From a virus (taxonomy: Duplodnaviria > Heunggongvirae > Uroviricota > Caudoviricetes), in IMG/VR virus record IMGVR_UViG_2541047806_000003, positions 1-55,921 of that record: a stretch of DNA of 55,921 nt. One strand, written 5' to 3'. Shown here piece after piece: positions 1 through 55,921 of the stretch. The notes beneath the pieces are model-generated. The model saw nothing but the letters and a program-made list of their open reading frames with translations, did not search any database and was not told the DNA's origin. Numbering within the stretch: position 1 is the stretch's first letter; each line of letters begins with the position of its first letter. A program made the position numbers and the translations under genes.

Positions 1-1446
1 ATGAGTATGTCATCCATACCGTCGTCCTCCCAATCCGGGAAGCTCTATGGCTGGGTCGAAAGAATTGGTAACAAGGTGCCCCATCCTTTTTTGCTCTTTA
101 TCTATTTGATTATCGTACTCATGGTGACGACAGCAATTTTGTCGGCCTTTGGCGTCAGTGCGAAAAACCCGACCGATGGTACGCCGGTGGTCGTGAAAAA
201 CCTGCTCAGTGTGGAAGTATTACACTGGTTTTTACCCAATGTTATTAAAAACTTTAGCGGTTTTGCTCCACTTGGAGCGATCCTGGCGCTGGTTTTAGGT
301 GCCGGTCTGGCGGAGCGCGTCGGCTTACTGCCAGCGTTGATGGTTAAAATGGCATCGCATGTGAATGCCCGCTACGCCAGTTATATGGTGCTGTTTATTG
401 CTTTTTTTAGCCACATTTCTTCCGATGCGGCGTTAGTGATCATGCCACCGATGGGTGCGCTGATTTTTCTGGCGGTGGGCAGGCATCCAGTTGCAGGTTT
501 ACTGGCCGCCATTGCAGGCGTAGGTTGCGGCTTTACGGCTAATTTACTGATTGTCACAACCGACGTGTTGCTGTCGGGGATCAGCACGGAGGCTGCGGCT
601 GCGTTCAATCCGCAAATGCACGTCAGTGTAATTGATAACTGGTATTTTATGGCCAGCTCCGTAGTCGTACTGACGATTGTTGGCGGCCTGATAACCGACA
701 AAATCATTGAGCCACGTTTAGGTCAATGGCAGGGAAACAGCGATGAGAAACTGCAGACATTAACCGAAAGTCAGCGTTTTGGTTTACGCATAGCAGGTGT
801 CGTATCGCTACTTTTTATTGCTGCGATTGCGCTGATGGTGATCCCGGAAAACGGGATATTGCGCGATCCGATTAATCACACCGTGATGCCATCCCCCTTT
901 ATTAAAGGTATCGTGCCACTGATCATTCTTTTTTTCTTTGTGGTCTCGCTGGCTTATGGCATCGCTACCCGCACAATTCGACGTCAGGCGGATTTACCGC
1001 ATTTAATGATTGAACCGATGAAAGAGATGGCGGGATTTATCGTGATGGTTTTTCCCCTCGCCCAGTTTGTCGCCATGTTTAACTGGAGCAACATGGGGAA
1101 ATTCATCGCCGTGGGGCTGACCGATATACTGGAAAGTTCAGGGCTTAGCGGCATCCCGGCGTTTGTCGGTCTGGCGTTGCTTTCCTCTTTCTTATGCATG
1201 TTTATCGCCAGCGGTTCCGCAATCTGGTCGATTCTGGCCCCCATTTTCGTACCGATGTTTATGCTACTTGGCTTTCACCCGGCATTTGCGCAAATCCTCT
1301 TTCGTATTGCCGACTCATCCGTATTGCCTTTAGCGCCGGTATCTCCTTTTGTTCCACTGTTTCTTGGATTCCTGCAACGTTACAAACCAGACGCGAAACT
1401 GGGTACTTACTATTCGTTAGTTTTGCCCTATCCACTTATCTTTTGA
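1..1446 (+). CDS. abgT: AbgT-family (p-aminobenzoyl-glutamate) transporter; ORF begins at window edge and appears C-terminally shortened at the prophage junction
   Basis: 481 aa polytopic membrane protein, N-terminus MSMSSIPSSSQSGKLYGWVERIGNKVPHPF recognised as AbgT-like; ORF stops at 1446 just before phage-end repeat and terminator. Confidence 0.7.
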   Translation: MSMSSIPSSSQSGKLYGWVERIGNKVPHPFLLFIYLIIVLMVTTAILSAFGVSAKNPTDGTPVVVKNLLSVEVLHWFLPNVIKNFSGFAPLGAILALVLGAGLAERVGLLPALMVKMASHVNARYASYMVLFIAFFSHISSDAALVIMPPMGALIFLAVGRHPVAGLLAAIAGVGCGFTANLLIVTTDVLLSGISTEAAAAFNPQMHVSVIDNWYFMASSVVVLTIVGGLITDKIIEPRLGQWQGNSDEKLQTLTESQRFGLRIAGVVSLLFIAAIALMVIPENGILRDPINHTVMPSPFIKGIVPLIILFFFVVSLAYGIATRTIRRQADLPHLMIEPMKEMAGFIVMVFPLAQFVAMFNWSNMGKFIAVGLTDILESSGLSGIPAFVGLALLSSFLCMFIASGSAIWSILAPIFVPMFMLLGFHPAFAQILFRIADSSVLPLAPVSPFVPLFLGFLQRYKPDAKLGTYYSLVLPYPLIF

Positions 1447-1513
1447 ATGGCTGGCTTAACGAAAAAATATTTTGTATTCAACATGTTATGTTTTGTTTTG
1501 TTTTTAATTTACC

Positions 1514-1537
1514 AATTTGGTCGCAATTTGGTACACA
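1514..1537. repeat. Left copy of 24-bp prophage-end repeat AATTTGGTCGCAATTTGGTACACA (candidate integrase arm-type/att site)
   Basis: 22/24 identical to 55886-55909 immediately upstream of integrase start; contains AATTTGGT sub-repeats. Confidence 0.45.
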
Positions 1538-1564
1538 AAAAAGAAACGAGGCGTTAGCCTCGTT
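1536..1564 (-). terminator. Rho-independent terminator ending the late (tail) operon
   Basis: 8-bp GC-rich stem AACGAGGC/GCCTCGTT with loop GTTA, followed on minus strand by TCTTTTTTGTGT. Confidence 0.6.
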
Positions 1565-1611
1565 TCGCGCGGCGATGTTTTCAACATCACCATGCTATCA
1601 CTGCCGCATCA

Positions 1612-1896
1612 TTAAGCCCATGCGCGGACGCCTGGATCTGGAACAATGAAAGGCTCAAGCTGAGAAATATCAACATCGTCACCAGTTATACGCACGTTGA
1701 CGTAATAACCTTTTTTCCCAATAAGTACAGGTGTCTCGCTTTCTGGATCGTCGAATACAAGGACAAAACCGATATCATCAATAAACACGGTTGACCAATT
1801 GGCATCCAGCAAGCCGCTATTAATCACAATGTCGTTGTATTGCTGTTTGTCAGTAAATTGCAAGCTAACGTCTTTCATGTTAACCACCTTAAACAA
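1612..1896 (-). CDS. Hypothetical protein downstream of tail fibre (possible fibre assembly/accessory protein)
   Basis: 94 aa ORF, start overlaps stop of tail-fibre gene (translational coupling); last gene before terminator. Confidence 0.45.
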   Translation of the reverse strand: MFKVVNMKDVSLQFTDKQQYNDIVINSGLLDANWSTVFIDDIGFVLVFDDPESETPVLIGKKGYYVNVRITGDDVDISQLEPFIVPDPGVRAWA

Positions 1897-3685
1897 TTTC
1901 GCTTAATTGCGCATCAGTTAATGCCTTATGCCATACTCGAAAATTTCTGATATGACCAAATAAATGACGTTGTCCTGTCGTTGTCTGACCACCGATACGA
2001 ATAGTTGCGGAGCTTTGAATATAAGTCCAGGTTGTTTTTATTTCGCTGGATATACGTCCGTTACTTATTGCACATGTCAATTGATCTGCTTTTACACGCA
2101 TCCCCATAACCATTTTTTCCAGCCCGGCATTTTCATTTATTCGTCGGTCTGAACCACTTATATTGCAATACGGAAAACCGTCGTACCCACCTGATGAACC
2201 AAACCCCATTTCGATCCCCGCTCCGGTTTGATGACCGCTGATATTAAAAACACGCGGTGCTGCATTTGGCGTTTTATACCAGTTCTTATGTACCTCACAA
2301 AGAACCGTAAAAGGAAGATTATAAAGGTTATTCTTGATTGGGACTGTCACCATATCGCTTGCCCGCGTTGCCGGTGCCGTCCCCGTAACAATAAAAGATG
2401 ATGCGCCTGTACCAGCCTCAATCTGTGGAGTGGTTACATCGAGATAATCCCCTGATGTAACCATCTGCCCTGTATCCGGAGAATACTGGACAAAACCACC
2501 AACCGTATTTTCTGTTGTATCTGCTTTTAATGTAGCCTCAAAAAATATCCAGCCAGTTGCATCATCCTTAACAGACCTTGCTGTAACACGGCTTGTCTGA
2601 CCTGTCTTGCTAATTATGCGGGTGGTAAGGTTCAGGTTTGCTGCTCCTATTGATGTCCTTACCTCCCCATCATAATGTTCAAATAAAATACGAACGGCGA
2701 TATTATCAACTTCACTTTTTACCCGACAGGATATAGTTACATGCTTTTCGTCCCCTGAAGTATCAACCCCTCCGGCACTCGAATACAGTCCGATAATGGC
2801 ATGCGCTTTACTTGTACCAACAATCGAATCCTGTACGACAAACCGGCCATAATTAAACCCGAAACTATCTGCGCCTGTTTCTGTAACGTCCAGTGAAGTT
2901 GACTTATTCCACTTCGAAGGGTCTGTACTGTTCTGGAAGAAGTTCGTTCTTTGTCCCTCAATAAGCAGGCCATCACACTCAAATCGCGGCTCATTAATTT
3001 CCGCCGTTTTCAGTTCGCCAGATTTGTTGATATATGTTGCCGTTGATGCGCGACTGAAATTAACCTGTTTATCACTGGCAACCTGAACCACATTATCGCC
3101 AATCTTCACTTTTTTATAACCCGGAGAATAGCCCGTAATCATATCCAGCGAATCATTAAAGGGCATCCACACATCCGGCAGCGGCTGTAAAACATACGCG
3201 TAAGGCTGCGCCGTCTGATTGGCGTATTCGTGGGCTTCGTCTCTGTATGTCTTAGCTGAATCGGCTGCGCTTGTCGCTGTTGTTGCAGCGTTGGTTGCAG
3301 TGGTAGCTGATTGTGATGCTAATTTTGAGGCTGAAATCACATCTTTGTTGTCGCTAAAAAATTCAACTGCGTCCGCTATTTCTGATTCTTTGCCCTGATA
3401 GTAACGCAGTGTTTCGGCGACATCCTGAGCAAGACCATCCACAGAGATCGAATCTGAAAGCAGGATGCTAAATTTAGTTCCAGCCGGAATAGCCGGACTT
3501 GCCGCAGGAGTTACCGACAAACTTGTTGCGCTTTTTACCTTTGTGATTGAAAAAATCTGCACCGGATCGCTAATGGCAATAAGAGTGCAACCCACTCTGA
3601 TCAGAGATAATGCGGCGTTGAATTCAGTCCCTGCCCCGGTAACTGTGTTTCCGCTAACAGCTATAGTGCCTGTTGTGTAAATCAT
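1889..3685 (-). CDS. Distal/side tail fibre protein
   Basis: 598 aa; N-terminal MIYTTGTIAVSGNTVTGAGTEF and Ala/Thr-rich repeat ATTATNAATTATSAADSAKTYRDEA typical of tail fibres; position after J-like gene. Confidence 0.7.
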   Translation of the reverse strand: MIYTTGTIAVSGNTVTGAGTEFNAALSLIRVGCTLIAISDPVQIFSITKVKSATSLSVTPAASPAIPAGTKFSILLSDSISVDGLAQDVAETLRYYQGKESEIADAVEFFSDNKDVISASKLASQSATTATNAATTATSAADSAKTYRDEAHEYANQTAQPYAYVLQPLPDVWMPFNDSLDMITGYSPGYKKVKIGDNVVQVASDKQVNFSRASTATYINKSGELKTAEINEPRFECDGLLIEGQRTNFFQNSTDPSKWNKSTSLDVTETGADSFGFNYGRFVVQDSIVGTSKAHAIIGLYSSAGGVDTSGDEKHVTISCRVKSEVDNIAVRILFEHYDGEVRTSIGAANLNLTTRIISKTGQTSRVTARSVKDDATGWIFFEATLKADTTENTVGGFVQYSPDTGQMVTSGDYLDVTTPQIEAGTGASSFIVTGTAPATRASDMVTVPIKNNLYNLPFTVLCEVHKNWYKTPNAAPRVFNISGHQTGAGIEMGFGSSGGYDGFPYCNISGSDRRINENAGLEKMVMGMRVKADQLTCAISNGRISSEIKTTWTYIQSSATIRIGGQTTTGQRHLFGHIRNFRVWHKALTDAQLSEIV

Positions 3686-3730
3686 CGCAATAACTCCGTT
3701 TTGTTAATTAACTAAACAATTCTACCATTT

Positions 3731-3746
3731 TGTGATCTGTGTTACA
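3731..3746. promoter_or_regulatory. CRP-like palindrome TGTGATCTGTGTTACA upstream of moron 1
   Basis: 9/10 match to TGTGA-N6-TCACA; part of recurrent CATTTTGTGATCTG motif. Confidence 0.3.
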
Positions 3747-3882
3747 CTTTGGGCTTATACATAATGTATTTTTTGATCTATATCAACATACGAAATGATA
3801 GCTTCTGCGGTGATTTGCTCATCGGATGGGTGGATCATCACGAACAACAAATGACAGTAAAACAAACAGTAAGGTGAATACA

Positions 3883-4128
3883 ATGAAAAAACTAATTGTT
3901 GCTTGCATCTTATCAGCTCTGTCTTTTGGTGCTTTTGCTTCTGTAAATTCGACAGATAAGAGTGATGCTGGCACTGCTCAATATGGTGATACTGGCCTTG
4001 ATAACCAACGTTCGAGTTATTTCAATACTGACTCATGGAAAGAAAAACAACTACAAGGTAAAATTATTGACAGTGAATGTAATTTACCTATCCATTTTTC
4101 TGGTATAAATGATGGGTGTAAAAAATAA
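3883..4128 (+). CDS. Small secreted protein (moron between J and tail fibre)
   Basis: 81 aa from ATG 3883 with SD AAGGTGA; N-terminal signal peptide MKKLIVACILSALSFGAFA; opposite strand to tail genes; own terminator. Confidence 0.5.
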   Translation: MKKLIVACILSALSFGAFASVNSTDKSDAGTAQYGDTGLDNQRSSYFNTDSWKEKQLQGKIIDSECNLPIHFSGINDGCKK

Positions 4129-4140
4129 AAACAATGCATA

Positions 4141-4167
4141 AAAAACGGGGCTTATGCCCCGTTTTTT
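4141..4167. terminator. Bidirectional rho-independent terminator
   Basis: Stem AACGGGGC/GCCCCGTT, loop TTAT, A-run upstream and T-run downstream. Confidence 0.6.
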
Positions 4168-7100
4168 ATGCTGTCGTTGATGTTCTAAATGATCCGGTGC
4201 CTCTTGCTACTATCATTGTTGGAGAATACAACGCGGTACAATATGCGTATCCTTCAGATGATGATGTTTGAGGACAATATATTTTCCCGATAATATCTGA
4301 TGCTTTTAAACCAGAAAAAGCGCATTGCACTGTTAATGTGCATCCACCATAAGGCACGTAATATGAAATTGTTTTGTTTTTATCTCCGCAACTAAACGTT
4401 ACGTTATAAGTGGATCTATATTCACCAGACATTAATGAAATAGTCGCCATAAGCATAACTGATTTCGTCAATGCATTATCCGTGCTGTCTTTATATGTGA
4501 TGGTTGCGCTATAACTTCCGTTATGCCCAAGCACTCGATCTGGACCAACCCCCATGTTAGCAACGTCACCGACAAATGACTTTGCCTCTACTGTACCTTT
4601 AAACTTCCCGCTTGTGGCCTGAATCTCACCAGTGAATTTACCAGATGTTGCGTACACCGTACCGCGTACAGTGACGTTGTTGAACTCCGCATTGCCGTTT
4701 TTATTTAGCATCCAGCCAGCCGAACCAGCTTTATAGTTGGTTGACTGAATTTGCTGCGCAATCTTCGCGGTAGTGATTGATGCGTCTCTGATCCACGCAT
4801 CACGGATGTAGCAAGCACCGTTAGTAACATAGAACGGGGTCTGATAGGAGCCACCTGCCGCAGTCATAAGCACGAAACGGTCAACGAGGAAAATACACTG
4901 CGATTGAACGTTAGTCCCGCTACCAGTAAGGCCGAGCGACATTCCTGTAGCGTATTTCATACCGTTTTTATCAGTGGCAATCTTAATTGAATATGACGCA
5001 TCAACGTTACCTTTGAAGTCAGTCAGTGCTTTTGATGTCGTTTCTATCGCCGTTGTGTTTCCGTTAATAGTTACTTTCAACTGGTCGATTCTGGTTGACA
5101 ATGCCTCGTCTGCCGTTGCCATAGCCTGTGACCATTCCGTGATGCTTGAGTTTACATCGTCGAAAGATGCCGAGATCTGGCCAAATTTTTCCGCGCTTGA
5201 TGTTTCATGCGTAGAAAGTGCAGTTGACACTTCGGATACTTTCGAATTAATCGTACTGGTAAGCGATGAGTTAAGGCTGCTGATTGCGTCAGTGCGTGCA
5301 TTCTTCTCATCTGCGATCGCTTTATCCATCCTGGTTACGTTGCTTGTCACCTTGCTATCGAGCGTGGAAATTGACGCATTAACCCCGCTAATAGCTTCTG
5401 CGCGTGCGCTCGCCTCATCTGCGATTGCTTTATCAAGACGGGAAACGCTCGCGTCGGTTTTGCTTTCAAGACTACTGACGCTGGCGTTAACGTTGCTAAT
5501 AGCTTCTGCGCGTGCGCTCGCCTCATCTGCGATTGCTGTGTCTACCCTTGCTATTTCCGCTTTTGTTTTTGTTTGTCCTTTCCTGTATTTCGCCTCAATA
5601 ACAGTGCTCATCTTGCTTTGCGCCATTGAGTTATTAATAAGCGCCAGAGATGCGTTTTGCAGACTTGCTTTCGCCTGATCTATCTCGTCGCTGTTTTTAT
5701 CAACCTCACTTTTAACGCCGCCAAGCGTCGCGCTGATACCTGATATCGCCTGAGCACGTGCGCTTGATTCATCAGCGATAGCTTGATCAAGACGGCTAAC
5801 ACTGGCATTTGTGTTATTTTCAAGCGTTGTTAAATCAGCTTTAACCACTGTTATTGCGTCGCTTCTTGCCTGCGTTTCATCTGATATTGCATTATCGAGG
5901 CGCTTAACGCTGGCGTCAGTTTTCTTGTCAAGTGTTGAGATACTTGCGTTCACGTCGCTGATAGCCTGAGTACGCGCACTTGTTTCGTCTGCAATTGCCT
6001 GATCAAGACGGTTTACGCTGGCGTCAGTTTTCTTGTCAAGATTGCTTATTGAGGCATTTACACCGTTAATAGCTTCAGCGCGGGCGCTGGCCTCGTCAGC
6101 TACTGCGCGTTGCACATTAGAGATCTGACCTTTAAGGTTTGTGTCCATCACATTCATTTCTGCCGTGATGGTTTCCAGTGATTCCGCTGTCGCTTTTTTC
6201 TCTTCAGCGATAACGTTGTCAATGCGGTCAATTTCCGCTTTCGTCTCTGTCCTGCCTTTCTTGTACTGAGCGGTAAGAGTTACGCGAGTGTTAGTCTGTG
6301 CAAGCGAGTTATTAATAAGAGCAAGTGAGGCGTTTTGCAGACTTGCTTTTGCTTGCGCCAGTTCGCTGCCAACTTTTTCGCTAGACACCTCCAGCGAGTC
6401 GATTCTCGACTCATGCTGTCCAATATCATCGGCGTTTTCCTTAACTTTTTTATAAAGATCTTCCGTTTCTTTTTTGAGCGTATCAGTATCAGCTTTTATT
6501 GATCCTGTTTCTATGGTTAGGTTGTCAGTTTCAGTCCTTAAATCGTCAGTTATGTTGGTCAGATTATCAGTTGCAGTTTTGAGGTTGTCAGTAGCAGTTT
6601 TAAGGTCATTCGTAGCGCTTTCGATAAGATCAGTGCGGTCGCCTAGATCTTTAATGTCACCAACCATTTCTTTAAATTGTTTGGAATTCATTACGTCTTT
6701 GGTGACGTAATCGGTAATTTCATCAAAGTTTTCTGTTGGCTTACCTGACGCTTCCACAAAGTCAGACACACCAAAAGCGTTACGCGCGCGCACATAAACG
6801 TAATATGTGTGACCTGTATTCATGCCGCCAAACGTCCACTGATGACCACGCCCAGTATATTGTGCTTTAGTGGTTATTGATGCCGGATCAGTGATCTGCG
6901 TTTCACCTGAGTAATAAAACTCGTAACTGGTATCAGTGGTGAGCGTTGTTCTGCTGATCGGGTAAACTGTAGCCTGGAATACACCGGGAACCCAATTAAC
7001 GCCAACTGGGGCCGCTGGTGCGCCAATAACCAGATCGACAATGCTTTCCGCACCCTTCATGCCCGTGTCATTTCTGCCACGAATGCCTAATGAGTAGTTG

Positions 7101-9136
7101 CCAGCATCAATGCCATAAAAATCATAACTGTAATTCGTGGTTTCGTAGCTTTTAACTACAGCGCCTTCGGCGTTATACACGCGAATCTCAAAGGTCAGGC
7201 GACGCGTTGTCGTCTGTGTTTCCCATGTTGCGCGACATTGAACCGTTTCAGATCCAACGTTTAACACCTTCAGATTTTCAATGTTCGGCACGCGGAAGTG
7301 ATTAAGCGTGTCGTTATTGATCTCGAAGATTGCGCCATTATCGACTACGGCCTGCTTATGTGGATCATGCTGTGCGGCCTCGATGGTGTATACGCTGTTA
7401 TTTTCTGTTTCTGCTACACTGGTGATTCGACATAAAACGGGTTTTGCTGCGTTGGTTGATACAGCAAAAACAGTGCCGTTACGAATCCACGCCGGGGCGG
7501 CTGCAAGGGTGATAATGTTCCCGTTAACTCCGATGATCTGGTGTTTTTTAAATTTACCATCGCTATCAAGTAAGCTGATGGTGTCGCCAGCCGCGATATA
7601 TTCAGAATCAACCTTGTCGACCGTGATCGCTCTGCCATTGTTCGCCACGATGCGACCGCCTAAACGAGCGCCTGCGCGATTATTATCGAGGATCTCGATT
7701 ATATCCCCCGGCGTAAAGTGAATGGCGTCACGGGCCATTTTAAATGTGAATTTTGACGGCTCGCGTTTCGCTGTTTCGATCAGCCATTTACCAGCGCGGT
7801 GCGCTTGCCCGCGTGAAGTGCAACCGAACGCCTCCAACGTGGTTTCGTTATAACCATCACGGGCGATTAGTTTATCATCTGCGACATATTCTTTTGATTG
7901 CTCCCAGCCGTTTTCAGGGTCAGTCCAGGATACGATCACGGCGTTGTAGCATTCTGCGCGTGCGATACTTGAACGAGTAAACGCGCCATCAACGACGTTT
8001 GCATTTGTGATGGTGGCGATTGGATCTTGTGGCGCATCAATCATCACGGTAAGACGTTGTCCGTCCCATAACGCGATACCACGGAACATACCTGCGATGT
8101 TGTCCAGTAGGTCGCGGGCGCTCATTTGCTCCGTAATGTAAGCGTTAAGCGTCATGCGAGGTTCAAGGCCACCATAGCCATCATCAACCAACTGATCGCA
8201 GTATTGAGAAAGCACGTACAAAGCGCCATCATCAACATCAATGTAACCAGCATGTCGAGCAAGTCCAAAGCGCTCGTTTTTAACCAGATACCGGAAAAGC
8301 CATGCAGGGTTATTGGTATACGCCTTTTTAAATCCACCAAGCCATAAACCTGAATATGTGCGCGTTTCAGGGTTGTAGTTGTCAGGCACATCAACAATCA
8401 GGCCGCGAAGGTGATAGGTGCGGGTAGGCGTATCAGTATACTGATCATGGTCAATTACGGCGCCAGCTACAGCGGTATGAGGATAAGACAGATTATCATC
8501 TATTATTTCGCTGTAACTACTCCACCGCGTATCATTCCGCAATAGATCGCCGTTGCTGTCTGGTGTTATGCGACGAACGCGAATATCAAACGGTTTTTCA
8601 TCCGGCGCTTTAATGATGTGAGCTTCCAGGTATTCACCGCTTTGTTTACCAGGGCCAATGTGTATGTCTTTAATCAGCGACCACGTAGAAGATGATGACG
8701 GTTTAACATCAACCATCAACATGACGGATGTATTATATTGATTGCCCTTTTCATCTGACTGAACGAGAGCATCAACACCAAGATTCAACCTGACGCGGGT
8801 AACGTTTGGATCTGAAACAGTCCTGATTATTGGTGTGTCGTGAGTTACCTTTGCGTTGACAATAACGGTTGACTCAATGGCGTTAAAACCATTAATCGGC
8901 GATTGGTCAGCCGTGCCGTTGCGCCAGGCTATACTAATCCCCGGAATTGATGTATTCCCGTTTGCGTCAGTAACAGGAGTGTCATTAAGCATCACGTCAT
9001 TCAATGGCGCTTTCTGGTTTACCGGACCGTATATCGGCCCTTCGCTGAGAATATCTAAAACACGATAAAACTGTTTGTGATACAGGTTATCGTTCAATAA
9101 TGTTGGTGTTTTGGCTTTGCCGCCGCCGCTACTCAT
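4166..9136 (-). CDS. Host-specificity / central tail fibre protein (lambda J-like) with long coiled-coil repeat extension
   Basis: 1656 aa; N-terminal two thirds resemble lambda gpJ (e.g. YSGLWLGGFKKAYTNNPAWLFRYL); residues about 920-1400 are heptad-like repeats (DASVSRLDKAIADEASARAEAISGVNASIS...). Confidence 0.85.
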   Translation of the reverse strand: MSSGGGKAKTPTLLNDNLYHKQFYRVLDILSEGPIYGPVNQKAPLNDVMLNDTPVTDANGNTSIPGISIAWRNGTADQSPINGFNAIESTVIVNAKVTHDTPIIRTVSDPNVTRVRLNLGVDALVQSDEKGNQYNTSVMLMVDVKPSSSSTWSLIKDIHIGPGKQSGEYLEAHIIKAPDEKPFDIRVRRITPDSNGDLLRNDTRWSSYSEIIDDNLSYPHTAVAGAVIDHDQYTDTPTRTYHLRGLIVDVPDNYNPETRTYSGLWLGGFKKAYTNNPAWLFRYLVKNERFGLARHAGYIDVDDGALYVLSQYCDQLVDDGYGGLEPRMTLNAYITEQMSARDLLDNIAGMFRGIALWDGQRLTVMIDAPQDPIATITNANVVDGAFTRSSIARAECYNAVIVSWTDPENGWEQSKEYVADDKLIARDGYNETTLEAFGCTSRGQAHRAGKWLIETAKREPSKFTFKMARDAIHFTPGDIIEILDNNRAGARLGGRIVANNGRAITVDKVDSEYIAAGDTISLLDSDGKFKKHQIIGVNGNIITLAAAPAWIRNGTVFAVSTNAAKPVLCRITSVAETENNSVYTIEAAQHDPHKQAVVDNGAIFEINNDTLNHFRVPNIENLKVLNVGSETVQCRATWETQTTTRRLTFEIRVYNAEGAVVKSYETTNYSYDFYGIDAGNYSLGIRGRNDTGMKGAESIVDLVIGAPAAPVGVNWVPGVFQATVYPISRTTLTTDTSYEFYYSGETQITDPASITTKAQYTGRGHQWTFGGMNTGHTYYVYVRARNAFGVSDFVEASGKPTENFDEITDYVTKDVMNSKQFKEMVGDIKDLGDRTDLIESATNDLKTATDNLKTATDNLTNITDDLRTETDNLTIETGSIKADTDTLKKETEDLYKKVKENADDIGQHESRIDSLEVSSEKVGSELAQAKASLQNASLALINNSLAQTNTRVTLTAQYKKGRTETKAEIDRIDNVIAEEKKATAESLETITAEMNVMDTNLKGQISNVQRAVADEASARAEAINGVNASISNLDKKTDASVNRLDQAIADETSARTQAISDVNASISTLDKKTDASVKRLDNAISDETQARSDAITVVKADLTTLENNTNASVSRLDQAIADESSARAQAISGISATLGGVKSEVDKNSDEIDQAKASLQNASLALINNSMAQSKMSTVIEAKYRKGQTKTKAEIARVDTAIADEASARAEAISNVNASVSSLESKTDASVSRLDKAIADEASARAEAISGVNASISTLDSKVTSNVTRMDKAIADEKNARTDAISSLNSSLTSTINSKVSEVSTALSTHETSSAEKFGQISASFDDVNSSITEWSQAMATADEALSTRIDQLKVTINGNTTAIETTSKALTDFKGNVDASYSIKIATDKNGMKYATGMSLGLTGSGTNVQSQCIFLVDRFVLMTAAGGSYQTPFYVTNGACYIRDAWIRDASITTAKIAQQIQSTNYKAGSAGWMLNKNGNAEFNNVTVRGTVYATSGKFTGEIQATSGKFKGTVEAKSFVGDVANMGVGPDRVLGHNGSYSATITYKDSTDNALTKSVMLMATISLMSGEYRSTYNVTFSCGDKNKTISYYVPYGGCTLTVQCAFSGLKASDIIGKIYCPQTSSSEGYAYCTALYSPTMIVARGTGSFRTSTTA
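4940..6380. repeat. Intragenic tandem repeat region within J-like gene
   Basis: Exact 41-bp repeat TAATAGCTTCTGCGCGTGCGCTCGCCTCATCTGCGATTGCT at 5388-5428 and 5507-5547 plus many degenerate copies encoding the coiled coil. Confidence 0.6.
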
Positions 9137-9149
9137 GGTTTTTCTCCTG

Positions 9150-9680
9150 TTAACTTACAACGTCTAAGGCGTCTCTATTGTTGCTTGTGTCTATGCCTAA
9201 CGATCCGACGTTTGAACCTATTTTCATTTCACCTAATAGTATTGGCACTGGTCTACCCTGGCCCACCTTGTTTTCAATGCTGGTGTAGGTGTTGTTCGTT
9301 ATGGTGTTATCTTGTGCGCTTTCTGCCGATGTTTTTATCTTCATGTTGCGGGACATAAAGATTGAGAACGCAACGCTAACCACCGAAACACCAATCAGGA
9401 TCCAGCCTACAACACCAATCCCAGCAATACCGCCTTCAACTACTGGCGCAATAATGACGGTAGTTCCGTCAGGGTATTTACTATTAACCGCTGCCGGGGC
9501 CGTCTTTTCGTTATAATCTTTCCCGGCAATCCGTAACCGCAAAGGTGTATTTAAAAAAGCCTTCTTGAATTCCTGATTCTGCGCGGTCAATAAGCGAAGC
9601 CCTTGCGCTGGCGTTTCAACGTTTAAACACACTTTGCTGTAATATCTTCGAAGATTGCCCGTAAATCTAAATTTGAGCAT
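9150..9680 (-). CDS. Tail assembly protein (lambda I-like); 5' end uncertain
   Basis: 176 aa, C-terminal hydrophobic segment, position between K-like and J-like genes; ORF overlaps K-like 3' end by 58 nt. Confidence 0.65.
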   Translation of the reverse strand: MLKFRFTGNLRRYYSKVCLNVETPAQGLRLLTAQNQEFKKAFLNTPLRLRIAGKDYNEKTAPAAVNSKYPDGTTVIIAPVVEGGIAGIGVVGWILIGVSVVSVAFSIFMSRNMKIKTSAESAQDNTITNNTYTSIENKVGQGRPVPILLGEMKIGSNVGSLGIDTSNNRDALDVVS

Positions 9681-10354
9681 TTATCAGATCTCCATATTGA
9701 ATGCGTTTGTCGAACATAAGCGGGCCGCATTTGCTCGCGGCGGCTTAACAGTCCGGCATTGTCATGATGCAAAACAGTGTTATCGCCCAGGTAAATCATC
9801 GCGTGGCATGGGTCAGCGCCTTTGAACGGCTGCCTGATTATTACGTCACCTGGCTGGATGCTTTGCGCATCAACCTGATAAAACCCGTTTCGCGGCAAGT
9901 TTTTTAAATACAGGTTTTCACCGCGAAGCCACCAGCCATCAAGGCGCTCGAAGTCCGGTAGATCCACGCCACAAAGGTGATATGCGTCGCGGAAAAGCGC
10001 GTAGCAGTCTGTTTTCCCGTGCTCAAATTTTCGGCCTAACAGGTGCGCTACCGGGCGGAATTTTCTAACCCTGCCACCGGAGCATAAAAGCCACGGGAGG
10101 CCGGAAATAACCTGTTGTTGTCGATCCAGCGCAGACAATACCGGAATATCATCAACGTGAGAGTGAAAAACGGCGGTTATAACGCCTAATTCGTCAGCTT
10201 TGATGTAATCGTCCGGCGAAATTTTGAAGCTGTTGTATGGCGTTTCAGATACGTTAGCGCACGGGTAAAAATATTCGTTATTTATCACCAGGCCGCAAAC
10301 TTCCTCACGCGGGTGAGCTGCGGCGTAGCGAACCATTTTGTCTTCAAGTGCCAT
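9623..10354 (-). CDS. Tail tip assembly protein (lambda K-like; MPN/JAMM plus NlpC/P60-like)
   Basis: 243 aa; JAMM-like motif AVFHSHVDD; position between L-like and I-like. Confidence 0.8.
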   Translation of the reverse strand: MALEDKMVRYAAAHPREEVCGLVINNEYFYPCANVSETPYNSFKISPDDYIKADELGVITAVFHSHVDDIPVLSALDRQQQVISGLPWLLCSGGRVRKFRPVAHLLGRKFEHGKTDCYALFRDAYHLCGVDLPDFERLDGWWLRGENLYLKNLPRNGFYQVDAQSIQPGDVIIRQPFKGADPCHAMIYLGDNTVLHHDNAGLLSRREQMRPAYVRQTHSIWRSDKCSNLDLRAIFEDITAKCV

Positions 10355-10356
10355 AA

Positions 10357-11061
10357 TTAGCCCACCTTACTTGAACCGGGGAAACAGGAAATTGGTAACG
10401 GATTTGGACGCGGGAAACGTAAACGACAACCGCTCAGACGGTGGCTACATCTGTCGGCTTTAGGATCGCTTGTCGGCTCGTCTTTATCGTTTGCTACTGG
10501 TCCGCCAGCGTACATACACCCGTCGCCTCTGTATTGCCACTGGCAAACGTCAGCAAGGATGGTGCGCCCAGGGATGACAGCTTTATCTGCATCAATTGGC
10601 GTTGACAGTTCATACTGCACCTGATCCGCTGTTTCTTCGCTCATTGCTTCAACGACGTAAAAAGATACAGCCTCAATAGATGGATCTGCGTCTGGATTAC
10701 CGTTAGGGAAGTTAACGGCGTCAAGATATTTCACCTCCACCTGGCGGCGCGTAACCTTCATTCCTCTAAGGTCGTTAAAATCGTTGTTCATCCCCGTAAT
10801 GAGTCCGCCGATATTGGCTACAACCATTTGAGGCCGTGAATAAACACCCTCATTTTTCATTTCGAAGCCCGTCGCCTCGATCGGGTAGCTGTTGTAAGCT
10901 ACTCCCTTCCAGATAACCTGGCCGTAATAGCCGTTCGCGCCGGAATGGAAGCGGATAACCTCGCCTCCCAGGGGAGTAAGGTCCAGTTCAAATAAGTCAA
11001 TGACCGCGCCAACTCCGGCATCGACGGAATCAATAATCATCTCTCTCGGAATATTGCGCAT
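10357..11061 (-). CDS. Minor tail protein (lambda L-like)
   Basis: 234 aa; C-terminal Cys cluster CSHRLSGCRLRF as in gpL; gene order M-L-K-I-J. Confidence 0.85.
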   Translation of the reverse strand: MRNIPREMIIDSVDAGVGAVIDLFELDLTPLGGEVIRFHSGANGYYGQVIWKGVAYNSYPIEATGFEMKNEGVYSRPQMVVANIGGLITGMNNDFNDLRGMKVTRRQVEVKYLDAVNFPNGNPDADPSIEAVSFYVVEAMSEETADQVQYELSTPIDADKAVIPGRTILADVCQWQYRGDGCMYAGGPVANDKDEPTSDPKADRCSHRLSGCRLRFPRPNPLPISCFPGSSKVG

Positions 11062-11079
11062 TTTCTCACCTTGTCATTT

Positions 11080-11095
11080 TGTGATCTGCGTCACG
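11080..11095. promoter_or_regulatory. CRP-like palindrome TGTGATCTGCGTCACG upstream of moron 2
   Basis: 9/10 match to TGTGA-N6-TCACA consensus; about 60-70 bp upstream of candidate promoter start. Confidence 0.3.
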
Positions 11096-11116
11096 CTAAA
11101 TCATACCAAAATGGAT

Positions 11117-11145
11117 TGATCGTGGTTTTTACAATATGTATATTT
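11117..11145 (+). promoter_or_regulatory. Candidate sigma70 promoter for moron 2 (TTGATC-N17-TATATT)
   Basis: -35/-10 hexamers with 17-bp spacer read directly from sequence. Confidence 0.3.
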
Positions 11146-11190
11146 TACTCAAACGAAGGGGAAGTTAACAAAATGGCGCGGAGGTGCGTT

Positions 11191-11379
11191 ATGACTGAAA
11201 AGCTATGGAAGTTGACGGTATTCATGACAGACGGTAGGGAAAAGGTTATCGCCCTGTATGACGACGAGGGGGAAGCATTGGTTGACGCGCTTTTACTTGC
11301 TGAGGATGACCGCCTTTTGGGATACCAGATCGAACCTGTCAAATATGATGCTAACAAAAATGAAAAAATACAGTCTTGA
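11191..11379 (+). CDS. Hypothetical small acidic protein (moron 2, gene 1)
   Basis: 62 aa from ATG 11191 with SD GGAGGTG; in-frame upstream ATG at 11174 also possible. Confidence 0.4.
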   Translation: MTEKLWKLTVFMTDGREKVIALYDDEGEALVDALLLAEDDRLLGYQIEPVKYDANKNEKIQS

Positions 11380-11707
11380 TGTGTGGTTAAGTGGTAGCAA
11401 GGAGTGTTTCGGATTATTTGATAGCGAAGAAGTAGCCCTGGAAGAAGGCAGGATTCTTGAATGTAGTTTAGGCCATCCAGTGAAATATACTGCTAATCCG
11501 GTACAGATAGTTGATGAGGTGGAAGATATGAACCCGAAAGATATTAATGTTAACTTCAATGTTAATTTTGCAGACTCTATGGATCAGTCTTGCCCTGGTG
11601 AAATACACGCAAAAGGTTTCCCGGCTGACGATCCAGAAGCAAAACGCGAATACGAAAAAGCTGCGAAAGATTTCTGTATCGATAACCTTTCAGCATTCGA
11701 TAAATAA
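11360..11707 (+). CDS. Hypothetical acidic protein (moron 2, gene 2)
   Basis: 115 aa from ATG 11360 (MKKYSLDVWLSGSKE...); overlaps gene 1 stop region. Confidence 0.45.
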   Translation: MKKYSLDVWLSGSKECFGLFDSEEVALEEGRILECSLGHPVKYTANPVQIVDEVEDMNPKDINVNFNVNFADSMDQSCPGEIHAKGFPADDPEAKREYEKAAKDFCIDNLSAFDK

Positions 11708-11716
11708 GGCGGCAAC

Positions 11717-11965
11717 ATGGGGCGGCGCAATCACGGTGATTATGTGTACACGTTGAAACAGGCCGCCCGCCTCATCGGTTATCATGAACACGAATTTATT
11801 GATTTGCTGATTGAGCGCGGGATACTGTACCAGGTCTGCTTAACGCTGTACCCTAAAGCGAAATACCTACAGGAAAAGTTATTTATCATCATGACGGATG
11901 AAAACCAGGTTAATCACTCATTCGTCACTGATAAGGGCGTTAATTATCTGCGTGATAACTTATAG
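11717..11965 (+). CDS. Small helix-turn-helix DNA-binding protein (moron 2, gene 3)
   Basis: 82 aa; YTLKQAARLIGYHEHEFIDLLIERGIL resembles excisionase/MerR-type HTH. Confidence 0.5.
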   Translation: MGRRNHGDYVYTLKQAARLIGYHEHEFIDLLIERGILYQVCLTLYPKAKYLQEKLFIIMTDENQVNHSFVTDKGVNYLRDNL

Positions 11966-12095
11966 GTGACTGATTATAAAAATAGAAGTTTTGGCGCTAA
12001 TAATAATGGGGTTGATAGTATTTGGCGTTCATGCTGTAGATCTGGACTGGAAAACGATAGCAGAAAATATAGCATTAATGGAAATAGAATAAAAA

Positions 12096-12125
12096 TAACC
12101 CCGCTTCGCGCGGGGTCGTGTTTAT
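12096..12125. terminator. Bidirectional terminator
   Basis: Stem CCCCGC/GCGGGG with A-run upstream and T-rich tract downstream. Confidence 0.5.
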
Positions 12126-12319
12126 ACGCCATCAACCAAAAATAAAACCTCCTTCCCTTCCCGGGATCTACACCCAACGTACCCATCACCAACGTCGTGA
12201 AGATACCATATATCGCCGTTGTCAGCTTTTACAGTAAGGTCGTTGATCTCATAGTCGTCAAACAATGTAAAAGCGTAAGTTTTGTCAACTACACAAGTCC
12301 CGTACATAACAACCCCCAT
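12122..12319 (-). CDS. Small protein, distant member of paralogous family also found at 32.3-33.9 kb
   Basis: 65 aa; shares D-x-G-D/H-x-W-Y motif (ADNGDIWYLHD) with ORFs 32353, 32573, 32822, 33034, 33725; start abuts M-like stop. Confidence 0.45.
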   Translation of the reverse strand: MGVVMYGTCVVDKTYAFTLFDDYEINDLTVKADNGDIWYLHDVGDGYVGCRSREGKEVLFLVDGV

Positions 12320-12672
12320 TAGCCAACAACTTGCTCAAACGTTGCGTTTAGCGTGTACAAAGGCCCGTCTTTAGTCATGCTCCATTGCCGACAGACAAAA
12401 AGCCTTTGCACGTTATCCATTGACGGCGACCAGTAAAAAGCCTCGACCGCGCCGCGCGCCCTCAAGAATGCTTCCGCCTGGATTGCTACGTTTCCACCAT
12501 CACCACATCCGGCGCTACTGCCTTTAAACACCAGGGTGTAGCTATCAAGCAATGGATTGATACCTTTTACCTGTCTTTGCTCATAACCATCGCCCAGCTT
12601 AACAACAGATACGTCTGGCTTCCTGGTCACGCTGTAGCTTCTTTGCGGCGTCCATCTGAACACTTCCGGCAT
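12319..12672 (-). CDS. Minor tail protein (lambda M-like)
   Basis: 117 aa; VKLGDGYEQRQ and C-terminal ATFEQVVG match gpM pattern (lambda ends AEFEQVVN). Confidence 0.85.
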   Translation of the reverse strand: MPEVFRWTPQRSYSVTRKPDVSVVKLGDGYEQRQVKGINPLLDSYTLVFKGSSAGCGDGGNVAIQAEAFLRARGAVEAFYWSPSMDNVQRLFVCRQWSMTKDGPLYTLNATFEQVVG

Positions 12673-12705
12673 AAAACCCCCACAAGTTACATTTTGTATA
12701 TATCT

Positions 12706-12731
12706 TTACGCGCTTCTACGCGAAAAATAAG
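12706..12731. repeat. Conserved 26-bp element TTTACGCGCTTCTACGCGAAAAATAA (copy 1, upstream of M-like gene)
   Basis: 24/26 identical to 25055-25080 upstream of portal gene; contains direct TACGCG repeats. Confidence 0.35.
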
Positions 12732-12743
12732 ATCATTGTCACA
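12727..12743. promoter_or_regulatory. Perfect palindrome ATCATTGT-C-ACAATGAT (operator-like)
   Basis: 8-bp inverted arms read directly; about 30 bp upstream of candidate -35 of moron 3. Confidence 0.35.
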
Positions 12744-12770
12744 ATGATTATAGCTAGTTTACAAAATGGC

Positions 12771-12799
12771 TTCACATAGCACGCAACAAGATGTATATA
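12771..12799 (+). promoter_or_regulatory. Candidate sigma70 promoter for moron 3 (TTCACA-N17-TATATA)
   Basis: Hexamers with 17-bp spacer, TG immediately upstream of -10. Confidence 0.3.
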
Positions 12800-12839
12800 G
12801 AAAGCAAGAAGAAAGTAGTACCAACGAAGGAGGCTCAAA

Positions 12840-12995
12840 ATGAAACGCTATGTAGTAGTAATGCTAAATAACGCATTCGAACAAGTGGAAATAGCAATCG
12901 TTAAGGGTTTCGACGACGCATTCAAATACGGTCAATTCATGATGAATGCGAAAGAAGATGAATACCGGGACTTCTTCCTGAAGGCACTTAACTAA
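12840..12995 (+). CDS. Hypothetical small acidic protein (moron 3, gene 1)
   Basis: 51 aa (MKRYVVVMLNNAFEQVEIAIVKGFDDAF...), strong SD AAGGAGG; below 60-aa ORF-track cutoff. Confidence 0.4.
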   Translation: MKRYVVVMLNNAFEQVEIAIVKGFDDAFKYGQFMMNAKEDEYRDFFLKALN

Positions 12996-13012
12996 GGATG
13001 ATGGGGTGAGTT

Positions 13013-13267
13013 ATGAAACTGGTAGCGATTGACAGAAATCTGAAAGCACAGAAAAACGCACAGGACCGGATCATCAAGAAAGGTAAGGAATTACTTAAAG
13101 CCTTTCTGAGAAAAGAAGTTTACCCCAAAAAGTTACGCGACGGTTACGGATACAAAATGGATATCAATCTTGATTGGAGGCTGTTTAGCGAAGATTTGAA
13201 GGTTTGGTTAATTGTTGAGCACCATGCCTATAACAAGTTATGTGGCGTGAAAGGCACTCATAAGTGA
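13013..13267 (+). CDS. Hypothetical basic protein (moron 3, gene 2)
   Basis: 84 aa, SD GGGGTGAG, 17 nt after gene 1 stop. Confidence 0.5.
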   Translation: MKLVAIDRNLKAQKNAQDRIIKKGKELLKAFLRKEVYPKKLRDGYGYKMDINLDWRLFSEDLKVWLIVEHHAYNKLCGVKGTHK

Positions 13268-13326
13268 GTCGAGATATTCGAAAGGGGATATATCGCGCGG
13301 AATGGTCGTTTATAAATACGAAAAAT

Positions 13327-13359
13327 AACCCCGGCATTGCACCGGGGTTTAGTTTATTT
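13327..13359 (+). terminator. Rho-independent terminator of moron 3
   Basis: Stem AACCCCGG/CCGGGGTT, loop CATTGCA, then T-rich tract. Confidence 0.6.
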
Positions 13360-15696
13360 GCGGCGAGGTTGCAACATTCCGCCTGGTCTTTGAGATTCCC
13401 TTGTTATCATTTTCATGGCTACACGTTCCATTGTTAATTCAAGTCTGCGGCTGTCTTCGTCGCTGAATCCGTTCGTGGTCTGAATGCTGATACTGACAGG
13501 CATACTAATACCGCCACCGCCGCCAATATCACGGCCCGGAATAACTCTGCCGTTCTCGCCAGGGATCATATATTGATTGCCGTTAGATGTCTGGAATAGC
13601 TCCGGCCTGTTGTGTTCCCCTACGCGGTACATATTACCACCAATGACGCTACCACCATTAAAGCGACCGCCGCCGAAAATTGACGTAGCCAGCGACATGA
13701 TCGCAGTGAGCGCCGCCGAACCAGCCGCCGCCCAGCTACCGCCAGTTGACGCCGCAGTTGCCGCCGCTGCTGGGGCCGCCGCCGCAGCAATGCTTCCCTG
13801 AGCTGCTACCGCGCTTGCTGTTGTACTTGTTTGCGTGGCCTTGCTTTGTGTCTCCATCATGATCTGATCTGCTATCCAGTTTGCAGCTATGTCTGAGAGT
13901 CTGTTACCGATATTGCCGAGTATATTGCTTCCTAAGTTAGCAAAAACATCACTCAATGATTGAGTGCCGTTTAACAGGCCAACAAGCGCATTACTCATTC
14001 CGCCTTTAAGGCCATTAACACAATCACCGATAAGGCCGTTTGTGTCGCTTTGCGCCTGCCATTGTTCCCATTTCAGATCGCGGATCTGTTGCTCATAGGC
14101 TAACAATTCCTGTTTCTGTTGCGCTTCAGTAGCGCCCAGGTCTATAAGCATTTGCTTACGGATGGCCCATTCATTTTGCGCCTGCTGGATGGGGTCAACT
14201 TCGCCTTTTAGCTGATCCATCGGGCTTACTATTTGTGACCATTTATCACGCAATTCATCTACCGGAATTTGTGCTAATTCTTCTTTCAGTTCCTTGCCGA
14301 TCCCTTTTTGCGCGGCGCGGTACTCAAGGAGCGTGATTTTACCCTGGGCAAATGCAGCATCAATGGCCTTGCCGTTCTCCAACGCTTTGCGCATGGCGGC
14401 GGCGTCTTTGTTGTACTGATCAGAAACGCTTATACCTTTGTCACCAAGCCGATCAGCTTCCGATTTCTTCTCTTTTTTCTGTTTTTTCGGCTTGTCTACT
14501 GGCTTGTCGAATCCGGTAATCGCTCCGTCATTGGCAGCATTCTGTTCATTTTTCCTTGCTTCTTCTGTAGCCTGGATTGCTGCGGTCAGATCATCCTGTA
14601 GTTGCATGACCTTGCCAACGGTCTTCCCGTATTTCTTCTCGTAGTTGCTGTTATATTCGTCGGTTTGCTCTCCTACTACCTCCTTCATCCATTTATAGCC
14701 ATCCATTAGCGCCTTGATTGGCGTCACCATTGCGATGATCTTCTCTGCCACCTCTCCAGCCTTAACAGCCACATCATCAAACATGTCGATAAATTCGCTA
14801 CCAGCCGTTTTGAGTGTGTCGAAGCAGGTTTTAGCGAATTTAGCGCCATCGCCAAGCCCTTTAACGCCTTTCGTGATCAAGTCGATAGCTGAAACAACGC
14901 CATCTGACACGCCAAAAAGATCATCCAACTGCTCAACAAGGCCCATAATTTCTACTTTAAGCTCATTGATAGCCATGCCGGATGTGCGCGGCAACTGAGC
15001 AAACTTATCGTTTGTTTCCTGCGTAGCCGCCTGTATTGCGTTAACCATCCTTTCAGCCGTGATCTTGCCGTCCAGCATTTCGGCGCGGAACTGGCCCATT
15101 GATAATCCCATATGGCGGGCCATTGTTTGTACGATGGTCGGCGTATTTTCAAGCAGGCTGTTAAATTCTTCGGCACGAAGAACACCGCCGTCGATAGACT
15201 GACGGAATTGACGCATTGAGTTAGACATCTGTTCCGCTGACGCGCCGCCTAATGCACCCATTTTCTGAATAGTGCCAACCAGGTTAAGCAATTGCCCTTC
15301 CGTAGCGGAGGTGTTTTTTAGTGAGATAGCCAGGCCTTGCCATAATTCGCCAGTATCTTTCAGGCTCTGCCCCGTCTCCCTGGATATTGCTTTCAGGCCG
15401 TCGAAAACCCGTCCGGCGGACTCCGCATCGCCCGTAAGCATTTTGATTTTTACGCGAAGCATTTTTGCTTGCTCCGCCATATCCATAAATTGGCGCACAG
15501 CCTCCGCAGCAATTAGCAGATGGATAACCCTGGTCAGTGCCTTGATGGATGTTTTCAGGGTGTTTACCTGGCGGTCAGCCTGTTTTGCGCCGCGCTCTAT
15601 ACGATCAAAGGCCTGGTCTGCCTGTCGTTGTGCAACGAGAAGTTGACCAGTTTTCGCATCAACTTCGTAATAAATTGTACCTACACTGGTAGCCAT
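13354..15696 (-). CDS. Tail tape measure protein
   Basis: 780 aa, alpha-helical, Ala/Gly-rich C-terminal part, position between chaperone and M-like. Confidence 0.85.
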   Translation of the reverse strand: MATSVGTIYYEVDAKTGQLLVAQRQADQAFDRIERGAKQADRQVNTLKTSIKALTRVIHLLIAAEAVRQFMDMAEQAKMLRVKIKMLTGDAESAGRVFDGLKAISRETGQSLKDTGELWQGLAISLKNTSATEGQLLNLVGTIQKMGALGGASAEQMSNSMRQFRQSIDGGVLRAEEFNSLLENTPTIVQTMARHMGLSMGQFRAEMLDGKITAERMVNAIQAATQETNDKFAQLPRTSGMAINELKVEIMGLVEQLDDLFGVSDGVVSAIDLITKGVKGLGDGAKFAKTCFDTLKTAGSEFIDMFDDVAVKAGEVAEKIIAMVTPIKALMDGYKWMKEVVGEQTDEYNSNYEKKYGKTVGKVMQLQDDLTAAIQATEEARKNEQNAANDGAITGFDKPVDKPKKQKKEKKSEADRLGDKGISVSDQYNKDAAAMRKALENGKAIDAAFAQGKITLLEYRAAQKGIGKELKEELAQIPVDELRDKWSQIVSPMDQLKGEVDPIQQAQNEWAIRKQMLIDLGATEAQQKQELLAYEQQIRDLKWEQWQAQSDTNGLIGDCVNGLKGGMSNALVGLLNGTQSLSDVFANLGSNILGNIGNRLSDIAANWIADQIMMETQSKATQTSTTASAVAAQGSIAAAAAPAAAATAASTGGSWAAAGSAALTAIMSLATSIFGGGRFNGGSVIGGNMYRVGEHNRPELFQTSNGNQYMIPGENGRVIPGRDIGGGGGISMPVSISIQTTNGFSDEDSRRLELTMERVAMKMITRESQRPGGMLQPRRK

Positions 15697-15823
15697 GATT
15701 TAACCTCATGCAAAAATGTGATCTGTGTATCTATTTTATACAAAATGGCTTTACTTCAACGACTCCATTTTGTATAAGGAAGCTAAAGGGAATGGTCAGT
15801 AAATCAAGTTAGCGTGGTGGGTT

Positions 15824-16483
15824 ATGAAACGGTTAGCAAAAGTGGCAATGATTGCGGCGGTATTGGGTCTGGTTGGTTGCAATGAGGATAATGAAAAAGC
15901 GCCTATAGTGACCAATCAAGAGCAACAAGCATTAGCAGAGAAAAATGCTAAATGGCTTGCAGAACAACAAGCAAAACAAGCCGCATACGATGCACAGTTA
16001 GAAAAAGAAAATGCTGGTAAACAGTGGCTTGTAGTTGAAAGAAAAGATGATATGCAGGACGCAAAAAACGTATTCCTTTTTGTGAAAGCAGAACAATTCA
16101 GCGGAAGTCTTGATGCTTTCCCGACACTGAAGGCACAGGATAAGAATAAACCGGTATTAACAATCGCTTGCCAGGGTAATAAAACAAAAATGTTCGTAGC
16201 ATGGTCACACCATGTAACTGACGCCGGGGACACTACTTATATTAACTACCGGATCGGCGTTCACAAAGCTGTAGCTACTGAGTGGTGGCGGTCAACTAAT
16301 TATAAAGCTCTTGGATTATGGGACGGCAAAAAAGCCATCCCAATGATTAAAAAACTGGTTAACGAAAAACAATTCATCATTGAAGTAGTGCCGGAAGCTG
16401 GCGACATTGAGAAAGCAGTGTTTAACATTGATGGTCTTTATAACCACATCGACAAAGTGAAAAACGCTTGCAACTGGAATTAA
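15824..16483 (+). CDS. Lipoprotein (moron 4, gene 1)
   Basis: 219 aa; signal peptide plus lipobox LVGC; SD GGTGGG. Confidence 0.6.
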   Translation: MKRLAKVAMIAAVLGLVGCNEDNEKAPIVTNQEQQALAEKNAKWLAEQQAKQAAYDAQLEKENAGKQWLVVERKDDMQDAKNVFLFVKAEQFSGSLDAFPTLKAQDKNKPVLTIACQGNKTKMFVAWSHHVTDAGDTTYINYRIGVHKAVATEWWRSTNYKALGLWDGKKAIPMIKKLVNEKQFIIEVVPEAGDIEKAVFNIDGLYNHIDKVKNACNWN

Positions 16484-16493
16484 GGGGTAAATC

Positions 16494-16868
16494 ATGAAAA
16501 AAATAATCAAAGCGGTTCTCATTGGTGTTATGGCTTTAGCTCTTACAGGGTGCGCAAGATCAACTGATTTCGTTAAGTTAGCTGATAAAAATTTGCAAGT
16601 TGGAATGACTTGTGAGCAAGTGAATAAAATAATGGGGGAACCACAAAGAATCGAGCATGACGGTAATTATAGTTATCACGTATGGTATTCAGTAACCAGC
16701 ACGATAGGATTTACTTACATGGATGTTGAAGAATTATCCCCTTCAAGGGTTATCGCAAAGTTTGATAACTGCATCCTAAAAGAATGGAAAGATCGCAGTA
16801 AGGCAAAGTCTGTATACAATACAATCACACACAGTTCACCAGGTACAGCAATTAAAGATTTCAATTAG
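16494..16868 (+). CDS. BamE/SmpA-OmlA-like lipoprotein (moron 4, gene 2)
   Basis: 124 aa; lipobox LTGC; LQVGMTCEQVNKIMGEP resembles BamE motif. Confidence 0.55.
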   Translation: MKKIIKAVLIGVMALALTGCARSTDFVKLADKNLQVGMTCEQVNKIMGEPQRIEHDGNYSYHVWYSVTSTIGFTYMDVEELSPSRVIAKFDNCILKEWKDRSKAKSVYNTITHSSPGTAIKDFN

Positions 16869-17568
16869 CAAAACGCCCGGATCTACCGGGCTTTTCTTGC
16901 TCACGATTTTTCATTCTTTCTAGTGCCTTTTTAGCGGCCTCCATTTGCTCGTCATAAGCACGTTTATTTATGTGAATGTTTGGCTTGCTTCTCTCGTTTC
17001 TTTCGTCTGGCGGCGTTTTAGCGCGTACAACGGCCCTATATCCGGTCATTGTCATATTCCATGCTTCTGATTCTGATAACCCCAGGTGAGCTACGGCAGA
17101 ATAAACGAATTCCAGCACGTTAAAAGTCGGCTTATATTCCCCTTCCCGGCTCTCTCCGGCGTCTTCTTCTGGCCCGTCACCGATTAAACCGTGGTACATG
17201 CAATGTTGTGCCAGCGTGATAACGTCACTGGTCGGCATCAGTCCGGGTTTTAGTCGTAACTTGCCGGAAGAAGTTAACCTACATTCACCCAATAACGGGG
17301 CTATTTCGTCGTCTGAGCAACATTTCAGGATGCGCATTGACGTTTGTACTATCTCACCATAACACCGCGCCATAATGCGATTGCGGAGGTCTGGATCTGT
17401 AGGCAATCGTGATGGGTATTTGCTGCCGTGGATAAGTGCGAAATATTCGACAAGCTCACTATCGTTGCCGATTTTAGCCATCGCAGCAAAGCAAGGATTA
17501 AACTCATAGCGCTTACCGTTCACCACAGCCGCAAATTGTCCTGTACGAACATGGATCATAGTATTCAC
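16861..17568 (-). CDS. Tail assembly chaperone (G/GT-position)
   Basis: 235 aa acidic protein between major tail and tape measure genes; assigned by position. Confidence 0.5.
   Translation of the reverse strand: MNTMIHVRTGQFAAVVNGKRYEFNPCFAAMAKIGNDSELVEYFALIHGSKYPSRLPTDPDLRNRIMARCYGEIVQTSMRILKCCSDDEIAPLLGECRLTSSGKLRLKPGLMPTSDVITLAQHCMYHGLIGDGPEEDAGESREGEYKPTFNVLEFVYSAVAHLGLSESEAWNMTMTGYRAVVRAKTPPDERNERSKPNIHINKRAYDEQMEAAKKALERMKNREQEKPGRSGRFAN
16875..16898 (+). terminator. Rho-independent terminator of moron 4
   Basis: Stem GCCCGG/CCGGGC, loop ATCTA, then TTTTCTT. Confidence 0.6.
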
Positions 17569-17571
17569 CTT

Positions 17572-17596
17572 AAAAGAAAAGGGGCCAAATGGCCCC
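17572..17596 (-). terminator. Attenuator/terminator after major tail protein gene
   Basis: Stem GGGGCC/GGCCCC followed on minus strand by TTTTCTTTT. Confidence 0.5.
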
Positions 17597-17614
17597 GATT
17601 GTTAATATTGGCTG

Positions 17615-18091
17615 TTATGCTGGCGGAACGTCGCCTACCGTTACCTTGCCAGCGCTTTCGCACTCAATGGACCAGGTGGAAACATTATCGTGTGGATCTT
17701 CTTCTTTAAAGGAAGTGCAAAGGAATGGGCCTTCAGTTACGTCTACAGGAGAAACGATCTTCAGCCATACATAAGGTTGTGATCCGGTGGTTTCACCTGG
17801 CGTAATTACGTGGCGTTTCAGCGCTTTCTGATTATGGATTTCTTCAGTGCGGGACACACCGTCGCCGGAGAAAGAAACGGATTTGTAAGTAACCATTGAT
17901 TCTTTCGTGTAATCGGCTGATTTATCGGCGGTGGCGTCAGCGGTTTCCCATTCAACGGAAAGTGTTTTACCACGCATCATGCCTAACGCTTTGTACGCTC
18001 CAGTTTCCGGCTTCGCATTTGGACAAGCGATAGCGAAGAATACAGCAACGTCACGGCCTGTAAACGTGCCTTTTTCGCAAGTCTGAGACAT
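17615..18091 (-). CDS. Major tail protein
   Basis: 158 aa; position upstream of chaperone and followed by attenuator hairpin. Confidence 0.7.
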   Translation of the reverse strand: MSQTCEKGTFTGRDVAVFFAIACPNAKPETGAYKALGMMRGKTLSVEWETADATADKSADYTKESMVTYKSVSFSGDGVSRTEEIHNQKALKRHVITPGETTGSQPYVWLKIVSPVDVTEGPFLCTSFKEEDPHDNVSTWSIECESAGKVTVGDVPPA

Positions 18092-18104
18092 GTTAATTTA
18101 CCTC

Positions 18105-18491
18105 TTATCTTGATATGATGGTTTGAAAAGCTACGGTAAAAATAAAGCGCCCTTCTCTTGTCTGCATTGCAGGGATAGCGCCAACTGGCTTCATGTGTGT
18201 AATTTTATCAGTTTTATATTCTGTTAACATACTTTGACGGATGGCATCGGCAAGGTCTTCCACTTCACTGATATTTGTATCATTACGCGCTGAAATAACC
18301 AGAATGCGGAAATAATCACGGGTTATTGCTTCTTCACCAGCCGCGCCGCCGTTTTGCTGGATTACGATGTATCTGTCATTATTCGAATTGCTCCGCTCAT
18401 TCCAGAAACGGGCCTGCAAAATATAGCCCTCATCGTATCCGTGGGATTGAATCCAATCCCTTATTTCGTCGTATACTTCGCTGCGCTTCAT
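18105..18491 (-). CDS. Tail terminator / completion protein (U-position)
   Basis: 128 aa, position between head-tail genes and major tail gene. Confidence 0.5.
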   Translation of the reverse strand: MKRSEVYDEIRDWIQSHGYDEGYILQARFWNERSNSNNDRYIVIQQNGGAAGEEAITRDYFRILVISARNDTNISEVEDLADAIRQSMLTEYKTDKITHMKPVGAIPAMQTREGRFIFTVAFQTIISR

Positions 18492-18952
18492 GTTTTGTAA
18501 CCTTCTACAATCTCTTTATAAATATCGTCGGCGTTGTTTGGATCTTCGAATGCCTTGCGCAAGAATTCCGGCTCCGCGTTTGGGTCCCAATATTTACCTT
18601 TGCCAGTACCGCCGCCGAACTCAATTACCTGTTTCGGCCCGAAATCTGAAAGGTTATTTGTTTTCCCGAAATGTTCACGCGGCTGGCCTTTTAATGTGCC
18701 TGGCATATTGTGCACCCATTCAGCGTAACGGGCTGTATATCCCAGCCGTAACTGCATACCCTCCGCCGTGTTACCTATATATTGAAATTGGCTGTTAATT
18801 AAAAAACCCGTATCAACTGGTGTCATGTTTGCCGCGAAGCCACCAGCCAGCATACCGACGCGCCATAAAACTTCGTGCGTCTTTTTATCGGTGATTTCCT
18901 TTAGTTCCTGCTTTAATCTCTCACGGACGCGTTTAACCCCCTTGATAGGCAT
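18488..18952 (-). CDS. HK97 gp10-like tail/neck component
   Basis: 154 aa; VDTGFLINSQF resembles gp10-family motif. Confidence 0.55.
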   Translation of the reverse strand: MPIKGVKRVRERLKQELKEITDKKTHEVLWRVGMLAGGFAANMTPVDTGFLINSQFQYIGNTAEGMQLRLGYTARYAEWVHNMPGTLKGQPREHFGKTNNLSDFGPKQVIEFGGGTGKGKYWDPNAEPEFLRKAFEDPNNADDIYKEIVEGYKT

Positions 18953-18954
18953 GA

Positions 18955-19323
18955 TTAACCCCCTGTCACGATCTTATAATCCGGCGTGTCGTTAAACATG
19001 CTCATATCCCATTCAACGATCCCGGTAATAACGTTGGCCCCAGCCACCAGCGGGTCGGAAATATTAGTGGTGTCGCCAGTGGCAATCATCCAGCCGTTTT
19101 TCGGGCGCTGCACTGGCTGCATATTATGAAGCAGTTCGGTAAATACGGTTATTGTATTGCTAACCTCATTACCGTTTGTGTCTGTTGCAGTGCCGTCGGT
19201 GCGCTCCCATGCGCAGTTAATCAGGTATGGTGCGCCGTATACGTCGGCGTTTGTCCAGTCGTCATGCGTTACGGGGTAGATGGTGGCTAATGCCTTGTAA
19301 CTGAATCGCGCAATCTTACTCAT
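18955..19323 (-). CDS. Head-tail joining / head closure protein
   Basis: 122 aa, assigned by position. Confidence 0.45.
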   Translation of the reverse strand: MSKIARFSYKALATIYPVTHDDWTNADVYGAPYLINCAWERTDGTATDTNGNEVSNTITVFTELLHNMQPVQRPKNGWMIATGDTTNISDPLVAGANVITGIVEWDMSMFNDTPDYKIVTGG

Positions 19324-19507
19324 AGCCGTAACTCCAGCTAATGACCTTTGGATGAGTTTTCGCCACGCGCGGGCAAAGAATTACCCATAAGCCAGCATCA
19401 TTGAGGTAGGCCGCCACCTGGCGTCCGCTATCCGTTTTAACCCACACGCGGGTAAATGGTTTCGGCAATACTGGATTTGGTAATGTCAGGTCGTTCCACA
19501 TTGTCAC
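19316..19507 (-). CDS. Small hypothetical protein in head-tail joining cluster
   Basis: 63 aa ORF coupled to neighbours. Confidence 0.35.
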   Translation of the reverse strand: MTMWNDLTLPNPVLPKPFTRVWVKTDSGRQVAAYLNDAGLWVILCPRVAKTHPKVISWSYGYE

Positions 19508-19890
19508 ATCCTCCTGCTCTTACCAATCCACAGCCCGGCGTGCGCGGTGTTTTCTGGATCTGGTGGAATTAGTTCGGCTGTACAATGGTGTTTGTCCAGT
19601 GAGTAAAGCAACGAATAGGCCGCCTTCCATCGCTTATTAAAATCGACATAGCGGTAAGACTGGCTTGCACCGTTCGGACCAGTCTGCGAGGAAACGTATT
19701 TATCAGCCTGGCTGAGTCCTAACAGGCCAATGAGATAAAGCTGAATCAATGTTGCAGTGGAGGACGGATAATTGGCATCAAGGCATTCATTAACGCTATT
19801 TGCCTGCTCCACCAGCAAAGATAAAACCACGTCTGGTATTTCAATCCCCTGGCTTTCGAGATATTCCCGCGCCTGTTGTGTGGTAACCAT
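19504..19890 (-). CDS. Head-tail connector / DNA packaging protein (gp6 or FI-position)
   Basis: ORF-track start 19926 lies inside a terminator hairpin; start moved to MVTTQQAREY at 19890. Confidence 0.45.
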   Translation of the reverse strand: MVTTQQAREYLESQGIEIPDVVLSLLVEQANSVNECLDANYPSSTATLIQLYLIGLLGLSQADKYVSSQTGPNGASQSYRYVDFNKRWKAAYSLLYSLDKHHCTAELIPPDPENTAHAGLWIGKSRRM

Positions 19891-19908
19891 TTTGTTTTCT
19901 CCACATAC

Positions 19909-19936
19909 AAAAAAAATCCCCGGCATTGCGCCGGGG
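19909..19936 (-). terminator. Terminator/attenuator after major capsid gene
   Basis: Stem CCCCGGC/GCCGGGG followed on minus strand by T-run. Confidence 0.55.
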
Positions 19937-19955
19937 AGCTACAGAAACATATCAA

Positions 19956-21020
19956 TCAGGTATTGCTGCCGTAGACCACTCCTGAACGACCTTCCATGTC
20001 ACGGGTGATTTGCAGACCCTCAGCGGACATGATGCGGAAGTTGTAGTTATCAGTCGGCATCATGCGCGGTAACGGTACAACACCAGTAGTCATACCAACC
20101 AGCGGGGTAATTACGCTACGGCTGCGCTGATAAGCAATGAACTCGTTGCCGGACAATGCATAGCTCTGGCGAATCTCACCAACCGGAGCGAACGGCATAA
20201 TGACGCTCAGCACGCTACCGACTACAGCACCATTAACGATGTGTGGGCGTGCCAGGTTAGCCATGATTTCTGGCGATACCCACATTACATCGTATTTAGC
20301 TACGAAGTTGGCGCGGGCCAGTTTCCCGAACTCACCAGTGGTAAAGAATTCAATAATCTTATCGAAAGCCGCAGTGGTAAGGTCGATTTTAGCGACAGTT
20401 TTCAGTTTAAGTTGCTGGGTGTTTTTGTGGTTTTTAATACCCATTGCTTTATGATCATCAACCACGATGCGATCGTTACCATTCAGGTAGAACTGGACGC
20501 GTGCTTTGTTGAATTTTTTCAGTTTAAGGCGCTGGCTGTCTAATGCAAGGTCGATACCTACAGTATTTAAGCCCTGAGCGAGACGCCAGTTAACACCGTA
20601 ACCAGCCGCGAACATCGGGATCGGGTCGCCATCGCTATCGTATTCGGTGTGATCAAAGCCGTGTGGCGCTTGACCATCCATAGACATCACAACTTCATCA
20701 TTGATGTCACCGGATACGTTGTACATTTTCAGCGTTTTACCGACTGGCAGTACGGTTTGCACACCCATCAGGTCGTTTACGATCTCAATACCGATTTCTT
20801 CGGTGTTCAGTTCGATAATCTGGTTATCGATTTCTTTCCAGAATTCTTTTGCGAAGCCGCCGACGGCGTTACAGGTCAACATTTCAGCGGTCATATTTGC
20901 CTGATTTGCAGCAATCATGGCGTTGTGCTGCTCGTTGAAGATATTGCGTTGCGCCCACAGTTCTTTCCAATGGCCCTGCATACGGGCGTTGGTGGCAAGG
21001 TTTTCTTTTGTAAAGTACAT
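19956..21020 (-). CDS. Major capsid protein
   Basis: 354 aa, follows decoration-protein gene, followed by strong terminator. Confidence 0.8.
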   Translation of the reverse strand: MYFTKENLATNARMQGHWKELWAQRNIFNEQHNAMIAANQANMTAEMLTCNAVGGFAKEFWKEIDNQIIELNTEEIGIEIVNDLMGVQTVLPVGKTLKMYNVSGDINDEVVMSMDGQAPHGFDHTEYDSDGDPIPMFAAGYGVNWRLAQGLNTVGIDLALDSQRLKLKKFNKARVQFYLNGNDRIVVDDHKAMGIKNHKNTQQLKLKTVAKIDLTTAAFDKIIEFFTTGEFGKLARANFVAKYDVMWVSPEIMANLARPHIVNGAVVGSVLSVIMPFAPVGEIRQSYALSGNEFIAYQRSRSVITPLVGMTTGVVPLPRMMPTDNYNFRIMSAEGLQITRDMEGRSGVVYGSNT

Positions 21021-21037
21021 GTTTTTCCCCTTTTAAA

Positions 21038-21466
21038 TTAAGCAACGCGAACGCGGATAAAATCTTCCGCCTCCAGGGTTACGTCTTCCTGGCAGTATGC
21101 GATGATCGGATCTGGCGCTGCCTGTTCACTTGGCGCAACAAACAGTTTCACCCCGTCGGCTGCGAGAGCAATAGCTGCACCCTTAACATAAGCGGCTGCA
21201 GGAACAAGGAGAGCAAACTCTCGGCCCTGTTCCACATAATCAGCAACAACAGTTTCATTTGCAGCGATTGCATCAGTAATGGTTTTGCCTTCGTGGAATG
21301 CCGGGTTGACGATGTACAACTGAGCTGCACCGACATCAGCACTGGTTGCTTTTGCAAACTTACCTCCGTCCAGTTTTACCAGTTCACCTGGTTTTACTGC
21401 GACCTTAGCAGTGTAGGTTTCGGTAATGGATTTACCATCAATATTTACACGACGAAAACGAGACAT
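21038..21466 (-). CDS. Head decoration protein (lambda D-like)
   Basis: 142 aa Ala/Val-rich protein immediately upstream of capsid gene. Confidence 0.7.
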   Translation of the reverse strand: MSRFRRVNIDGKSITETYTAKVAVKPGELVKLDGGKFAKATSADVGAAQLYIVNPAFHEGKTITDAIAANETVVADYVEQGREFALLVPAAAYVKGAAIALAADGVKLFVAPSEQAAPDPIIAYCQEDVTLEAEDFIRVRVA

Positions 21467-21480
21467 TGTATTCCCTCCAG

Positions 21481-22785
21481 TTAGAAATAAGTGTTAAAGT
21501 CAGGGACTTCGCCTTTTTTGTCTTCACTTGCTGTGTTGGCGGCTAGCGGAGTTGCTTTACCCAGGGATTTAAACATTGCCTCTAATGCTTCACCGCTTAA
21601 TGCGTTAGCAACAATTTCGCCGTGAACTTTTGCTACTGCGGCGCGTTTTTCTGCTACTTCTTTATTTGCGTTTGCTGCAATTTCTTCTTTAATTGCTTTC
21701 TGGTTGGTCTGTAATTCTTCTTGGTTGGTCTGCAATTCTTCTACGCTTGCCTGTACTGGTTTTAATGCCTCTGCTACTGCATTAGCGATATTGGCGGCTA
21801 AGCCTTCGTTAATTTCTTTTACCAGTTCGGCGCGTTCTTCTTTTGTCAAAGGCATGGGATCGTCCTCCGATTTATTGGCCTTAATTTTTTCATTCAGGGA
21901 GAAAAGATTAGACAGGTGTTCAGCGAACTGAGCGAACCATGATTTACTTTCCTCATTGGTTGCAAGTTCGCCATTATTGAGAATAATTTTATCAGCCTGT
22001 TTTTCATATGCGCAAACTTGAGCACTTTCGGTATTAGTGGCAATCGTCACTTCTTTATCAGTGAAGTCCACAACATACACGTAATCGGCATCAGGAAATA
22101 ATTCACGCGCCGCGTCGGTTAATTGTTTCTCAAGCGTACGGTAACTGTTTTCTTTCATTGCCACCGCCATTAACGGTTTCGCCTGGTCAGTATTAACCAT
22201 CAACCCTACACCCTGTTCAGGTGATGCGGCTGGCGGCTCATGCAGCAAAATAGCGTCATGGTCGATCGACATAATTTTTACTACATGGTCAGCGCCCTGG
22301 GCTTTCATCTCTTCAGTAGCTGGCATACGCTGACGATATACAGCGACGGACGACCAGATAGGATCTTTGCTTTCTCCTTTCTCCAGTGCTTCCAGTCGGG
22401 TTAATAATTCGCGCCCCTGTTCTGAATGGCTGGCTGTTTCAATATCCACCCATTTTTCCACATAAACACGATTGCCGCGTAATTCAACGTTTCTGTTCCA
22501 CGCTCCACAAAACCCGGTGTTCAATCCTTCCGGGCTAAATGCGGAAACAAATTTACCGTCAACGGTAGGATGGCCTAACGGTGCAAGCGTCCCCTCCAGT
22601 GACTGGTAATTAGCGATAATTTCAGCTTCTGGGTAATACTCACGATTCATAACGATATTGAATGGCAGCGTATATGATGGCACAACAATGTGCTCGCGTC
22701 CGTTATAAGTTTCCCGGCGTATGGTATTAGCGGTTAATTTGGTATTAACCTGAATCAATTCTTTACTCACGGTTTTTACTCCCAA
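21481..22785 (-). CDS. Prohead protease / scaffolding protein (fusion type)
   Basis: 434 aa, C-terminal coiled coil with EELQTNQEELQTNQ repeat; position between head morphogenesis and decoration genes. Confidence 0.5.
   Translation of the reverse strand: MGVKTVSKELIQVNTKLTANTIRRETYNGREHIVVPSYTLPFNIVMNREYYPEAEIIANYQSLEGTLAPLGHPTVDGKFVSAFSPEGLNTGFCGAWNRNVELRGNRVYVEKWVDIETASHSEQGRELLTRLEALEKGESKDPIWSSVAVYRQRMPATEEMKAQGADHVVKIMSIDHDAILLHEPPAASPEQGVGLMVNTDQAKPLMAVAMKENSYRTLEKQLTDAARELFPDADYVYVVDFTDKEVTIATNTESAQVCAYEKQADKIILNNGELATNEESKSWFAQFAEHLSNLFSLNEKIKANKSEDDPMPLTKEERAELVKEINEGLAANIANAVAEALKPVQASVEELQTNQEELQTNQKAIKEEIAANANKEVAEKRAAVAKVHGEIVANALSGEALEAMFKSLGKATPLAANTASEDKKGEVPDFNTYF
21700..21741. 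repeat. 21-bp tandem direct repeat (2 copies) inside scaffold gene
   Basis: CTGGTTGGTCTGTAATTCTTC / TTGGTTGGTCTGCAATTCTTC. Confidence 0.6.
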
Positions 22786-23720
22786 TCTTCGCCATATTTA
22801 GCGTGCGCAACTTTATAGTTTTCTTGCGCCCGATCTAATATTCTTCCGTTTAATATGTTACCGTCTTCGTCAACTAATACGGTAATCGTGCTACATTTGC
22901 AGTTAATAGAATTTGGGGATCTGCTCCACCATTCGCGCTGCTCATCTATGGTGTATGTTTTTCCGTGCCGCTGCGCGTGCGATAGCCTGGTGGTCGGTGA
23001 TAACGCCGAAATGTGCATTTGCATAGTGCGCAGATTAAATTCTTCTGTCGCAGCTTCTGCCTCATCCATACGCGCTGTGCGTAACGCTGTGCATATTTCA
23101 GTTCGGGCAATACGTTTACACCTGAATAGCGGTAATTGCGTCTCCTGATTCAATGTGCGCGCTATTTCCAGTGGGTTTAAACCACGGGCCATGCCTTCAG
23201 TTAGTCGGCGGGCCATATCCTTTTTGATCTGTGCTGTCAGCCCGCGCATTTCCTCAAATACACGGGTACGGACCAGGGCAAGGCGCGTGCGGTAGGTTGT
23301 GCTTGATAGTACGGCAGATACATCGGGATAAACGCTTGAGTACGTGACAGACTGGTTAGCAAGGTTGGCGTATTCCTGTGCCGTGCCTCGCTGATACGCG
23401 ACCTTCACGTATTCCTGCCAGAACCAAAAACTTTCCGGGTCGGTTAGCTCGAATATCTCATCAATCATGTCGCTGGCGTCCTCCAGCATGTCGTGAAATT
23501 CATCCATGTAAATCTGAAAGGTGTATTTCTTATTAACAGCCAGGCTATATTGGATTCTGTCCAATATGGCGATATATGGATCGGCTACTTTTTTCAGGCA
23601 GGATTTGAAACGCTTAATAGCACCAGACCTTAACTTCCCTGTCATGGTCGGGTCTTCGGTGTTAGATGGCATTATCGCGGCTGGAGGTATTCGCCTGATT
23701 ATCTTCTTCACATTCATCAT
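22776..23720 (-). CDS. Head morphogenesis / minor capsid protein (Mu F / SPP1 gp7-like)
   Basis: 314 aa, position directly after portal gene. Confidence 0.6.
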   Translation of the reverse strand: MMNVKKIIRRIPPAAIMPSNTEDPTMTGKLRSGAIKRFKSCLKKVADPYIAILDRIQYSLAVNKKYTFQIYMDEFHDMLEDASDMIDEIFELTDPESFWFWQEYVKVAYQRGTAQEYANLANQSVTYSSVYPDVSAVLSSTTYRTRLALVRTRVFEEMRGLTAQIKKDMARRLTEGMARGLNPLEIARTLNQETQLPLFRCKRIARTEICTALRTARMDEAEAATEEFNLRTMQMHISALSPTTRLSHAQRHGKTYTIDEQREWWSRSPNSINCKCSTITVLVDEDGNILNGRILDRAQENYKVAHAKYGEDWE

Positions 23721-25032
23721 CGTTTTCCTCTTCCAGTTCTACCTCACTAGCCGGGCCATCGTATCCGGCAGCTTCGCGGATCTCGTCACCGCTGAATATT
23801 TCCTCACCAGTAGCGAGACATGCCTGATTGATTTGTGCCATTTTGTATGCCGCGTCGAGTAGCTCTGCTTTTGTCATGGCGTTAAGGTCGTCCCACAGTA
23901 CAGATACGTCTACTGGCATACTGATAAGGCGGAGATCTGCCATCTTGCGGAATAGCTCCTCAAGCTCACCTCCTATTTCCTCACGGCGGGTCATGCAGCG
24001 GTTATTGAAGTAGCGGAGGTCTTCGGTTGATGCGCGCTCGCCCTGCTGATTCCCAACCAGGATACGCGTTGGAATATCGATACCAGCGGCTGCGGTTTGC
24101 AGGTTGACGTCATAGGTAGCGGAAGGATCTGCTACGGCAGTAACCAGCGGGCTAACGGTAGCTCCCTGTAATGCCATCATCACATCATTACCTTTATTTA
24201 TATCCTCTGCCGCTTCATTGAATTTTTCGCGTAGCTCTGTAACGTCGCAACCGTATGTTGCAGCCAGAGAACGGAAATCAATTTCTTTATCGAACGAGAT
24301 AGCCAGTTGACGTGCTGCGTTTTTCAGGAATGATTCACCGCTGCCGCCTTCCACTTTCTCCAGTGAAACGAATGCGTTATAGGACGGTTCAAGGAAAGCG
24401 ATGGCATCATCAGAATAATCACCGAAGATAAATATGCGATCTGGATGTATCTTTCTTGCTATGGTCTTACTGTTAATGCGCTCCTTGTATTCCCACCATG
24501 TAGGCAGGCCATAGTTTTCTTTATCCGGGTTTTCTTCGAAGTCCTTCGGTGTAAGAGCACCAGCCCATACGGGGGTAAATTTGGCAATGCCTACGCCTTT
24601 TGTTACTGGCTGATCCCACGGCTTGTTATCCCTGACGTGAATTAACAGTCCAGCATAACGACCGATGAGGCGGCGGCGATCGCATTCAGCAATTACGCGC
24701 CAGAATCTATTGTCGAATCGTTTTTTGATTTCTCTTTCCCACGAAGTTTCCTTTTCCGCTTTCTCGTCTTCCGTACCTTCAATCAGCGTTGGCCTGGTGC
24801 GCCAGCACGTAGTAATGATCTTCTCAATAGCACCGTGAGCGATACCACCGCGACGATACAGTTTGTATAAATCGGCATAGGTGATTTCTTCTTTGAATCC
24901 GTATTCACTCCACGCAGCATCACGTTTTGCATCAATACCCATTGAGAATGGGTTAGCGGCTGCATAGCGGGCAAAGGCCGCCTGGCGTTGTGACAAGGCA
25001 GCATTAACCGCCAATTCTAAATTGGATGGCAT
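23662..25032 (-). CDS. Portal protein
   Basis: 456 aa from ATG 25032 (SD AGGAG), acidic C-terminus, follows terminase large subunit. Confidence 0.75.
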   Translation of the reverse strand: MPSNLELAVNAALSQRQAAFARYAAANPFSMGIDAKRDAAWSEYGFKEEITYADLYKLYRRGGIAHGAIEKIITTCWRTRPTLIEGTEDEKAEKETSWEREIKKRFDNRFWRVIAECDRRRLIGRYAGLLIHVRDNKPWDQPVTKGVGIAKFTPVWAGALTPKDFEENPDKENYGLPTWWEYKERINSKTIARKIHPDRIFIFGDYSDDAIAFLEPSYNAFVSLEKVEGGSGESFLKNAARQLAISFDKEIDFRSLAATYGCDVTELREKFNEAAEDINKGNDVMMALQGATVSPLVTAVADPSATYDVNLQTAAAGIDIPTRILVGNQQGERASTEDLRYFNNRCMTRREEIGGELEELFRKMADLRLISMPVDVSVLWDDLNAMTKAELLDAAYKMAQINQACLATGEEIFSGDEIREAAGYDGPASEVELEEENDDECEEDNQANTSSRDNAI

Positions 25033-25054
25033 AATGTTTACTCCTGAATACATG

Positions 25055-25080
25055 TTTACGCGTTGCTACGCGAAAAATAT
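25055..25080. repeat. Conserved 26-bp element TTTACGCGTTGCTACGCGAAAAATAT (copy 2, upstream of portal gene)
   Basis: 24/26 identical to 12706-12731. Confidence 0.35.
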
Positions 25081-25180
25081 AAAAACTTGCGGGGGATTGT
25101 GAGGCAGATTTTATGTAGCCAATTGAGAATTATTCTTGTTCATCTTCGGAAATTTTTCGAAGTTGATAATAATCAATAAC

Positions 25181-26695
25181 TTAAAATCCGCGCAGGCGCT
25201 TAGGTAACATAAGGCCCATCGCCTGTGGTTGGCTTAATTCGGTGATACCCCATACCATAGCGTCCATACGGTCAGGGGATTTTTTAGCGGTGGCTGGCAC
25301 GTATTCCATCATTTGATTTTCCAGCGTGTACAACTCACCAGTGTGGGCCACCCTTCCCTGTGCATATAGCGCAGATATTGGTTCGGCACGGGCGAATTTA
25401 CCTTTGCTTGCGTGTACCTTAACAATGCGGCCTTTGAATCCGGCATTACGTAGTGTGGCCTCTGCCATATCACCACCCTGGTTGGTTTCGATAACCATCG
25501 CGTCAGCTTCATGGATGTTGTAGGCGTTCATTGCTGCTTGCGCCCAGTCGTTAGGTGACATGCGGCCTGAGTAGTCACCGTCTACAGAATACTGAGCGTA
25601 CTTGCCGCCACCATAAGCGGAACATGCCACGATCCCGGTTTCGTCCGACTCATCAGATGATGTTGTTGCCGGGTCGATGGCTATCACCGTGCGAATTTTC
25701 TCCTGCGTTATCTGCATCCTGTGCGCGGCGGTTATCATCGCTTCAGTCCACAATGCGCCCTCTTGATCGAACTTGCGCGGACACTGCATATATTGAGCTT
25801 CGAATGTTCGGCGATGTGATTTAAGAGTTGATTCATCTTTATCACTATGCTTATGCAACCATAGCCAGCCATCCGGCAGGTTGTGAGGAACAGGAATAGC
25901 GAATTTGTTTTCCGGGTACAGATCCCAATAGTCAAGACTGTTGTCGATCTTCACTGGCAGGCAAAGGTGATGCCATTTCTCACCACTACCGCCACGTAAC
26001 AGGTAGCCGGATAAATCATCGTAGTGGATACGCTGCATGATGACGATCACTGGCGTTGTTTGCACAGCCAGGCGCGAAGAAAGCGTGTCGTTGTAATTGG
26101 TATTAACCTGCTTTCGCACCACATCAGAATAAGCGTCAGCTGGTTTCAGGGGGTCATCAATAATCATTGCGCCGTTAAACCCAGGTTCCATGTACCCGGC
26201 GCGGAACCCTGTCACCTGTCCAAGCGATGACGTCGCATACACGCCGCCACCCTGAGTGGTCCACCACAGGTTTTTCGCGTTCGAATCGTTGCGCATTTGC
26301 ATAGGCCACAATTCCTGATATTGCGGCATCGTGATTATGTTTCTTGTCTCTGAGGAATTAAGCAAGGCGAGTCCGTGTGAATACGATACATGCAGGAATC
26401 TGGTGCGGGGTTCTATTGCGAGGCAGCGGGCCATCATGTGAATTGTGGCAATCATTGTTTTGCCATAGCCCGGTGGGATGTTGATTATCAACCTGGTGAT
26501 TTCACCATTAATAACTCGTTGTAGCGTATCGGCAATTATTCTGTGATGACGCCCAACCAAAAAGTCATTGCCAACCTGTTGCTTATAAAAGTAGGAACTA
26601 AAAAACAAAGGTGCTGATATGTCTTTGGGAGCACAACCTTTAACACACAACCACCTTAGAACCTCTCTGTCAATCTTTGTCGTCGCAGTCTCCAT
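25181..26695 (-). CDS. Terminase large subunit
   Basis: 504 aa; Walker A-like PPGYGKT; nuclease-like acidic motif AIDPATTSSDESDETG; start uncertain. Confidence 0.85.
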   Translation of the reverse strand: METATTKIDREVLRWLCVKGCAPKDISAPLFFSSYFYKQQVGNDFLVGRHHRIIADTLQRVINGEITRLIINIPPGYGKTMIATIHMMARCLAIEPRTRFLHVSYSHGLALLNSSETRNIITMPQYQELWPMQMRNDSNAKNLWWTTQGGGVYATSSLGQVTGFRAGYMEPGFNGAMIIDDPLKPADAYSDVVRKQVNTNYNDTLSSRLAVQTTPVIVIMQRIHYDDLSGYLLRGGSGEKWHHLCLPVKIDNSLDYWDLYPENKFAIPVPHNLPDGWLWLHKHSDKDESTLKSHRRTFEAQYMQCPRKFDQEGALWTEAMITAAHRMQITQEKIRTVIAIDPATTSSDESDETGIVACSAYGGGKYAQYSVDGDYSGRMSPNDWAQAAMNAYNIHEADAMVIETNQGGDMAEATLRNAGFKGRIVKVHASKGKFARAEPISALYAQGRVAHTGELYTLENQMMEYVPATAKKSPDRMDAMVWGITELSQPQAMGLMLPKRLRGF

Positions 26696-27185
26696 GAGTA
26701 TTGTACTCCTTATTCAGGTTATCGATTATCTCAAGGACAGTAGTCTGATTTACTTCTACCTGGACGGGTGCTTCTTCCTTGTTACCGACGATCTCCTGTG
26801 TGACGCGTTCGCCGTATTTGCGCGGCTGGAGTTTTGCCAGTAGCCACTTGCGTGTCTCAATCATCAGTTGATGGCGGCGCAATTGGTCCTTATCTGCGTT
26901 CTCTGCGGCATCAGCCAGATCGATGATTTCATCAGCCAACACCTCGAAGCCGATCTCCTTCGCGCGCGCGTACATGATCGAGAATTCCGGTACATCCCTA
27001 AACCATTTCAGAATTGTGGAACGGGTAGGCATACCAGGCATTTTAGATATTTTGTTAATGCTCTGACCGTCCGCCACCAGTTCGCAGATCTCTAACGCTT
27101 TTTCTTCTGTATAACCATGCGGACGGCCCACCCTTTTTGCGGCTGGCTTTTTATCGTCAGCATTTGCCTTTTTAGTGCGGGCCAT
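26670..27185 (-). CDS. Terminase small subunit
   Basis: 171 aa, HTH-like N-terminal region, immediately upstream of large subunit. Confidence 0.65.
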   Translation of the reverse strand: MARTKKANADDKKPAAKRVGRPHGYTEEKALEICELVADGQSINKISKMPGMPTRSTILKWFRDVPEFSIMYARAKEIGFEVLADEIIDLADAAENADKDQLRRHQLMIETRKWLLAKLQPRKYGERVTQEIVGNKEEAPVQVEVNQTTVLEIIDNLNKEYNTHGDCDDKD

Positions 27186-27195
27186 AATTCACCTC

Positions 27196-27279
27196 TCAAT
27201 ATTTATTGATGATATATACGCAAGCTACAAAACTTGCGCAGTATGTTAAAACTTCCAACCAGTCGAACAGCTCTTTCAT
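27196..27279 (-). CDS. Mini-ORF P10, MKELFDWLEVLTYCASFVACVYIINKY
   Basis: 27 aa, SD AAGGTAA; ends 10 nt before TerS start. Confidence 0.3.
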   Translation of the reverse strand: MKELFDWLEVLTYCASFVACVYIINKY

Positions 27280-27349
27280 TGTTTACCTTTATGCGAAGAA
27301 AACGATAACGACTAACAACGTGCATATAGCCATAATTAAGAAGTCACTG

Positions 27350-27424
27350 TCAGACATTGATAATCACCCCAATAATAACTAATGCAACGGTACACACGAT
27401 CAACATAATATCAATAGCGTTCAT
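27350..27424 (-). CDS. Mini-ORF P8, MNAIDIMLIVCTVALVIIGVIINV
   Basis: 24 aa, SD AGGTGA. Confidence 0.3.
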   Translation of the reverse strand: MNAIDIMLIVCTVALVIIGVIINV

Positions 27425-27432
27425 GCTTTCAC

Positions 27433-27501
27433 CTATTGAGCAAGCGCGGTCATAGTGAGAACAATCGCAACGATCAGGAAAAAGAAATCAAGCCATTTCA
27501 T
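27433..27501 (-). CDS. Mini-ORF P7, MKWLDFFFLIVAIVLTMTALAQ
   Basis: 22 aa, ATG overlaps stop of P6 (ATGA), SD GGGAG. Confidence 0.3.
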   Translation of the reverse strand: MKWLDFFFLIVAIVLTMTALAQ

Positions 27502-27578
27502 TTTTTAAACTCCCGATAAACATCTACGGCAATAACTGTAATAACAGCCACCAGCAATAGCATTTCGTATGCGTTCAT
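27498..27578 (-). CDS. Mini-ORF P6, MNAYEMLLLVAVITVIAVDVYREFKK
   Basis: 26 aa; alternative frame within 3' part of P5 ORF. Confidence 0.3.
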   Translation of the reverse strand: MNAYEMLLLVAVITVIAVDVYREFKK

Positions 27579-27672
27579 TGACACTACCTATAACCAGACC
27601 AATGATGATAATTACGGCTACTACGCAAAACATCATCCCGCACATAATCGCCAGTAATTCGAATATATCCAT
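27505..27672 (-). CDS. Mini-ORF P5, MDIFELLAIMCGMMFCVVAVIIIIGLVIG... (55 aa)
   Basis: SD AGGTGA; longer than siblings, may be a fused or degenerate copy. Confidence 0.25.
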   Translation of the reverse strand: MDIFELLAIMCGMMFCVVAVIIIIGLVIGSVNERIRNAIAGGCYYSYCRRCLSGV

Positions 27673-27680
27673 GCCGTCAC

Positions 27681-27755
27681 CTATACAACATTCTTCCACC
27701 AGAAACAGATAATGACGGCGACCAACGACCACCAGATGAGATCGTAAATATTCAT
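27681..27755 (-). CDS. Mini-ORF P4, MNIYDLIWWSLVAVIICFWWKNVV
   Basis: 24 aa, SD GAAGGT. Confidence 0.3.
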   Translation of the reverse strand: MNIYDLIWWSLVAVIICFWWKNVV

Positions 27756-27766
27756 GGTGAATACCT

Positions 27767-27841
27767 TCAGCTTTCAATGAGTATCATGATCGCCAGCCAT
27801 ACAGCGACGCAGACAGAAAGGATAATTAGCGGGTCAATCAT
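27767..27841 (-). CDS. Mini-ORF P3, MIDPLIILSVCVAVWLAIMILIES
   Basis: 24 aa, SD GGTGGGGTGA inside 3' end of P2. Confidence 0.3.
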   Translation of the reverse strand: MIDPLIILSVCVAVWLAIMILIES

Positions 27842-27846
27842 ATTTT

Positions 27847-36043: not shown

Positions 36044-36233
36044 CCTTCACCTCGCGACGATAGATTTCTACTGGCTTAACCGGAATAGCGTTAAAATCCC
36101 CTTCATCCAGTGCGGCAATAAACGTTAGCGCCAACCGTGCTTCAACACCGCTTAAATACTTGCACCATGCATCACCGTTATAATCTTCAAAAAGAATAAT
36201 CACTTTTTTTCATGTTTATCTCTTGTTGTTTCA

Positions 36234-36956
36234 TTATTCACCCCGTGTCACTCGTTTAATTTCGTTATCAGCCCGCGCCTCTTCTTTGAACAATTCAGTA
36301 ATGGCGTCTTCATAGAAAGCACGGTATTTCTTCCACCACGTTGATCGGCTTACCGGAAATACAAGCTGATTAACCGCACGCCGGACAAGATCTACAGGGA
36401 AACGCGAGTACCCGCGCCCGCCGCAATGCTGGCACGTTTTGAACACTGGCATTTCCGCTGCTTCACTGGCTGCTTTATCCGGTATCTCGCCGCGCCCTTT
36501 GCATCGTTTACAATGATTGAGAACTTTTCCATGCCCCTTGCATTTTTTGCAAAGGTGTTTTTCTCCGTAGTCGTCAAACGTAAATTTATATCCGCCGCAA
36601 TCCATACAAGTTTTTTCTGTCGCGGCACTCTGGCAGTAATCCCGAAACGCGAAAACGGCAACAAGAATAATAAGATCATTGCGTTTGTCCTCGTCCAGCT
36701 CCATGACGTATTCGTAATCTTTTGCCATAGCTCTTAAACGCTCTGTAAGCAAAACTACGGCCCTGTGTTTTTCGGCTTGCGATAGTTCCATCTTCCCTAA
36801 AAAAGCGCTATAACCAAGCTCTACGCGCGATTGCGCCATACCTGCTGCGGTTAGTGCATCAGTAGTATTAAGCGAGTCTGGGGACGTGCCCCGGCTTTCA
36901 TCTGACAAACGCGGTGATTTTGGGAGGTGGAATTTAAGAATAGATTCCAAATTCAT
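36234..36956 (-). CDS. Q-like late-gene regulator candidate with DnaJ-type zinc finger (four CxxCxGxG-like repeats)
   Basis: 240 aa; CMDCGG, CKKCKGHG, CKRCKGRG, CQHCGGRG; sits after rusA/ninG as Q does in lambdoid phages. Confidence 0.45.
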   Translation of the reverse strand: MNLESILKFHLPKSPRLSDESRGTSPDSLNTTDALTAAGMAQSRVELGYSAFLGKMELSQAEKHRAVVLLTERLRAMAKDYEYVMELDEDKRNDLIILVAVFAFRDYCQSAATEKTCMDCGGYKFTFDDYGEKHLCKKCKGHGKVLNHCKRCKGRGEIPDKAASEAAEMPVFKTCQHCGGRGYSRFPVDLVRRAVNQLVFPVSRSTWWKKYRAFYEDAITELFKEEARADNEIKRVTRGE

Positions 36957-37150
36957 TATTTACCCCCGTAACGTGCAACCAGTCTTTTGCGATCAGATAT
37001 TGATTGCACTAGCTTTCTTTCAAGCTCTTTAAGCGCAAGCAATTCTCGCATGTGGAAAACATGTATTTGTCGTACAGTTTCCAAATCATGCTCGTCGCGC
37101 TGAATATCTATTTGCAGATCTTTAATTTCGTTTTTCATTGTTACCACCAC
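36956..37150 (-). CDS. Small coiled-coil protein
   Basis: 64 aa, coupled between rusA and Q-like gene. Confidence 0.4.
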   Translation of the reverse strand: MVVTMKNEIKDLQIDIQRDEHDLETVRQIHVFHMRELLALKELERKLVQSISDRKRLVARYGGK

Positions 37151-37542
37151 ATATTAGTCAAGTATTCGTTAATATCCGGTAACAGGTCGCCGCGTTCGCG
37201 TACCTTGATAAACAATCGCCCTCTTTTTACCTTCCGGCAGCGGACAAATTTCATTGCGTCAACCTGGCTATCATCAGCCCAAAAACCGGAATAAGTTATA
37301 GCGTCAAATAATGCCTTCCCTACATTGTCAATATCGCGGCGTCTGTTATCTGGCGGTGCAATATACACCGTTATTGATAGCCTACACTTAAGATTAATTT
37401 TCAGATTAAGCAGTTTTATAATGTCTTTTACCTGCTCCCTGTATTCCTTACCTTCCTTGCTTATATAGTGGAAACCGCGCGAATGCCGGTAATATTTATT
37501 GTTCGATGGCGGGTAAGGCAGGCTAAAAGTATATTCATTCAT
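37141..37542 (-). CDS. rusA: Holliday-junction resolvase RusA
   Basis: 133 aa; N-terminal FSLPYPPSNNKYYRHSRG typical of RusA. Confidence 0.85.
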   Translation of the reverse strand: MNEYTFSLPYPPSNNKYYRHSRGFHYISKEGKEYREQVKDIIKLLNLKINLKCRLSITVYIAPPDNRRRDIDNVGKALFDAITYSGFWADDSQVDAMKFVRCRKVKRGRLFIKVRERGDLLPDINEYLTNMWW

Positions 37543-38144
37543 GCTGCCTTTCTCCTTAAGGCGTCCAATTTCGCCTGGTAAACTTTAATGATCTCCTTGC
37601 ATTCTTCGATCGTCCATTTATGCGTATCGTTGTTGTTCTCCAGAGCTACCACCCTGGCGAGGCCAATTTTTCGAATCAGCGCCGGGCGATACCCTCCGAT
37701 GTTGCCGTCTAGTATCTGGTTGCAGTGCCTACATTGCTTGTGGGCGTTATCTTCATTGAAGCGAAGGTGTCCGGCGGCGGCTACAGTCCTATAATGGCCC
37801 GCATCGTATCCGCATTGCTCACCGTAATAAGTCCCGCAGGATATACACGGCAAACTCGCGTCACGCTCTCGGATATAGGCATTAAATACAGCTTGTGCCT
37901 GCTTTAACCAATAACTACGCGGATTTAACTGCCTCCGCTTCCGGTTGCGTTCTTCACGCTGGCTATCACGGCGTTTCTTCCGTTCCATAGCCTTCATAGC
38001 CTTCTCACGGTCGCGGCATAGCTGATCAAACTTCAGCTCTTCCAGACACTCATCACTGCACCACGTTTGATTGTGATATTTAGGCTCAAAAAAAACGCCG
38101 CAGCATTTGCAACGGCGTCTTATTGGTTTTTTAGGGTTCTGCAT
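37539..38144 (-). CDS. ninG: NinG/Rap-like recombination protein
   Basis: Cys-rich (CKCCGVFFEP...CISCG...CRHCN), Arg/Lys-rich; start set to MQNPKK (SD GGGGTGG). Confidence 0.7.
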   Translation of the reverse strand: MQNPKKPIRRRCKCCGVFFEPKYHNQTWCSDECLEELKFDQLCRDREKAMKAMERKKRRDSQREERNRKRRQLNPRSYWLKQAQAVFNAYIRERDASLPCISCGTYYGEQCGYDAGHYRTVAAAGHLRFNEDNAHKQCRHCNQILDGNIGGYRPALIRKIGLARVVALENNNDTHKWTIEECKEIIKVYQAKLDALRRKAA

Positions 38145-38158
38145 AAAAACCACCCCGA

Positions 38159-38335
38159 TTATTTTTGATTCTCTGTTTCGTTCAGCCTTTCGGCGTGTCC
38201 GGCCCTTAGCGAGTGATCTACACATTCGTTGCACTCGTTACATTCTCCTTTTTTCGTGCTGCATACATTGCACATTGCACGCATGACGCTTTCTCGTTCA
38301 TAGTCGTCATGCCATTGGTAATCATCAAAAGACAT
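38159..38335 (-). CDS. Small Cys-rich protein (NinF-position)
   Basis: 58 aa, CNVCSTKKGECNECNEC, SD AGGAG. Confidence 0.35.
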   Translation of the reverse strand: MSFDDYQWHDDYERESVMRAMCNVCSTKKGECNECNECVDHSLRAGHAERLNETENQK

Positions 38336-38493
38336 AATGCTCTCTCCTTTTCAGGTGATTTCTACGCATTTCAGCGCTGCCGGATTTTTAAAGAGCATTT
38401 TGTTTGCTTGAAGTATACAAAATGGATACCCCAAACAAGGCAAAAAGCGCCATTATGTGATCCGCATCACGCAATGACGCCATTTTGTAAATT

Positions 38494-39258
38494 TCAGTCC
38501 GGTAAAACGCGGTTAAGCGTAGTACGATTGATGGCCCAGTCGTTAGCCAGGAATACAGCACGGGCAAAGCCGCGCGGCGTTAGTGAGCGGATCATCTTAG
38601 TGCGTTTCGACTTTCCTCCTAACTTAGCGTGCTGTTTGCTGTCTTCCCATTCATCCGGCATAGGTACAGGCCGGAATAGCGGCTGCTTAAATCCATTCCC
38701 GCACCAGATACAAGTTTTCTTCGTGTAGGCGTCGCGGTCGGCGATGTATTCCGGGAAAGCTGGATGCTTATCATCTTCCGGCAGGTAGCCACCGTAAGCG
38801 CACGGATTAAAGATAAAATCCGGTTTACGCCATAACGTTGACAGTGCGCCCACCGGATTTTCCACCATCCACGGGACGTGGTACATATCAGCAAGCGTTT
38901 CTACCAGTTTTGCGTTGTATGCCGCCTTCTGCTGGAAGTAAGGATCTTTTTTCCGCTTATCAGCAAACCAGCGAGCGCCGGACACCGCAAGATCGTCGCA
39001 CGGAGGAAAGCCCAGGATAATGTCAGGATCTGGATAAACAGACAATTCAGGGGAGAACATTGCCAGGAAATGGCTGTCAATCCATACGTTGACATACTCA
39101 ATGTTCGGATGAATGATTTTGACGCCTTCATAATCGCCGTGATTAGCGCCATCATAGTTGAAGCAATAGCATTTATAACCAGCGTCGGCCCAATCTTTAA
39201 CGGCGTATCCGCTGCCGTCGTACAGCGACCACACCACCCAATTTCTAAGCCCACTCAT
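38494..39258 (-). CDS. Putative DNA (cytosine-5) methyltransferase-like protein (short)
   Basis: 254 aa; motif-IV-like GFPPCDDLAVSG and motif-VI-like VENPVGAL; LYDGSGY resembles motif I. Confidence 0.5.
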   Translation of the reverse strand: MSGLRNWVVWSLYDGSGYAVKDWADAGYKCYCFNYDGANHGDYEGVKIIHPNIEYVNVWIDSHFLAMFSPELSVYPDPDIILGFPPCDDLAVSGARWFADKRKKDPYFQQKAAYNAKLVETLADMYHVPWMVENPVGALSTLWRKPDFIFNPCAYGGYLPEDDKHPAFPEYIADRDAYTKKTCIWCGNGFKQPLFRPVPMPDEWEDSKQHAKLGGKSKRTKMIRSLTPRGFARAVFLANDWAINRTTLNRVLPD

Positions 39259-39758
39259 TTCCTACCCTCGAACGTAAAGTAGCGGCGCATGATGATAGTG
39301 ATCACCGTTACCGCCGCCATTTTTGAGATGAATTGCATAGCTGATATTTCCGGCATGAATGCCATAAACGATAGCGTGGGAAAAATTAACGCATCGCCAA
39401 TGGCGGACGCTATATTTGCAGGCCAGCGTTTAGAATCGAAATCACCAGGTAAAACCCGGTAAACGCCGCCAGAAATAAGCGCACCGGAAACAACCGCGAC
39501 GAATGACGCGATCGCCACCATTCCGGCGTCGTAATTTATCAGCACCGTGATTGCGCCAGCGGCGGCGCATGTTGTAGCCGACCATTTAAGGCCGCCGCCA
39601 TATAACAGAAAATCACGAATCATCATATTGACACACACGGCGGCTACCGTGGTGATCGGAATTACCCACGGGCCACAGTGGTTAACAATAAGATTGATGA
39701 TAACGAAAACGGCGACATAAACGCAGGCTAATAACCTGTCAATTGCCACCATCTTCAT
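39255..39758 (-). CDS. VUT/YhhQ-like (DUF165) membrane transporter homolog
   Basis: 167 aa, 4-5 TM helices; KRWPANIASAIGDALIFPTLSFMAF resembles YhhQ conserved region. Confidence 0.5.
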   Translation of the reverse strand: MKMVAIDRLLACVYVAVFVIINLIVNHCGPWVIPITTVAAVCVNMMIRDFLLYGGGLKWSATTCAAAGAITVLINYDAGMVAIASFVAVVSGALISGGVYRVLPGDFDSKRWPANIASAIGDALIFPTLSFMAFMPEISAMQFISKMAAVTVITIIMRRYFTFEGRK

Positions 39759-40077
39759 TTAGCTCTCCCTCCCGATCCGCTAATATCTGTTCGGCCTTAA
39801 GCGCGTTATAAGCAATAAGGTCTATAAGAGTGTCGAGCGGATCAGTTCCATTAGCGAGAATAGCCCCTAAACGCGCTTCCTTGAGGCAAATCATTAGATC
39901 CCATACATCAAGTGGGGTTAAATTTGCATTCATCTTAGCGTTGAAAATAGCCGCTATTTTTGGCGCTGATTTTTCTTCTTTTCGATCGTATCCGTTTTCC
40001 TCCCCTCTTGCCTCGATAGTTTCAGCCGCAAGTCTCAGCAATTCAGCCGCTTTATTCATTTTCTGCACCTCTTGCAT
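39739..40077 (-). CDS. Hypothetical protein
   Basis: 112 aa ORF. Confidence 0.45.
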   Translation of the reverse strand: MQEVQKMNKAAELLRLAAETIEARGEENGYDRKEEKSAPKIAAIFNAKMNANLTPLDVWDLMICLKEARLGAILANGTDPLDTLIDLIAYNALKAEQILADREGELNEDGGN

Positions 40078-40603
40078 ATAGCTCTTTACGTGTTATCTGC
40101 GTGAAAATACATTCATGTCTGCATCGTGGATGCCAGATCAGGAACAAGCTCCCCTTATTGTTCCCGCTTACTGGTTTCCCTGTTGCAGCATTGATAAACG
40201 CCAGACGCCCGCGCGTGATTAATCGGCATTCGTTTGCCGTCTCCACGCCGTTCATAAACCAGCTAACAGAAATGTCAGCGGGCAATAGCATTACACAGCC
40301 AATATGATTTCGTTGATGTTCAAGCGCCGCCTTATCAACGAATGGCCCAGGATTAGAATATGGTGGATTAAGCCAAACATACTCACCAGGCATTGCCACC
40401 GCTCCCCACGGATAATGCAACGTGTCCATTTCTTCGGTTATATATCGCGGAACTAGCGCGTTTGCTTTGTTTGCCGCCACGTCCGCGACAAATTCAAATT
40501 CGCGGTCCATTCCTCTGAAAACTGGTTTAGGCGTCTGCCATAGATCTTTAATTTCCTTTGGAGTGTGACTACCTCCAAAATCATTTTTCATCATGACCCC
40601 CAT
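40052..40603 (-). CDS. Phage-type DNA N6-adenine methyltransferase (Dam-like)
   Basis: NPPYS motif (VWLNPPYSNPGPF); alternative starts at 40594/40591. Confidence 0.75.
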   Translation of the reverse strand: MGVMMKNDFGGSHTPKEIKDLWQTPKPVFRGMDREFEFVADVAANKANALVPRYITEEMDTLHYPWGAVAMPGEYVWLNPPYSNPGPFVDKAALEHQRNHIGCVMLLPADISVSWFMNGVETANECRLITRGRLAFINAATGKPVSGNNKGSLFLIWHPRCRHECIFTQITRKELYARGAENE

Positions 40604-40854
40604 CAGAAATAATCCTGATCAGTACCCCACCGATTATTTAGATACCCAACCAACCACACAAAACGCTCAATGCTGATTAGTGGGGCAACCTTGCGATAAT
40701 GCTTCTCTAATATCAGCCGCGTGGCTTTATCGCTGTAGCCGTTCTTCTCTACCTCCGCTTTGCAGGCCGAAAGCGCGGCGCGGGCGGCAGTCTTTACGGC
40801 GTTAAATTGCGGCTCTGACATATTGAATAAAGCCATAGGATCACCATTCATCCT
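40603..40854 (-). CDS. Hypothetical protein (start moved to MNGDPMALF)
   Basis: ORF-track N-terminus overlaps neighbouring membrane ORF. Confidence 0.4.
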   Translation of the reverse strand, partial: RMNGDPMALFNMSEPQFNAVKTAARAALSACKAEVEKNGYSDKATRLILEKHYRKVAPLISIERFVWLVGYLNNRWGTDQDYF

Positions 40855-41074
40855 AATCACGCGAAACAGTAAAGCAAAAACCGATGAATGCGCTACCAGC
40901 CAATAAAGCGCGTACAGTAAAAAGAATGCTTTCAATGTCGTTAAATTCAGGTACTGACCATGTAACAAAAATCATACCCAGCGTAAATATGACGATAGCG
41001 CCACTGAACACCAAAAAAACAAAAAGCGTAACCAAAAGCCACGCCTTTAACCAGTTTAAAAAGCTCTTAACCAT
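40853..41074 (-). CDS. Small membrane protein
   Basis: 73 aa, two hydrophobic helices. Confidence 0.35.
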   Translation of the reverse strand: MVKSFLNWLKAWLLVTLFVFLVFSGAIVIFTLGMIFVTWSVPEFNDIESILFTVRALLAGSAFIGFCFTVSRD

Positions 41075-41075
41075 T

Positions 41076-41279
41076 TTAAACCTCGTCTATTACACCGTCT
41101 TTCACCCGCTCTTTTATATCCCATACATGAGGTTTGCATATTTCCTGATAATAGTGATCAGGCCTGCTGCCGAAATACCATTTGCCTTCCATATAAAAGT
41201 AAACGCCCGAAAAGTTTCCGGGCGCTGCCTTTGTTGCTGCTTCTGGGATTTTCCACTCTTTATAGCGTTTATACTTCAT
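41076..41279 (-). CDS. Hypothetical protein
   Basis: 67 aa ORF. Confidence 0.4.
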   Translation of the reverse strand: MKYKRYKEWKIPEAATKAAPGNFSGVYFYMEGKWYFGSRPDHYYQEICKPHVWDIKERVKDGVIDEV

Positions 41280-41460
41280 ACATTTTTACCGCCTGTTTTA
41301 GATCTTTTAATGTGCAAGGCATCAAGCGAAAATGCTGAACGCCTTTAATGATGCAGATTAGGTAAATGTCACCGATTGAGTTGTAGTAATAACATCCGCA
41401 ATAACCGACACCAGCTAATTTGGCGTTGTCCGGTAACTTATATTCTCCAACGCATTTCAT
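41269..41460 (-). CDS. Hypothetical protein
   Basis: 63 aa ORF. Confidence 0.4.
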   Translation of the reverse strand: MKCVGEYKLPDNAKLAGVGYCGCYYYNSIGDIYLICIIKGVQHFRLMPCTLKDLKQAVKMYEV

Positions 41461-41558
41461 ATATCACCTCATATGGTATTCAATAAACCATCTGATAAAC
41501 AGGCATAAGGCAATAAAACCCCAGCAACAGCACATATAAAACAATGTGTCGTCCATAA

Positions 41559-41777
41559 TTAAGCCTCAATAACACCGTAATCAAACGCACCTAAATACCG
41601 TTCGATGCTTACAACCTCAATACCATCAATGCACCGTTTCCACACAGACACCTGGCTTTCATTTCCCCGGAAGTGCATATTAGAAAGCACTTCATCGGCT
41701 GGATAGCTTTTCCCGGCGACGTAGGCATCATGGCCTACGCCACCCTCAACGCAATAAAGCATGTATTCGCGGGCCAT
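41559..41777 (-). CDS. Hypothetical protein
   Basis: 72 aa ORF. Confidence 0.4.
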   Translation of the reverse strand: MAREYMLYCVEGGVGHDAYVAGKSYPADEVLSNMHFRGNESQVSVWKRCIDGIEVVSIERYLGAFDYGVIEA

Positions 41778-41876
41778 CTTGTTTTCCTCCGTGCCGTAAA
41801 CCTTTTGATTTCGGTTTACAAAACGGATACGCGATCACAACACAAAATGTATATTTATGTGATCGCAATCACGCTG

Positions 41877-42506
41877 TTAATGCAGTACACGTTTTTCCGG
41901 TTCAGGCATTGGCTGTGAGTTTTTCCGTGCATCATTAAGCACAGCTATAGCCGCCTGCACGCCGAAATCATTTGCACGCATATCAGTGCCAACCATTTCG
42001 CCGTAAAACAATGGCATAAGGTGTTTAACTTCTTCTTCTTCGTAACCGTCATCAACGAACTTCTCTAGCAATTTAACTTCAAACAGTTTTTTCATCATGT
42101 CACGCATAGTATGCAGTGCAATGCTACCCATATGATTTTCATCCAGCGGGAAGATAACAGCACTTCCGAACGCCATCGGGTCAATCTCTTCCGGCACTGG
42201 CACTCGACCAAAATCCTCTTCCATGCGTTTTACGAAAGTAAGGCAGAAGACATAACGAGCTACAACCGTTTTTTCTTCAGCGTTTAAAGAAACATAATCG
42301 CGGATCGACGCGTCCATCACAATATCAACGATCTGCATAGCCAGGTTTAAATCAGCGTCATACGCGCCAGCTTCCATATCTTTTAATACTTCGTGATAAT
42401 CCTTCGTTTCCACTTCATGAACACTTGCGTCTTCAGTGTAGCGAGTGATTAACATGCCATTGCCGCCAAGTGAATAAGCTGTTTTGATGTCGTTCATGAT
42501 GTTCAT
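41877..42506 (-). CDS. Hypothetical protein
   Basis: 209 aa ORF. Confidence 0.5.
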   Translation of the reverse strand: MNIMNDIKTAYSLGGNGMLITRYTEDASVHEVETKDYHEVLKDMEAGAYDADLNLAMQIVDIVMDASIRDYVSLNAEEKTVVARYVFCLTFVKRMEEDFGRVPVPEEIDPMAFGSAVIFPLDENHMGSIALHTMRDMMKKLFEVKLLEKFVDDGYEEEEVKHLMPLFYGEMVGTDMRANDFGVQAAIAVLNDARKNSQPMPEPEKRVLH

Positions 42507-42510
42507 CCTT

Positions 42511-42843
42511 TTATAGTGGGTGATGCCATTTCATTTCAGTTTCTGGGTTGAACGGGTTTCCTTCACTTGAAAGGAATAAATCACGCGCCCGTTTTAGCTC
42601 TTCCTGGCCTATTTCTATTTCATCAATCTGACCGAACGATCCAGGCATCATCCGTTTTAAATCAGATAGCGGGCGCATAAGGCCGCAACCGCGCAACAAC
42701 ATGTCTAACGCGAACTGTCGCCGCCCTGCTGCATCATTAAAGCGACGCGCCCACGGTACACACACGATCCGGCGTTCGAACTCAATAAATAGTGATAGCT
42801 TATTTGTTTCGCTATCATAGGCCTTATGTAATTTAATTTTCAT
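42511..42843 (-). CDS. Hypothetical protein
   Basis: 110 aa ORF. Confidence 0.45.
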   Translation of the reverse strand: MKIKLHKAYDSETNKLSLFIEFERRIVCVPWARRFNDAAGRRQFALDMLLRGCGLMRPLSDLKRMMPGSFGQIDEIEIGQEELKRARDLFLSSEGNPFNPETEMKWHHPL

Positions 42844-43024
42844 TTAACACCTCAACATATTGTTCAAGATGCCATTTACCCACCTCGTCGTCTTCTTCAT
42901 CAAATAATGTTACTTGACCCCCTGACCCGAAAGAAAAGGCAGCGACAATAAATTTATAGCCATACCACGTGCGGATCTTTTCGCCGCCTTTCAGGTCTTT
43001 AACTTTCACTAATTTTATAGCCAT
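42833..43024 (-). CDS. Hypothetical protein
   Basis: 63 aa ORF. Confidence 0.4.
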   Translation of the reverse strand: MAIKLVKVKDLKGGEKIRTWYGYKFIVAAFSFGSGGQVTLFDEEDDEVGKWHLEQYVEVLNEN

Positions 43025-43290
43025 ACGCCAAACATCCCATTCAGTCCGGCGAACAATTTCCGCCAGTGGTTTTCAACATAAGCACGGAACGGCTTAACGC
43101 GAACATTGTGGGCCTTTAGTTCAATCTCATCAAAGTAGCGCGGTTCTATGATTGTTCCGTCCAGGTATTTAACCACTAGCGGGCGCTCGAGATCGTTATA
43201 TATCTTATTCAGTACAACCAGGCCAGGGTCATCACGATATTCAGGCAACACAACAAGATCACCAGCCTTTGCATCCCATGTTTTCATCAC
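43015..43290 (-). CDS. Hypothetical protein
   Basis: 91 aa ORF. Confidence 0.45.
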   Translation of the reverse strand: MMKTWDAKAGDLVVLPEYRDDPGLVVLNKIYNDLERPLVVKYLDGTIIEPRYFDEIELKAHNVRVKPFRAYVENHWRKLFAGLNGMFGVWL

Positions 43291-43406
43291 GGCAACCCTC
43301 TAAAAATAAAGCTAACCAACGCAGCAAATGCGCCACAAGAAACAACCACAAACAGGAAGCAAATAATGCAAAACGCGACAGTCACAATATCCTTACCGAC
43401 TTTCAT
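43287..43406 (-). CDS. Small hydrophobic peptide MKVGKDIVTVAFCIICFLFVVVSCGAFAALVSFIFRGLP
   Basis: 39 aa, ATGA overlap with downstream ORF. Confidence 0.3.
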   Translation of the reverse strand: MKVGKDIVTVAFCIICFLFVVVSCGAFAALVSFIFRGLP

Positions 43407-43414
43407 GATTGGCC

Positions 43415-43528
43415 TCACATGTTAGTAATGAGTTTAATGATCGCTACCGTGATATAAAGAGATACACTGAGATACAGCACGGCGATAGATAAAGCCGCAA
43501 GCAATGCGGCAATTTTTGCAAAGCTCAT
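43415..43528 (-). CDS. Small hydrophobic peptide MSFAKIAALLAALSIAVLYLSVSLYITVAIIKLITNM
   Basis: 37 aa, ATGA overlap with upstream ORF stop. Confidence 0.3.
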   Translation of the reverse strand: MSFAKIAALLAALSIAVLYLSVSLYITVAIIKLITNM

Positions 43529-43749
43529 TTGCCACCCTCCGCAATTAACTTATCAAGCCATTTGTTATTAGCCAGCCGTTCGGCATCTTCGCCGAATGAT
43601 TTACGGTCGCTTAATTCCTGGCGAGTAGGCTTAGGCCATTTATCGTGCCACCCTGCAGACGTTTCGAACTCATACAGGCCGCCGTCAAAACAAATAAGCT
43701 CATCACAACCGTCAGGAATTTCCTTGTCTACTTCTTTTTCTTCAATCAT
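43525..43749 (-). CDS. Hypothetical protein
   Basis: 74 aa ORF. Confidence 0.4.
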   Translation of the reverse strand: MIEEKEVDKEIPDGCDELICFDGGLYEFETSAGWHDKWPKPTRQELSDRKSFGEDAERLANNKWLDKLIAEGGK

Positions 43750-43761
43750 GATAACACCTCA

Positions 43762-44040
43762 TTAATCGTTAATGACCTGGCCCATACGCCCGCGATATTT
43801 GCGCATACGTGGATCGACATATTCAGGCCAGTGCATATCCGGTTTTCTTTGCAGCGGATAAAAACTTGCCTGCCAGTTGTCGAACCATATTTGTTTTGCG
43901 TACAGGTCACTAAATCTTTTTGCCATCCGTTCCGCTGCCGTGCCGCATAAAAAAAGCCCGCGATCGATTTGATCACAGGCTTCTTTTAATACTTGCTCTT
44001 TTGTTCGTGGCGGTGGTGGCGGTTTTAGATAATCAACCAT
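43762..44040 (-). CDS. Hypothetical protein
   Basis: 92 aa ORF. Confidence 0.45.
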   Translation of the reverse strand: MVDYLKPPPPPRTKEQVLKEACDQIDRGLFLCGTAAERMAKRFSDLYAKQIWFDNWQASFYPLQRKPDMHWPEYVDPRMRKYRGRMGQVIND

Positions 44041-44055
44041 CGCTAACCTATTGGA

Positions 44056-44460
44056 TCAAAACGGGATATCGTCATCAAAGTCCATCGGCGGATTATTCCC
44101 GTTATTATTCTGCTGCTGCGGAGGCGCTTTCTGCTGCTGGCCTTGTTGGTTAACGTTCATGAATTCAAATTCGTTAACCGCCACTTCTACCGCCGTTCCC
44201 TTCGTGCCGTCGTTCCGGTCATATTGCCGAACATCCAGGCGACCGCTTACCACTATTTTTCCACCCTTGCGGATATGTGGCGCTAATTTTTCCGCACGCT
44301 CACCAAATACCAGGCAAGTGACCCACATTGTCCGCTTATTATCGCCGTAGCCATTCGTTACAGCTAACGGAAAACTACCAATCGCTTTCCCGTTTTGTGT
44401 GTAGCGAACCTCCATATCATTACCGATATTCCCGCCCAGCGTGATTGAATTTAAACTCAT
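44056..44460 (-). CDS. ssb: Single-stranded DNA-binding protein
   Basis: 134 aa; Gln/Asn-rich linker and acidic tail DFDDDIPF. Confidence 0.85.
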   Translation of the reverse strand: MSLNSITLGGNIGNDMEVRYTQNGKAIGSFPLAVTNGYGDNKRTMWVTCLVFGERAEKLAPHIRKGGKIVVSGRLDVRQYDRNDGTKGTAVEVAVNEFEFMNVNQQGQQQKAPPQQQNNNGNNPPMDFDDDIPF

Positions 44461-45104
44461 TAACCCATCTCCCCGTTAAGCTCTGCTACCCGGATGTCAT
44501 AAACATCTTTTGCCTTGATTCGATGTTCCGATCCTTCCGGTAGTAATTTCCAGCATTTGCCAAATATTTCACGCAGCTTGTTAGCGTCCTGCGCTTTCGC
44601 TGCTGCATCACAGAAACGTGCTAATACTTCATCAGGATTTGGCGGCGCTTTCTGCTGCTGTGGTTGTTGTTTTGGTGGGTTTTTCTGCTGGCGAGGCTGC
44701 TGGCCTGTCTGCTTAGCGTATGCGTCAGTATCAGGATCTCGCGCATCATCAATGCAGAATAAACCGTTCAAAGCATATTTTCGCGCGTAACTTGATGTCG
44801 CACCTGTTAGCTGGCTTGCGTCCATTCCCTTCTTGCTTTCTTCTTCCCTGGCGTAAGCCGTTACCGCTATTTCGTCTTCACCGTCGCTTAGCGTCGCCGT
44901 AGCTTTCACATAATAGCGATTGCCGATCAGGACAATTTCATCGCTTACAGTCAGCGTAATACTTTGAAGCAGTGGTTTAACCGCCTCTAAAATATCCTCC
45001 GCCGACCTGTAATTATATCCACCAAAATTATTACGCTGATTTTTCGGCGCGTTCAGCGTTTGCTGAATCGTCCATAGCTTTTTATGTAACTCTGTTTTCA
45101 CCAT
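44460..45104 (-). CDS. Erf-family single-strand annealing protein
   Basis: 214 aa; FGGYNYRSAEDILEAVKPLL typical of Erf family; adjacent to ssb. Confidence 0.75.
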   Translation of the reverse strand: MVKTELHKKLWTIQQTLNAPKNQRNNFGGYNYRSAEDILEAVKPLLQSITLTVSDEIVLIGNRYYVKATATLSDGEDEIAVTAYAREEESKKGMDASQLTGATSSYARKYALNGLFCIDDARDPDTDAYAKQTGQQPRQQKNPPKQQPQQQKAPPNPDEVLARFCDAAAKAQDANKLREIFGKCWKLLPEGSEHRIKAKDVYDIRVAELNGEMG

Positions 45105-45219
45105 TTAATCTCCCGTGCTGTTAACACTATGTATAAGGCTTTATTCGCGGCGCTCCACATTTCGGCATCGTGAAGCATTTCCGCTACTGCCAGTTTGAAT
45201 TGAAGCGCCTGAATAACCA
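45097..45219 (-). CDS. Small hypothetical protein between N-like and erf
   Basis: 40 aa, strong SD GGAGGTGA, stop overlaps erf start. Confidence 0.3.
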
Positions 45220-45250
45220 TAATGTCACCTCCGGATGTTTACATTTTGTA

Positions 45251-45541
45251 TTAATGGTAGCGGACTTTATCCAGGGGTTTTTCCCCTAAATGGCGTGGTT
45301 GCGTTGCGTGGTAGTAGCTGCCGCTTTCATTTTCCGTATACCATTTTACTGATCCTTTGCGACGTTCTTTAATGCTATTTGGTTTGCATCTTTCCTCGTT
45401 TGCAAATCGAATAGCTTTATCCACATTGTCTGTTTTATTGATTGCAGGTGATGATTTTCTTTCGTTTTCTCTTTTTATCCTTCTGCGTTCCCTGGCATTC
45501 ATTTTGCTATCACATTTACCATATATAATTGTAACGCTCAT
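45251..45541 (-). CDS. N-like transcription antiterminator (P22 gene 24-like)
   Basis: 96 aa; N-terminus MSVTIIYGK plus Arg-rich motif NARERRRIKRENERK; first gene of leftward operon. Confidence 0.55.
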   Translation of the reverse strand: MSVTIIYGKCDSKMNARERRRIKRENERKSSPAINKTDNVDKAIRFANEERCKPNSIKERRKGSVKWYTENESGSYYHATQPRHLGEKPLDKVRYH

Positions 45542-45597
45542 AATCTGATCTCCGTATATCCTTGATGATACTTAATAAAAAATCATCTTCGTTAATT

Positions 45598-45636
45598 GCC
45601 GCACTTCCAGCGGCTGACCAGATTGTTAATGAGCGG
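45598..45636 (-). promoter_or_regulatory. Candidate nutL (boxA-like CGCTCATTAACAA followed by boxB-like hairpin GCCGC-TGGAAGT-GCGGC)
   Basis: Read on minus strand in leader upstream of N-like gene; boxA resembles rrn/lambda boxA. Confidence 0.35.
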
Positions 45637-45889
45637 CTTAACATCTTTCAACTAATCCCGCAATCATCGCCGTTCCCGGCGTGACCTTGCTCACTCCAAG
45701 CAAGCTGACTCGTCGCCTTGCGTGCGGTTTCGTGGGGGATGTAACGCTTTAAACACCCCATGCGCCTTGTTATCAGTGCCGCTTTCGGTCCCCCATCGGG
45801 GAGTTACTCCACGGTTGACAAGGTGTTAAGCCTGATTTTTAAAGTGCCAGGAAGTTGCTTTTGTTACCTGCGCCCTTCCTTTGACTCGC

Positions 45890-45918
45890 AATATACGCCC
45901 CGTAAAACATCGAGTCAA
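45890..45918 (-). promoter_or_regulatory. Candidate pL promoter (TTGACT-N17-TATATT)
   Basis: Hexamers on minus strand; CCATTTTGTA motif abuts the -35. Confidence 0.3.
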
Positions 45919-46010
45919 TCCATTTTGTATACTTTTTTAAAATATTTTATATGCCATTGATATTTAAATAATAAATAACGTTTCCTGTTTACGTTTTGGT
46001 GTTTTCCAGG

Positions 46011-46035
46011 CAAAGAAAAGCCGCCATTCGGCGGC
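46011..46035 (-). terminator. Terminator after repressor gene
   Basis: Stem GCCGCC/GGCGGC then TTTTCTTTG on minus strand. Confidence 0.55.
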
Positions 46036-46041
46036 TAATGT

Positions 46042-46689
46042 TTATGGCAGGTTTACGATCTTCGCATCAACCACCACGCCTATAATTTTTGATTCTGGAT
46101 TCATAGGGATTGGCGGATACAGCGGATTGAGCGAACGTAAAAGCCTTTGACCTCCATCAATAATCAACTGTTTAAACGTCGGTATCTGCCCTTCCTCAAG
46201 CTGGGCTATAACCAGTTTGCCGTCAATAGCTGGCGCGTGCGGGTCCACAAGTATCATCGTCCCCGCCGGGATGCTCAACCCCTGCGGCGCGTTCATTGAT
46301 TCACCTTTGGCAACCAGCCAGTAACTGTCATCTGAACAAATAACGCTAGTCGTAACGTGTCGTAATGCTGAACGCCTTGCGTCATCCATATTGTTTACTG
46401 TGTCCTTCCAGTCAATAACCGGGTAACTACCTAAATCACGCGGCGGCACGGCCTGAAGTGTATTAGAAACAGAATCATCAATGACCATACCATCATGTGT
46501 AACAGTGAACTGCCGACGACCAAGCTCTCGCATAATCCGCGCAATATCTTCAAGATTTGGCTCGCGGCGACCGTTCAGCCAGTGTGACAGGCCGCCTTTA
46601 GTTATCCCCATGCGATCCGCTAGTGAATCCTGGCTCATGCCCTGCGCCCGCATGAGCTGCTTTGCTAAGTCATACCATTTTGTTTTCAT
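46042..46689 (-). CDS. CI-type prophage repressor (HTH plus S24/LexA-like peptidase)
   Basis: 215 aa; N-terminal HTH (QDSLADRMGITKGGLSHW), C-terminal S24 Ser-Lys region (AKGESMN ... IIGVVVDAK). Confidence 0.85.
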   Translation of the reverse strand: MKTKWYDLAKQLMRAQGMSQDSLADRMGITKGGLSHWLNGRREPNLEDIARIMRELGRRQFTVTHDGMVIDDSVSNTLQAVPPRDLGSYPVIDWKDTVNNMDDARRSALRHVTTSVICSDDSYWLVAKGESMNAPQGLSIPAGTMILVDPHAPAIDGKLVIAQLEEGQIPTFKQLIIDGGQRLLRSLNPLYPPIPMNPESKIIGVVVDAKIVNLP

Positions 46690-46994
46690 GTCGCTACCCT
46701 ATAACCTCAAAAAGTTTGATGCAAGTCACAAAACGTGTATTTTAAGCCTTGATCTTAAAATTCCATTTTGTAAACTTGCAGACAAGGTAAGGCCATACTT
46801 GCAAAGACGCAAGGAAAAAGATAACGGAAGGCACAAAAAGGCACTTACCTTAAGCTCTTTAAAAATCCGGTGTCGCTGCGAAGCGAAAAACAAATATCAC
46901 GCAACGGCGGGATCTGTTGAGCGGTCAGTCACTGCTATCTAATGCTAATGGGATGCCCGCCCGCGCGTTCACTCTAACCATAGGAGAAAACACG
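46690..46994. promoter_or_regulatory. Divergent repressor/early promoter-operator region
   Basis: Intergenic; inverted repeats CTTGC-N6-GCAAG (ACTTGCAAAGACGCAAGG) and CTTGCAGACAAG; CCATTTTGTA motif at 46763. Confidence 0.4.
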
Positions 46995-47252
46995 ATGAGT
47001 ATGCACATGATGAATGAAGTATGGAACGTAAAACTTAACAGCCCGATTCAAAAACTTGTCTTAATGGCTCTGGCTGAAAAGGCAGATAACAAAGGACGGG
47101 TACATGATGCATCACGCAAAGAAGTAGCCGCAATGTGTGAACTTCCTGTTCATACGGTACATGATGCCTTCGCCGCGTTAATGGATAAAGGATTTGTTTG
47201 TCGTCTTGATGCATTCAGTGATGTCTATGTAGTGATGTTGCCGGAGGGATGA
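46995..47252 (+). CDS. Winged-helix DNA-binding protein at Cro/CII position
   Basis: 85 aa from ATG 46995 (SD AGGAG); KLVLMALAEKADNKGRVHDASRKEVAAMCELPVHTV resembles HTH of replication-initiator-type proteins. Confidence 0.45.
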   Translation: MSMHMMNEVWNVKLNSPIQKLVLMALAEKADNKGRVHDASRKEVAAMCELPVHTVHDAFAALMDKGFVCRLDAFSDVYVVMLPEG

Positions 47253-47255
47253 TCT

Positions 47256-48308
47256 ATGAAGTGGTTTAAGCATGACAGCGATGCGAACCGCGATGAAAAA
47301 CTTCAAAACGTTTTGTTAGATTATGGCCTGGAAGGGTACGGGCTTTATTGGTATTGCCTAGAACTAATAACTTATGACGTAGATCAGCACAATCTAACTT
47401 TTGACCTACGACATGACGCAAGAATAATTGCGCGAAACGTCGGATCTACTGAAAAACGTATAGAAGAAATGATGAAATACTTCATCGAAATTGGTTTGTT
47501 TGAATGTTCTCAAGGCCACATAACTTGTTTAAAGTTATTGAAAAGGCTGGACCAATCAATGACTTCTAAAAGCGCTTACAGGGCCGCCATAAACACAGCG
47601 AAGGAGCAATTAAAATTAGAAAAGTTAATCAATCCAACACAAAAAGGTCATGATAGGGTCATGACCGGGTCAGGAAAGGGTCATGAATTAGAATTAGAAG
47701 TAGAAAAAGAAAGAGAAAAAGATATATACACTTCGTGTATTGTCGAAAATGAACAAAAAATGGTCAATCAGGATGGCGTAAACGAAGCGGCATTGCGTTG
47801 CCTTGCCTTCTACAACGACAAGGCAGGATGCAAATGTCGTGATGCTAAGCCATTCGTAGAACTACTGACAGAAACAAAAACACGTAAAGCGTATACGGAG
47901 AATGAGATCACGTTAGTAATTGAGTGGGCTTTAACCCAATGGCGTAGCCGTGGTGGAGTACCTAAGCCTATCAACATTTGCCGGGTAACTAAGTTTGATG
48001 GGTATTTGGCTGATGCTGAACAATGGCGCAAGCTATCAGTTACTGTAAACGCTGCCGACGTGGTGGAAGCATTTAACAGCACGTTTGACGGCCTGTTACC
48101 ACCTGCCGAACTGGATCGGGATCTTGAACGCAAGATCTATGCGTTCACTGACTACCTGAAAGACAAAAGCATTAACGGCTTTGTCGCCTACTTCGAAACG
48201 TTCAAAAACACGGCTTCAGATTTTTACTTCGGCAATGGCTTCACTGCGACACTTGATTTCCTGCTTAAACCAAAAACGCTACGTGATACTCGCGCGGGCG
48301 CTCTTTGA
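47256..48308 (+). CDS. Replication initiation / replisome organiser protein (DnaD-like N-terminal domain)
   Basis: 350 aa; N-terminus MKWFKHDSDANRDEKLQNVLLDYGLEGYGLYWYCLELI matches phage replisome-organiser pattern. Confidence 0.7.
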   Translation: MKWFKHDSDANRDEKLQNVLLDYGLEGYGLYWYCLELITYDVDQHNLTFDLRHDARIIARNVGSTEKRIEEMMKYFIEIGLFECSQGHITCLKLLKRLDQSMTSKSAYRAAINTAKEQLKLEKLINPTQKGHDRVMTGSGKGHELELEVEKEREKDIYTSCIVENEQKMVNQDGVNEAALRCLAFYNDKAGCKCRDAKPFVELLTETKTRKAYTENEITLVIEWALTQWRSRGGVPKPINICRVTKFDGYLADAEQWRKLSVTVNAADVVEAFNSTFDGLLPPAELDRDLERKIYAFTDYLKDKSINGFVAYFETFKNTASDFYFGNGFTATLDFLLKPKTLRDTRAGAL

Positions 48309-48441
48309 CCAACAACGATCCGCAAAAATCCAAAATTACCCACAAAACAATCTCACCAGCGAGCTAAATCGCATTGGGTGCTACACTTGCTTACCTTTTT
48401 GCGATTAGCTCGTCAGAGAACTATTCAGAGAGGATTTTAAA

Positions 48442-48543
48442 ATGGACGGTAAACGCATGTTCGCCCTGGCTTTTGCCATCGCTGCGGCTATCGCAGTTAA
48501 CGTCGCCTTGTTCGGCGGTTTGTTCCTTCTAGTCAATCCATAA
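48442..48543 (+). CDS. Small hydrophobic peptide MDGKRMFALAFAIAAAIAVNVALFGGLFLLVNP
   Basis: 33 aa, SD GAGG. Confidence 0.3.
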   Translation: MDGKRMFALAFAIAAAIAVNVALFGGLFLLVNP

Positions 48544-48683
48544 CCTACCTACCAGTCTGTAAATCGAAAATTAGCCACCTGATAGCGCCTCTGACGCAAT
48601 AAGACACTGCAACCTGTGCAAATGGGTTACGCGGTGGAATTTTGCGTTGTAGCGCGTCTGAGGTGTTTTAAGGAGTTGGATCG

Positions 48684-49595
48684 ATGTGTAAGTTAACACA
48701 TGAGGAACATGTTGCCGCTATTGCGAAAGTTAATCCTGATGTTGAAGTGCTGGGGAAAATTATTAATAGCAAAACAAAAGTATTATGCCGCTGCAGAGTT
48801 TGCGATCATGAGTGGTCGCCTAGACCTACCGACCTAAAATACGGGAAAGGCTGCCCGAAATGTTCTGGTCACACAAAGTTGTCGCATGAAGAACATGTTA
48901 AGGCTATTGCGAAAGTTAATCCTGATGTTGAAGTGCTGGGAGAAATAACGAACGTCGATATAAAAGTATTATGCCGCTGCAAAGTTTGTAATCATGAGTG
49001 GTTGCCGCGGCCTAGCTTTCTTAAACGGGGGAGTGGCTGCCCGAAATGTCGCGGTGGTAGTGATAGACTGTCACACGAGGAACAAGTCACGGATATTGCT
49101 AAGGTTAATCATGATATTGAAGTACTAGGGAGAATTACAGGCAGCCTGAAAAAAGTATTGTGCCGCTGCAAAGTTTGTGGCCATAAAAGGATGTGTACAC
49201 CCCACAACCTTAAGCGCGGCGACGGCTGTCCAAAATGCGCAAAATACGGCTTTCTTCGTCATGAGCGCGGTAAACTTTACATCATGACTGACGATCTGGA
49301 AGTGCCTACACAAATGAAAATTGGTGTAAGCGTTAAGGAGAACGAGCGAAGAAATGAAATATTAAAAAGCGCACATAAAGCAGGTGTTAGAATTCCTGAT
49401 TTGCATATCGTGAAAACGTTAGAAGGGCCAACTGAAAATATCCATGAATTAGAAAGCACGATGCATAAGGCTTTTAGCAATTATAAAATTAACTTCCCTG
49501 TAAAATTTGATGGTAGTAATGAGTTTTTCTATTACAGGCCGGAAGTATTCGACATGGTAGAAGAAGCATATAAAGAGATTGTTTGCTGTCAATGA
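48684..49595 (+). CDS. T5orf172/GIY-YIG-like domain protein with three N-terminal zinc-ribbon repeats (possible free-standing homing endonuclease)
   Basis: 303 aa; three repeats of about 62 aa each with CRCxVC...GCPKC; C-terminal GKLYIMTDD...KIGVS...GSNEFF. Confidence 0.5.
   Translation: MCKLTHEEHVAAIAKVNPDVEVLGKIINSKTKVLCRCRVCDHEWSPRPTDLKYGKGCPKCSGHTKLSHEEHVKAIAKVNPDVEVLGEITNVDIKVLCRCKVCNHEWLPRPSFLKRGSGCPKCRGGSDRLSHEEQVTDIAKVNHDIEVLGRITGSLKKVLCRCKVCGHKRMCTPHNLKRGDGCPKCAKYGFLRHERGKLYIMTDDLEVPTQMKIGVSVKENERRNEILKSAHKAGVRIPDLHIVKTLEGPTENIHELESTMHKAFSNYKINFPVKFDGSNEFFYYRPEVFDMVEEAYKEIVCCQ
48693..49253. repeat. Three tandem repeats of about 186 bp inside ORF 48684-49595
   Basis: Near-identical stretches such as GCTATTGCGAAAGTTAATCCTGATGTTGAAGTGCTGGG and GTATTATGCCGCTGCA-AGTTTG recur. 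Confidence 0.6.
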
Positions 49596-49628
49596 ATATA
49601 CAAAATGTATACCGGAGGATATAACATT

Positions 49629-50747
49629 ATGTGTCAAAGAAAGATTAGTGATGAACAGCTAATCACTGAACATAACAACGGTCTAACGTATAAACAGATC
49701 GCCGAAAAGTACGGAATGGCAAAACGCAACGTCGAACGGCTGGGCGCACGGTTGGCGAAACGCGGTTTAATATCCACGCGCCGCGCTCCTGGTTTTGGCG
49801 TCAATGCTGAGTCATTGCTCGTCGATAAGGATGGCAATGTGATTATGCGCTGGATTAAAACAGCCCGTGACCGCGATGAAATGGAAATGCTAATGCAATC
49901 GGCTTGTGATGCTTTCACGGAAGAGATACCACGCGCGGAGGCCGTGCCAGTGCCGGAAATTGATTTTCAAAAAAGCCTGGCCCTTTATCCGGTATTCGAT
50001 CTGCATATCGGGGCGCTTGCTCATAAAGCTGAATGCGGTGAGAGCTACGACACCGGGATCGCTGAACGCGTGCTAAATGACTTCTTCGACTACGCGGTAG
50101 GCGCTGCGCCAATGTCTGAAAAGGCTGTTTTGCTTCTCGGCGGTGATGTGCTTCACACTGACGGCCTGTTACCAGTGACGCCATCAAGTAATCACGTTTT
50201 AGATTGTGATTCACGCTACGCAAAACTGGTTTATGTGGCGATCCGGTCGGTCCGGCGTGCGGTCGGGAAGATGTTACTAAATCATAAGGATGTCGAGATC
50301 CAGGTATTATCCGGTAATCACGACCAATCAGGTATGATTTGGCTACGTGCTGCGCTGGCGGCTTTTTACGAAGATGAACCGCGTGTGACGGTTGATGTGT
50401 CACCTGCTATCGTCCATCACACACAGTACGGCAAAACATTTCTTGCTTACCACCACGGGCACACTATCAAAAAGCCAGAAAATTTACTTTCTGCCTGCGT
50501 TTCTGACTGGCGGGAGGATTTCGGCAAGTCGTCGTCTGTTTACGCTCATTGTGGACACTGGCATCACCAACGGCTGATTGAATCATCGTTGGGCGTTGTT
50601 GAGTACCACGGCACGTTAGCTGGCAAAGACGCTTATTCAACGAATGGCGGCTGGCGGTCGCGGCGGCTGGCTGCGGTAATAATTTACAGTCCTGATCATG
50701 GGGAAATCGGGCGCTTTGTTTATTACCCTGAATATTCCATTTTGTAA
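49629..50747 (+). CDS. HTH-containing calcineurin-like metallophosphoesterase
   Basis: 372 aa from ATG 49629 (SD GGAGGA); motifs DLHIG, GGDVLH, GNHD, HHGH, GHWHH; N-terminal HTH (LTYKQIAEKYGMAKRNVERL). Confidence 0.55.
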   Translation: MCQRKISDEQLITEHNNGLTYKQIAEKYGMAKRNVERLGARLAKRGLISTRRAPGFGVNAESLLVDKDGNVIMRWIKTARDRDEMEMLMQSACDAFTEEIPRAEAVPVPEIDFQKSLALYPVFDLHIGALAHKAECGESYDTGIAERVLNDFFDYAVGAAPMSEKAVLLLGGDVLHTDGLLPVTPSSNHVLDCDSRYAKLVYVAIRSVRRAVGKMLLNHKDVEIQVLSGNHDQSGMIWLRAALAAFYEDEPRVTVDVSPAIVHHTQYGKTFLAYHHGHTIKKPENLLSACVSDWREDFGKSSSVYAHCGHWHHQRLIESSLGVVEYHGTLAGKDAYSTNGGWRSRRLAAVIIYSPDHGEIGRFVYYPEYSIL

Positions 50748-50765
50748 ACCGGAGGCGATGCCATA

Positions 50766-52187
50766 ATGATAACCGAACAAGTAAACTCATTGCGGCAAGA
50801 AAGAGAATCAGCGGTTATCGGTGGCCTGCTGTTAGGTGGGCTTACTCCTAACGCGCAAGATGTTCTCGCTACGCTTGATCCTGAAGTGTTCACTATTCCG
50901 CTGTATAAGCGGGCTTTTGAAATTATCCGGGCGCAAGCCAGAAACAGAAATCTTATCGACGCCTTGCTGGTTGGTGATGAGATTGGCAACGAAAATTTTG
51001 TACCGCTGATGCAAACGGCGCGATCGTGTCCTTCTGCTGCCAATCTGAAAGGATATGCGCGACTACTACAGGAAGAACACCAGCGGCGGCAAATGCTGGA
51101 ACTAATGGAAGACATTCGCTACAAACTGGAAACGGGGACGCTTGAAGTCGTCAGGGAGACGATGAAAGATTTTGATTCCCGGTATTCAAAATTAAAGGTA
51201 ACAAAAGATCAAATTATCCCGGTGCTGTTGCGCGATGCGGTCCAGGAATACACGGAAGTGTTAAGTAAACGCATGGAGTGTGGCGTGAACTCTGACAACA
51301 TCAAAACAGGGATTGACCCACTCGACGAAATGTTAGGCGGCATTAACGCTACTGATCTGGTGCTTATCGCCGGACGCCCAGGGTCTGGTAAATCGGCGTT
51401 GGCGTTGGCAATTGCCCGCGCGGCGGCTGAACGTCCATACCCTGGCGGCGAAGGTCAGCGGGTCGGCGTTTTGCTGTTCACGCTTGAAATGTCGCTCGAT
51501 CAGATGACTGAACGTGCTATCGCTGGCGCTGGGAACTTATCAACGGATTGCCTACGTAATCCGGTAAAACTGGATGACGAAGGTTGGGCGCACGTCGCCC
51601 AGGGAATGAGTGCCCTTGCCGATCTCGATGTGTGGATTGTTGACGCATCGCAGTTAACGGTTGAGGAAATACGCGCCACCGTCGAACGGATGAAACAGGA
51701 CCATCCTAATCTTGGAATGGTGATGATTGACTACATCGGTTTAATGAAACTGGCTAAGGCCGAACGTCATGATCTCGCCGTAGGGCAATTGTCGTGGTCA
51801 TTGAAAATGATGGCGAAAGAGTTGCGCGTGCCAGTGGCGGCACTGGCGCAATTATCCCGCCGCGTTGAGGAACGACCGAACAAGCGCCCGAACAATTCTG
51901 ATCTGCGTGATTCCGGTAATCTTGAACAGGACGCAGACCGGATCATCATGGTCTACCGCGACGGCTACTACAACGAACAATCGGTTGCCCGCGAATATAT
52001 GGAGATCATCGTTTCAAAAAACCGTCACGGGAAAACGGGGACTGTTTACCAGCGGTTTGACGATAACGGCAACATCATCCCATGCAACCAGGCCCGCGCG
52101 GCGTCCGCTTGCATTCAGTCAATGCAACAACGTCCGGCGGCAAGTCGATTCTCCCCACGAAACAGCCAGAGCAACGCATCTTTTTAA
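50766..52187 (+). CDS. Replicative DNA helicase (DnaB-like)
   Basis: 473 aa; Walker A GRPGSGKS, Walker B-like MVMIDYIG, C-terminal RecA-like fold motifs. Confidence 0.85.
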   Translation: MITEQVNSLRQERESAVIGGLLLGGLTPNAQDVLATLDPEVFTIPLYKRAFEIIRAQARNRNLIDALLVGDEIGNENFVPLMQTARSCPSAANLKGYARLLQEEHQRRQMLELMEDIRYKLETGTLEVVRETMKDFDSRYSKLKVTKDQIIPVLLRDAVQEYTEVLSKRMECGVNSDNIKTGIDPLDEMLGGINATDLVLIAGRPGSGKSALALAIARAAAERPYPGGEGQRVGVLLFTLEMSLDQMTERAIAGAGNLSTDCLRNPVKLDDEGWAHVAQGMSALADLDVWIVDASQLTVEEIRATVERMKQDHPNLGMVMIDYIGLMKLAKAERHDLAVGQLSWSLKMMAKELRVPVAALAQLSRRVEERPNKRPNNSDLRDSGNLEQDADRIIMVYRDGYYNEQSVAREYMEIIVSKNRHGKTGTVYQRFDDNGNIIPCNQARAASACIQSMQQRPAASRFSPRNSQSNASF

Positions 52188-52266
52188 TTAACTTGAGCAA
52201 ACGGCTTACCGGAAAGTTGACCGCTTTCTAGTGGCTGTTTTCGCGCTTAAAACGAGGCGAAAAACA

Positions 52267-52824
52267 ATGAGCATTGAACTTGAAGCAAAAATTATCAATA
52301 TCCTTGAACTTGATGGCATCGACACAATGCACCAGTTACGCCAGAAAACAGGATTATCAGCGGAATATGACGAAGCTGGATGTTTGCCTGAGACAATTAA
52401 ACACTTAATCGACACTGGCATTGTCGAGCGTGTATATACATATTTCGGACCTCGCCGCAGGTTGCTTGGCTATCGAATTAAATATTTGTATGCACAACGT
52501 CGCGATCGTGTGGCATCGTTATTTAGTGACTACAGCGTTAAAAAGCGTATGCGTGACATTAGCGCGGAAACTGGTATTCCGTGGAATTACCTGTCGCGCA
52601 CGCTGCGTTTAATGGTACTGGATGAAACGCTTTGCATAGACACCAATAAGCACGGCCTTAATTTTTACTCACTGTTTAAACCTGGGCGCTTCGGTCACGC
52701 TAATGATCTCGCGTTTGATTTTGACAGCCGCCTGAATGAATACCGGAAAAATAACGGCCTGCTGCCGGATAAACCAGTATTTGAGATCGAAAAACTTAAC
52801 GGTGAAACGGGGTTGGAATTATGA
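52267..52824 (+). CDS. Hypothetical protein
   Basis: 185 aa from ATG 52267 with SD GAGG. Confidence 0.45.
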   Translation: MSIELEAKIINILELDGIDTMHQLRQKTGLSAEYDEAGCLPETIKHLIDTGIVERVYTYFGPRRRLLGYRIKYLYAQRRDRVASLFSDYSVKKRMRDISAETGIPWNYLSRTLRLMVLDETLCIDTNKHGLNFYSLFKPGRFGHANDLAFDFDSRLNEYRKNNGLLPDKPVFEIEKLNGETGLEL

Positions 52825-53027
52825 TACGGGTAATCTTTTATTCAGTTGAAACGTTTGTTGACGATACGCGCGTTTATTATCCGTGGGAAGTATACGACGC
52901 AAAGGTGTATACACCGCCACTGATGCGGAAATATAAACACGTAAAATTTAACCGGGTTTTTGTACCAATGCGTGATGCACTGCGGGTGCTGCGCGGTGAA
53001 TTACGAAACACAATGCGTATTGTGTGA
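52821..53027 (+). CDS. Hypothetical protein
   Basis: 68 aa ORF. Confidence 0.4.
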   Translation: MIRVIFYSVETFVDDTRVYYPWEVYDAKVYTPPLMRKYKHVKFNRVFVPMRDALRVLRGELRNTMRIV

Positions 53028-53036
53028 GGGGCGATC

Positions 53037-53234
53037 ATGAATAAGGAGTTAGATTTAACCATTGAAGACTTTAGCACTATTGCGGAATACATGCGCGGTG
53101 ACGATCCTGATAAACCTGTTGTGGTTGATATGAGATACTTAAAAAGCGCTTTCATGACAAGCTCACGTCTAATTTCTTTGCAGGCGATCATGTATGCGCG
53201 GGCACAGTGGAAAAATAGTAACGATGTATCATGA
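53037..53234 (+). CDS. Hypothetical protein
   Basis: 65 aa ORF. Confidence 0.4.
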   Translation: MNKELDLTIEDFSTIAEYMRGDDPDKPVVVDMRYLKSAFMTSSRLISLQAIMYARAQWKNSNDVS

Positions 53235-53662
53235 GGCAAATAAGATTTGAGATAGTAAATGACGCCGTAAAAGAAAACGCTATCAGGCAGATAAGGGAGA
53301 TACAGCCTGATAGCAAAAGCCCGCTGATAATCACCATCCAGGAGAAAACCCGCTCACTGAGTCAAAACGCGTTGCTTTGGGCGTTGCTGACAGACGTTAG
53401 CGATCAGGTTAACTGGTACGGCAGAAAGCTGTCACCTGAAGACTGGAAGGCGGTATTCACTGCCGGGCTTAAGAAATATGGCGTTGTCCCTAACCTGGAC
53501 AAATCAGGCTTTGTTGTGCTGGGAACATCAACCAGCCGGATGAGTAAAGCGGAATTTAGCGAATTAATCGAACTGATCTACTCGTTCGGTGCTGAACATA
53601 ATGTTCAATGGTCAGGTGATACGAAATTAAACGAGGAATTTATAAAACGCTGGGGGCAATAA
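53231..53662 (+). CDS. ninB: NinB-like recombination protein
   Basis: 143 aa; ITIQEKTRSLSQNALLWALLTDVSDQVNWYGRKLSPEDWK resembles NinB family. Confidence 0.7.
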   Translation: MRQIRFEIVNDAVKENAIRQIREIQPDSKSPLIITIQEKTRSLSQNALLWALLTDVSDQVNWYGRKLSPEDWKAVFTAGLKKYGVVPNLDKSGFVVLGTSTSRMSKAEFSELIELIYSFGAEHNVQWSGDTKLNEEFIKRWGQ

Positions 53663-53838
53663 TGGCTAGTTATTACATGGCTAAACCTACAGGCATTTTG
53701 TATAAGGTTGATGGCGAATACGTTTATTACTTTCACAACCAGGCGCGTGAGTGGCGATTGTGTCACGCGCACTTTAAGCACGAAATAGAAAATCATCCTG
53801 AATATTTTATTAAGGTTGACAATGTAACAGTGGCGTAA
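53662..53838 (+). CDS. Hypothetical small protein
   Basis: 58 aa, TAATG overlap with ninB stop. Confidence 0.35.
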   Translation: MASYYMAKPTGILYKVDGEYVYYFHNQAREWRLCHAHFKHEIENHPEYFIKVDNVTVA

Positions 53839-53853
53839 TTGAGGATAAACAAA

Positions 53854-54510
53854 ATGAGTGAATCAAAAGCAATCGGTGTGATTAGCCATCGCACTAACCC
53901 TGAATGCTACCCATCGTTTGAAGTATCGACATGCAGGGAAGAATATAATTTTGGATCATGTTATTTGGTTGGTGTTCGCGCTGATCGCGACACTTATTCT
54001 GTTATGGCGGCAAGCTGGAAGTTTGATAAATATGCCAATTTATCTAATAAAGATGATGATGGCATGAATAAAGAAAGTGAAATCATTAACGAATTAATCG
54101 AAGATGAGCGGCATGATTGCGATACGCCAGAAGTTACGGAATGGATGGCAGGAGAAAAGCCTCCATGCGGAGTATGGCTTGAGCTTCTAGATCCTGTCGA
54201 TGGTCGGAAATATGTTATTCTGAAATACAAGTATATAAGTGATCGCCTTGCTCTTTTTGTAGAAATGGATGCGCCTGATTTTGAACAAGCCGGGGAATGG
54301 AAGCATTTCGCTCATAAGTTGTATGTAGATCCGAAAGAAAAAACACTGGCTGAAATTGCGTTTGCACTTGCTACTAAGGTTATCGGCGAAGATGCTGCAA
54401 AAGAAATTGATTTTAACCGCGACAACGAATTTTCGTGCGATTATCGCAATATGGCGCAAGCTATTATAGACGGATGTATAGGACACGTTGAATATACGGG
54501 TGGTGAATAA
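53854..54510 (+). CDS. Hypothetical protein
   Basis: 218 aa from ATG 53854 (SD GAGGA). Confidence 0.45.
   Translation: MSESKAIGVISHRTNPECYPSFEVSTCREEYNFGSCYLVGVRADRDTYSVMAASWKFDKYANLSNKDDDGMNKESEIINELIEDERHDCDTPEVTEWMAGEKPPCGVWLELLDPVDGRKYVILKYKYISDRLALFVEMDAPDFEQAGEWKHFAHKLYVDPKEKTLAEIAFALATKVIGEDAAKEIDFNRDNEFSCDYRNMAQAIIDGCIGHVEYTGGE

Positions 54511-55921: not shown

Follow-up and report, generated by a model that had tools for sequence, protein, structure and literature searches.

The gene at positions 49629-50747 on the plus strand of the window, the 55,921-nucleotide stretch of phage DNA analysed here, encodes a helix-turn-helix (HTH) domain fused to a metallophosphoesterase (MPE), and its product is probably, judging from its sequence, an active metal phosphoesterase of the nuclease type. 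We give about an even chance to the reading that this HTH-MPE protein is a DNA-tethered, Mn-dependent nuclease of phage DNA metabolism. We infer DNA as its substrate, nuclease activity and a biological role from the intact metal site, the constraint on both domains, a sequence profile that reaches nuclease MPEs, and a context of DNA- and nucleotide-metabolism genes. A nuclease also fits best among the options offered by the sequence-only reading, which had allowed for either a nuclease or a phosphodiesterase; the signal-nucleotide and defence roles that it listed are not supported. In the mechanism that we propose, the basic HTH, of the sigma-r4/GerE type, would tether the protein to DNA via a flexible linker and so direct a stand-alone binuclear-metal (probably Mn2+) phosphodiesterase to DNA. 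The MPE core, of the structural type of Mre11/SbcD and the PolD DP1 proofreading exonuclease, would then cut DNA phosphodiester bonds. Its most likely role would be DNA breakdown or processing in lytic growth, and may take the form of host-chromosome degradation that feeds nucleotide salvage or of end and intermediate trimming in replication and recombination. Counted against this reading, temperate phages do not usually destroy the DNA of their host, and a mechanism for sparing the phage's own DNA is not evident in these data. The HTH could also serve regulation or protein binding instead of substrate tethering.

The enclosing open reading frame spans 49605-50747 (plus strand). We prefer the ATG at 49629 as the start because a Shine-Dalgarno sequence (GGAGGA, 49614-49619, plus strand, read directly from the sequence) lies 9 nt upstream, and because the resulting length of 372 amino acids plus a stop codon is typical of close homologues, which have 370-380 aa. 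The coordinates proposed earlier from the sequence alone therefore correspond to the complete gene including its stop codon. The DnaB gene downstream starts in the same ACCGGAGG Shine-Dalgarno context. Promoter, terminator and base-composition scans around the gene returned nothing notable except the lower GC of an inserted GIY-YIG endonuclease gene. Two minus-strand ORFs lie within the gene, at 49634-49918 and 49915-50403, and are assumed to be spurious because the plus-strand frame is strongly constrained.

The AF2 model of the protein has a pLDDT of 93.6. Together with the family profiles, it places a three-helix HTH of the sigma-70 region 4/GerE type at aa 8-44 (49650-49760), within a basic N-terminal region (residues 1-55, pI 10.4). 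The HTH of the window protein falls below Pfam thresholds (E about 0.01); across the 64 members of the family alignment, Sigma70_r4_2 is matched in 11 (best E 1.5e-9, Pfam) and GerE in four (best E 2.4e-8), and the family profile matches a GerE structure at E 0.006. The linker that follows (aa 45-55, 49761-49793) has reduced model confidence, with a pLDDT of 82 for aa 41-50 and 69 for aa 51-60 in 10-residue blocks, and is variable in length across the family, with long insertions in some members (columns 100-200 of the 64-sequence alignment). The alignment and the model then define a family-specific long beta-hairpin (aa 56-80, consensus VKGxSTLYDxDGxxxxQWVKT) and a helix (aa 82-97), together covering 49794-49919. 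The hairpin seems to be doubled in a few relatives, as in the P0128 alignment row, where two stretches are matched. The MPE core occupies aa 113-365 (49965-50723), as delimited by motifs, alignment and model, and has the MPE alpha/beta sandwich fold. No extra recognisable domain was found in the longer family members (424-479 aa).

All five calcineurin-like MPE motifs (DxH, GD, GNH(D/E), H and GHxH) are present in order and can be read from the sequence on the plus strand. These are motif I, VFDLHIG (VFD124LH126IG, 49992-50012); motif II, GGDVLHTD (GGD173VLH176, 50139-50162); motif III, SGNHD (SGN230H231D232, 50310-50324); motif IV, YHHGH (YHH276GH, 50448-50462); and motif V, CGHWHH (CGH310WH312H, 50550-50567). 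The alignment adds a family-specific VTPxSxHxLDxDxR element at 50175-50216. Across the 64 aligned sequences, which are 30-71% identical to the window protein, residues D124, H126, G172, D173, N230, H231, H276, G277, G309 and H312 are invariant, and H310, D232 and H176 are conserved in at least 90%. Loss of metal ligands in close homologues was looked for, and the ligands are retained in the copies of the mEp021 group apart from one H126Y among 32 unique sequences. The ratio dN/dS is 0.066 overall, 0.045 for the HTH region (aa 1-55) and 0.059 for the MPE core, and strong purifying selection acts on both domains. The fusion of an HTH to a calcineurin-like MPE, first proposed from the letters alone, is thus borne out by the intact conserved metal site, the five ordered motifs and the three-helix HTH of the AF2 model. 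The family is nevertheless too divergent for the Pfam MPE models: the window protein has no Metallophos or Metallophos_2 match at E < 0.1 and does not reach the gathering score, and weak Metallophos-type matches occur in only 13 of the 64 relatives (best E 5.8e-5). As a result of this divergence, some records are misnamed, for example as 'Rrf2 family regulator'.

Comparison with known structures places the protein nearest to nucleases. The nearest folds to the AF2 model are those of the PolD DP1 exonuclease, which is the best match, and SbcD/Mre11. Cyclic-nucleotide phosphodiesterases rank only slightly below, with Rv0805 (a class III cNMP phosphodiesterase), GpdQ and Ap4A hydrolase-type MPEs close behind the nucleases, and Ser/Thr phosphatases rank far lower. 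When the MPE-domain profile was compared with all PDB sequences, the only MPEs reached were T. maritima Mre11/SbcD (E 0.004) and a P. putida 'Nuclease MPE'. The alignment to Mre11/SbcD covers motifs I and II, comprising DxHxG and the Mre11-type GDxxH (GDLLH), and the histidine of the latter (H176) is invariant in one family alignment as well as at least 90% conserved in the other (the 64 sequences). The nuclease-domain motifs of Mre11/SbcD, including the motif II GDxxH, are therefore present in HTH-MPE, but the capping domain and the C-terminal Rad50/SbcC-binding region are absent, the N-terminal HTH and hairpin are not found in Mre11/SbcD, and sequence identity is about 14-17%. No gene for a Rad50/SbcC-type ATPase was found among the scanned window ORFs or beside the MPE in 13 annotated phage contexts. 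About 211 residues of PolD DP1 align to HTH-MPE at 14% identity (10-14% for DP1 and B-subunits overall). The OB domain of DP1 and the polymerase B-subunits is unrecognised in HTH-MPE, the phage is without a DP2 partner, and the window ORFs scanned include no polymerase gene; we treat the resemblance to DP1 as limited to the MPE core. Lambda NinI (lambda-PP), a phosphatase of the PPP type, shares the superfamily fold and is also phage-encoded, but the PPP signatures GDxHG, GDxVDRG and GNHE are absent from HTH-MPE and PPP structures rank low, in agreement with the earlier statement that this is not a NinI-type Ser/Thr phosphatase.

The protein belongs to PHROG 704 ("DNA repair exonuclease"), whose profile it matches over its full length (E 7.1e-138, residues 4-368 against profile positions 2-387 of 390). 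Its homologues, present in 2,044 phage records and in 4,336 clusters at 50% identity, already carry GenBank names such as putative phosphoesterase, metallophosphoesterase, calcineurin-like phosphoesterase and DNA repair exonuclease, so that the rarity implied by the sequence-only reading does not hold. Members are encoded by T1-like phages (Drexlerviridae) and by Jersey-like, Dhillonvirus, Webervirus, Casjensviridae, Vibrio and other phages, and share with the window protein the HTH-hairpin-MPE architecture, the length and the invariant residues. Identity to T1-like versions is 57-71% (71% to that of the T1-like phage ST44). It differs from other PHROG 704 proteins only by location, in the initiator-DnaB operon of a temperate phage of the mEp021 group. 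Of 522 Drexlerviridae genomes, 508 have an exonuclease-holin-endolysin-spanin module to which this gene belongs, and where the SH3 gene is missing the exonuclease is most often followed by PNK or dNMP kinase (PMC13164509, 2026). Among phage proteins that lack an assigned function, this family is one of the more widespread, and the Drexlerviridae include many Klebsiella, Escherichia and Salmonella phages. Knowing whether its members serve host DNA destruction, processing of replication intermediates or another function would improve the annotation of thousands of genomes, and would be relevant to the biology of phage-host takeover and to therapeutic phage engineering. The window instance adds little new to this picture, its one particular feature being a lineage-specific tight pairing with DnaB. 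That pairing offers a genetically tractable temperate-phage setting, with mEp021 and its relatives on E. coli K-12.

Our literature search found no biochemical or genetic work on any member of the HTH-MPE family, and the mEpimmI genomics paper does not discuss the gene. A phage Tn-seq preprint covers unrelated phages, and the Metis paper is about T4 and T6 denA. In phage phiJLA23 the match covers only residues 1-91, but we set this aside as a sign of non-essentiality: the translation is interrupted by a stretch of ambiguous bases, which we read as a gap in the assembly and not as a truncated gene. Two stand-alone phage MPEs have been tied experimentally to destruction of the host chromosome, and we cite them as analogies only. 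T5 A1, a putative metallophosphatase resembling double-strand-break-repair and proofreading nucleases, is both required and sufficient for the degradation of host DNA (bioRxiv 10.64898/2026.04.02.716235), and gp48 of mycobacteriophage A10ZJ24 is a protein with phosphodiesterase activity that damages the integrity of the host genome (PMC12287305). T5 A1 belongs to a different family, phrog_1745, and homology to HTH-MPE was not detectable, with an hhalign probability of 7% over 21 columns, in which only an NHD...S.WL patch aligned. A10ZJ24 gp48 appears to be without the N-terminal HTH extension (its motif I is at D10) and is likened to HTH-MPE by description, not by sequence.

In the window, the gene stands in a replication operon. 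A replication initiator encoded by two plus-strand ORFs lies upstream at 46917-48308, with the N-terminal winged-HTH part at 46917-47252 and a Lin1244_N/O-like part at 47256-48308. Four GGGTCATGA-like iterons with 11-nt spacing lie inside the initiator (47646-47686) and form a candidate origin, as judged from the sequence. A plus-strand gene for a free-standing homing-type endonuclease of 303 aa (48684-49595), with three zinc-ribbon modules and a T5orf172/GIY-YIG-like domain, occupies the variable interval that separates initiator from MPE; the closest relative, MagusPhagus, lacks it. The gene for the DnaB-family replicative helicase (50766-52187, plus strand) starts about 20 nt after the MPE stop codon in the same operon, and we present it as context, not as a partner. 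The description of the gene as lying between initiator and helicase thus holds on the DnaB side, which is directly downstream, but not on the other, where the endonuclease gene separates it from the initiator. The MPE is directly upstream of DnaB in all 43 mEp021-group loci examined, with a gap of 19-22 nt that widens to about 550 nt at loci with an inserted HNH gene; the distance from initiator to MPE varies from 399 to 1901 nt.

These observations raise the alternative that the protein is a replisome accessory of the phage DnaB, serving either to load the helicase or as its adaptor, or else as an exonuclease that works physically with it at the fork or in primer processing; by analogy, PolD DP1 and the eukaryotic polymerase B-subunits would be its models as replisome components with an MPE fold. 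The invariant placement 5' of DnaB, the shared Shine-Dalgarno context, and the best structural match to an exonuclease subunit of a replicative polymerase are all in its favour. So are ST44, where the MPE follows a DUF3987 helicase and lies beside a primase, an SNF2 helicase, a RecE-like protein, Erf and SSB, and JustaPhage, where it follows the primase gene. We nevertheless consider this alternative unlikely. No DnaB-type helicase was found in flanks of ~3-8 kb on either side of about 55 T1-like and other loci, and in other lineages the MPE precedes the lysis cassette, follows the endolysin, stands between lysis and terminase genes, or lies among tail genes but on the opposite strand. The DnaB link is thus confined to the mEp021 prophage group, which removes much of the significance first attached to the position. 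In prophage L018, an MPE allele of 58% identity stands beside a DnaB of 96.8% identity, which we count against co-evolution of the two. The B-subunits are inactivated, whereas the catalytic residues of HTH-MPE are invariant. No similarity to lambda P, DnaC/IstB-like or other loader families was found in PHROGs, Pfam or NCBIfam, consistent with the initial view that the protein is not an obvious helicase loader. The varied genomic contexts and the exchange of the MPE allele beside an almost unchanged DnaB make a dedicated loader unlikely, and we rejected it as the main reading for these reasons. The gene is best explained as a self-contained cassette of phage DNA metabolism that can be exchanged horizontally. 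In addition to the loci above, the gene order is MPE-PNK-dNMP kinase in Yersinia phage 531 and MPE-nucleotidase-dNMP kinase in a Thermus phage. The T1-like SNF2 helicase and the MPE have a similar host distribution, which may simply reflect shared phage lineages.

Less probable again is an anti-defence phosphodiesterase that degrades immune signal nucleotides (of CBASS, Pycsar, Thoeris or type III CRISPR) or other small nucleotides. The closeness of Rv0805, GpdQ and Ap4A hydrolase-type MPEs to the nucleases in fold searches would fit such an enzyme, as would the movement of the gene as a cassette between unrelated phages: the AG11 and JL1 copies are 75% identical yet at quite different genomic positions, and those of the window and ST44 are 71% identical. 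The sequence profile, however, reaches only nuclease MPEs in the PDB, and the neighbours are genes of DNA and nucleotide metabolism and not anti-defence clusters. Known signal-degrading anti-defence genes tend to be more patchily distributed, whereas this gene persists in synteny as part of the core of whole phage families, as in the Drexlerviridae module. Retention of a DNA-binding-type HTH in most members, under very strong purifying selection, further argues against the signal-nucleotide degradation that had been put forward. A defence role fares no better: the PADLOC defence models give only a chance-level match (E 0.024), and a scan of 185,579 species with one genome each, which detects close relatives only, returned two loci.

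Lower still is the probability of an end-healing enzyme that removes 2',3'-cyclic or 3'-phosphates and cooperates with polynucleotide kinase in the repair of RNA or DNA that host nucleases have cut. PNK is encoded directly downstream in Yersinia phage 531 and frequently in Drexlerviridae, and in bacterial Pnkp (Clostridium thermocellum) end-healing is carried out by MPE domains. Very doubtful, too, is a virus-encoded counterpart of PolD DP1 or the B-subunits, in which an active MPE exonuclease would ride with the helicase at the fork and carry out proofreading or primer/3'-end processing for a hijacked host polymerase. If true, it would explain the ~20-nt coupling to DnaB in the mEp021 group and the helicase and primase neighbours in some T1-like phages and Jedunavirus.

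It is highly improbable that the protein is a transcriptional regulator or protein phosphatase whose HTH controls late or lysis genes and whose MPE modifies a protein target. Its HTH is of a regulator type (sigma-70 r4/GerE) and the Drexlerviridae gene lies directly upstream of the lysis cassette, as Q does in lambda; however, the mEp021-type phage has its own Q-like antiterminator (36234-36956) and carries the MPE in its early replication operon, placement with respect to late genes differs between phages, and the absent PPP signatures and low-ranking PPP structures speak against a phosphatase. A selfish homing-type nuclease without benefit to the phage is barely credible: the layout of HTH, flexible linker and nuclease resembles I-TevI, genomic positions vary, near-identical alleles occur in unrelated phages and genuine homing endonuclease genes cluster around the MPE, but a homing gene would be expected to show sporadic distribution and frequent decay, and this one shows a dN/dS of 0.066 and a uniform presence, since almost every member of large phage families, and each of the 43 mEp021-group loci, has it at a fixed syntenic position.

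The metallophosphoesterase (MPE) gene lies in an open frame spanning 49605–50747 on the + strand, with its ATG at 49629 (ORF scan of the window). Because this start has a GGAGGA Shine-Dalgarno sequence on its 5' side (49614–49619, read from the sequence) and yields a 372 aa product, as long as the closest homologues, the sequence-only reading had placed the gene exactly, at 49629–50747. All five MPE motifs that it proposed are present in canonical order on direct reading of the protein: VFD124-L-H126-IG, GGD173-VL-H176, SGN230-H231-D232, YHH276-GH and CGH310-W-H312-H for motifs I to V. The HTH fused to the MPE domain is also real, despite a weak Pfam score in the window protein (E about 0.01, several HTH families). 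Among 64 aligned relatives, 11 match Sigma70_r4_2 (best E 1.5e-9) and four match GerE (best E 2.4e-8); the family profile reaches a GerE structure at E 0.006, and AlphaFold2 (AF2) predicts the helices. Residues 1–55 have a pI of 10.4. The MPE and DnaB genes have a common ribosome-binding context, ACCGGAGG followed by 10–11 nt and then ATG (49607–49631 and 50748–50768).

The window protein belongs to a very large family that already has a name, and is an ordinary member of it: it matches phrog_704 ("DNA repair exonuclease") over its full length at E 7e-138, 2,044 of the 50,697 phage records searched by tblastn contain homologues, and 4,336 clusters (E <= 1e-3; 909 at E <= 1e-30) were found when 1.84 billion cluster representatives were searched exhaustively with HMMER. 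The gene is thus far less rare than was first implied. Pfam, NCBIfam, PADLOC and direct PDB sequence search left the catalytic domain unplaced. The tblastn records come from phages of Escherichia (560), Klebsiella (468), Salmonella (373), Vibrio (254), Campylobacter (60), Flavobacterium, Rhodobacter, Ruegeria, Thermus, Microcystis and others, with labels varying between "DNA repair exonuclease", "phosphoesterase", "metallophosphoesterase" and "hypothetical". Among the HMMER matches listed, relatives are typically 370–420 aa, which points to a common architecture, and no extra recognisable domain was found in longer members. No experimental characterisation of the family was found in the literature searched. 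A seemingly truncated 110-aa "DNA repair exonuclease" in phage phiJLA23 (L104 3001–3333) is taken as an assembly gap rather than a natural deletion, because ambiguous bases interrupt its frame where it stops. Copies that are short or split also occur in BFVD, from Salmonella phage 36, Jk06 and RDJL Phi 1.

The gene is functional and strongly constrained. For 32 unique copies out of 37 of the same length in the mEp021 group (483 pairs), the median dS is 0.60 and the median dN/dS 0.066, with values of 0.045 for the HTH (aa 1–55), 0.13 for residues 56–110 and 0.059 for the MPE core. Catalytic residues are retained in these copies save for one H126Y change in motif I (an IMG/VR copy among L023–L059), which from its sequence may be an inactive allele. 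Across the 64-sequence alignment, D124, H126, G128, G172, D173, N230, H231, H276, G277, G309 and H312 are invariant, and conservation is at least 90% for H310, D232 and H176. With the metal ligands kept to this degree, a check for their loss in close homologues, named at the outset as counting against the assignment, came out negative. The alignment also contains an invariant family signature between motifs II and III, VT184P-x-S-x-H-x-LD192-x-D194-x-R196, and a conserved hairpin motif N-terminal to the core, VKGxSTLYDxDGxxxxQWVKT.

The AF2 model, built from the same alignment, has a mean pLDDT of 93.6 and a pTM of 0.83. It comprises a three-helix HTH (residues 8–44), a lower-confidence linker (45–55), a long beta-hairpin (56–80), a helix (82–97) and the MPE sandwich (113–365). 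In structure comparison the model scores highest against the PolD DP1 proofreading exonuclease (16.1 over 211 residues), followed by SbcD and Mre11 (both 14.9; further Mre11 structures about 13.4), MJ0936 (14.0), LpxH (13.4), the Pol delta B-subunit (12.9), YfcE (12.7), Rv0805 (12.5) and GpdQ (12.3). Foldseek agrees, with DP1 and T. maritima Mre11 leading at E about 1e-7 and Rv0805 close behind. When a profile of the MPE domain only was run against all PDB sequences, the only MPE proteins reached were T. maritima Mre11/SbcD (E 0.004) and the P. putida "Nuclease MPE" (E 0.37), and its alignment covers DxHxG and the Mre11-style GDxxH. In Mre11, the histidine of motif II (Pfu H52) participates in nuclease chemistry. 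The protein is nevertheless not an Mre11/SbcD orthologue, because the model has no capping domain and no Rad50/SbcC partner gene was found among the window phage ORFs scanned or in the other phage contexts examined. The protein represents a distinct MPE clade; its closest kin, by a modest margin, are proteins that act on DNA.

The gene lies directly upstream of DnaB in all 43 mEp021-group loci sampled from GenBank and IMG/VR, at a distance of 19–22 nt, which grows to about 550 nt where an HNH endonuclease gene is inserted. The interval to the initiator varies from 399 to 1901 nt, with variable cargo that includes the window endonuclease. Outside this group, no DnaB homologue was found within roughly 3–8 kb on each side in about 55 loci, so that the position had been given too much meaning. 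In T1-like phages the gene comes after Dam methylase and small ORFs, with holin/endolysin/spanin directly behind it (haarsle), or follows a DUF3987 helicase and adjoins primase, SNF2 helicase, a RecE-like protein, Erf and SSB (ST44). It sits in a three-gene opposite-strand cassette within the tail genes of Jersey-like AG11 (L003 4609–6358) and between lysis genes and terS/terL in Dhillonvirus JL1 (L013 3992–5134); these two proteins are 75% identical at unrelated genome positions. Elsewhere it is found in the orders MPE-PNK-dNMP kinase-portal (Yersinia phage 531) and MPE-nucleotidase-dNMP kinase (Thermus phage Lalka27a), after holin/endolysin (Rhodobacter RcPescado), between endolysin genes and adjoining an HNH gene (Vibrio phage 98E28-3), and downstream of primase (Jedunavirus JustaPhage). 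The cassette moves between phages. Comparison of the window (49629–52187) with the otherwise near-identical prophage L018 (6001–9081) gives 58% identity for the MPE beside 96.8% for DnaB and 93% for the initiator, and the virulent T1-like phage ST44 has an MPE 71% identical to that of the window; these alleles point to exchange between temperate and virulent phages. Variable position and allele exchange speak against a loader that is dedicated to the helicase and co-evolved with it, and the first impression that the protein is not a recognisable loader holds. The contexts favour a self-contained module, usually carried along with genes of DNA and nucleotide metabolism. In record counts by host genus, the T1-like SNF2 helicase, whose gene adjoins a VRR-NUC gene, nearly equals the MPE (Klebsiella 469 vs 461, Vibrio 266 vs 254, Campylobacter 20 vs 21); shared inheritance within lineages could explain this, as could a functional link.

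A DNA-tethered, metal-dependent nuclease is the best-supported reading, and the nuclease option is favoured among those first proposed; we put the chance that the protein is a nuclease on DNA at about even. We infer its substrate, its activity and its biological role. The basic HTH and flexible linker would hold an Mre11/DP1-type core on DNA, and the recurrent PNK, dNMP kinase and nucleotidase neighbours fit a part in DNA breakdown and nucleotide supply; where the gene lies among those for replication and recombination, processing of ends or intermediates would fit equally well. In mycobacteriophage A10ZJ24, the phosphodiesterase gp48 disrupts the integrity of the host genome and acts in counter-defence (PMC12287305). 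For T5 A1, a putative metallophosphatase described as similar to DSB-repair and proofreading nucleases, degradation of host DNA requires the protein, which also suffices for it (bioRxiv 10.64898/2026.04.02.716235). Both are phage precedents for stand-alone MPEs attacking host DNA, and serve as analogies only; A1 (phrog_1745) aligns to the family with an hhalign probability of 7%.

An accessory of DnaB in the replisome would suit the mEp021-group pairing, and is unlikely given how that pairing is lost elsewhere. Degradation of signal nucleotides, one of the roles first proposed, is somewhat less likely still, as the constrained HTH and the core-gene behaviour disfavour it; gene families of the exonuclease-holin-endolysin-spanin module, which includes this one and was detected in 508 of 522 Drexlerviridae genomes, are classed as persistent (PMC13164509). 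End healing together with PNK would match the Yersinia phage 531 order, and is improbable. A replisome exonuclease that resembles DP1 and is coupled to the helicase draws on the top structural match and the DnaB pairing; it would be of interest if true, and we hold it to be a little more doubtful again. A regulator or protein phosphatase could use the HTH, and is highly improbable; PPP Ser/Thr phosphatases score only 8.5–9.1 against the model, which bears out the initial view that the protein is not NinI-type. Least credible of all is a selfish homing-type nuclease, for which the neighbouring insertions speak and the constraint on the gene does not. Ubiquity and constraint make the family a worthwhile target, to which the window adds only a tractable temperate-phage setting and the lineage-specific pairing with DnaB.

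The window represents a temperate coliphage, complete, from the mEp021 ("mEpimmI") group, with 95% identity in the MPE region to MagusPhagus and about 87% to mEp515, mEp013, mEp554, mEp044 and mEp010. It encodes integrase, cI, Erf, SSB, methyltransferases, NinG, RusA, a Q-like protein, and lysis and structural genes. The Erf-like annealing protein and SSB lie in a leftward operon (44056–45104, - strand), and no exonuclease partner was recognised among the ORFs scanned, which omit some small ORFs. A 481-aa ORF at the window edge (1–1446, + strand) has no PHROG match and may be host flank beside the tail-fibre end of the prophage. The initiator is split into two adjacent ORFs, a wHTH N-terminal part (46917–47252, phrog_4617) and a Lin1244_N/O-like part (47256–48308), as annotated in MagusPhagus, mEp021 and prophage L018. 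Within the second, four GGGTCATGA-like iterons with 11-nt spacing (47646–47686) are flanked by AT-rich AATTAAAATTAGAA repeats (47608–47621 and 47686–47699); by its sequence, this region is a probable replication origin lying within the initiator gene, as in lambda O.

The proposed placement between initiator and helicase is right on one side, with DnaB (50766–52187) about 20 nt downstream; on the other, a free-standing homing-type endonuclease of 303 aa (48684–49595, + strand) separates the initiator from the MPE gene. Both flanks are homing-endonuclease hot spots, since the initiator-MPE interval and the MPE-DnaB spacer (50748–50765) both carry insertions. The spacer is about 550 nt in L001, L018, L020, L056, L057 and L059, and those of them that have gene calls, four in number (mEp515, mEp021, L018 and another), contain an HNH endonuclease gene there. 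The window endonuclease has three zinc-ribbon (DUF4379/CapR-like) modules and a C-terminal T5orf172/GIY-YIG-like domain. Its modules are encoded by three tandem 174-nt repeats (48690–49238), the second and third being 80% and 69% identical to the first, and the GC content of the gene is below that of its neighbours. The gene is missing in the closest relative, MagusPhagus, is full, partial or absent across the 43 related loci, and in mEp021 encodes a larger version of 495 aa.
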